Shown: one piece after another, positions 1 through 64,000 of the stretch
Layout of the letters: each line of letters opens with the position of its first letter
How positions within the stretch are numbered: position 1 is the first letter of the stretch
NCBI RefSeq assembly: GCF_964213995.1
Contig: NC_135815.1
Location: 50,158,001-50,222,000 of the forward strand
Direction: 5' to 3'
Source: Mustelus asterias
Taxonomy: Eukaryota
Length of the DNA: 64,000 nt
Made by a program: the position numbers and the translations under genes
Notes under the pieces: model-generated
Told to the model about the DNA's origin: nothing
Databases searched by the model: none
Seen by the model: only the letters and a program-made list of their open reading frames with translations

Positions 1-212
1 TGTCACACAGAAGACTGCCAACACAGATGCCTCTCCTGAAAGCAAAACAAATAGCATTAATAAATACTGAAAACTGCTTCTTGTTACAATAAATGTCTTA
101 GTCAAAAATCAGGCAGGCATGAGGTCACATTTCTAATAGATACAAAAAAGTGAGTTTAAAAAGCTGTAACTGACAAAGCATGTCCAGTCATTTTATGAGA
201 GACAATACATAC

Positions 213-31200
<30,988 letters not shown>

Positions 31201-31631
31201 CACCTACTGGGAATAAAATTATTTATTTATAAAGCATTTTAAGATTGTCAATATTGATAAAGTTCTTAAAAGTATTTATAAAATGTATAATTCATTGGCT
31301 GAGAAGTGTTTTGGAATTTTCTGAGCAAGTCAAAGGCACCATATAAATGCAAGTTATTTTCTTTATAACAATACATTTTTATAATAAATATTGCACCATC
31401 ACCATTACAATATTAAAAAACTAAACGTTCAATTTGCTAATTTCAATGACATACTTCATTGATTAAACTAATTAATTCTTCAGCCATAAACACAACAAAG
31501 GTCCCAATATTGATAACTAAACTGAATTAGCATATTTCTGCTTGTTTGCATTTATATGAAATTCAGTTAACAAGTTAGATGTATAAGGAAAGAGAAATAA
31601 AGGGATATAGGAAGAAAGGGATATAGGAAGG

Positions 31632-31972
31632 GGGTGGCACGGTAGCACAGTGATTAGCACTGCTGCTTCACAGCTCCAAGGACCTGGGTTCAATTCCCGG
31701 CTTGGGTCACTGTCTGTGTGGAGTTTGCACATTCTCCTCGTGTCTGCGTGGGTTTCCTCCGGGTGCTCCAGTTTCCTCCCACAGTCCAAAGATGTGCGGG
31801 TTAGGTTGATTGGCCATGCTAAAATTGCCCCTTAGTGTCCTGGGATGCGTAGATTAGAGGGATTAGTGGGTAAAATATGTAGGGATAAGGGGGTAGGGCC
31901 CGGGTGGGGTTGTGGTCGGTGCAGACTCGATGGGCCGAATGGCCTCTTTCTGTACTGTAGGGTTTCTATGAA
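31632..31972 (+). mobile_element. Full-length HE1/V-type SINE
   Basis: tRNA head, central domain, tail; near-identical to 37639-37961. Confidence 0.9.
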
Positions 31973-32299
31973 GTTGTGGAATTTAGATTACTGCTCATAT
32001 GAAGGATAAAGGTGTCCTGATTATTCGAGCCAGGATCTGACACCTTGCACATATAGCCATTCTTATTTGTGAAGCAAGACAGTAGGATTTCATAAATGTT
32101 GACACATTTCAATCACATTTCAAATCTACTCGTGCATTTCAGGCATCAGTTAGGGATATGGGGAGCAGGCAAGAAAATGGAATTGAAGCCCAAGATGAGC
32201 CATGATCATATTGAGCGATTTTCACCAGGAGTAAAAAATGTCTCACTGCAATTGTACAGAACCTTGGTGAGGCCACACCTGGAGTATTATGGACGGCTT

Positions 32300-33265
32300 T
32301 AGAACATAAGAACTAGGAGCAGGGGTAGGCCATCTAGCCCCTCAAGCCTGCTCTGACATTCAAAAGATCATCGCTGATCTTTTCATGGACTCAGCTCCAC
32401 TTACCCACCCACTCACCATAACCCTTAATTACTTTACTGTTCAAAAATCTATCTATCTTTGCCTTAAAAACATTCAACGAGTAGCCTCAACTGCTTCACT
32501 GGGCAGGGAATTCCACAGATTCACAACCTTTTGAAGTTGCTCCTCAACTCAGTCCTAAATCTGTTCTCCCTTATTTTGAGGCACAGTACTCCAGATGTGG
32601 CCTCACCAGCACCTTATATATCCTTGCATATATAACATATCCTCCCTGTTTTTAAACTTCATCCCTCAAGCAGCAAAGGACAAAATTCCATTTGCCTGCT
32701 TAATTACCTACTGCATCTGCAAACCAACGTTTTGCGATTCATGCACAAGGACACCCAGATCCCTCTGCATAACAGCATGCTGCAATTGTTTACCATTTAA
32801 ATAATAGTCCATTTTGCTGTTATTCCTACCAAAATGGATGACCTCACATTTACCAACATTGTACTCCATCTGCCAGACCTTGCTCACTCAAACTATCTAT
32901 ATTCTTTTGCAGACATTCAGTGTCCTCTGCACACCTTGCTCTACTACTCATCTTAGTGTCACCTGCGAACTTTGACACACTACACTTGATCCCCAACATC
33001 AAATTATCAATGTAAATTGTAAACAGTTGTGGTCCCAATACTGATCCCTGAGGCACACCATTTGTCACTGATCGCCAACCAGAAACATATCCATTTACCC
33101 CCACACTTTGCTTTCTGTTCGTTAACCAATCCTCTATCCATGCTAATACATTACCCATAACACCATGCACCTTTATCTTATACAGCAGCCTTTTGTGCAG
33201 CGCCTTGTCAAATGCCTTCTGGAAATCCACCAGTTCCCTATTGTCCACTGTGCTCATAATGTCCT
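32300..33265 (-). mobile_element. CR1 LINE fragment
   Basis: ORF 32850..33257 DFQKAFDK..GVPQGSVLGPQLFTIYID; (aacataag) tail. Confidence 0.9.
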
Positions 33266-33865
33266 AGGTCTCCTTTCCTAAAAAAAATACTTATTTGCCA
33301 TTGAGGAAGTGCATCAGAGGTTCCCCAAAATATTGCCCGGGAAGGTAGAATTGTCTTATGAGGAGAGATTGAGGAAACTAAGGTTGTATTCTCACCTTTT
33401 GGGGAATGAGAGGTAGTGTCATTGATACTTACAATATTCTTACATGACATGATAGGTTAGATGTGGCCAGAATGGTTGGTGAGTCTAGAACCAGGGAGCA
33501 CAGTGTGAGAATAAAGGGCAAGCCATTTAAGACTGAGGTGAAGAGGATGGTGAATCTTTGGAATTCTCTACCATAGAAGTTTAATAATTTGTTCAAAACT
33601 TAAATTGATAGGTTTTTGGATTCTATTTACATCAAGGGTATGGGGATAGTGCAGGAAAAATGGTGTTGAGGTAGATGATCGGTCATGGTCTGTTCCAATG
33701 GTGGAGCAGGCACAACGGGCCGAATGGCCCAATCCAACTCCGATTTCTTATGTTCTTATCCTTGCATTCCCTAAATGTTATTAACCTCCGGCACCTACCC
33801 AGCACAGTTCAGCTGACAAGCTACGATAAAGGGCACATTAATTAGTGATTTATCCACAAGGGTAC

Positions 33866-33930
33866 CTGACACTCTTCATTCTCTGGAAGCCGCCATTGTA
33901 GTTCCCACAATACACTTCGCCGCTAAGCAA
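33866..33930 (-). other. MTIF2: Probable non-coding first (5'UTR) exon of MTIF2; TSS uncertain
   Basis: CpG-enriched unique sequence ending in CAG|gtacc donor at 33866; the exon at 31203 has an acceptor, so an upstream exon is needed. Confidence 0.55.
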
Positions 33931-34175
33931 CAGATAGCGAATGAAAACCCGTTGCGGCCATCTTAGTAAAGGAGACCCGAATCGATAGGCGAATCTGGTG
34001 GCCATCCTAGTAAAGGAGACACTGATCGATGACTAGTTTAGTAAAGGACTCTCAATCGATGACCGAGTCCGATAGCCATCCGAGTAAAGGAGATCCGAAT
34101 AGATGGCCGGATCCGGTGGCCATCATAGTAAAGGAGACTCTAATAGATGGCCCGTTTAGTAAAGGAGACTCATTT
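33885..34175. promoter_or_regulatory. Putative MTIF2 promoter: YY1-like GCCGCCAT, ZNF143/SBS-like TTCCCACAATACAC and six imperfect (GGCCATCN)TAGTAAAGGAGAC repeats
   Basis: Motifs read directly; locally CpG-rich in a CpG-poor background. Confidence 0.5.
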
Positions 34176-34380
34176 CCGAGCGTTTCACAATCCATGAGTA
34201 GCTTAGGCGTTGAGGTTGACCAGCTTTACACAATTTGACAGCGCCGATTCCAACATTAAAAGTGACTACGGTTCAAAAATACTTTATTGGCGGCAAAGTG
34301 CTCAGGAGTGTTCAGTGATCGTGAGCCGTGCTATATAAATGCAAATCTTTCTATGAGGCCAAGATCTGTTATGATTCCTC

Positions 34381-34441
34381 TTACAGTTGAATAGTATGAT
34401 AATATTCATGCGATGAATATTATCTTACTATTCAACTGTAA
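34381..34441. repeat. AT-rich palindrome, 29-bp arms, 3-nt loop, 1 mismatch
   Basis: ttacagttgaatagtatgataatattcat-gcg-atgaatattatcttactattcaactgtaa. Confidence 0.9.
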
Positions 34442-35108
34442 GCTGGCCACCAGATTCGCCCATCTATTCGTATAGAAATAGCTGGAACAATAACAATAGA
34501 ATTTGCAATTTTCTATTGCTTTATCATTTCTGTATTATAGTATGGTTCTGAAGCACATTCAATCAGTCGTAACATTTACAGTTTTATTGGTCAAAAAGGA
34601 CTGGGACAAGAAAAAGGACATAAAAATTGCATAAAGTGATTTTTATCCACCGAGCCAGTGACTTCCTCTGCCCTTTCCCTCTTTTCCATTCTAATACCTT
34701 TTTAAATTAAGTCATTGCCTCTGTCTCCAGTAGCTATTCTGGTAAAACATTCCTTATTCTAATAATTTTCTATGAAAACATTTTTAACTTCACCCTCACC
34801 CTTCCTCCCCCCTTGCTCTTCGAGTCATAATCGTCAGGTCTTGACTCATTTTCCTCAATTTGCTGTTACCATCCCAGCTGATGTTGCTACTGTCGGGCGG
34901 CATGGTGGCATAGTGGTTAGTACGACTGCCTCACAGTGCCAGGGACCCCGTGTTCGATTACTGGTTGGGTCACTGTGTGGAGTTTGCATGTTCTTCCTTT
35001 GTCTGCGTGGGGATGCTCTGGTTTCCTCCCACAATCCAAACAATGTGCTGATTAGGTGCATTGGCCATGCTAAATTGTTCCTCAGTGTACCCGAACAGGC
35101 ATTGGAGT

Positions 35109-35348
35109 TGATGCACTACCAATCAAGCAAAGACTAGTTCGTATGCAAGAACAAATAGGCTTTTATTCGCAAAAGATTTGGAGCACACCCATGCTGATCA
35201 ACTGGTCCGGCGACTGAGGCAGGGGGGTTGGGAGCAGTCACCTTTATACCTGGACCAGGGGGGGAGGAGTCTCAGGCAGGGCCGGCAGGGGCATGCCCAG
35301 GCATGTCACACACACACACAGGCAATAGCTTAACAGTGGTTTACCACA
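35109..35348 (-). repeat. 3' LTR (240 bp)
   Basis: Direct repeat of 39463-39714. Confidence 0.95.
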
Positions 35349-35589
35349 TTCACCCCCTGCTTTTAAAAAAGAGTCTGGCGGGGGTGAAGTGGGTGGAACG
35401 ATATTTACAGAATTACAAATTTACAAATTCAATCTCTCTGGGGGCTTGATCTGCCGCTGCAACCGCCGTAGTGCCGGTTGTGGTGTCGGTTCCGGTGGCC
35501 GCGGTGTTGGTTCAGGCACCAGGCCGTAGTCGCTCGAGTCGTCTGTAGTCCCTTCCGACAGTCGGGTGCGTGGTGGCGGCTCCTGGGGC

Positions 35590-38226
35590 TCAGGCGTGCT
35601 GTATACGGGGGTTGGGGGTGTGGGGTTGTGGGTTGTCGTGGTCCCTGGGGCACCTGCGGGTGCCAGGTCTCAAATGGAGACCGTGTCCTCCTGCCCGTCG
35701 TGGTACGCCACATAGGCGTATTGGGAGCTGGACCCTTTCGACCAGGGGGTCCGACTTATGGGTCCTCACATGCTTCGGGAGCAGGACAGGGCCTGGGGAC
35801 GTCAGCCACGACGGTAGTGAGGTCCCTGAGGAGGACTTCCTGGGGAAAACAAACATTCTTTCATGAGGGGTAGTATTGGTAGCTGTGCAAAGGAGTGATC
35901 TAATCGAGTGTAGTGCATCAGGGAGGACCTCTTGCCAGCGGGTGACTGGAAGTCCTTTAGACCTCAGAGCTAGTAAAACGGCCTTCCAAACTGTCACGTT
36001 CTCCCTCTCTACCTGTCCGTTCCCCCTGGGGTTGTAGCTGGTGGTCCTACTCGAGGCTATGCCTTTGGAGAGCAGGTACTGTCGCAGCTCATCACTCATA
36101 AAGGAGGATCCCCGGTCGCTATGGATATAGCTAGGGAAACCGAACAGGGTGAAGGGGCTGTGCAGGGCCCTGATGACCGTGGCTGAGGTCATATCCAGGT
36201 AGGGAATAGCGAAGGGGAAACGTGAATATTCGTCAATGATGTTGAGGAAGTATATATGTTGTGGTCAGAAGAGGGGAGGGGGCCTTTGAAGTCGACGCTT
36301 AGGCGTTTGAAAGGGCGGGTAGCCTTTATGAGGTGTGCTCTGTCTGGCCGCTAGAAGTGCGGCTTGCACTCTGCGCAGACCTGGCAGTGTCTGGTTATAG
36401 ACCTGACTTCCTCAATGGAGTAGGGCAGGTTATGGGCTTTAATGAAGTGAAAAAACCTGGTGACCCCCGGGTGGCAGAGGTCGTTGTGGAGAGTCTGCAA
36501 TTGATCTATTTGTGCACTGGCACATATTCCCCGGGACAAGGCGCCTGGGGGCTCATTGAGCTTCCCGGGCCGGTATAAGATGTCGTAATTGTAGGTGGAA
36601 AGCTCGATTCTCCACCTCAATATTTTATCATTTTTGATCTTGCCCCGCTGCGTGTTGTTAAACATGAATGCAACTGACCGTTGGTCCATGAGTAGGGTGA
36701 ATCGTTTACCAGCTAAGTAGTGGTGCCAGTGCCATACAGCTTCCACTGTGGCTTGGGCCTCCTTCTAGACAGAGGAGTGTCGAATTTCAGGGCCTTGGAG
36801 GGTTCGTGAGAAGAAGGCCACAAGTCTGCCCGCCTGGTTAAGGGTGGCGGCTAGGGTGAAGTCAGACACATCGCTCTCCACCTGGAACGGGATGGATTCG
36901 TCTACAGTGTGCATCGTGGCCTTCGCAATGTCTGCTTTGATGCGGTCGAAGGCCAGGCGGGCCTCTGCCGTCAGGGGAAAAGAGGTGGATTTGATGAGCG
37001 GACGGGCTTTATCCGCATAATTGGGGACCCACTGGGTGTAATACAAGAAGAAGCCCAGACATCTCCTCAGTGCTTTGAGGCTGGTGGGGAGGGGAAGTTC
37101 CAGGAGGGGACGCATGCGGTCGGGATCGGGACCGATGACCCCGATTTTCACAACGCAACCAAGGATGGCGAGGCGGCGTGTGCGGAATACGCACTTCTCC
37201 TTATTATAGGTCAGATTTAGGAGTGTGGCGGTGTGGAGGAATTTGTGGAGGTTGGTGTCGTGGTCCTGCTGATCATGGCCGCAGATGGTGATGTTATCCA
37301 GGTACGGGAAGGTGGCCCGCAGCCCATTCTGGTCTACCATTCGGTCCATCTCACGCTGGAAAACCGAGACCCCGTTGGTGACGCCGAAGGGGACCCTAAG
37401 GAAGTGATAGAGGCGGCCATCCGCCTCGAAGGCAGTATATTGGCGGTCTTCCGGGCGGATAGGGAGCTGGTGGTATGCAGATTTTAAGTCGATGGTGGAG
37501 AACACCCGATATTACGCAATCTGATTAATCATGTCAGATATGCGGGGAAGGGGGTACGCGTCCAGCTGCGTGTAGCGGTTAATGGTCTGACTGTAGTCAA
37601 TGACCATGTGATGTTTCTCCCCAGTCTTAACAACTACTAGAAACATAGAAACCCTACAGTGCAGAAGGAGGCCATTCGGCCCATCGAGTCTGCACCGACC
37701 ACAAGCCCACCCAGGCCCTACCCCCACATATTTACCTGCTAATCCCTCAAATCTACGCATGTCAGGGGCAATTTTAACCTGGCCAATCAACCTAACCCGC
37801 ACATCTTTGGACTGTGGGAGGAAACCGGAGCACCCGGAGGAAACCCACGCAGACACGAGGAGAATGTGCAAACTCCACACAGACAGTGACCCGAGCCGGG
37901 AATCGAACCCGGGACCCTGGAGCTGTGAAGCAGCAGTGCTAACCACTGTGCTACCGTGCCGCTACTTGGGCTCTCCAGGGGCTGGTACTGGCCTCGATGA
38001 TCCCCTCCCCTAGGAGCTGTTGTACTTCAGACCTGATAAAAGCCCTGTCTCCAGCACTGTACCATCTGTTCTTGGTGGTGATGGGCTTGCAATCAGGGGT
38101 GAGATTTTCAAACAGTGAGGGGGGGGCGACTTTAAGGGTCGAGAGGCTGCAGGTGGTGCGTGGTGGGTGATTTAAGAACTGGTGATTGCAAACAGAGAGC
38201 GGAGGAAAAGGCCCATTATACTCCAT
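35590..38226 (-). pseudogene. Disrupted pol (RT, RNase H, integrase)
   Basis: IDLKSAYHQ, VPFGVTNG, YLDN, RNase H ESDVSD, HHCC (H..HPG..CQVC), IHSDRGSSF, GNGQVERE. Confidence 0.92.
37639..37961 (-). mobile_element. Young full-length HE1/V-type SINE inserted into Gypsy pol
   Basis: Interrupts SPWRAQV|VVKTGEK; flanked by ctact. Confidence 0.92.
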
Positions 38227-38283
38227 GGTGACACTTTTAAGGTGACACGGGAAATCTAGCCCCAGGAGTACAGCAGCGCAGAG

Positions 38284-39440
38284 TTATGGCAGCACGAGGA
38301 GCCTGAAGTTTTTGTACACTGTGCCCCGTACAGTCAGGGTCGCCACGCAGTACCCGAGGACATCCACCGAGTGGGACTTTGAAGCCATGGAGATTGTTTG
38401 CTTCACTGGCAGTACTGAAAGGGCATAGCGACTCACTGTGTTAGGGTGAATAAAGCTCTCTGTACTCCCACAGTCAAATAAACAGTTTGTAGTGCGACCG
38501 TTTACCTCGATGTCCATCATGGACCTGGCAAGTTGGTGAGGCCTGGATTGGTCCAGCGTAACCGAAGCCACCGTTGGATTTTGCGACGCGGCTGAGGGTG
38601 TCCAAGATGGCGGCCCGCACAGCTCACACAAGGCTGAAGGCGTCCAAGATGGCGGGTCGCACGCGACGCTACTGGGCTTGGAGGTCGACTTCGCTCTGCA
38701 TACCTTCGCATAATGGCCCTTCTTTCCACACCCGGAGCAGTTCGCATCCCTCGCCGGGCAGCGTTGTCAGGGATGCTTCCCCAGGCCACAGAAGTAGCAC
38801 TTCGGGCCTCCAGAGACTGCCGCAGCGGTCGGGTCATTGGTGGGACGTGGCATGGCGTAGGCCTGCGGCCCTCCCGAGTACAGAGGTGGTGGCGACTGCG
38901 GCGTCCACGATGCGTCCCCGTGGTCGGGGGTGTAGGCCTCGTGATTACGGAAGGCCACCTCTAACGAGTCGGCAAGCGCTACAGTCTTTTGTAGATCCAG
39001 CCCACCCTGTTCCAGCAGTCGTTGTCGGATATAGTTTGACCTGATACCCGTGACATAGGCATCTCTGATTAAGTCCTCAGTGTTTTGGGCGGCTGTTACG
39101 GCCTTGCAGTTGCAGGCCCTGCCAAGTGCTCGCAACGCATGCAGGAATTGGTCGTCCGATTCTCCTGGCTGTTGTCTGCGAGTAGCCAGAAGATGTCTGG
39201 TGTAGATTACTGGCTTTTTAAAAGTTCGATCGCATCCTCGTAAGTTTCAGCGTCTCTCATCATCGAGAATACTTGATCGCTTACCCGGGCATGGAGCACG
39301 TGTAGCTTGTCGGTTTCGGTCCGGATGACGGAGGCGGTGAGGAAAGTTTCGAAACATCGCAGCCAGTGATCGAAGCTGTTAGAGGCTCCTACGGCTTGAG
39401 GATCCAATTCTAATCTATTGGGTTTTAGTATCTGCTCCAT
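38284..39440 (-). pseudogene. Disrupted gag and protease of the Gypsy element
   Basis: MEQILKPNRLELDP..., IRDAYVTG..IRQRLLE, CYFCG..H knuckle, CLFDCGSTESFI protease motif; split across several ORFs. Confidence 0.85.
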
Positions 39441-39462
39441 CCCATTTTTTTGCAAATAAAAT

Positions 39463-39714
39463 TGATGCACTATCAATCAAGCAAAGACTAGTTCGTATGC
39501 AAAAACAAATAGGCTTTTATTCGCAAAAGATTTGGAGCACACCCATGCTGATGAACTGGTCCGGTGACTGAGGCAGGGGGGTTGGGAGCAGTCACCTTTA
39601 TACCTGGACCAGGGGGGGAGGAGTCTCAGGCAGGGCCGGCAGGGGCATGCCCAGGCATGTCTCACACACACACACACACACACACAGGCAATAGCTTAAC
39701 AGTGGTTTACCACA
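39463..39714 (-). repeat. 5' LTR (252 bp)
   Basis: Differs from the 3' LTR by about 4 substitutions plus a longer (CA)n; TATAAA and AATAAA on the minus strand. Confidence 0.95.
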
Positions 39715-41294
39715 GGAGTGTGACGACTAGGGGATTTTCACAGTAACTTCATCACTACTTGTGACACTAATAAATAAACTTAAAAACAGTCAGTCCCAGA
39801 ATGGAACCCTGACTTAGACTATAACTTATTTTTTGTTTAGAGACGGGTCACAGGACTGCTAGTTAACTTTTAGCAAAAGAATAAAACATGAAACGATTGA
39901 CTTTAATAGAATGTTCTTTCACCCCACCTGTATCTTCATAGATGTACATAGATTTTTAAGGATAACACAATTTACAAATATATCATATACTTTAATATTC
40001 TCAGTATCTACACAGTACATGTAAACCAACAGGCCAACTGTGGTCAGACACAATACACTCTCAAACCAAGTGGCAGATGCCACGCAATACAATTTTCTGT
40101 GGATTTCTCATCAAGTGCCCCCAAATGCTTGATTGTGAGCCAACTGGTCTCACTGGAACTCCAAACTTCTACACAAGTAAATCCAAATTCCACTCTCAAA
40201 AAACAGGCCTTAGAACCATCTTCCAAACAACACTTTCTCTTTAGAGAGATTTAAATCTCTCCTTTCAGTATTCTTAAGCTCTACATTGCCACGTGTATTC
40301 AAATGTCCACACAATATGTCAGGTACCCAGCCATGCCAACAGACCACTACTGCTTCATAGAACGTGCTAAGGTCACAAACCTTAGATTACTTCAGATATT
40401 TGACTTCTCACTAGCCAACCAGGTTGACCTCAGATTAATAAAGCATCAGAATACAGCATTGCCAGGATGCACTTTCACCTACTTTAGTTCACAGTTAATC
40501 TTTAACAAAGAGCCTTACATGCTTTCTGATAAGAAGTGATATATTTATATCTTCTCACTGTTTATTTTCAAGACTATGACCTTGATGGCTTGCGTCTCCC
40601 AGTTATTGTAAGGAATGTTTCACTTCACATGAGCATTCATGATTTTAATAACCATTAGGTTTTTTTTGGTTCCCCATTTTCCAGTCCAATTACTGACTCT
40701 ATTTTGAGGACACAGTCAATGCAATTCTTAGGGCATTCTTCGTACAAAAAAATTATTTTTGATGTGCAATTACTCTTATTATGCAGGCAAACATCAAAGG
40801 GGCGGGGAGGGAAGGACAAATGAAATGGTTTATGGTAGAAAAAAGGCATTTGGGCTTTCCTTACCTCTCAAAAATACCAGAGGCTCAGCCAGGGGATTAG
40901 AGTATGCAGTACATTTCCTCAGCCCAACATCACTCACTTATAGTTTTGTTGTTTCCTCCCATTCAACCAATTTCTTAGCCACCTCGAAACTGAAAGACGC
41001 AGTGCCTATAGCTTTGTATATCACCCTTTCATTTGGAACTTTATTAAAGGCTTTTTGCAAGTTTAGGCCCACCGTATGATAGGACCTCCCAAGGTCCTCA
41101 TAGGATGTCACTTTCTCAAAAAGAACAATATTGGCTGGAAAGCATCTGTACCTCCTGAAGTTACATTGGTTGCCATTTAATGGGCTATTTAAAGAAATGT
41201 GGAATAATACTCATTAATTACAGGTTATTTTGTCTTCTGAGTTCACACAAGTCTGCTGCAATCTTCTGAGGTTTGTTCTGGCAATGGTGTTCTC

Positions 41295-41968
41295 GATGTG
41301 GAGATGCCGGCGTTGGACTGGGGTAAACACAGTAAGAAGTTTAACAACACCAGGTTAAAGTCCAACAGGTTTATTTGGTAGCAAAAGCCACACAAGCTTT
41401 CGGAGCTGCAAGCCCCTTCTTCAGGTGAGTGGGAATTCTGTTCACAAACAGAGCATATAAAGACACAAACTCAATTTACATGAATAATGGTTGGAATACG
41501 AATACTTACAACTAATCAAGTCTTTAAGAAACAAAACAACATGAGTGGAGAGAGCATCAAGACAGGCTAAAAAGATGTGTATTGTCTCCAGACAAGACAG
41601 CCAGTGAAACTCTGTGGGGGTTCCGCACACACGAGGACGGCCTCAACCGGGATATTGGGTTCATGTCACATTATTTGTAACCCCCACAGAGTTTCACTGG
41701 CTGTCTTGTCTGGAGACAATACACATCTTTTTAGCCTGTCTTGATGCTCTCTCCACTCATGTTGTTTTGTTTCTTAAAGACTTGATTAGTTGTAAGTATT
41801 CGCATTCCAACCATTATTCATGTAAATTGAGTTTGTGTCTTTATATGCTCTGTTTGTGAACAGAATTCCCACTCACCTGAAGAAGGGGCTTGCAGCTCCG
41901 AAAGCTTGTGTGGCTTTTGCTACCAAATAAACCTGTTGGACTTTAACCTGGTGTTGTTAAACTTCTTA
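41295..41968. mobile_element. Penelope-like fold-back insertion: 290-bp inverted arms, GIY-YIG C-terminal spacer, tail on the left arm
   Basis: Arms 41333-41622 / 41679-41968 (1 mismatch seen); spacer FRTHEDGLNRDIGFMSHYL*; 12-bp TSD aatggtgttctc (41283-41294, 41968-41979). Confidence 0.92.
41874..41910 (+). ncRNA. Minimal hammerhead ribozyme motif (mirror copy in the left arm)
   Basis: cac-CUGAAGA-A-GGGGCU/UGC/AGCUCC-GAAA-GC-UU-gug. Confidence 0.78.
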
Positions 41969-42965
41969 ATGGTGTTCTCATCAGAGATTCTTTAAGTTGG
42001 TTTATTAATGTAGCAAAATTCACCCAAGAAGTCTTTCTCCTTGATAATCTTGCTGATGATTGGTCACTATAAGATTGCTAGTTCCTTGCTTTTTATCAGT
42101 TGCTGACATACATTGTGGATTCTATCAAGAACGATGCTTCATTGTTGCAGAAAGTGCAGTGTTGTTCTGGAACACTAACATTCATTACTGAGAGTTCAGT
42201 AAAGTACAGTATCAATGCATCAGCCACACTTTGAATATACTAAAGGAACCCATCTTTAGCAAACTTGATATCCATTTTAAGTTTCTGCCTGCAAATTCTT
42301 TGATCTTGTATTAGCAAATCTCTCCAGATGTTAGCTTCTTGCCTTTATTGTTTCAACATATGTTTATATCTCAATATCAGTAGCTGATCATTCTGTATTT
42401 TCACTCAGCTTCTTGGACACAGTTTCTGTTACAATTAAGTTTTTCCCTGGGACATATTTCCTTTTACAAATGATACTGTTACATTACATCATTTAGCATG
42501 TTCAGCAGCTTCATCAATAGTCCCAGCTTATTATATTCTCTTGCATTTTTAGAAAGTATTGACATTGGAACCTCTTAAAGTATATTCATAGTATAAGGGA
42601 AGACATCATCCACAATCTTTACAGGCTCACACTTGAGCAGATCATTGTTTCCAATACACCAGCGTGGATTTCACTGTAATAATACAGTGAGGTTATCAGC
42701 ATTGGTCATAATTACAGGATAAACATGACAGAAATGTCTGGCGTCCACATGTACAGTTAAATGCAGAAATCCAGAAGTTGCCACATCTGGAAACACATGC
42801 TGGTCCTCAGTCCATGAGAAATGATGACATGTAGCTTTAAAGAGGTGTATCTTGAATGACTGCCAATCATTACCCACCTCAACAGGATGTATTAGTCCTA
42901 TAATTGTTGGTCAGTCTATGAGCAACAGTGATAGAAGTCAGATGTACCATGTTAAGCTCCCAGTG

Positions 42966-44860
42966 AACATAAGAACATAAGAACTAGGAGCAGGAGTAGG
43001 CCATCTGGCCCCTCGAGCCTGCTCCGCCATTCAATATGATCATGGCTGATATTTTCGTGGACTCAGCTCCACTTACCCGCCTGCTCACCATAACCCTTAA
43101 TTCCTTTACTGTTCAAAAATTTATCTATCCTTGCCTTAAAAACATTCAATGAGGTAGCCTCAACTGCTTCACTGGGCAGGGAATTCCTTAGATTCACAAC
43201 TCAGTCCTAAATCTGCTCCCCCTTATTTTGAGGCCATGCCCCCTAGTTTCACCTGCCAGTGGAAACAACTTCCCCGCTTCTATCTTATCTATTCCCTTCA
43301 TAATCTTATATGTTCTATAAGATCTCCCCTCATTCTTCTGAATTCCAATGAGTATAGCCCCAGTCTACTCAGTCTCTCCTCATAAGCCAACCCTCTCAAC
43401 TCCGGAGTCAACCTAGTGAATCTCCTCTGCACCCCCTCCAGTGCCAGTATATCCTTTCTCAAGAAAGGAGACCAAAACTGTACACAGTACTCCAGGTGTG
43501 GCCTCACCAGCATCTTATACAGCTGCAACATTACCTCGTTGTTTTTAAACTCCATCCCTCTAGAAATGAAGGACAAAATTCCATTTGTCTTCTTAATTAC
43601 CTGCTGCACCTGCAAACCAACTCCTTGTGATTCTTGCACAAGGACACCCAAGTTCCTCTGCACAGCAGCATGCTGCAATTTTTTACCATTTAAATAATAG
43701 TCCATTTTGCTGTTATTCCTACCAAAATGGATGACCTCACATTTACCAGCATTGTACTCCATCTGTCAGACCATTGCCCACTCACTTAGACTATCTATAT
43801 CCCTTTGCAGACTTTCAGCATCCTCTGCACACTTTGCTGTGACACTCATCTTAGTGTCATCTGTGAATTTTGACACACTACACTTGGTCCCCAATTCCAA
43901 ATCATCTATGTAAATCGTAAACAATTGCGGTCCCAACACTGATCCCTGAGGCACACCACTAGTCACTGATTGCCAACCAGAAAAACACCCATTTACCCCC
44001 AATCTTTGCTTTCTGTTAGTTAGCCAATCCTCTACCCATGCTAATACATTACCCGTAACACCGTGCATCTTCATCTTATGTAGCAGTCTGTGGTGCGGCA
44101 CCTTGTCAAATGCCTTCTGGAAATCCAGATACACCACATCCACAGGTTCCCCATTGTCCACTGCACATGTAATGTTTTAAAGAATTCCACCAAATTAGTC
44201 AAACATGACCTTTCCTTCATGAACCCATGCTGTGTCTTACCAATTGGACAATTTATATCCAAATGTCTCACTATTTCTTCCTTGATAATAAATTCAAGCA
44301 TTTTCCCTATTATAGAAGTTAAGCTAACCAGCCTATAGTTATCCGCCTTTTGTCCATCTCCTTTTTTAAACAGTGGCATCACATTTGCTGTTTTCCAATC
44401 TGCGGGAACCACCCCAGAGTCCACCGAATTTTGGTAAATTACCACTAGTGCATTTGCTATTTCTCCCACCATCTCTTTTAGTATCCTGGGATGCATTCCA
44501 TCAGGGCCAGGAGACTTGTTTATCTTTAGCCCCATTAACTTGCCCAACACTACCTCTTTCGTGATAGTGATAGTTTCTAGGTCCTCACCTGCCATAGTCT
44601 TCCAGTCATCAGTTTTTGGCATGTTATTTGTGTCTAATTGCGAAGGTCGACACAAAATACCTGTTCAATGCCTCAGCCATTTTCTCATTTCCAGTTATTA
44701 CATCCCCCTTCTCATCCTCTAAAGGACCAATGTTTACTTTAGCCACTCTTTTGTGTTTTATATATTTGTAGAAACTTTTGCTATCTGTTTTTATATTCTG
44801 AGCTAGTTTACTCTCATAATCCATCTTACTTTTCTTTTTACAATCTTTTTCCATCTTTTT
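42966..44860 (-). mobile_element. Relatively young 5'-truncated CR1 LINE
   Basis: Consecutive ORFs 44624-44854, 44071-44655, 43766-44161, 43298-43762 with CR1 RT motifs; (aacataag)n tail. Confidence 0.95.
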
Positions 44861-46130
44861 ACAACACTATCTGTGTATGGTCTTATCTTAAAATAAAGAA
44901 CCTGCATATGTTTCACCAATTCCTGCATGTAATTGGTGCATTTATGTTGAAGAGAAAATATAACATTATCCATTGCTGTTCTGGAACACTGACAAACAAT
45001 AATGGTGTCAAAACTAAAGAGCAAGGAGTGTAATGTATTCATATAAAACTGGGTAGGATTGTTGTTTTCTTGTGGCCCCACAATTCCTGCTGGGTCACTG
45101 TGCCACTGGAAGTGTGTTGCAGTGGGAATTCTGATCATTAACTCGTCCTGACACTGATCCGAACTCAAATCCCCCCAGTGATCGAGTTATTGGCATAAAG
45201 GGGACAGGCACCATGCCATTTTTGATCTTTCCTGAACATCTGCTCCATGTGCTGCCAGGAATTTCAGCTTCGTTTGCATCTCTATCAATGGGATAATGGG
45301 CAGGCTCATAGGTTAGAAAACTGTAAGACTTTCAAATATGTGCTAGTTTTAAACTTGCAGCTTTCCTATTGGAAATCAATCATTCTGGGATTGAATGGAT
45401 TTGGGAAAGCAGCATTCTAGAATCCACTTCTGCTATATTATCTTATGTGTAATTATATGCAGGCATACTTTCTGTGGTATGACAGAGAGCAGAACAGAGA
45501 TTATCCCACCTACTCTTCTCCACTTCTGACGTTAAACGTGGGTGGGCACAGAAAGTGCAGAACTAGATTCTAACTGAAATTTCTTTTCACAGCTCATAAA
45601 TTGGGAGAGAATTTGCTGTCAAAATAATAGTGAGGTTAATGATGTGAGCCCATACTTATATATAAATAGTACAGCAACTTCAAGCAAGGAGCAGAATGTG
45701 AAGTTAAATGAAAATATCCAAGAGTTGCTATCTGAGATTCACTAATCTGCTGTTAGCTTCTTGTAAACCTTAACTCACTGTCTACCTCATCACTAACTTA
45801 CACTGAATGTCATAAATCTTCTATATTTGCATGCTACATTATAATGAAACTCACTGAGATATTCAGAACTAGTTATTAGTAGTGCATATATCCTTTTAAC
45901 ATTAATTGTTAATCAACCTCTCTGGCACTGAAAATTAATTATGAACTATGATAGTAAGCATTATAATTCTTCCAGGTTTTGAAATTTTTGGAGATTTAAA
46001 AATAAGTATCGAATTGTACAATTTACTTTTTCCTTTTTCTAATTCTCTTTCTGTACCTGATCTAATGTTAAATTTACCATCTTTAAATCACCATCCTTCT
46101 CAGTCCTTAATCAGTCAAAATCACCTTCTC

Positions 46131-46330
46131 AGTCCAAAGATGTGCGGGTTAGGTTGATTGGCCATGCTAAAATTGCCCCTTAGTGTCCTGAGATGCATAG
46201 GTTAGAGGGATTAGTGGGTAAAATATGTAGGGATATGGGGGTAGGGCCTGGGTGGGATTGTGGTCGGTGCAGACTCGATGGGCCGAATGGCCTCTTTCTG
46301 TAGTGTAGGGTTTCTATGATTGATTTCTAT
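46131..46330 (+). mobile_element. HE1/V-type SINE 3' half
   Basis: Matches 31780-31972. Confidence 0.85.
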
Positions 46331-47149
46331 GATTAATTGTTGATTCCCAATCCTTAAATCTAACTGGTTAAAGGATACCCTGTTGATTGCACTGTTTAGA
46401 TGTTCTATTTCACTCACTGCAGTACTTAACAGCTCAACTTTCAGCAACATTACAAGCAAATGTTTTTGAATTTAAGCATACAAGGATAATCCCAATTAAT
46501 GGAAAATGCTGTGAGATGTCTTGCTACAGGAAATTTTGATTTTCTGTGGGTTTAAAGGAATTTGTAATTTGGGACTCAAGCATTGGTTTTACCTGCAAGT
46601 ATTGGGAAGAAATGATAATCAGGTTTTGAGAGAAATGTTTGTTCTAAATGAAACAATGTTCAGATGATGGGCTAGCTTTGTGTCTGATCTGAAGTATTGG
46701 AAGATGACCAACTGTCTTGGATTTTCCAGCATAATCCCATAATTAGGATTCCTGTCCTGAGTGTGGGCTTCCTGGGGTACCATTTGTCCCAGATTCCTCC
46801 AGCAGCGAGTGAGGAGGCTGCTCAGAGTATACGTGCATGTACATTGTGTTGCTGTACATGCACAGTCCGGGTCCAGCACAGTGCCCAAGCGCAGACACTC
46901 AGCCACGAGGGAGCAGCAGCATTGGTCTGCACTTTCCTATTGAGTTGTCTGGTTTTGGCAAGTGGGTGGGAGTCCGAAGACGGTTTCCAGCAGCAGGATA
47001 GAGGGCTCCAGTGGTGGCAGTGGCAACTCTTAAGCCTTACTTGGTAGGAGGGGTGCAGTGGAAAATCCAATTCCAAAATCGGGATGGTGGTAGTGATATC
47101 AATGATACTCTTGAGGCCTGAGTCCAGGGCGGGTTCAGTTCTGCCAGGT

Positions 47150-47580
47150 CCAAATAGCTCTGGCAGGCTTGGGGAAGTAAGCTCCTAGAAGATCTGAAGG
47201 GGAAGGGAGTGGTTTGGGCAAGTCTGAGGGGATCACAAGAAGACCTGATTTTGATTGGGGGGGGAATGGGGGAGTTCTAGGTGTGTCTGATTTTGAGGGA
47301 AGTCTGGGCAGACCTGAGGGGATGGTGGGCGGGTGACCCGGGCAGTCCTGAGGGGGTGGGAGGGAGGCCTGGGCAGACCTGAGGGGATGGTGGGAGGGAG
47401 GTCCAAGCAGGCCTAGAGGATCTGGTAGGCCTCAGGCAGAAGGAAGCTCCAGGAGGCCAAAGGAGTCCAGGCAGGCCTGAGGTGGGTGGGGATGGGGGTG
47501 AATAGGCCTGAAGGGGTCTGGTAAGCCTGATTTTCAAGGGGGTGGTCCATTTCCGGGGGGGGGGGGGAGAGGGGAGCGAC
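47150..47580. repeat. G-rich degenerate tandem repeat (gcagacctgaggggatggtggg-like) and poly-G upstream of PRORSD1
   Basis: Repeated CTGAGGGG/GGTGGG units and a long G run at about 47555. Confidence 0.7.
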
Positions 47581-47916
47581 TGAGGTTAGGTGTCCAGGTT
47601 GGCTGCTCCCAGGATATACTCAGCAGCCACCCACTCTAGTGTCTATTATTTCTCCCCCAGTAGTTGGTCACTTGCACACAGATTCTTATTACATCTTCAT
47701 GTTGAAGGATGAATCCACCCTGCCCACAACTGGGGTCCAGGCCTGAAATGTTAATCATTTGTTTTTGCTCCTTCCATAGATACCCAGCGATGTGTTTCTG
47801 TTTTTAAAAATACTAATCATTGGAATTAACGACATTAAAATTAGGGAAGTCTTGGATTCAAGGCCTAAATGCAAGCTTTGGGTAACAGAGACAAGGGCAG
47901 TGCAGCAAGAGTTGAG

Positions 47917-47928
47917 TGCGCATGGGCA
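47917..47928 (+). promoter_or_regulatory. NRF1-like site TGCGCATGGGCA in the PRORSD1 proximal promoter
   Basis: 11/12 match to TGCGCATGCGCA, about 45 bp upstream of the ATG in CpG-enriched sequence. Confidence 0.4.
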
Positions 47929-47971
47929 GCACAAGTTGCGACGTGGTTTCAGTTGGAGCAGAGAGTGGGAA

Positions 47972-48055
47972 ATGGCCTCGGCTGAGCTGCGGAAAGAGCT
48001 GGAGGAGTATCTGAAAGGGCTGAATATCGACACCGTGTGTGAGGAACACCCAGAG
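47972..48055 (+). CDS. PRORSD1: PRORSD1 exon 1 (MASAELRKELEEYLKGLNIDTVCEEHPE)
   Basis: Kozak gaaATGG, donor GAG|gtgaga; joins in phase 0 to give the ProX-type HPEVFTVE motif. Confidence 0.9.
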
Positions 48056-50137
48056 GTGAGAAGCAGGAGAGCCGCTGCCTCCCGGAGCGCCAGCTGCTCA
48101 AGGGGAACACTTTACACTTATTCAAATCAAAGGGAACGCGCTGCACTGCAACCTCTTCAAACACTTGTTCATGGGTCCCGCGATCTTCAAAATTATGTAG
48201 CTTTTCTTGTTAATGCAGTGAATTCAAGGGAAACTATTGTGCCGAGTGTTTAGAATGCGGAACTTGCTATTGTGAGGAGATGAGGTGAACAGGATAGATA
48301 CATTTTAAGGAGAAGTTAGATGAAAAAGAAAGGAATATTTGATGGCATTGGGTAAAGGGGGATAGCTAGGAGAATGCTTGTGTGGAGCATAAACATCGAT
48401 ATGGACATGTTGGCCTATTTCTGTTCATTTGTGACACATTTAACTATGTTATTAACTGGCATCAGCTTGATTGGGCTTAACAGATGTCATAAAGTACTCA
48501 TATCAACTTGTTCAGTATTCTATTCACAAGTATTTTTCCTAGTATCCCTTTCCTGAATGCCAGCAGCCAAAGAATGCAGGAGGGTATGTAATATTCCCCA
48601 AAAGGCAGATAACCAATCACTGGAGTAACATTTCCACATATGCCATGGCTGTATTTTGTAAGTGAATTTCTTGTTGTTGCATGTTGTTTTAAAGTGACAC
48701 TTTCCACTTTATGGAAAAATCCACATCCATAAAGTGAGAACAAATTATTCAGATAAGAAAGCATGGTGGATTTGCCGTGGTTCCCCGTGGACGGCAAGAA
48801 GAGTTTGTCAATCAGAATAGAGAGTCTGAGTCTTGATCTTCCAGGCAGCAAGGCTTTATTTGCTAATACAAGTCAACAAAGCCGGGATTTCCGGATGAAT
48901 CCAAAGAACCAGCGCACTTACAGCCATTTTTATACATTTGTTAGCTTCATACCTCATCATTCTTATCTCACAGTCAAGGCTATTCTTGCAGACCCCAAGG
49001 CCACTTTTCGTTAGCCACCATGGTTTACTAGACCTATGTTATCTGCCTTTTCTCTGATTGGTCACCAATGAATATGCTATGATATCATTGTGGTTCCATC
49101 TTGCCTTCCTATCTGAAGTTTATTATCTAATCAGCCAAGGTTGTTGTTTGTTCAACCATTGTGGGGCATCCTGCTATGCCAAGACTTTTTAAAAGATGTG
49201 TGTTTCTTAGGTTTTAGGAAATTACTTTCAGCTTCTGTGTGTTTGCTTGACTTCTTTTAGCCTTCATGTTCATTCATGTGAGTATCTATGTGTACTGGCC
49301 TGGTAAGGTATTGTGCACTTAAAAGGGTACAAGTGTATGCTTAATAAAATATGTGATGATACATGAGAACTTCTTAGGTAGTGATTATCTCTTCTATGTT
49401 AATTATTATCTCCTACTTGCCCTAATAATTATTCCTTCCAATATATGTTGTCTTAATGATTATTCCTTACAGATTCTCAATATAAACACCAGTTGAAGAA
49501 GTTTTGCTTGAAAAATCAAAATTTACAACCTGGTGAATCTGGGATCCACTGATCAAGTTGCAGCAAAAAAAACTTATTGTTCATCAAAAAGTCACTGCAA
49601 AAGTTAGACAATATTCTGGCTGTCTTCAGTATTGAAGAATGAATGACAACCTATTGTCTGCGATTAACAGTTTAATAAATAATAATGGGCCTGACCTGGT
49701 TTTTACTGTAATTGGGGAAAAGTAGATGCCACTTCTGATTGCATTGCTGATTGTTTGAAGTAGGCTGTCATGTCCTTTCTTGAGAATGAATTTAAACTGT
49801 CATGGGTTGATATATTTTTCTGTGTAATTCAACTTATGTGGCTTGTACCATACCTGTGTACAGTTAAATATAAAATTGCAGCAATTTGTATTTTTAATGG
49901 CATCTCAAAATTTGTGTATTGTACAGTAAAGTCAGCCATGACTTTAAACCACAACTACTGTTATGGGAGCATACTCATTTTTACCAAATGCTCATCATCT
50001 AGGCTCGACTGAAGAAGTATTTGAAAGCCAGTTACTCATTAAAGTAAAACAAATCAATGTGAGATTCTTAGGAGGGTAAGTACATTGAAAGCTCTCCTCC
50101 TACCCATCAAAATTTCCTTTCAATATTAGTGTTAAAA

Positions 50138-50870
50138 ATAACTTATTTATAAAGTGCCATTAAAGTAATGAAATATCTCAGGCACTTCTCAGGAGTGTTA
50201 TTAAAGAAAGTATGATACCAAGCCACATAAGGAAATATTAGATCAGATTATCAAAAACTCGGTCGAAAAAGAAGGCTTTAAGAAATGTCTTAAAAGAAGC
50301 AAGCACAGTAAAGCAATATGGGAGGGAATTCCAAGCTTAGGGTCTAACTGAAGGCACAGCCACTAAGGGATGGAGCAATTATGATTTGGAAATGCGCAAG
50401 AGCCCAGAATTAAAGGAATGCAGTGCAGATATCTCAGAGTTGTGAGGCTGAAGATGGGGAGGTGCAAGGCCATGGGGAGATTTGAAAACAAGGATGCGAA
50501 TTTTAAACTCAAGTGGTTGCTTGACTGGGAGCCAATGAAGGTCAGCAAGCACAGAGAAGGGAACGTAACTTGCTGTGCACAGCAAGGATTGGGGTGCCGT
50601 TAGGTTTATGGAGGGTGGAATGTGGGAGACTAGCCAGGAGGGTGTTGGAGTACTTGAGTCTCGAGGTAATGAAAGCATGGCTGAGGGTTTCAGCAGCAGA
50701 TGAGCTGAGATGGGGACAAACTTTAGCGATATTACAGAGGTGGAAATAGGTGGTCTTAGAGATGATCAGAAGTTCATCTCAGGATCAACTGTAACGGTTG
50801 CAAAAAAACTGGCTTAATTTCAGGTTGCTGCCAGGGAAGGAGATGGAGTAAGTATTTAGGAAATGAAGTT
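50138..50870 (-). mobile_element. L2 LINE 3' fragment in the PRORSD1 intron
   Basis: LADLHWLPVKQPLEFKIRILVFKS motif typical of the L2 ORF2 C-terminus. Confidence 0.8.
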
Positions 50871-50876
50871 TGAATT

Positions 50877-51222
50877 ATAGAATCCCTACAGTGCAGCAGG
50901 AGGCCATTCGGCCCATTGAGTCTGCACTGATTCTTTGAGAGAGAATCTTACGCAGGCCCTATTCCTGCAACCCCATGTATTTACTCTACTAATCCCCCTA
51001 ACATACACATCTTGGGACATTACGGGGCAATTTAGCATGGCCAATCCACCTAACCTGCACATCTTTGGACTGTGGGAGGAAACCGGAGCACCCAGAGGAA
51101 ACCCTTGCAGACACTGGGAGAACATGCAAACTCCACACAGACAGTGACTCAAGGCCGGAATTGAACCTGGGTTCCTGACACTGTGAGGCAACACTGCTAA
51201 CCACTGTGCCACCATGCTGCCC
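50877..51222 (-). mobile_element. HE1/V-type SINE
   Basis: Head, core and tail as in other copies. Confidence 0.88.
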
Positions 51223-53181
51223 TATAGTTTCGATTAAAATGCTGAACATTACTGAAAAGATTAAATTAAACTATCTCATTTTGCTGTGGCATTTCTACAG
51301 TCAGAGAATACATTCTCTTAATTTTTCTGTTGCTCTTGTTTTGCTGGTTGTGTGTCAACTTTTCTGCTGGTCTCTTTTGCATTTCCTGCTTCTTTCTCTT
51401 TAAACTTTGTTTGCTTCTAACTGCCCTCTTCACCATGTCTCTTGTTTTCTTTCCTTTTGGGAGGGTGATGTAGCAGGGAAAGTTACCACTGAGAATGGCA
51501 GGCTGCATTAGTCTTTCGAAAATGTGGCCTGCAACTACAGACAGTCCCCTCCTGCCCCATGCTACCTCGCTTCCAACCTACCTATTTGCCTTCTATTGAT
51601 GCTCTTTATGTGAGTGTTATGCTGGTGACTTTAAATTTTGAAAAGCATCTGATAAACTGCAGCAGTTCATTTAGTTAAATGACACTCAGCAAGCAGCATA
51701 TGCTCAGAAGCACCTGAGGCCCTCGAGTAAAAGGATGAATGAAAGCATTAAAAGTCAAAAGTCATGGCACTTTTTATTTCACACAAAATAATTAGGAACA
51801 GGAATAGGCCATTCAGCCCCTCACGTTTACTGCACCATTTGATAAGATTATGGCTGATCTAATTATGGCCTCAACTCCATTTTCCTGACTCCCCTCCATA
51901 AACCTTGACTCCCTTGTCAAGCAAAAAATCTGTAACTCATGCTTGATAAATGACCCAGCATCCACTGTTCTCTGGGGAAGAAAACTCCCCCGACTAATGA
52001 TCTGCTGAGAGAAAAGATATCTCCTCATCTCAGTCTTAAATGGGAGACCCTTTATTTTTAAACAATGTCTCCTGGTTCTAGACCTCTCCACAGAGGAAGC
52101 ATCCTTTCAGCACCTACCCTGTCAAATCCTATCTTGTATGTTTCAATAAAATCACACCTCATTCTTCTAAACTCTAATGTGTTCAACCTGCTCAACCTTT
52201 CCTCATAAGCTCATTCCTTCATCCCAGGAATCAGTCAAGGGAAATTCATTCTCTGCAGGTGGATGAGATTGGTATGGCTGGCATTTATTGCCCATCCCTA
52301 GTTGCCCTAAGAAGGTGGTGGTGGACCACTTTCTTGAATGACAGCTGCATAAAGTTTATAGCACAGGCCACGTGACCCAGCTGATCCGTGCCAGTGCATG
52401 CATCTTTGTCATGATGTGATACAACTGAATAGCTTGCAAGGCCACTTCAGAGGGTAGTTCAGAATCAATCACAATGGTGTGTGGGATTGGAGTCACACCC
52501 AGCCAATCTGGGTAAGGATGGCAAATCAAACCAGTGGGATTCTACATCAATCTGACAGAATTAGAGTGATTTTTACCGATACAAACTTCTTCTTTCTAGA
52601 TCTTTTAAAATGTAATTCAAATTCTCAAATTGCCATGGTGGGATTTTTAATTCATATTCTGTTAATTATTAATCCAGTAACATAATCACTCATTCTAATC
52701 TATATTAAAAGGCATTTGAGGTTTCAGTCACTGAGAGCAAATGGTGGCAATATTTTTTTCTGAAAGATTTTGAGTGATTTGCAGGCAAAGGATAATATAG
52801 CGCCACGTTGTGTTGGTACAGGGAATCACGATAAACCAGAGATGAGATTAACACTGGAAATCTGAGTGCATTGTCACCTACAGGAATTGCAGCGGAATGT
52901 AACAGACTCTTTCCTAGTGGAATTTCCACATGTAGTGATTACATAGCATTTTCAAGGGACCATACAAGAATTCTAAGATAATATTGGTTGATCTTCCCAG
53001 CAGTGCGCATGGGGATTCAAGAGCAATTGTATCCTTCAGGTGAAGTAGGTTCAGGACAAGTGAGTATTGGACGAGAGTTCACAATTTTAAAATTTCTACA
53101 TTTTATTCTTCTTTATATATTTCCTTTTATAAATTAACGTGTCAACATATATAATGGAAACTTGTCATGCTGTAATTAGAA

Positions 53182-54240
53182 AGATAGAAAATAGGAGCAG
53201 GAGGAAGCCATTTGGCCCTTCGAGCCTGCTCTGCCGTTCATTATGATCATGGCTGATCATCCAACTCAATAGCCTGATCCCGCTTTCGCCTCAAGTGCTA
53301 TATCTAACTGCTTCTTGAAAACATACAATGTTTTGGACTGAACTACTTTCTGTGGTAGTGAATTCCACAGGCTGACTACTCTCTGGGTGAAGAAATTTCT
53401 CCTCATCTCTGTCCTAAACAGTCTACCCTGTATCCTCAGATTGTGACCCCTGGTTCTGGACACCCCACACCATCGGGAACATTCTTCTTGTCTAGTTCTG
53501 TTAAAGATTTTATAGGTTTCTGTGCAATCCTTCATTCTTCTGAACTCCAGCAAATACAATCCTAACCGACTCAATCTCTCCTCATACATCAGTACTGCCA
53601 TCCCAGTAATCAGTCGGATAAACCTTCTCTGCACTGCCTTTAGAGCAATCTTCCTCAGATAACGAGACCAGAACTGCACACAGTATTCCAGGTGTAGCCT
53701 CCCAAGGCCATATATAATTGCATCAAGACATCCCTGCCCCTGTATTTGAATCTTCTCGCTATGAAGGCCAACATACCATGAGCCTTTTTTACTGCCTGCT
53801 GCACCTGCATGCTTACCTTCAGTGACTGGTGTACGAGGACCCCCAGGTCTTGTTGCACATTCCTCTCTCCTAATTTATGGTCATTTAGCTAATAATCTGC
53901 CCTCCTGTTTCTGCTACTGATGTGGATAACCTCACATTTAATCAAATTATACTGCATCTGCCATTCATTTGCCCACTCACTCAACTTGTCTAAACCACAC
54001 TGAAGGACCTCTGCATCCTCCTCACAGCTCATCCTCCTATCCAGCTTTGTATCATCTGCAAATTTGGAGATATTGCATTTAGTTCCCTCATCTAAATCAT
54101 TAATATATATATAGTGAAGAGATGGGATCCCAGCAATGATCCCTTCCAAACCCCACTAGTCACTGCCTGCCAGTTGGAAAAAGACCCGTTTATTCTTACT
54201 TTGTTTCCTGTCTGCCATTTTCTATCCATCTTAATACACT
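53182..54240 (-). mobile_element. CR1 LINE fragment in the PRORSD1 intron
   Basis: ISKFADDTK, YEERLSRLGL, RNFFTQRVV motifs. Confidence 0.9.
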
Positions 54241-54495
54241 ATCCCAATACACAATACCACCTCGATATACCAATTGCACTCTCTTTCCAACCCCTCCATT
54301 AGAATAAGTATGTCATTACAGTTAACAGGTTTATTTAGGCTATTTCCATTATAAAAATATATTGGAAATTGGATGACAGAAGGTGAGTGCAAACAATTAA
54401 TTCATTGGCTTCCCTGTAGAACTATTTGGTTTATAAATTTGAATGTTATATCCCTCAAAACTTAAATTATTTTTAATTTTAAATTTTTTTTGTAG

Positions 54496-54924
54496 GTATT
54501 CACAGTTGAAGCCATGATGCCTTATGTACAACACCTTAAAGGGGCACACAGTAAGAATTTGTTTCTCAAAGACAAGAAGAAAAAGAGCTTATGGTTGGTG
54601 ACAGTTTTACACAACAGACAAGTCAACTTGAATGACCTAGCGAAGAAGCTGGGGTGTGGAAGTGGAAATCTGCGCTTTGCAGATGAAGGGATAATGCTGG
54701 AAAAACTGAAAGTTGGTCAAGGTTGCGCAACACCACTTGCTTTGTTTTGTGATAAACAAGGGGATGTAAAATTTGTTTTGGATTCAAACTTTGTGGATGG
54801 AGGACATGAGAGACTCTATTTTCATCCAATGATTAATTCAGCCACTATGGGTATTAAGCCTGTAGACTTTTTGCATTTTGTAAAGGAAACAGGTCATGAA
54901 CCTACAATTCTAAATTTTGATTAA
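54496..54924 (+). CDS. PRORSD1: PRORSD1 exon 2; prolyl-tRNA synthetase-associated domain protein (YbaK/ProX family, ProXp-ala-like Ala-tRNA(Pro) deacylase), 170 aa total
   Basis: T-rich acceptor tgtag|GTA; motifs HSKNLFLKDKK, LRFA, GCATPLAL, FHPMINSAT; TAA stop; position next to MTIF2 as in mammals. Confidence 0.95.
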   Translation, partial: VFTVEAMMPYVQHLKGAHSKNLFLKDKKKKSLWLVTVLHNRQVNLNDLAKKLGCGSGNLRFADEGIMLEKLKVGQGCATPLALFCDKQGDVKFVLDSNFVDGGHERLYFHPMINSATMGIKPVDFLHFVKETGHEPTILNFD

Positions 54925-55689
54925 AAATAGAGACAAAAGTTTAGATAAACAGACTTGCATCTAATTTTTACAGTAACATGTTTGAAATTGGCATTGTGGT
55001 AAATACTTCCTCTAAATGTTTTAAAAACTTTAGCCTGGGCTCCCATCATTGTAATGGAAGAGTATCATCATCTCAAAATGTATTGATTACCTGCTATATA
55101 ATGTCTTTTACCACCAATTATTTAAATATCTGGAAAGAATTGCTTACAACAAACTTGAAACACAATTTCTGCTCCAAAATCAGAAAGCATCTTCTAGTGT
55201 GTCACTGTGACAGTTTTCCATTTTCCACAATATTCAACTTGGAGATTCCTGATTGAGAGGACCAGATTTTCATGGTCCCAATTGGGACCAAATGGAGGTA
55301 GGACTAAAGAAAAGAGGCCACTACTAATGGATTTATCATCCACAAAATAGCATTGGACAACTGAATTTCTATAACTAATAAATTCCTGTTCCTCAACTCA
55401 GATTGATGATTGAATTTACACTCGTGAAGAAGCCTCACCATTCCAGTTTGTTCAGTGACATTTCCCTTTTGACATTATATAGCATTCACTTGATCATCTT
55501 CCACTTCTTATTCCATGTACCATAGCAAACGGGATCAAGCTGAGTATTCTAGTCATTTCCAATCTTAAAACATATTTTATAGGTATTATCCATTGACGTT
55601 CACAGTATATTTAATGTAAATACAGTTTTAAAAAAAAAATCACTGCAAAATCTTATTGCATCAATTCAACCAGACAAGAAAATCTGCTG

Positions 55690-57545
55690 ATTATCACCCA
55701 CCAACATTCTTCAACTGATGAATCATTATGTCTCCATGTTGAACATGGAGAGGTGTTGAGGGTACTCTGAATGGCGACTCCACTGTCAAATACCAAGAGT
55801 GACTTGGTAACATCACTAAGTAGGCAGAGTCCTGAGGGACATCATTGACTAACTGGGTCTGTGGCAGGTGGTGATAGAACCAAAACGAGGGAAAAAACAA
55901 TCATCTTCACTAATTTACCTGTTGCAAATTCATCAGTCCATGATAGTATTGGTAGGAGTGAGCATTATATAGTCCTTGTGCAGACAAAATCCTTTCGCAC
56001 TGGGTGTCCTACCCTCCACTGTGATATTTGCCTCTATCATTATGCTAAATGGGCTAGATTCATAACAGATTAAGCAGCTCAAACCTGGGTATTTGTGAGG
56101 TAGTGCAAGCTATCAGCAATGACAAAATTGTATCCACAGTCTGTAAGCTCATGGCCTGGCGTATCCCCTTGCAATACCATTACCACCAAGCCAAGTGATC
56201 AGCCATTATTTATTGAGGAGTGTAAGAATACATATCAGAAGTAGCATCAGGTATACCTAAAAATGATGCAATAAGCTGGTGATTTTTTAACACAGGACAA
56301 ATATGCTAAACAACAGAAGCAGCATGTATATACAGAACTAAGTGATTGTGAGACGAACGACTCTGCAGTCCTATCACATACCATTGTTAATGGTGGTAGA
56401 CAATTGAGCAACTAATCAGAGAAGAAGGCTCCACTAACATCCCAATCCTGAATTCTGCTCCATGTACCAATGTAAAAGGCCAGGGTAAAGTGTTTCCAGC
56501 TATCCTAGCCAGAAGTGGCAAATGGATGATCCACCATATTTACCTCTTGAGAGGACCTCAGCATCATGGGTGTATGTCGTATCAATAAATGGCTGAGTCC
56601 TGATAACATCATGGCTCCAGTGCTGAAAATTCCTGCTCCAAAATTAGCCACTACCCTAGTCAAGCTCTTCAGTAAGAAGTCTAACAACACCAGGTTAAAG
56701 TCCAACAACACCAGGTTAAAGTCCAAAAGTTTATTTGGTAGCAAAAGCCACTGTTTAGCACAGCTACAACACTGACATCTACTGACGATGTGGAAAATTG
56801 CCCAACCATCCTATCCACAAAATAAACAAAGCTCTCTTGTGGAGAGAGAAACACGAGTTTTGAGTCCAATGTCAATGCTCCAAGATTAGCAAAGTGATGG
56901 AACATGTCATTGATAGTGCTTTCAAGCAGCATCTACTCAGCAATAATACCCTCACCAGTACTCAATTGGGGTTCTCAGGGCCACTCAGCTCCTGACCTCC
57001 ATACAAACATTGACTAAAGAGTTGAATTCTAAAGGTGAAGTGAGAGTAACTGCCCTTGCCATCAAGGCAGCTTTTCCCTGAAGGTGATATCAAGGAATCT
57101 GAGTAAAATTGAAGTAAATGGGAATTAATGGAAAACTCTTCACTGGCTGGAGGCATACCTAGTATAAAGGAAGATGTTTGTGGCTGTTGCAGGCCAATCA
57201 TCTCAGCCTCAGGGCACGCTGCAGAGATTATTCAGGGCATTTTCCTAGGTACAACTATCTTCAGTTGTATCATCAATGACCTTCTTTGCATCCAAAGGTC
57301 GGAAGTGATGATTGGAAAGTGTCTGGTCCCTCTTCAGATAACAAAACTGTCTGTGTCCAAATGCAGCAAGACCTGGACAACCTTTAGGTTGGACTGATGA
57401 TTGACAAGTAACATTTGTGCCACACAAGTGCCAGGCAATAACCATCTCCAACAAGGAGTCCAACTAGTTCCCTTGACATTTGATGGCATTGCCTTCACTG
57501 AGGATGCCACCTAGGGTTACCATTGACCAGAAATGTAACTGGAAC
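55690..57545 (+). mobile_element. Degenerate CR1/L2-group LINE
   Basis: GIFLGTTIFSCIINDL and IGRSEHYIV motifs; same family as 19146-20700. Confidence 0.7.
56671..56751 (-). mobile_element. Single-arm Penelope-like terminal fragment with an internal ~21-bp tandem duplication
   Basis: agtaagaagtct(aacaacaccaggttaaagtcc)x2 aaaagtttatttggtagcaaaagcca. Confidence 0.8.
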
Positions 57546-58868
57546 AAAATGGTGTGTGGCTTGGGGGGGATACTTGCAAGTGGTCATATTCTCATGCATC
57601 TAATGCCCTTATCCTTCTAGGTGATAGAAGTTGTGGGTTTGGAAGGTGCTGTCAAAGAAATCTCGGTGAATTACTGCAGTGCCTCTTGTAGATGGTACGC
57701 ACTTCAGCTACTATGGATCGATGGTGAAGGGAGTGAATATTAAAGGTAGTGGGAAGGATGCCAATCAAATGGTCTGTTTGTCCTGGATGGTATCAAGCTT
57801 CTTGAGTGTTGTTGGAGCTGCACTTATCCAGACAAGTGGACAGTATTAAACTTCTGACTTGTGCCATGTGGATGGCAGACAGGCTTTGGGGAATTAGGAG
57901 GTGAGTTACTTCCTGCAGCCCTGCAACCATAATGGTATTTCATTCCTTCATTGTGGCCTCTTGAACAGTCCTGGCTTTATTGAACAATCCTGCCTTCAGC
58001 TGCCTAGGTCCTAAGGTCTGGAATTTTCACCCTAAACGTCTCCATCTCTCTCTCTTCCTTCACAATGCTTCTTGCTCACTTGTCTTAATATCTCATGAGG
58101 CTTGGACTCAAATTTTAACAATGCTCCTATGAAAGCTTTGAAACATTTTATTACATTAAAGGCACCATATAAATGCAAGTAACTGATGAAAGGGAAAATG
58201 GGGAGCAGAGTGGAGTTCATGAGTTAAAACGATAAAATAACTTCTTTAAAAAGTTCCACTAAGACACCAAAAATATACTCGCATTTGATTTGACTGCTTA
58301 AATTATTTTTGTCTGGTTACAAAAATAGTAAAAAGACAGAAGTAGAGGCTCTATATCTGAATGCATGTAGCATTTGTAACAAAACAGATGAATTGATAGA
58401 TGAATAGAAATAAATATGTATGATCTGATCATTACAGAGACATGGCTGCAGGATGACAAAGACTGGAACCTGAATATTCAAGGATACTTAGGAAGAACAG
58501 GAAGATAGGAAAAGGTCGAGGGGTAGCTCTGTTAATTATGAATTACATTGGTACAATAAAAAAAATAATCTTAGTTCTGGAGAACTAAGAAATGAGAAAT
58601 AAGAAAGATAAGTCACTTGTGGGAGTGGTTTATAGGCCCCATCACAGTAATCGCACTGTAGGATGATGTATACAGGAAGTGGGTTTATGAAGAAGGTATG
58701 GCAGTAATCATGGGTGATCTTAATCTGCATATAGATTGGATGAATCAGTTTGGCAAAGGTAGCTTGGATGATGAGTTCATAGAGTATTTCCAGGACAGTT
58801 TTTTTGAGCAACCTATTCTAGCACCCCAACCAGAGAGCAAGCTAATCTAGATCTGGTAACATGCAATG

Positions 58869-58968
58869 ACAGTAAGAAGTCTCACAACACCAGGTTAAAG
58901 ACTTTAACCTGGTGTTGTGAGACTTCTTACTGTGCTTACCCCAGTCCAACGCCGGCATCTCCACATCA
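58869..58968 (+). mobile_element. Minimal Penelope-like palindrome (32-bp perfect arms, 1-nt spacer, tail)
   Basis: 13-bp TSD taacatgcaatga (58857-58869, 58969-58981). Confidence 0.88.
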
Positions 58969-59081
58969 TAACATGCAATGAGACAGGATTAAATAATGAC
59001 CTTGTAGTGAAGGCAGCCCGGGTAGCAGTGATCATGATTGAATTTCACATTCAGTTTGAGGGAAACTAGTGTTTTAAACTT

Positions 59082-59602
59082 ATCTCAGCCTTTTGGCTAA
59101 GATGCAAATGAGATCAAGCCAGGAGGTGCAATGCCTACTCCAATCAGTTGGATCATGTAGATCAAGCCCAAGACAGGAGGTGAGAGCCCTGTCTTGTCAG
59201 CTTGGATCCGGAATGTCTCACTTGATGAGACTCTGAATTGGACTTGATTGAATTGGATAAATAATTTTTTTTTTAAACGGTAATTATCAGCCTTTTGGCT
59301 AAGATCAAGTGTAGTATCAACATCCTACACTTGTTTGAAGTCATGAGGTTGCACTGAGGCTTCATTTGAAGCAATTTTTTAAAGCGGCATCTCGGCCTTT
59401 TGGCTAAGATGCAAATGAGATCAGGCTTGGAGAAGATGCAATGCCTGCTCCAATCAGCTTGGATCATGTAGATCAAGCCCAAGACAGGAAGTGAGAGGCC
59501 TGTCTTGTCAGCTTGGATCGGGAATGTCTCACTTGCTGAGACTTTGAATTGGACTTTGATTGGATTGAATTGGATATATAAACAAAAAACAACGGTAATT
59601 AT
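59082..59602 (+). mobile_element. Composite retroposon(s) with U2 snRNA-derived heads, arranged A-B-A'
   Basis: Three U2 5' segments (ctcggccttttggctaagat; the middle one extends to caagtgtagtatc); duplicated ~190-bp body; A/T tails; 12-bp direct repeat aacggtaattat around B-A'. Confidence 0.8.
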
Positions 59603-60113
59603 TAGAGCATGAAGACAAAGCTGGCTAAAGTGAACTGGAAAATTAGGTTAATAGAGTTAAGCGACAGACATTTAAGGAGATTTTCCAAAATACTCGGGTA
59701 AAATATATTCCAATGAGAAAGAAAGACTCTTAAGGGAAGGACACACCAGCCATGGCTAAGGGAGGAAGTTAAAGATAGTATCAAATTGAAAGAAAAACCC
59801 ATAATACTGCAGAGATGAGTGACATATCAGAAATTTGGACAAAATATAAAGAACTCCAAAGAATGGCTAAAAGATTAATATCTTTAAATTTATAAATGGG
59901 ATTAAAGTATGAGAGAAATCTAGCTAGAGATATAAAAACAGATGAGTTTCTACATACGCACATATGATTTAGGAGCAGGAGTAGGCCACTCGGCCCTTTG
60001 AGCCTGCTCTGCCATTCAATAAGATCATGGCTGATGCGATTTTAACCTCAACTCCACAATCTTCACTACCACCAATAACCTTTTACCACCATGCTTATCA
60101 AAAATGTATCAAC

Positions 60114-60460
60114 AGACTGGAACCTGAATATTCAAGGGTACTTAGGAAGAACAGGAAGATAGGAAAAGATTGATTAATTATGAATTATGTTGGTACAATA
60201 GAGAATAATTTTAGTTCTGGAGAACTAAGAAATGAGAAATAAGAAAGATAAGAAATCACTTGTGGGAGTGGTTTATAGGCCCCATCACAGTAATTGCACT
60301 GTAGGATGAGGTATACAGGAAGTGTGTTTATGAGGAAGGTATGGCAGTAATCATGGATGATCTTAATCTGCACATAAATTGGATGAATCAGTTTGGCAAA
60401 GGTAGCCTGAATGTTGAGTTCATAGAGTATTTCCAGTTTTTTGGAGCAACATATTCTAAA
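60114..60460 (+). repeat. Local duplicate of about 58460-58820
   Basis: Near-identical text, also visible in the matching antisense ORFs 58536..58811 and 60185..60679. Confidence 0.8.
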
Positions 60461-60517
60461 AATATTTTTAAAATATTCAAGGACTCTGCTTCCACTGCCT
60501 TTTGAGAAAGAGAATGT

Positions 60518-61615
60518 CGGGGGCGATTCTCCCAGCTTGCTGCGTTGCTCAAGCAGTGCAGTGAGCCAGGAGACATCAGTGGAGGCCGTTTCACAGGCTT
60601 CCCGCTGGGCATCATGGCCCCCGCGACTCTCCATGACTAAGATTTTCAGCATAATCAGCTCCACGCCAGATATCGACATGGAGCTAATTACAATATGGAA
60701 ATCTCATTTTATTAGCGGGCCTCGGACTGAATCCTCCAGGCCTGCTAGCACCTCCCCCGCCGCCAGGAGTGGTTCCCTCCAGCAGGGGAGACGGTAGCAG
60801 GCCTGCGCCCTATTAACGGGGACAGGCAGCGGACCCTGCTGGAGGGAAGAACGGTCATTGAGGCCCGCCTGGGAGGTCGGGGTAAGAAGATGCCCCCTGG
60901 GCAGTGACAGTCTGATAGTGCCAGCCTGGCACCACCTAAGGGGCAAGATGGCACTGCTCAAGGAGCACCTTGGCACTGCCCACCAGGCATTGGGCAGAGC
61001 CAGGGGGGCGGGGCCAGAGGGACTGGGGCCTATTGAGGAGGGCGATCGGTAGGAGGGGGGGACCCACTGCCATTCTCCAAGAAGATTGGTGGGGGAGGAA
61101 GAGTAAAGGTGATCAAACTGGCCATCTGGGTGGGGTGGGGTAGTGGGGACGGGGGACTGGGGCTGCCGGGGGGGTGGCGTTGGGAGATCGGAATTGGCTG
61201 GGTGAGGGATTAGGGAGATTGGGGCTGGCCGGGGGAGGTCTGGGAGGGCAGTGATCGGGGGTTGGTGGGGGGGGGGGGGGGGAGGGGGGTTGGGGTGGGG
61301 TGGGGTTGGTAGGCCAGTGATGGGGGGTTACAGGACTGGCCAGCGATCAGGTTGGCTGGCAATGCTGGGCCAGTGCACATGCACTGATCTCCATGCTGGC
61401 ATATTGGCACATGCGCAGTGGCCCACTCAGCGTTATGCTGCTGGGCTTGGGTGGGAATTATCCGTGCCCACCACTTTTCAGAGCGAATCACGCTGAGGCA
61501 CTTTGCAGTGCACAGAATGCCAGAGATTCCGTCTGGCAATAACGCTAAAAAAACAAGCGGGATTTACTCCCATTTTCCCGCATGTTGGGGACTTAAATAT
61601 TTTTGAGAGAATTCC
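60518..61615. mobile_element. GC-rich non-autonomous element with short terminal inverted repeats (MITE-like)
   Basis: Starts gggggcgattctccc, ends gagagaattcc; G-rich interior; related small pieces at about 7610-8240 and 30441-30570. Confidence 0.45.
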
Positions 61616-62830
61616 ATTATTTGAAGAAGTAACAAGCAACGTGGATAAAGGGGAACCTGTGGATGTGCGGTATATAAGATTTCCGGAAGGCATATGACAA
61701 GGTGTTACATCAAAGGTTACTATGCAAAATAAGAGATTATTGTAACATATTAGCATGAATGGATGATTGGATTGCTAACAGGATCATTAACAGGAAATAG
61801 AGTAAACATAAATGGGTCAGTTTCAGATTGGCAAGATGTGACGAGTGAAGTGTCACAGAGATCATTGCTGGGGCCTCAACTATTTACAATTTTTATCAAT
61901 GATTTGTATAAAGGGACTGAATGTAAGGTTGGTAAATTTGCTGATGACACAAAGATTGGTGGCAAAGTAAGTTGTGAAGAGAATGTAAGGAATATGCAAA
62001 GGGTTATACATGGGTTAAGTGAATGGGCAAAAATTTGGCAAATAGACTATAATGTGGGAAATGTGAATTTGTCTACTTTGGTAGAAAGAATAGAAAAACA
62101 GCAAATTATTTGAATGGAGAGAGATGATGAAATTCTGAGGTACAGAGGGTTTTGGGTGTCCTGGTCCACTAATCACCAAAACTTAGTGTGCAGGTACAGC
62201 AAGTGATTAGGAAGGCTAATGGAATGTGGTTGTTTATTTCAAGGGGAATGAAATAAAAAAGTAGGGACACTTTGCCACAGTTGTACAGGGCTTTGTTGAG
62301 ACCACATCTGGGGTATGGTGCACAATTTTGGTCTCCCTATTTAAGAAAGGATATAAGTGTCTCAGAAACAATTCAGAAAAGGTTCACTTGACTGATATCT
62401 AGGATCGGGGAGTTTCTTATGAGGAAAGGTTGGATGGGATCCATTGGGGTTTTAAAAAATGAGAGGTGATCTTATTGAAACAGATAAGATCCTGAGGGAC
62501 CTGACAGGGTGGAGGCTGGGAGGATGCTTCTCTTGATGTAGAGACTAGAACTAGTGGACGCAGTTTAAAAATAAGGAGTCTCCTATGTAAGGTAGCGGTG
62601 AGAATAAATATTTTTCTCTGTGTTGAGAGTCTTTGGAATTGGAGATTGGTGGAGGCAGGGTCATTGAATATTTTTAAGGCAGATGTAGATAACTTTTGAC
62701 TTCCTTGTTCATCAAGAATCTATCAGACATAGACAGAATATGGAGTTGAGGCTTCAGTCACAGCAGCCATGATCTTATTGAAAGGCTGAGCATATTCGAT
62801 AGGTCGAATGCCTCGTGCTGCTCCTAATTT
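61615..62830 (+). mobile_element. CR1 LINE fragment (RT to 3'UTR)
   Basis: VDKGEPVDV, LGPQLFTIFINDL, KFADDTK. Confidence 0.88.
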
Positions 62831-63149
62831 GTGGGTTTGTAATTGTGTGTGTCCAGCTCTGAGGAACTTCCTGGCCTATGTCTTTGGCCTGGAACTTCCA
62901 AAATTGCAGAATTTTACACACAAAATGCGGTCAGCACAAATTAAAGTTCCACAATCTTTTGCACTAGTTTTAAAAACATTGTACTAAAAGCATGCCCTAG
63001 CCTCTGAGTTCTCTATAGAACTTAGAGTGAATGAATCAACAATCCACTATCCGTACTCATTGAGGAGGCTCTAGAAAGTAGTGGTAAATTTTGAAAGACT
63101 TTGAATTTTTTTTAACTGACTAAAGTATTCAATGCAGTACTGCAATCTA

Positions 63150-63885
63150 ACAGTTTCTGAGAACAGTATGTTCTAGCACAAACCAGGGAACAAGCTGTTC
63201 TAGATCTGGTAATGTACAATGAAACAGAATTAATCAATAACCTCACAGTAAAGATGACAGCAATCATAACATGATAGAATTCACTTTCAGTTTGAAGATG
63301 AGAAGTGTGCTCTGAGACCATTGTTTTAAACGTAAATAAATATAATTATAAGGGTATGAATGCAGAGTTGGCTAAAGTGAATGGGGAAACAAGGTTAAAA
63401 GGTAAGATAGTAGAGAAGCTGTGGCAGACTTTTAAGAAGTAAAGAAAGTCTTTTTGAGAAGGATGCGTCCTCTATGGCTAAATGTGAAAGTTAAGGATAG
63501 TATCAAATTAAAATAAACACTGTTCAACCCTGCAAAGAATGGAGGTAGTTCAGAAGATGTGACAGATTCTAAGAACCAACAAAGAATAGTAAATAATTAA
63601 TAGAGGGAGAAATTAGAATATGAGAGAAAGTTGCTAGAAATATATAAAGATAGTTAGAGTTTCTACAAGTATTTAAAAAGGGAAAGAGTAACCAAAGTAT
63701 GCACTGATCCTCTAGAGAATGAGTTGGCAAAATTAATAAAGGGAAATAAGGAAATAACAGAAGCGTTGAACAGGTATTTTGTGCCGGTCTTCAATGTAGA
63801 AGACTTAGAGAACAAAAATACTCAAAAACCAAGATGTCAAGAGGGGAAGAAATAAAACTATCAATATCACCATCATTAGGGAAAA
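63150..63885 (+). mobile_element. CR1 LINE fragment (EN-RT linker)
   Basis: Similar to 58800-59950 and 27660-28300. Confidence 0.7.
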
Positions 63886-63887
63886 GA

Positions 63888-64000
63888 ATCATAGAATCCC
63901 TACAGTGCAGAAGGAGGCCATTCAGCCCATCGAGCCTGCACTGACAACAATCCCACCGAGATCCTATCCCTGTAACCCCACGTATTTAGCCTGCTCATCC
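63888..64000 (-). mobile_element. HE1/V-type SINE 3' end, runs off the window
   Basis: atagaatccctacagtgcagaaggaggccattc tail. Confidence 0.8.

What the first reader, a model, noticed from the sequence alone, without database searches (positions are those of the whole stretch)
39448..39528. Gypsy element without a tRNA primer-binding site: probable self-priming fold-back onto the LTR poly(A) signal
Seen: on the element strand the 5' LTR is followed not by TGG.. but by aTTTTATTTGCAAAA (39461-39448). This is complementary (13 Watson-Crick pairs plus 1 G-U) to TTTTGCGAATAAAA inside the LTR (39528-39515), which contains the AATAAA. The gag ATG follows only ~22 nt after the LTR. Established: Tf1/sushi-type elements self-prime by pairing the PBS with their own 5' RNA. 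Inference: tRNA-independent priming in a Mag-like lineage, and/or occlusion of the 5' LTR poly(A) signal by the same helix.
Basis: partly seen in the sequence, partly recalled or inferred. Interest (0 to 1): 0.7.

Follow-up and report, generated by a model that had tools for sequence, protein, structure and literature searches.

The report
Self-priming animal Gypsy retrotransposon lineage
A dead jumping gene and many distant relatives carry, where a host tRNA normally docks to start DNA copying, a short sequence that pairs with the element's own end-repeat, so this group probably starts copying itself with a piece of its own RNA, a trick known mainly from yeast Tf1 and its kin.

Summary
Confirmed. 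One base after the 5' LTR (39714-39463, 5-bp target duplication), 14 nt pair with an LTR segment ending in AATAAAA (13 Watson-Crick, 1 G-U); 0 of 1000 LTR shuffles match this. In 83 related loci the pairing recurs in 29 of 38 gag families, in the same register and with changed letters (376 of 377 cells paired, 95 two-sided changes, 0 of 500 shuffles). No such family has a TGG-type tRNA site, and 27 of 29 site sequences differ. One near-identical copy changed both LTR arms and the primer site together. G-U pairs are almost absent, as expected if the site is re-copied from the primer. Best reading (0.78): Tf1-like self-priming in a chromodomain-less Gypsy lineage. Hiding the 5' poly(A) signal is a plausible side effect but not the conserved core: 9 of 29 arms hold no canonical hexamer. 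The start site, the cut and the clade were not shown. Not found in 10 literature searches. This scan has noted the same arrangement in animal Gypsy elements on other DNA at least six times (unchecked notes).

The parts
39463..39714 (-). 5' LTR (TG...CA, 252 nt)
   Evidence: repeat at 35109-35348
39715..39719 (-). Target-site duplication ACTCC, upstream copy
   Evidence: contigs join this flank to the downstream flank as an empty site inside a high-copy repeat (loose ends at 39715)
39597..39602 (-). TATAAA, candidate TATA box, 74 nt upstream of the arm
   Evidence: function not shown
39566..39571 (-). TCAGTC, initiator-like site 31 nt after the TATA; candidate transcription start near 39569
   Evidence: initiator consensus recalled; start site unmapped
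39515..39528 (-). Arm X: candidate self-primer, containing AATAAA (39521-39516); predicted cut at or within 1 nt of 39515/39514
   Evidence: the cut position is inferred
39466..39514 (-). Loop between the arms, starting GCCT; folds into a bulged stem in this copy and into a short RCCU...AGGY hairpin starting at its first base in most relatives
39462..39462 (-). One-base spacer after the terminal CA (A in 27 of 29 families, never paired to the base after X)
39448..39461 (-). Primer-binding-site position: complement of arm X, not TGG-type
35649..39440 (-). Broken gag-pol (Gag with two CCHC-type knuckles, protease, RT with YLDN, RNase H, integrase); 7 stops in the aligned parts and several frame changes
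37640..37960 (.). Short interspersed repeat inserted in pol (approximate ends); a second copy lies at 31636-31970
   Evidence: pairs I2, I5; gap between aligned segments
35349..35364 (-). Polypurine tract ending ...AA before the 3' LTR
35109..35348 (-). 3' LTR (240 nt); its copy of arm X lies at 35174-35161 with no partner site downstream
35104..35108 (-). Target-site duplication ACTCC, downstream copy

Best explanation
A dead copy of a compact, chromodomain-less Ty3/Gypsy lineage, widespread in animals, that primes minus-strand DNA synthesis with its own RNA. Steps: (1) shown by covariation: the 12-20 nt right after the 5' LTR pair with arm X in the same LTR, 24-72 nt upstream. (2) Inferred from Tf1: the element's RNase H cuts the RNA at the 3' end of X, before a conserved RCC that opens a second small stem, leaving a 3'-OH one base from the LTR end. 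(3) Inferred: RT copies U5 and the short R part 3' of the cut and jumps to the 3' end. This needs the poly(A) site to fall between the cut and the LTR end, which explains why the poly(A) hexamer usually sits in the last bases of X. (4) Inferred from the near-absence of G-U pairs and from one triple co-change: plus-strand synthesis copies the RNA primer and so rewrites the primer site from X each cycle. (5) Predicted side effect: the helix hides the hexamer in the 5' LTR only. Whether X is the very 5' end of the RNA (as in Tf1) or lies about 40 nt inside a capped leader is open, about even odds.
For: Pairing of at least 11 of 12 at the anchor CA|N|site in 29 of 38 gag families, against 3 of 573 interior control positions. 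On these 29: 376 of 377 cells paired, 12 of 13 pairs with two-sided changes, 95 such cells, 0 of 500 shuffles for four measures and 1 of 500 for the fifth; slid registers pair only 27-45%. With anchors set by motifs alone, 48 loci give 460 WC, 18 mismatches and 2 G-U of 480 at positions 4-13. The 3' LTR independently puts the LTR end at that CA in 12 of 14 loci with a repeat found, 3 of them with 1-2 flank bases matching by chance. The polarity is the one priming needs: the 3' end of X faces the LTR end, and the next inner position is unpaired in 29 of 29. 27 of 29 site 12-mers differ and none begins TGG. L009 carries one coordinated change in 5' X, 3' X and the site against near-identical sister copies. 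In two runs the only listed variable positions in the arms are the two partners 39454 and 39522, at similar shares: 55% and 50% in X3, 59% and 64% in X4. A second stem of at least 4 bp starts at the first base after X in 21 of 29 (shuffles: mean 4.2, max 11), with 19 of 99 G-U pairs. Tf1 precedent: passages of PMC7175516 and PMC5341516.
Against: No primer, cut RNA or cDNA end was observed. The 29 families were chosen by their pairing score, best copy of each; 9 families fell short (1 too short, 2 at 10, 6 at 8-9), and 28 of 84 sequences lacked the motif pair or enough upstream DNA. Related families share ancestry, so cells are not independent events; the two arms ending AGA are sisters. The variants are unphased, come from summed contig depth, disagree in X1 (27% against 89%), and 22 rows were not shown. 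In this copy the only TATA/initiator pair points about 40 nt upstream of X, unlike Tf1 where the primer is the first 11 bases; across families no TATA sits at a fixed distance (7 of 29 have one, at 31-122 nt). The window copy lacks the short version of the second hairpin. The innermost A-U pair never varies, so the cut is uncertain by one base.
Confidence: 0.78

Rival explanations
1. Priming by the 3' copy of X. The RNA's own 3' end (or that of a co-packaged RNA) is trimmed back to the end of X and pairs with the site, so no internal cut near the 5' end is needed and R extends from the start site to X.
For: Both LTRs carry X, so every covariation result fits equally. X ends in AAA in 26 of 29 and often in a poly(A) hexamer, near where the RNA ends. 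An upstream start site would give a longer R for strand transfer.
Against: Established 3'-end processing cuts downstream of the hexamer and adds a tail, so trimming would have to pass the conserved stem 3' of X. The 5' copy is only 24-72 nt from the site and folds onto it. The Tf1 precedent is 5'.
Confidence: 0.1
2. The helix exists only to hide the 5' LTR poly(A) signal (or the gag start region), and priming happens by another, unknown route.
For: A[A/T]TAAA lies in the arm in 20 of 29 families. The predicted unpaired probability of the hexamer is 0.00-0.02 in the 5' LTR against 0.23-0.30 in the 3' LTR of this copy, and lower in the 5' context in 8 of 8 relatives tested.
Against: 9 of 29 arms hold no canonical hexamer (one of these spans the arm's end, one looks decayed), yet pairing and register persist, and 4 families have a hexamer in the loop that the helix does not cover. 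A purely structural helix should accept G-U pairs, as the neighbouring stem does (19 of 99), but this one has 2 of 480. It would not need to end exactly one base from the LTR end, and it leaves the element without a primer.
Confidence: 0.08
3. A host tRNA, tRNA half or other small RNA primes at this site, and the match in the LTR is incidental.
For: The sites share a loose pattern (first three bases TTT in 26 of 29; G ten bases before the arm's end in 26 of 29). Half-tRNA priming is known in Copia lineages (PMC6317226, passages). No host tRNA set could be searched.
Against: No site begins TGG, the complement of the CCA end of mature tRNAs (established). 27 of 29 site sequences differ. Each matches its own LTR at 10-12 of 12 but other families' arms at a mean of 7.4 (4 of 812 cross pairs reach 12). 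Site and LTR change together within a family.
Confidence: 0.02

Closest known systems
Tf1 and Tf2 (Schizosaccharomyces pombe), Tj1 (S. japonicus): self-primed Ty3/Gypsy elements
   Same: No tRNA site; the primer-site position is complementary to a segment of the element's own 5' LTR; a second stem lies beside the predicted cut (Tf1 needs a U5-IR-like stem: title seen in a reference list only). Sources: passages of PMC7175516, PMC4600332, PMC5341516.
   Different: [quoted passage not shown] Here the paired stretch is 12-20 nt, usually ends in a poly(A)-type hexamer, and may lie inside a longer leader. No chromodomain hit in 36 of 36 relatives. RT motif mostly YxDN. Hosts are animals.
Tf1/sushi group of vertebrates and fungi, and the plant Tcn1 clade (chromoviruses predicted to self-prime)
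   Same: Gypsy domain order; self-priming predicted from complementarity of the site to the 5' LTR, the criterion used in PMC6317226 (at least 10 bp starting 0-5 bp after the LTR; passages), which this element meets.
   Different: Those are chromoviruses. This lineage shows no chromodomain and has two CCHC-type knuckles in 52 of 58 full-length proteins. Relationship by tree not tested.
Mag lineage (A, B, C clades) and the unnamed metazoan clades MolGy, PolGy, LGF
   Same: Compact single-ORF Gypsy elements of marine invertebrates and fishes with short LTRs; double zinc knuckle (Mag resemblance recalled, not from a call).
   Different: The passages searched report no primer-site analysis (0 hits for PBS in PMC6238403 and PMC8556966; generic mentions only in PMC8220671). 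Which named clade, if any, this is could not be determined.
TAR Copia lineage (predicted self-priming) and the fungal GalEa Conserved Hairpin Site
   Same: tRNA site missing and replaced by an intramolecular pairing (PMC6317226, PMC5445492; passages).
   Different: Both are Ty1/Copia. The GalEa hairpin pairs downstream of the LTR and has no complement in the LTR; here the partner is inside the LTR.

Membership tests
Ty3/Gypsy LTR retrotransposon | LTRs TG...CA with target duplication and PPT | tested here: met
Ty3/Gypsy LTR retrotransposon | Domain order protease, RT, RNase H, integrase | tested here: met
   nearest solved relative is Ty3 Gag-Pol, E 2.5e-74
Self-primed elements (works like Tf1) | No tRNA-type (TGG) site after the 5' LTR | tested here: met
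   0 of 29 families begin TGG
Self-primed elements (works like Tf1) | Site complementary to the element's own 5' LTR, in priming polarity, conserved through compensatory change | tested here: met
Self-primed elements (works like Tf1) | The complementary segment is the 5' end of the RNA | tested here: inconclusive
   TATA/initiator pair about 40 nt upstream of X in this copy; no fixed TATA distance across families; only contigs, no raw RNA reads
Self-primed elements (works like Tf1) | RNase H cleavage releases the primer, which is then extended | not testable with these tools
   needs biochemistry or cDNA end mapping
Tf1/sushi group (chromoviruses) | Chromodomain at the integrase C-terminus | tested here: not met
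   no Chromo hit among the 14 Pfam families matched by 36 of 36 full-length relatives at E <= 0.01; proteins end 54-136 residues after the last conserved integrase motif
Tf1/sushi group (chromoviruses) | RT/RNase H groups with Tf1 and sushi in a tree | not testable with these tools
   no named reference sequences could be fetched
Mag lineage | Two CCHC knuckles in Gag, no chromodomain (definition recalled) | tested here: met
   52 of 58 full-length proteins with two knuckles
Mag lineage | RT/RNase H falls inside the A, B or C clades | not testable with these tools
   no named references; motif search in the supplements of PMC6238403 found nothing, one file unreadable
tRNA- or half-tRNA-primed elements | A conserved site matching a host tRNA end or half | tested here: not met
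   27 different 12-mers in 29 families, each matching its own LTR; a direct search against host tRNAs was not possible (one search found 0 standard tRNA genes in the held DNA)

The most novel reading that the evidence does not exclude
Self-priming arose independently in a large non-chromoviral Gypsy lineage of animals, in a form unlike Tf1: the primer is cut from inside a longer capped leader at a site built on the poly(A) signal, so one helix both supplies the primer and switches off polyadenylation in the 5' LTR, and the RT works with Asn in place of the second catalytic Asp.
Probability: 0.3. Interest if true: 0.72.

Novelty: new variant of a known kind. Interest (0 to 1): 0.55.

Why it matters
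Self-priming in Gypsy elements is described, in the papers I could read, for the Tf1/sushi and Tcn1 chromoviruses. A second, chromodomain-less lineage found from cnidarians to cartilaginous fishes (names) would mean either an independent origin or a much older one. That bears on whether hairpin priming preceded tRNA priming (a hypothesis raised in PMC3601003, passages). Such elements would escape control through host tRNAs and tRNA fragments, and annotation tools that require a tRNA site would miss or misfile them. The short leader gives a directly testable substrate for RNase H cleavage of RNA-RNA duplexes, and shows how one LTR sequence can act differently at the two ends of an element.

Tried and rejected
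No whole genome is held for the window, so sister copies could not be counted. The viral contig scan found no relative. No RNA holder is listed on record. The four runs laid are contigs, which cannot show a start site, an end or expression; I draw nothing from their depth profile. Rfam: 0 matches at E <= 1 over 34500-40500, so no known ribozyme or tRNA-like family. ARAGORN found 0 standard tRNA genes in 84 held sequences, so no host tRNA set was available. A search of the supplements of PMC13524379 for site sequences found nothing, but its positive-control term found nothing either, so it is uninformative. The RT-motif search in the supplements of PMC6238403 was blank and one file was unreadable. 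The Tf1/Tf2 review PMC6388632 is not held. ESM Atlas gave only generic Gag clusters. The gag tree is poorly resolved and misplaces the window copy, whose translation leaves frame; it was not used for placement. Considered and dropped by inspection: a tRNA D-arm mimic in X (the implied stem is not kept across families) and a splice-junction primer (the site pairs with unspliced sequence through the AG and the U-run before it). An initiator-like reading of the conserved T-N-A-G-T-T at 13-8 bases before the arm's end, which would give an 11-nt primer as in Tf1, remains open, but pairing extends to position 13 in 28 of 29. Literature: 10 searches found no description of this lineage's priming. Repbase entries, subscription journals and the original Tf1/sushi papers could not be read.

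Full report
1. The observation. On the minus strand lies a Gypsy element with LTRs at 39714-39463 and 35348-35109 and the 5-bp duplication ACTCC. The LTRs differ at 4 of 240 aligned bases. After the terminal CA come one A and the 14-mer at 39461-39448, which pairs with 39528-39515 (arm X) in 13 Watson-Crick pairs and one G-U. AATAAA is at 39521-39516 and the gag ATG is 22 nt from the LTR. None of 1000 LTR shuffles reached 13 pairs, but 1 of 450 real tiles elsewhere in the window reached 14, and whole-region folding is only modestly unusual.

2. The element. Pfam finds protease, RT, RNase H and integrase in Gypsy order. This copy is dead: 7 stops in the aligned segments, several frame changes and a short repeat inserted at about 37640-37960. 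The RT search gave 1166 hits at E <= 1e-20, of which 120 were listed. The closest named ones are from sharks and rays (mostly 79-82% identity); others come from cnidarians, a nematode and an ant. Full-length relatives are single ORFs of about 1200 residues with two CCHC-type knuckles (52 of 58). They show no chromodomain hit (36 of 36) and have YxDN in 100 of 121 RT motifs.

3. Relatives. A Gag N-terminal alignment fetched 80 of 172 confirmed metagenome loci and 3 MAG loci. One (L074) lacked the gag start. The other 82 plus the window fell into 38 families at 80% DNA identity. Searching for a partner of the 12 bases that start one base after a CA near the ATG gave at least 11 of 12 in 29 families, against 3 of 573 interior control positions. 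The 9 others were one too short, two at 10 and six at 8-9; several of these look truncated or rearranged, which I did not test. In 12 of 14 loci where the 3' LTR could be matched, it places the LTR end at that same CA (five families). A 5-bp duplication can be read by eye in 11 loci, but not in L016.

4. Covariation. On one best copy per family, 376 of 377 cells pair, 12 of 13 pairs show two-sided changes (95 cells), and shuffles reach the observed value 0 or 1 times in 500; slid registers pair 27-45%. Because those copies were chosen by pairing, I repeated the count with anchors set by motifs alone: 48 loci gave 460 WC, 18 mismatches and 2 G-U of 480. Of the other 36 sequences, 8 had ambiguous anchors and 28 lacked a motif or enough DNA. 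Helices are 12-20 bp and loops 24-72 nt; the spacer is A in 27 of 29, and the position just inside the helix is unpaired in all 29. The sites begin TTT (26), TCT (2) or TTA (1), never TGG, and 27 of 29 differ over 12 bases. Within one family of near-identical copies, L009 has the same substitution in both LTR arms and the matching one in the site. Contigs from runs holding close relatives of the window element list only two variable positions in the arms, 39454 and 39522, which are partners. Their shares agree in X3 and X4 but not in X1; they are unphased and 22 rows were not shown.

5. What is conserved besides the helix. X ends in AAA or a near variant and is followed by GCC or ACC in 26 of 29. 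That RCC opens a second stem of at least 4 bp in 21 of 29, against a shuffle mean of 4.2. The window copy has a longer, bulged stem there instead. This stem uses G-U freely (19 of 99, somewhat inflated by how stems were chosen); the main helix almost never does. A canonical poly(A) hexamer lies within X in 20 of 29; 4 families have one in the loop.

6. Mechanism. Shown: a sequence-variable, register-fixed complementarity between the primer-site position and the element's own LTR, with the 3' end of X one base from the LTR end. Established for Tf1: the first 11 bases pair with the site and RNase H cuts between bases 11 and 12 to make the primer (PMC7175516, passages; PMC5341516, passages). Inferred here: the same cut at the end of X, extension across U5, and transfer through a short R that lies between the cut and the poly(A) site. 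With loops as short as 24 nt, that forces the hexamer into the end of X. Also inferred: plus-strand synthesis copies the primer and rewrites the site, which would explain both the rapid co-change and the lack of G-U pairs. That the Tf1 primer is not removed I know only from a title in a reference list. Predicted: the helix hides the hexamer in the 5' LTR and less so in the 3' LTR (0.00-0.02 against 0.23-0.30 unpaired here; same direction in 8 of 8 relatives). Open: the start site. This copy has TATAAA at 39602 and an initiator-like TCAGTC at 39571, about 40 nt upstream of X, but no TATA recurs at a fixed distance in relatives, and the runs available were contigs only.

7. Rivals. Priming by the 3' copy of X fits the covariation equally but needs trimming through the conserved stem (0.10). 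Poly(A) occlusion alone does not explain arms without a hexamer, the fixed register, the missing G-U pairs or the lack of any primer (0.08). A host RNA primer does not explain 27 different sites each matching its own LTR (0.02); a direct tRNA search was not possible.

8. Comparison. It works like Tf1/Tf2/Tj1 and meets the sequence criterion used to predict self-priming in plant Tcn1 and TAR elements (PMC6317226, passages). It is not filed under the Tf1/sushi chromoviruses, because the chromodomain test failed; a tree with named references could not be built. The Mag resemblance is partly recalled. Surveys of mollusc and annelid Gypsy clades give no primer-site analysis in the passages searched; supplements I could not read may bear on the clade name. 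The GalEa hairpin site is a different geometry. PMC6934838 (passages) reports bivalve TRIMs without a tRNA site; whether they depend on this lineage was not tested. Of all papers I saw passages or search listings only, none in full.

9. Novelty. Ten searches found no account of self-priming in a non-chromoviral animal Gypsy lineage; Repbase and subscription journals were out of reach. Earlier notes of this scan describe the same arrangement in animal Gypsy elements of other genomes (six notes, unchecked). I formed and recorded my reading before seeing them, and cannot confirm that they concern the same lineage, since look-ups by sequence and place were blank. A BEL/Pao note on splice-junction primers prompted a check by eye here, which was negative. 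Verdict: real feature, new variant of a known mechanism, self-priming 0.78, interest 0.55.

Noticed in passing
window 36765-37511 (-); P0001-P0120: The RT motif is YxDN instead of YxDD in 100 of 121 motifs found in 120 homologues. In loci with a readable motif the helix occurs with both forms: 28 of 29 with N, 2 of 4 with D. 0 papers held 'gypsy', 'YLDN' and 'retrotransposon' together.
   Followed up: partly
L081, L082, L083; P0014, P0054: Animal-type Gypsy elements sit in contigs filed as bacterial MAGs; most likely host DNA binned by mistake.
   Followed up: no
window 35349-35350; L001, L010, L011, L015, L016, L083: The purine tract ends ...AA before TG in 7 of 10 loci where the pattern was sought (3 not matched), while the other end reads CA-A-T; this may define a 2-base overhang for integrase.
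   Followed up: partly
L020, L022, L081, 26-42 nt upstream of arm X: A CCGCCAT motif (YY1-type site, recalled) upstream of the arm in 3 of 29 families; a possible start-site element.
   Followed up: no
L044:1-1440: Tandem arrangement: the LTR before gag is preceded by the integrase end of another copy; may also be an assembly or circle artefact.
   Followed up: no
L028, L029, L030, L055, L062, L069: Copies with one mismatch between arm and site; possible intermediates of the two-step co-change, or decay.
   Followed up: no
window 41330-41971: Near-perfect inverted repeat: 293-nt arms, 99% complementary, 56 nt apart; MITE-like or a fold-back.
   Followed up: no
window 33957-34470: Short direct repeats of about 98 nt next to a 63-nt palindrome at 34380-34442, with an inverted match at 33978-34009/34439-34470.
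   Followed up: no
window 39715-39790 and 34970-35108: The element inserted into a very high-copy short repeat; contigs show the joined empty site.
   Followed up: partly

What the first reader, a model, noticed from the sequence alone, without database searches (positions are those of the whole stretch)
59082..59602. Candidate new SINE-like family with U2 snRNA-derived heads (dimeric, TSD-flanked)
Seen: three copies of the U2 5' end sit inside an old CR1. Unit B (59287-59388) has U2 nt ~8-40 (tcagccttttggctaagatcaagtgtagtatc) plus ~70 nt of non-U2 sequence. Units A (59082-59275) and A' (59389-59590) have the U2 head with an insertion (aagat-gcaaatgagat-caag/cagg), a ~165-nt non-U2 body, a (gattg)-like repeat and an A/T tail. 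B-A' is bracketed by a perfect 12-bp direct repeat aacggtaattat (59276-59287, 59591-59602). Established: snRNA-headed SINEs (SINEU) are known from crocodilians, and Keno (Tx1) and Utopia elements insert at U2 nt ~37-38, giving U2-5' chimeras. Inference: B-A' is one retroposed dimeric U2-headed element, possibly an independent elasmobranch origin. I cannot confirm that it is absent from repeat libraries.
Basis: partly seen in the sequence, partly recalled or inferred. Interest (0 to 1): 0.85.

Follow-up and report, generated by a model that had tools for sequence, protein, structure and literature searches.

The report
Shark U2-derived short retroposon candidate
In a shark genome, two copies of a short element built from pieces of the U2 splicing RNA sit at one spot inside an old jumping gene and carry what looks like a newly assembled RNA polymerase III promoter, which could explain how such elements copy themselves, but copies elsewhere in the genome could not be checked.

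Summary
In detail: three U2 heads, two 93%-identical units (A, A′), one different unit (B), and a perfect 12-bp repeat that is target DNA of the host CR1-like LINE. The host genome is a shark's.

The interpretation needs changes. The repeated unit is the ~190-nt monomer A, seen twice at one LINE site; a fixed B-A′ dimer is not shown. B is U2 nt 9–40 folded back on its own antisense copy and ends in T6, so it looks like a 5′ template-switch addition. A's "non-U2 body" holds two duplicated hairpin modules, and the first may contain post-Sm U2 sequence (by-eye only).

New here: A and A′ both match Pol III A and B boxes at +13 and +79/+83. Only 5 such pairs occur in the window, and the other 3 are in tRNA-headed repeats. 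Crocodilian SINEU has no known promoter.

Copy number, the decisive test, could not be run: no eukaryotic DNA collection or repeat library was available. Best reading: a SINEU-like shark retroposon of separate origin (0.5).

The parts
58340..59081 (+). Host CR1-like LINE, decayed endonuclease region, left flank of the insertion
   Evidence: Broken endonuclease-like translation; weak Pfam Exo_endo_phos_2 match, E 0.21, on 1 of 2 pieces tested; homologous to LINE copies at about 63150-63700 and 27640-27800
59082..59274 (+). Unit A: monomer with U2 head, two hairpin modules, a small hairpin (59215-59231), a short-repeat tail and T10
59082..59118 (+). Head of A: one A, U2 nt 7-27, a 7-nt insert (59104-59110), then U2 nt 24-31 again
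   Evidence: Rfam U2 positions 7-26; numbering by eye against the U2 sequence printed in bioRxiv 10.1101/2021.08.01.454689
59094..59104 (+). Pol III A-box match at +13 in A; its last base comes from the insert and is absent in the native U2 head of B
   Evidence: relaxed consensus recalled from memory
59111..59154 (+). Module 1 of A: hairpin opened by U2 nt 24-31; its core resembles U2 nt about 103-135
   Evidence: by-eye comparison (17 of 21 columns in A, 22 of 25 in A′)
59159..59208 (+). Module 2 of A: internal duplicate of module 1; begins with a Pol III B-box match (59160-59168, +79)
59265..59274 (+). T10 run ending unit A, a possible Pol III terminator
59275..59287 (+). 5′ copy of the target-site duplication (perfect 12 nt at 59276-59287; 13 nt if a 16-nt duplication lost one 3-nt repeat unit)
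59287..59388 (+). Unit B: U2 nt 9-40 (59287-59318) paired with an imperfect antisense arm (59325-59351), a second hairpin (59359-59372), T6 (59375-59380) and an 8-nt spacer; no complete A or B box
59389..59586 (+). Unit A′: second copy of A with A box (59401-59411), B box (59471-59479) and an A-rich 3′ end
59587..59602 (+). LINE target sequence right of the site; 59591-59602 is the 3′ copy of the 12-bp repeat
   Evidence: Aligns to the empty site in two other LINE copies; continues the LINE reading frame from the left flank
59603..59955 (+). Host CR1-like LINE, right flank

Best explanation
Unit A is a short non-autonomous retroposon built from U2 snRNA pieces, arisen in sharks separately from crocodilian SINEU. 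Shown: two copies with the same 5′ end and the same 3′ target junction lie in one LINE site, and B-A′ is bracketed by duplicated target DNA. [quoted passage not shown]
For: The 12-mer is LINE target DNA, and the outer junction restores the LINE frame with 0-1 nt overlap. A and A′ start at the same base and differ by independent indels and tails. A+B box pairs 25-65 nt apart: 5 in the window on both strands against a shuffle mean of 0.73 (30 shuffles); 2 are A and A′, and 3 lie in tRNA-headed repeats. Shuffles with a 5′-placed pair: 9 and 2 of 20000 for whole units, 245 and 161 of 20000 with the head held fixed. The native U2 head in B completes neither box. T4 stops only 18-75% of Pol III transcripts in human cells, and T6 or longer stops all (PMC5725217). 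Mammalian SINE copies often lose the terminator, or lengthen it with Ts when the A-tail is short (PMC8466645), which fits A′ and A. Crocodilian SINEU shows tandem copies around a TSD, repeated 5′ U2 additions and preference for another transposon (PMC4494074).
Against: Only two A copies were seen, both at one site, and none elsewhere in 64 kb. No partner LINE 3′ end matches the tails within the window. Neither A nor B ends in poly(A), whereas all SINEU groups do. The box consensus was recalled, is loose and was tried after seeing the sequence. U2 itself supplies most box positions, 3 minus-strand A-box matches without a B box occur in the element, and SINEBase calls boxes an indication, not proof. 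Kojima took internal T runs to exclude Pol III for SINEU. A/A′ divergence (12 of 183) is close to that of a nearby DNA-level LINE duplication (20 of 342).
Confidence: 0.5

Rival explanations
1. One reading: B-A′ is a fixed dimeric U2-headed SINE copied as one unit, and A is its monomer or a 5′-truncated copy.
For: B-A′ is bracketed by one target duplication. Kojima showed that many SINEU-1 subfamilies became fixed after U2 was added at the 5′ end. B followed by A′ gives a U2-like layout with an Sm-like T-run between two hairpins.
Against: B is seen once. A starts at exactly the B/A′ boundary, which is unlikely for random truncation. B has no boxes and a T6 run upstream of A′, so a dimer would need an outside Pol II promoter.
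Confidence: 0.15
2. One A retrocopy was duplicated in tandem at the DNA level, through a 4-nt microhomology shared by its 5′ junction (59080-59083) and the target (59599-59602), and B later inserted at the junction with a 3-nt duplication. The 12-mer would then not be a TSD.
For: The 4-nt microhomology lies exactly where needed (read). A 350-bp piece of the same LINE was duplicated 1.64 kb away at similar divergence.
Against: The tails of A (T10) and A′ (A-rich) differ completely while the bodies are 93% alike. B cannot be a local copy because it carries U2 nt 32-40, which A lacks.
Confidence: 0.15
3. A and B are retro-pseudogenes of low-copy, functional shark small RNAs (U2 variants or U2-like structured RNAs) that are copied now and then but do not propagate themselves.
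For: B folds far better than shuffles (z -3.87, 0 of 200; 2 of 1000 with the head fixed), and its fold hides U2 nt 28-36. Rfam aligns B's T-run to the U2 Sm site at near-native spacing. A folds moderately well (z -2.58).
Against: No Rfam family reaches its threshold. A′ folds no better than chance (z -1.38, 21 of 200). A formal count found no covariation between modules (173 of 500 shuffles). Two insertions at one bond suggest an abundant template.
Confidence: 0.12
4. The elements are 5′ chimeras of a U2-targeting LINE (Keno or Utopia): U2 5′ end plus LINE untranslated sequence, co-transcribed from a U2 promoter.
For: Keno's 3′ flank begins at U2 nt 39 (PMC6136364, numbered) and Utopia uses the same site (PMC4640811). 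B's U2 match ends at nt 40. Some crocodilian Tx1 families carry U1 or U2 heads. For B alone I put this at about 0.3.
Against: A and A′ leave U2 at nt 27/31, not 38-40. No U2 3′ flank and no LINE coding sequence follow. The Utopia paper does not mention sharks (0 occurrences of 'shark').
Confidence: 0.08

Closest known systems
SINEU-1 (crocodilians; Kojima 2015, PMC4494074)
   Same: Short U2-derived head on a body of unknown origin; extra U2 pieces added at the 5′ end; TSDs of about 10 bp; T run inside the head.
   Different: Host is a shark. A and B end in T runs, not poly(A). A has A/B-box matches, whereas no promoter-like sequence was found in SINEU. Sequence homology of the bodies could not be tested.
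SINEU-3 (crocodilians)
   Same: Tandem copies around a TSD inside another transposon; possibly an internally deleted U2.
   Different: SINEU-3 keeps 32 + 83 nt of U2 and targets Mariner-N4_AMi. Here at most about 31 + 25 nt of U2 remain, the site is a CR1-like LINE, and target preference rests on one locus.
Keno (Tx1) and Utopia (NeSL) U2-targeting LINEs
   Same: B's U2 match ends 2 nt past their shared insertion site.
   Different: No coding sequence, no U2 3′ flank, and A's head ends earlier.
Pol III SINEs with 3′ terminators (B2, Dip, Ves; PMC8466645) and Alu-like promoter spacing (recalled)
   Same: A/B boxes, a T-run terminator before a short A-rich end, terminator lost in some copies and lengthened in others.
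   Different: Head comes from U2, not tRNA or 7SL; no canonical AATAAA upstream of the T run.
snRNA chimeric retrocopies made by template switch (as summarised in PMC4494074)
   Same: A truncated snRNA piece fused 5′ to another retroposed RNA inside one TSD, as in B-A′.
   Different: B is not plain U2: 70 nt of structured non-identical sequence follow nt 40.

Membership tests
SINEU | 5′ head derived from U1 or U2 snRNA | tested here: met
SINEU | Short (under 500 bp) and non-coding | tested here: met
   A about 190 nt, B-A′ about 300 nt. No protein relative for the frames tried. One search gave 1 unnamed hit at 31% identity, not examined.
SINEU | 3′ poly(A) tail | tested here: inconclusive
   A′ ends A-rich; A ends in T10 and B in T6 plus a spacer
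SINEU | Retroposition marks (TSD, target truncation or blunt junction) | tested here: met
   12-16-nt duplication around B-A′; 0-1 nt at the outer junction
SINEU | Many dispersed copies sharing one structure | not testable with these tools
   2 copies at one site and none elsewhere in the window; no eukaryotic DNA collection available
SINEU | Mobilised by Tx1-Mar, with shared target preference | tested here: inconclusive
   Two 3′ junctions at one LINE site; no partner tail in the window
SINEU-1/-2/-3 (named families) | Found in crocodilians | tested here: not met
   Host is a shark
SINEU-1/-2/-3 (named families) | Body homologous to a named SINEU consensus | not testable with these tools
   Repbase and Dfam not available; the paper's figures and supplements are not held
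SINE in the SINEBase sense | Pol III transcription from an internal promoter | tested here: inconclusive
   Box matches in A and A′; indication only; no transcript data
SINE in the SINEBase sense | At least 60% identity to tRNA, 5S or 7SL over 60 nt | tested here: not met
   No such Rfam match up to E 10; ARAGORN found 0 genes in the whole window, a weak control since it also missed the tRNA-headed repeats
SINE in the SINEBase sense | At least 100 interspersed copies | not testable with these tools
   No genome access
U2 snRNA gene (Rfam RF00004) | Reaches the gathering score with intact stems IIa/IIb, free branch-site region and canonical Sm site | tested here: not met
   37.2 bits against 46; the middle is not aligned; branch-site bases are paired in B and absent in A
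Keno / Utopia insertion | Element sits in U2 with the 3′ flank starting at nt 39 and carries LINE sequence | tested here: not met
   Flanks are CR1-like LINE DNA; no U2 3′ flank found

The most novel reading that the evidence does not exclude
Sharks evolved their own U2-headed SINE family and solved the snRNA-promoter problem by building a Pol III A/B-box promoter from U2 sequence itself (one small insert plus one internal duplication). The family inserts preferentially into one site of a CR1-like LINE and picks up further U2-headed RNAs, such as the self-masking hairpin B, by template switching.
Probability: 0.25. Interest if true: 0.8.

Novelty: new variant of a known kind. Interest (0 to 1): 0.6.

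Why it matters
In the papers I could search, snRNA-headed SINEs are described only from crocodilians, and how they are transcribed is stated as an open question (PMC4494074). A shark family would be a second, independent origin. If the A/B boxes work, it would show a Pol II snRNA fragment turned into a Pol III unit by two small changes, which a simple reporter assay can test. Repeated insertion into one LINE site would add a new target-preference case. If the locus is unique, it is only an unusual chimeric retrocopy.

Tried and rejected
Search for outside copies; all these negatives are weak because no collection holds shark DNA. GTDB genomes: 0 matches for each of two element-specific patterns. 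Plasmids: no blastn match. Protein sets searched with translations of the element: no candidates for the antisense frame, and 0 of 29 candidates passed for the sense frame among longer proteins. The representative library gave 1 unnamed hit at 31% identity, too low for a DNA-level copy; it was not examined. No paper in the library prints either element-specific probe.

Ribozyme, snoRNA or other Rfam family: nothing near threshold. Covariation between modules 1 and 2: by hand, 5 of 5 outer-stem pairs change on both sides in an ungapped register, but the count on the MAFFT alignment gave 1 such pair and 173 of 500 shuffles as high, so I do not claim it. Placing module 1 on U2: the Rfam model put it on stem IV and did not find it in A or A′ alone, while my by-eye match is to the stem III region; unresolved. 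Satellite array: Tandem Repeats Finder found no long-period array in 57000-62000. An empty site from the nearby LINE duplicate: it ends before the site. The shark species was not resolved (could not be made).

Full report
Observation. The sequence at 59082-59602 is as described. Three U2 heads share an exact 15-nt core at 59088, 59290 and 59395; elsewhere in the window only 4 sites come within 3 mismatches. A and A′ have 171 matches, 12 mismatches and 10 gap columns. A blastn of the 521 nt against the window found nothing outside the locus better than E 0.33. Rfam gave no match at gathering level in the whole window and a sub-threshold U2 match at the locus (37.2 bits against 46).

Host. A PRORSD1-type exon at 54496-54921 is 96% identical to a cluster named from a sawshark, 92% to two rays and 80% to Callorhinchus (best 120 of 327 hits listed), so the genome is a shark's. 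The element lies in a decayed CR1-like LINE endonuclease region (the CR1 label rests on recalled features and on homology to RT-bearing copies in the window). Two other copies of this LINE in the window show the empty site. The left flank ends at 59081/2 and the LINE resumes at 59587/8 in the same reading frame, so the outer junction has 0-1 nt of overlap. The 12-bp repeat is therefore a real duplicate of target DNA (chance about 1e-5 to 1e-7). It may have been 16 nt, with one 3-nt unit lost from the 5′ copy. The site reads TT|AAAC, like an L1/Tx1-type endonuclease site (recalled knowledge).

Anatomy of A. Numbering is by eye on the human U2 sequence printed in bioRxiv 10.1101/2021.08.01.454689 (one passage seen). 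The head is one A, U2 nt 7-27, a 7-nt insert and U2 nt 24-31 again. Two modules follow (59111-59154 and 59159-59208) that share both ends and fold as hairpins. Their similarity exceeds shuffles: 0 of 1000 for A and 4 of 1000 for A′. The core of module 1 resembles U2 nt about 103-135: 22 of 25 columns with two 4-nt gaps in A′, and 17 of 21 with one gap in A. My hand estimate of chance is about 0.01 for A′ and not significant for A alone. It is post hoc, uses a human variant rather than shark U2, and the Rfam model placed this hairpin on stem IV instead. So A may be an internally deleted U2, as SINEU-3 is, but this is not shown. Folding is better than shuffles for A (z -2.58) but not for A′ (z -1.38), and a formal count gave no covariation between modules.

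Anatomy of B. B is U2 nt 9-40 followed by an imperfect antisense copy of itself. They form a 23-pair hairpin (10 AU, 9 GC, 4 GU) that hides U2 nt 28-36. The fold is well beyond chance (z -3.87, 0 of 200 shuffles; 2 of 1000 with the head fixed). A small hairpin, T6 and an 8-nt spacer follow. The U2 match ends 2 nt past the Keno/Utopia site (PMC6136364 and PMC4640811, passages seen).

Promoter. Using relaxed A-box and B-box consensus motifs recalled from memory, A and A′ each have an A box at +13 and a B box at +79 or +83. Only 5 pairs spaced 25-65 nt apart exist in the window on both strands, against a shuffle mean of 0.73; the other 3 lie in a repeat family with a tRNA-like head. At least one copy of that family was missed by the scan (its head is printed), so the scan is not exhaustive. 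Shuffles gave a 5′-placed pair in 9 and 2 of 20000 (whole unit) and in 245 and 161 of 20000 (head fixed). B, with the native U2 head, completes neither box. Against this: the test was chosen after seeing the sequence, U2 supplies most box positions, and SINEBase treats boxes as an indication only (PMC3531059, passages). The head's T4 is a possible terminator, but T4 stopped only 18-75% of transcripts in human cells while T6 or longer stopped all (PMC5725217, abstract and passages). Loss or T-lengthening of terminators in SINE copies is described for mammalian families (PMC8466645, passages) and would explain why A ends in T10 and A′ does not. Under this reading B-A′ cannot be one Pol III transcript, because T6 precedes A′.

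Mechanism. The most likely history is two retroposition events of an A RNA at the same bond of the LINE, one of them extended at the 5′ end by a template switch to B RNA and leaving a 12-16-nt duplication. The junctions and copy structure are shown; the enzyme, the order of events, the copy number and Pol III use are inferred (confidence 0.5 overall). Rivals are a fixed dimer (0.15), a local DNA duplication through a 4-nt microhomology plus a later B insertion (0.15; supported by a nearby LINE duplicate of similar divergence, 20 of 342 against 12 of 183), retrocopies of low-copy functional small RNAs (0.12) and Keno/Utopia chimeras (0.08).

Comparison with what is known. Kojima 2015 (PMC4494074; parts 1-4 of 5 read, covering abstract to discussion; figures and supplements not held) describes SINEU only in crocodilians. 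It reports poly(A) tails, repeated 5′ U1/U2 additions, tandem copies around a TSD, Tx1-Mar mobilisation and no recognisable promoter. This locus works like SINEU in head, junctions and tandem insertion. It is not a member of the named families (host test not met; body homology untestable), and it differs in its T-run ends and box matches.

Novelty. Ten library searches listed no paper on a shark snRNA-headed SINE. I saw only listings for most hits, and passages of PMC5381603, PMC5753468, PMC5786205, PMC8010984 and PMC13023118. The library lacks most subscription journals and Repbase Reports, Repbase and Dfam could not be searched, and supplementary repeat tables of shark genome papers were not seen, so the family may already be catalogued. 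Searches for outside copies in microbial DNA and protein sets were negative and carry little weight; the metagenome and viral contig collections stayed unchecked.

Verdict. A real feature, probably a shark SINEU-like retroposon seen as two monomers plus one 5′ addition, with a testable promoter hypothesis. New variant of a known kind; interest 0.6.

Noticed in passing
window 58869-58968: A 100-bp piece with a perfect 32-bp inverted repeat interrupts the same LINE and is flanked by a 13-bp direct repeat (58857-58869, 58969-58981). It matches the ends of palindromic repeats at 5859-6108, 25316-26036, 41295-41976 and 56670-56751. Possibly Penelope-like terminal repeats (recalled, untested).
   Followed up: partly
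window 60114-60458: A 94%-identical copy of the LINE piece 58460-58820 sits 1.64 kb downstream, apparently inside another repeat; it looks like a local DNA-templated duplication.
   Followed up: partly
window 35108-39714: LTR retrotransposon on the minus strand with terminal repeats 93.7% alike (35108-35348, 39462-39714) and RT, RNase H and integrase domains in separate frames; a tRNA-headed repeat is inserted near 37640-37960.
   Followed up: partly
window 47972-48056 and 54496-54924 (+); 10347-10823 (-): Two exons of a PRORSD1-type gene and an exon with a weak GTP_EFTU match that I take for mitochondrial initiation factor 2 (label recalled).
   Followed up: partly
window 9951-10484, 16574-16882, 20184-20355, 22620-22924, 31632-31971, 37638-37962, 46126-46327, 50872-51228, 63881-64000: An abundant repeat family with a tRNA-like head, probably the shark HE1/V-SINE type (name recalled); three copies gave the positive-control box pairs.
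   Followed up: partly
window 59265-59279 and 59373-59388: The 3′ ends of A and B look alike (T run, three As, then CGG), so B's 8-nt spacer could be a remnant of the same LINE target from an earlier locus, or a shared end motif (family D4). Unexplained.
   Followed up: no
window 59240-59249: A's tail holds a third stretch complementary to U2 nt 24-31, able to pair with the start of module 1 in the predicted fold.
   Followed up: no
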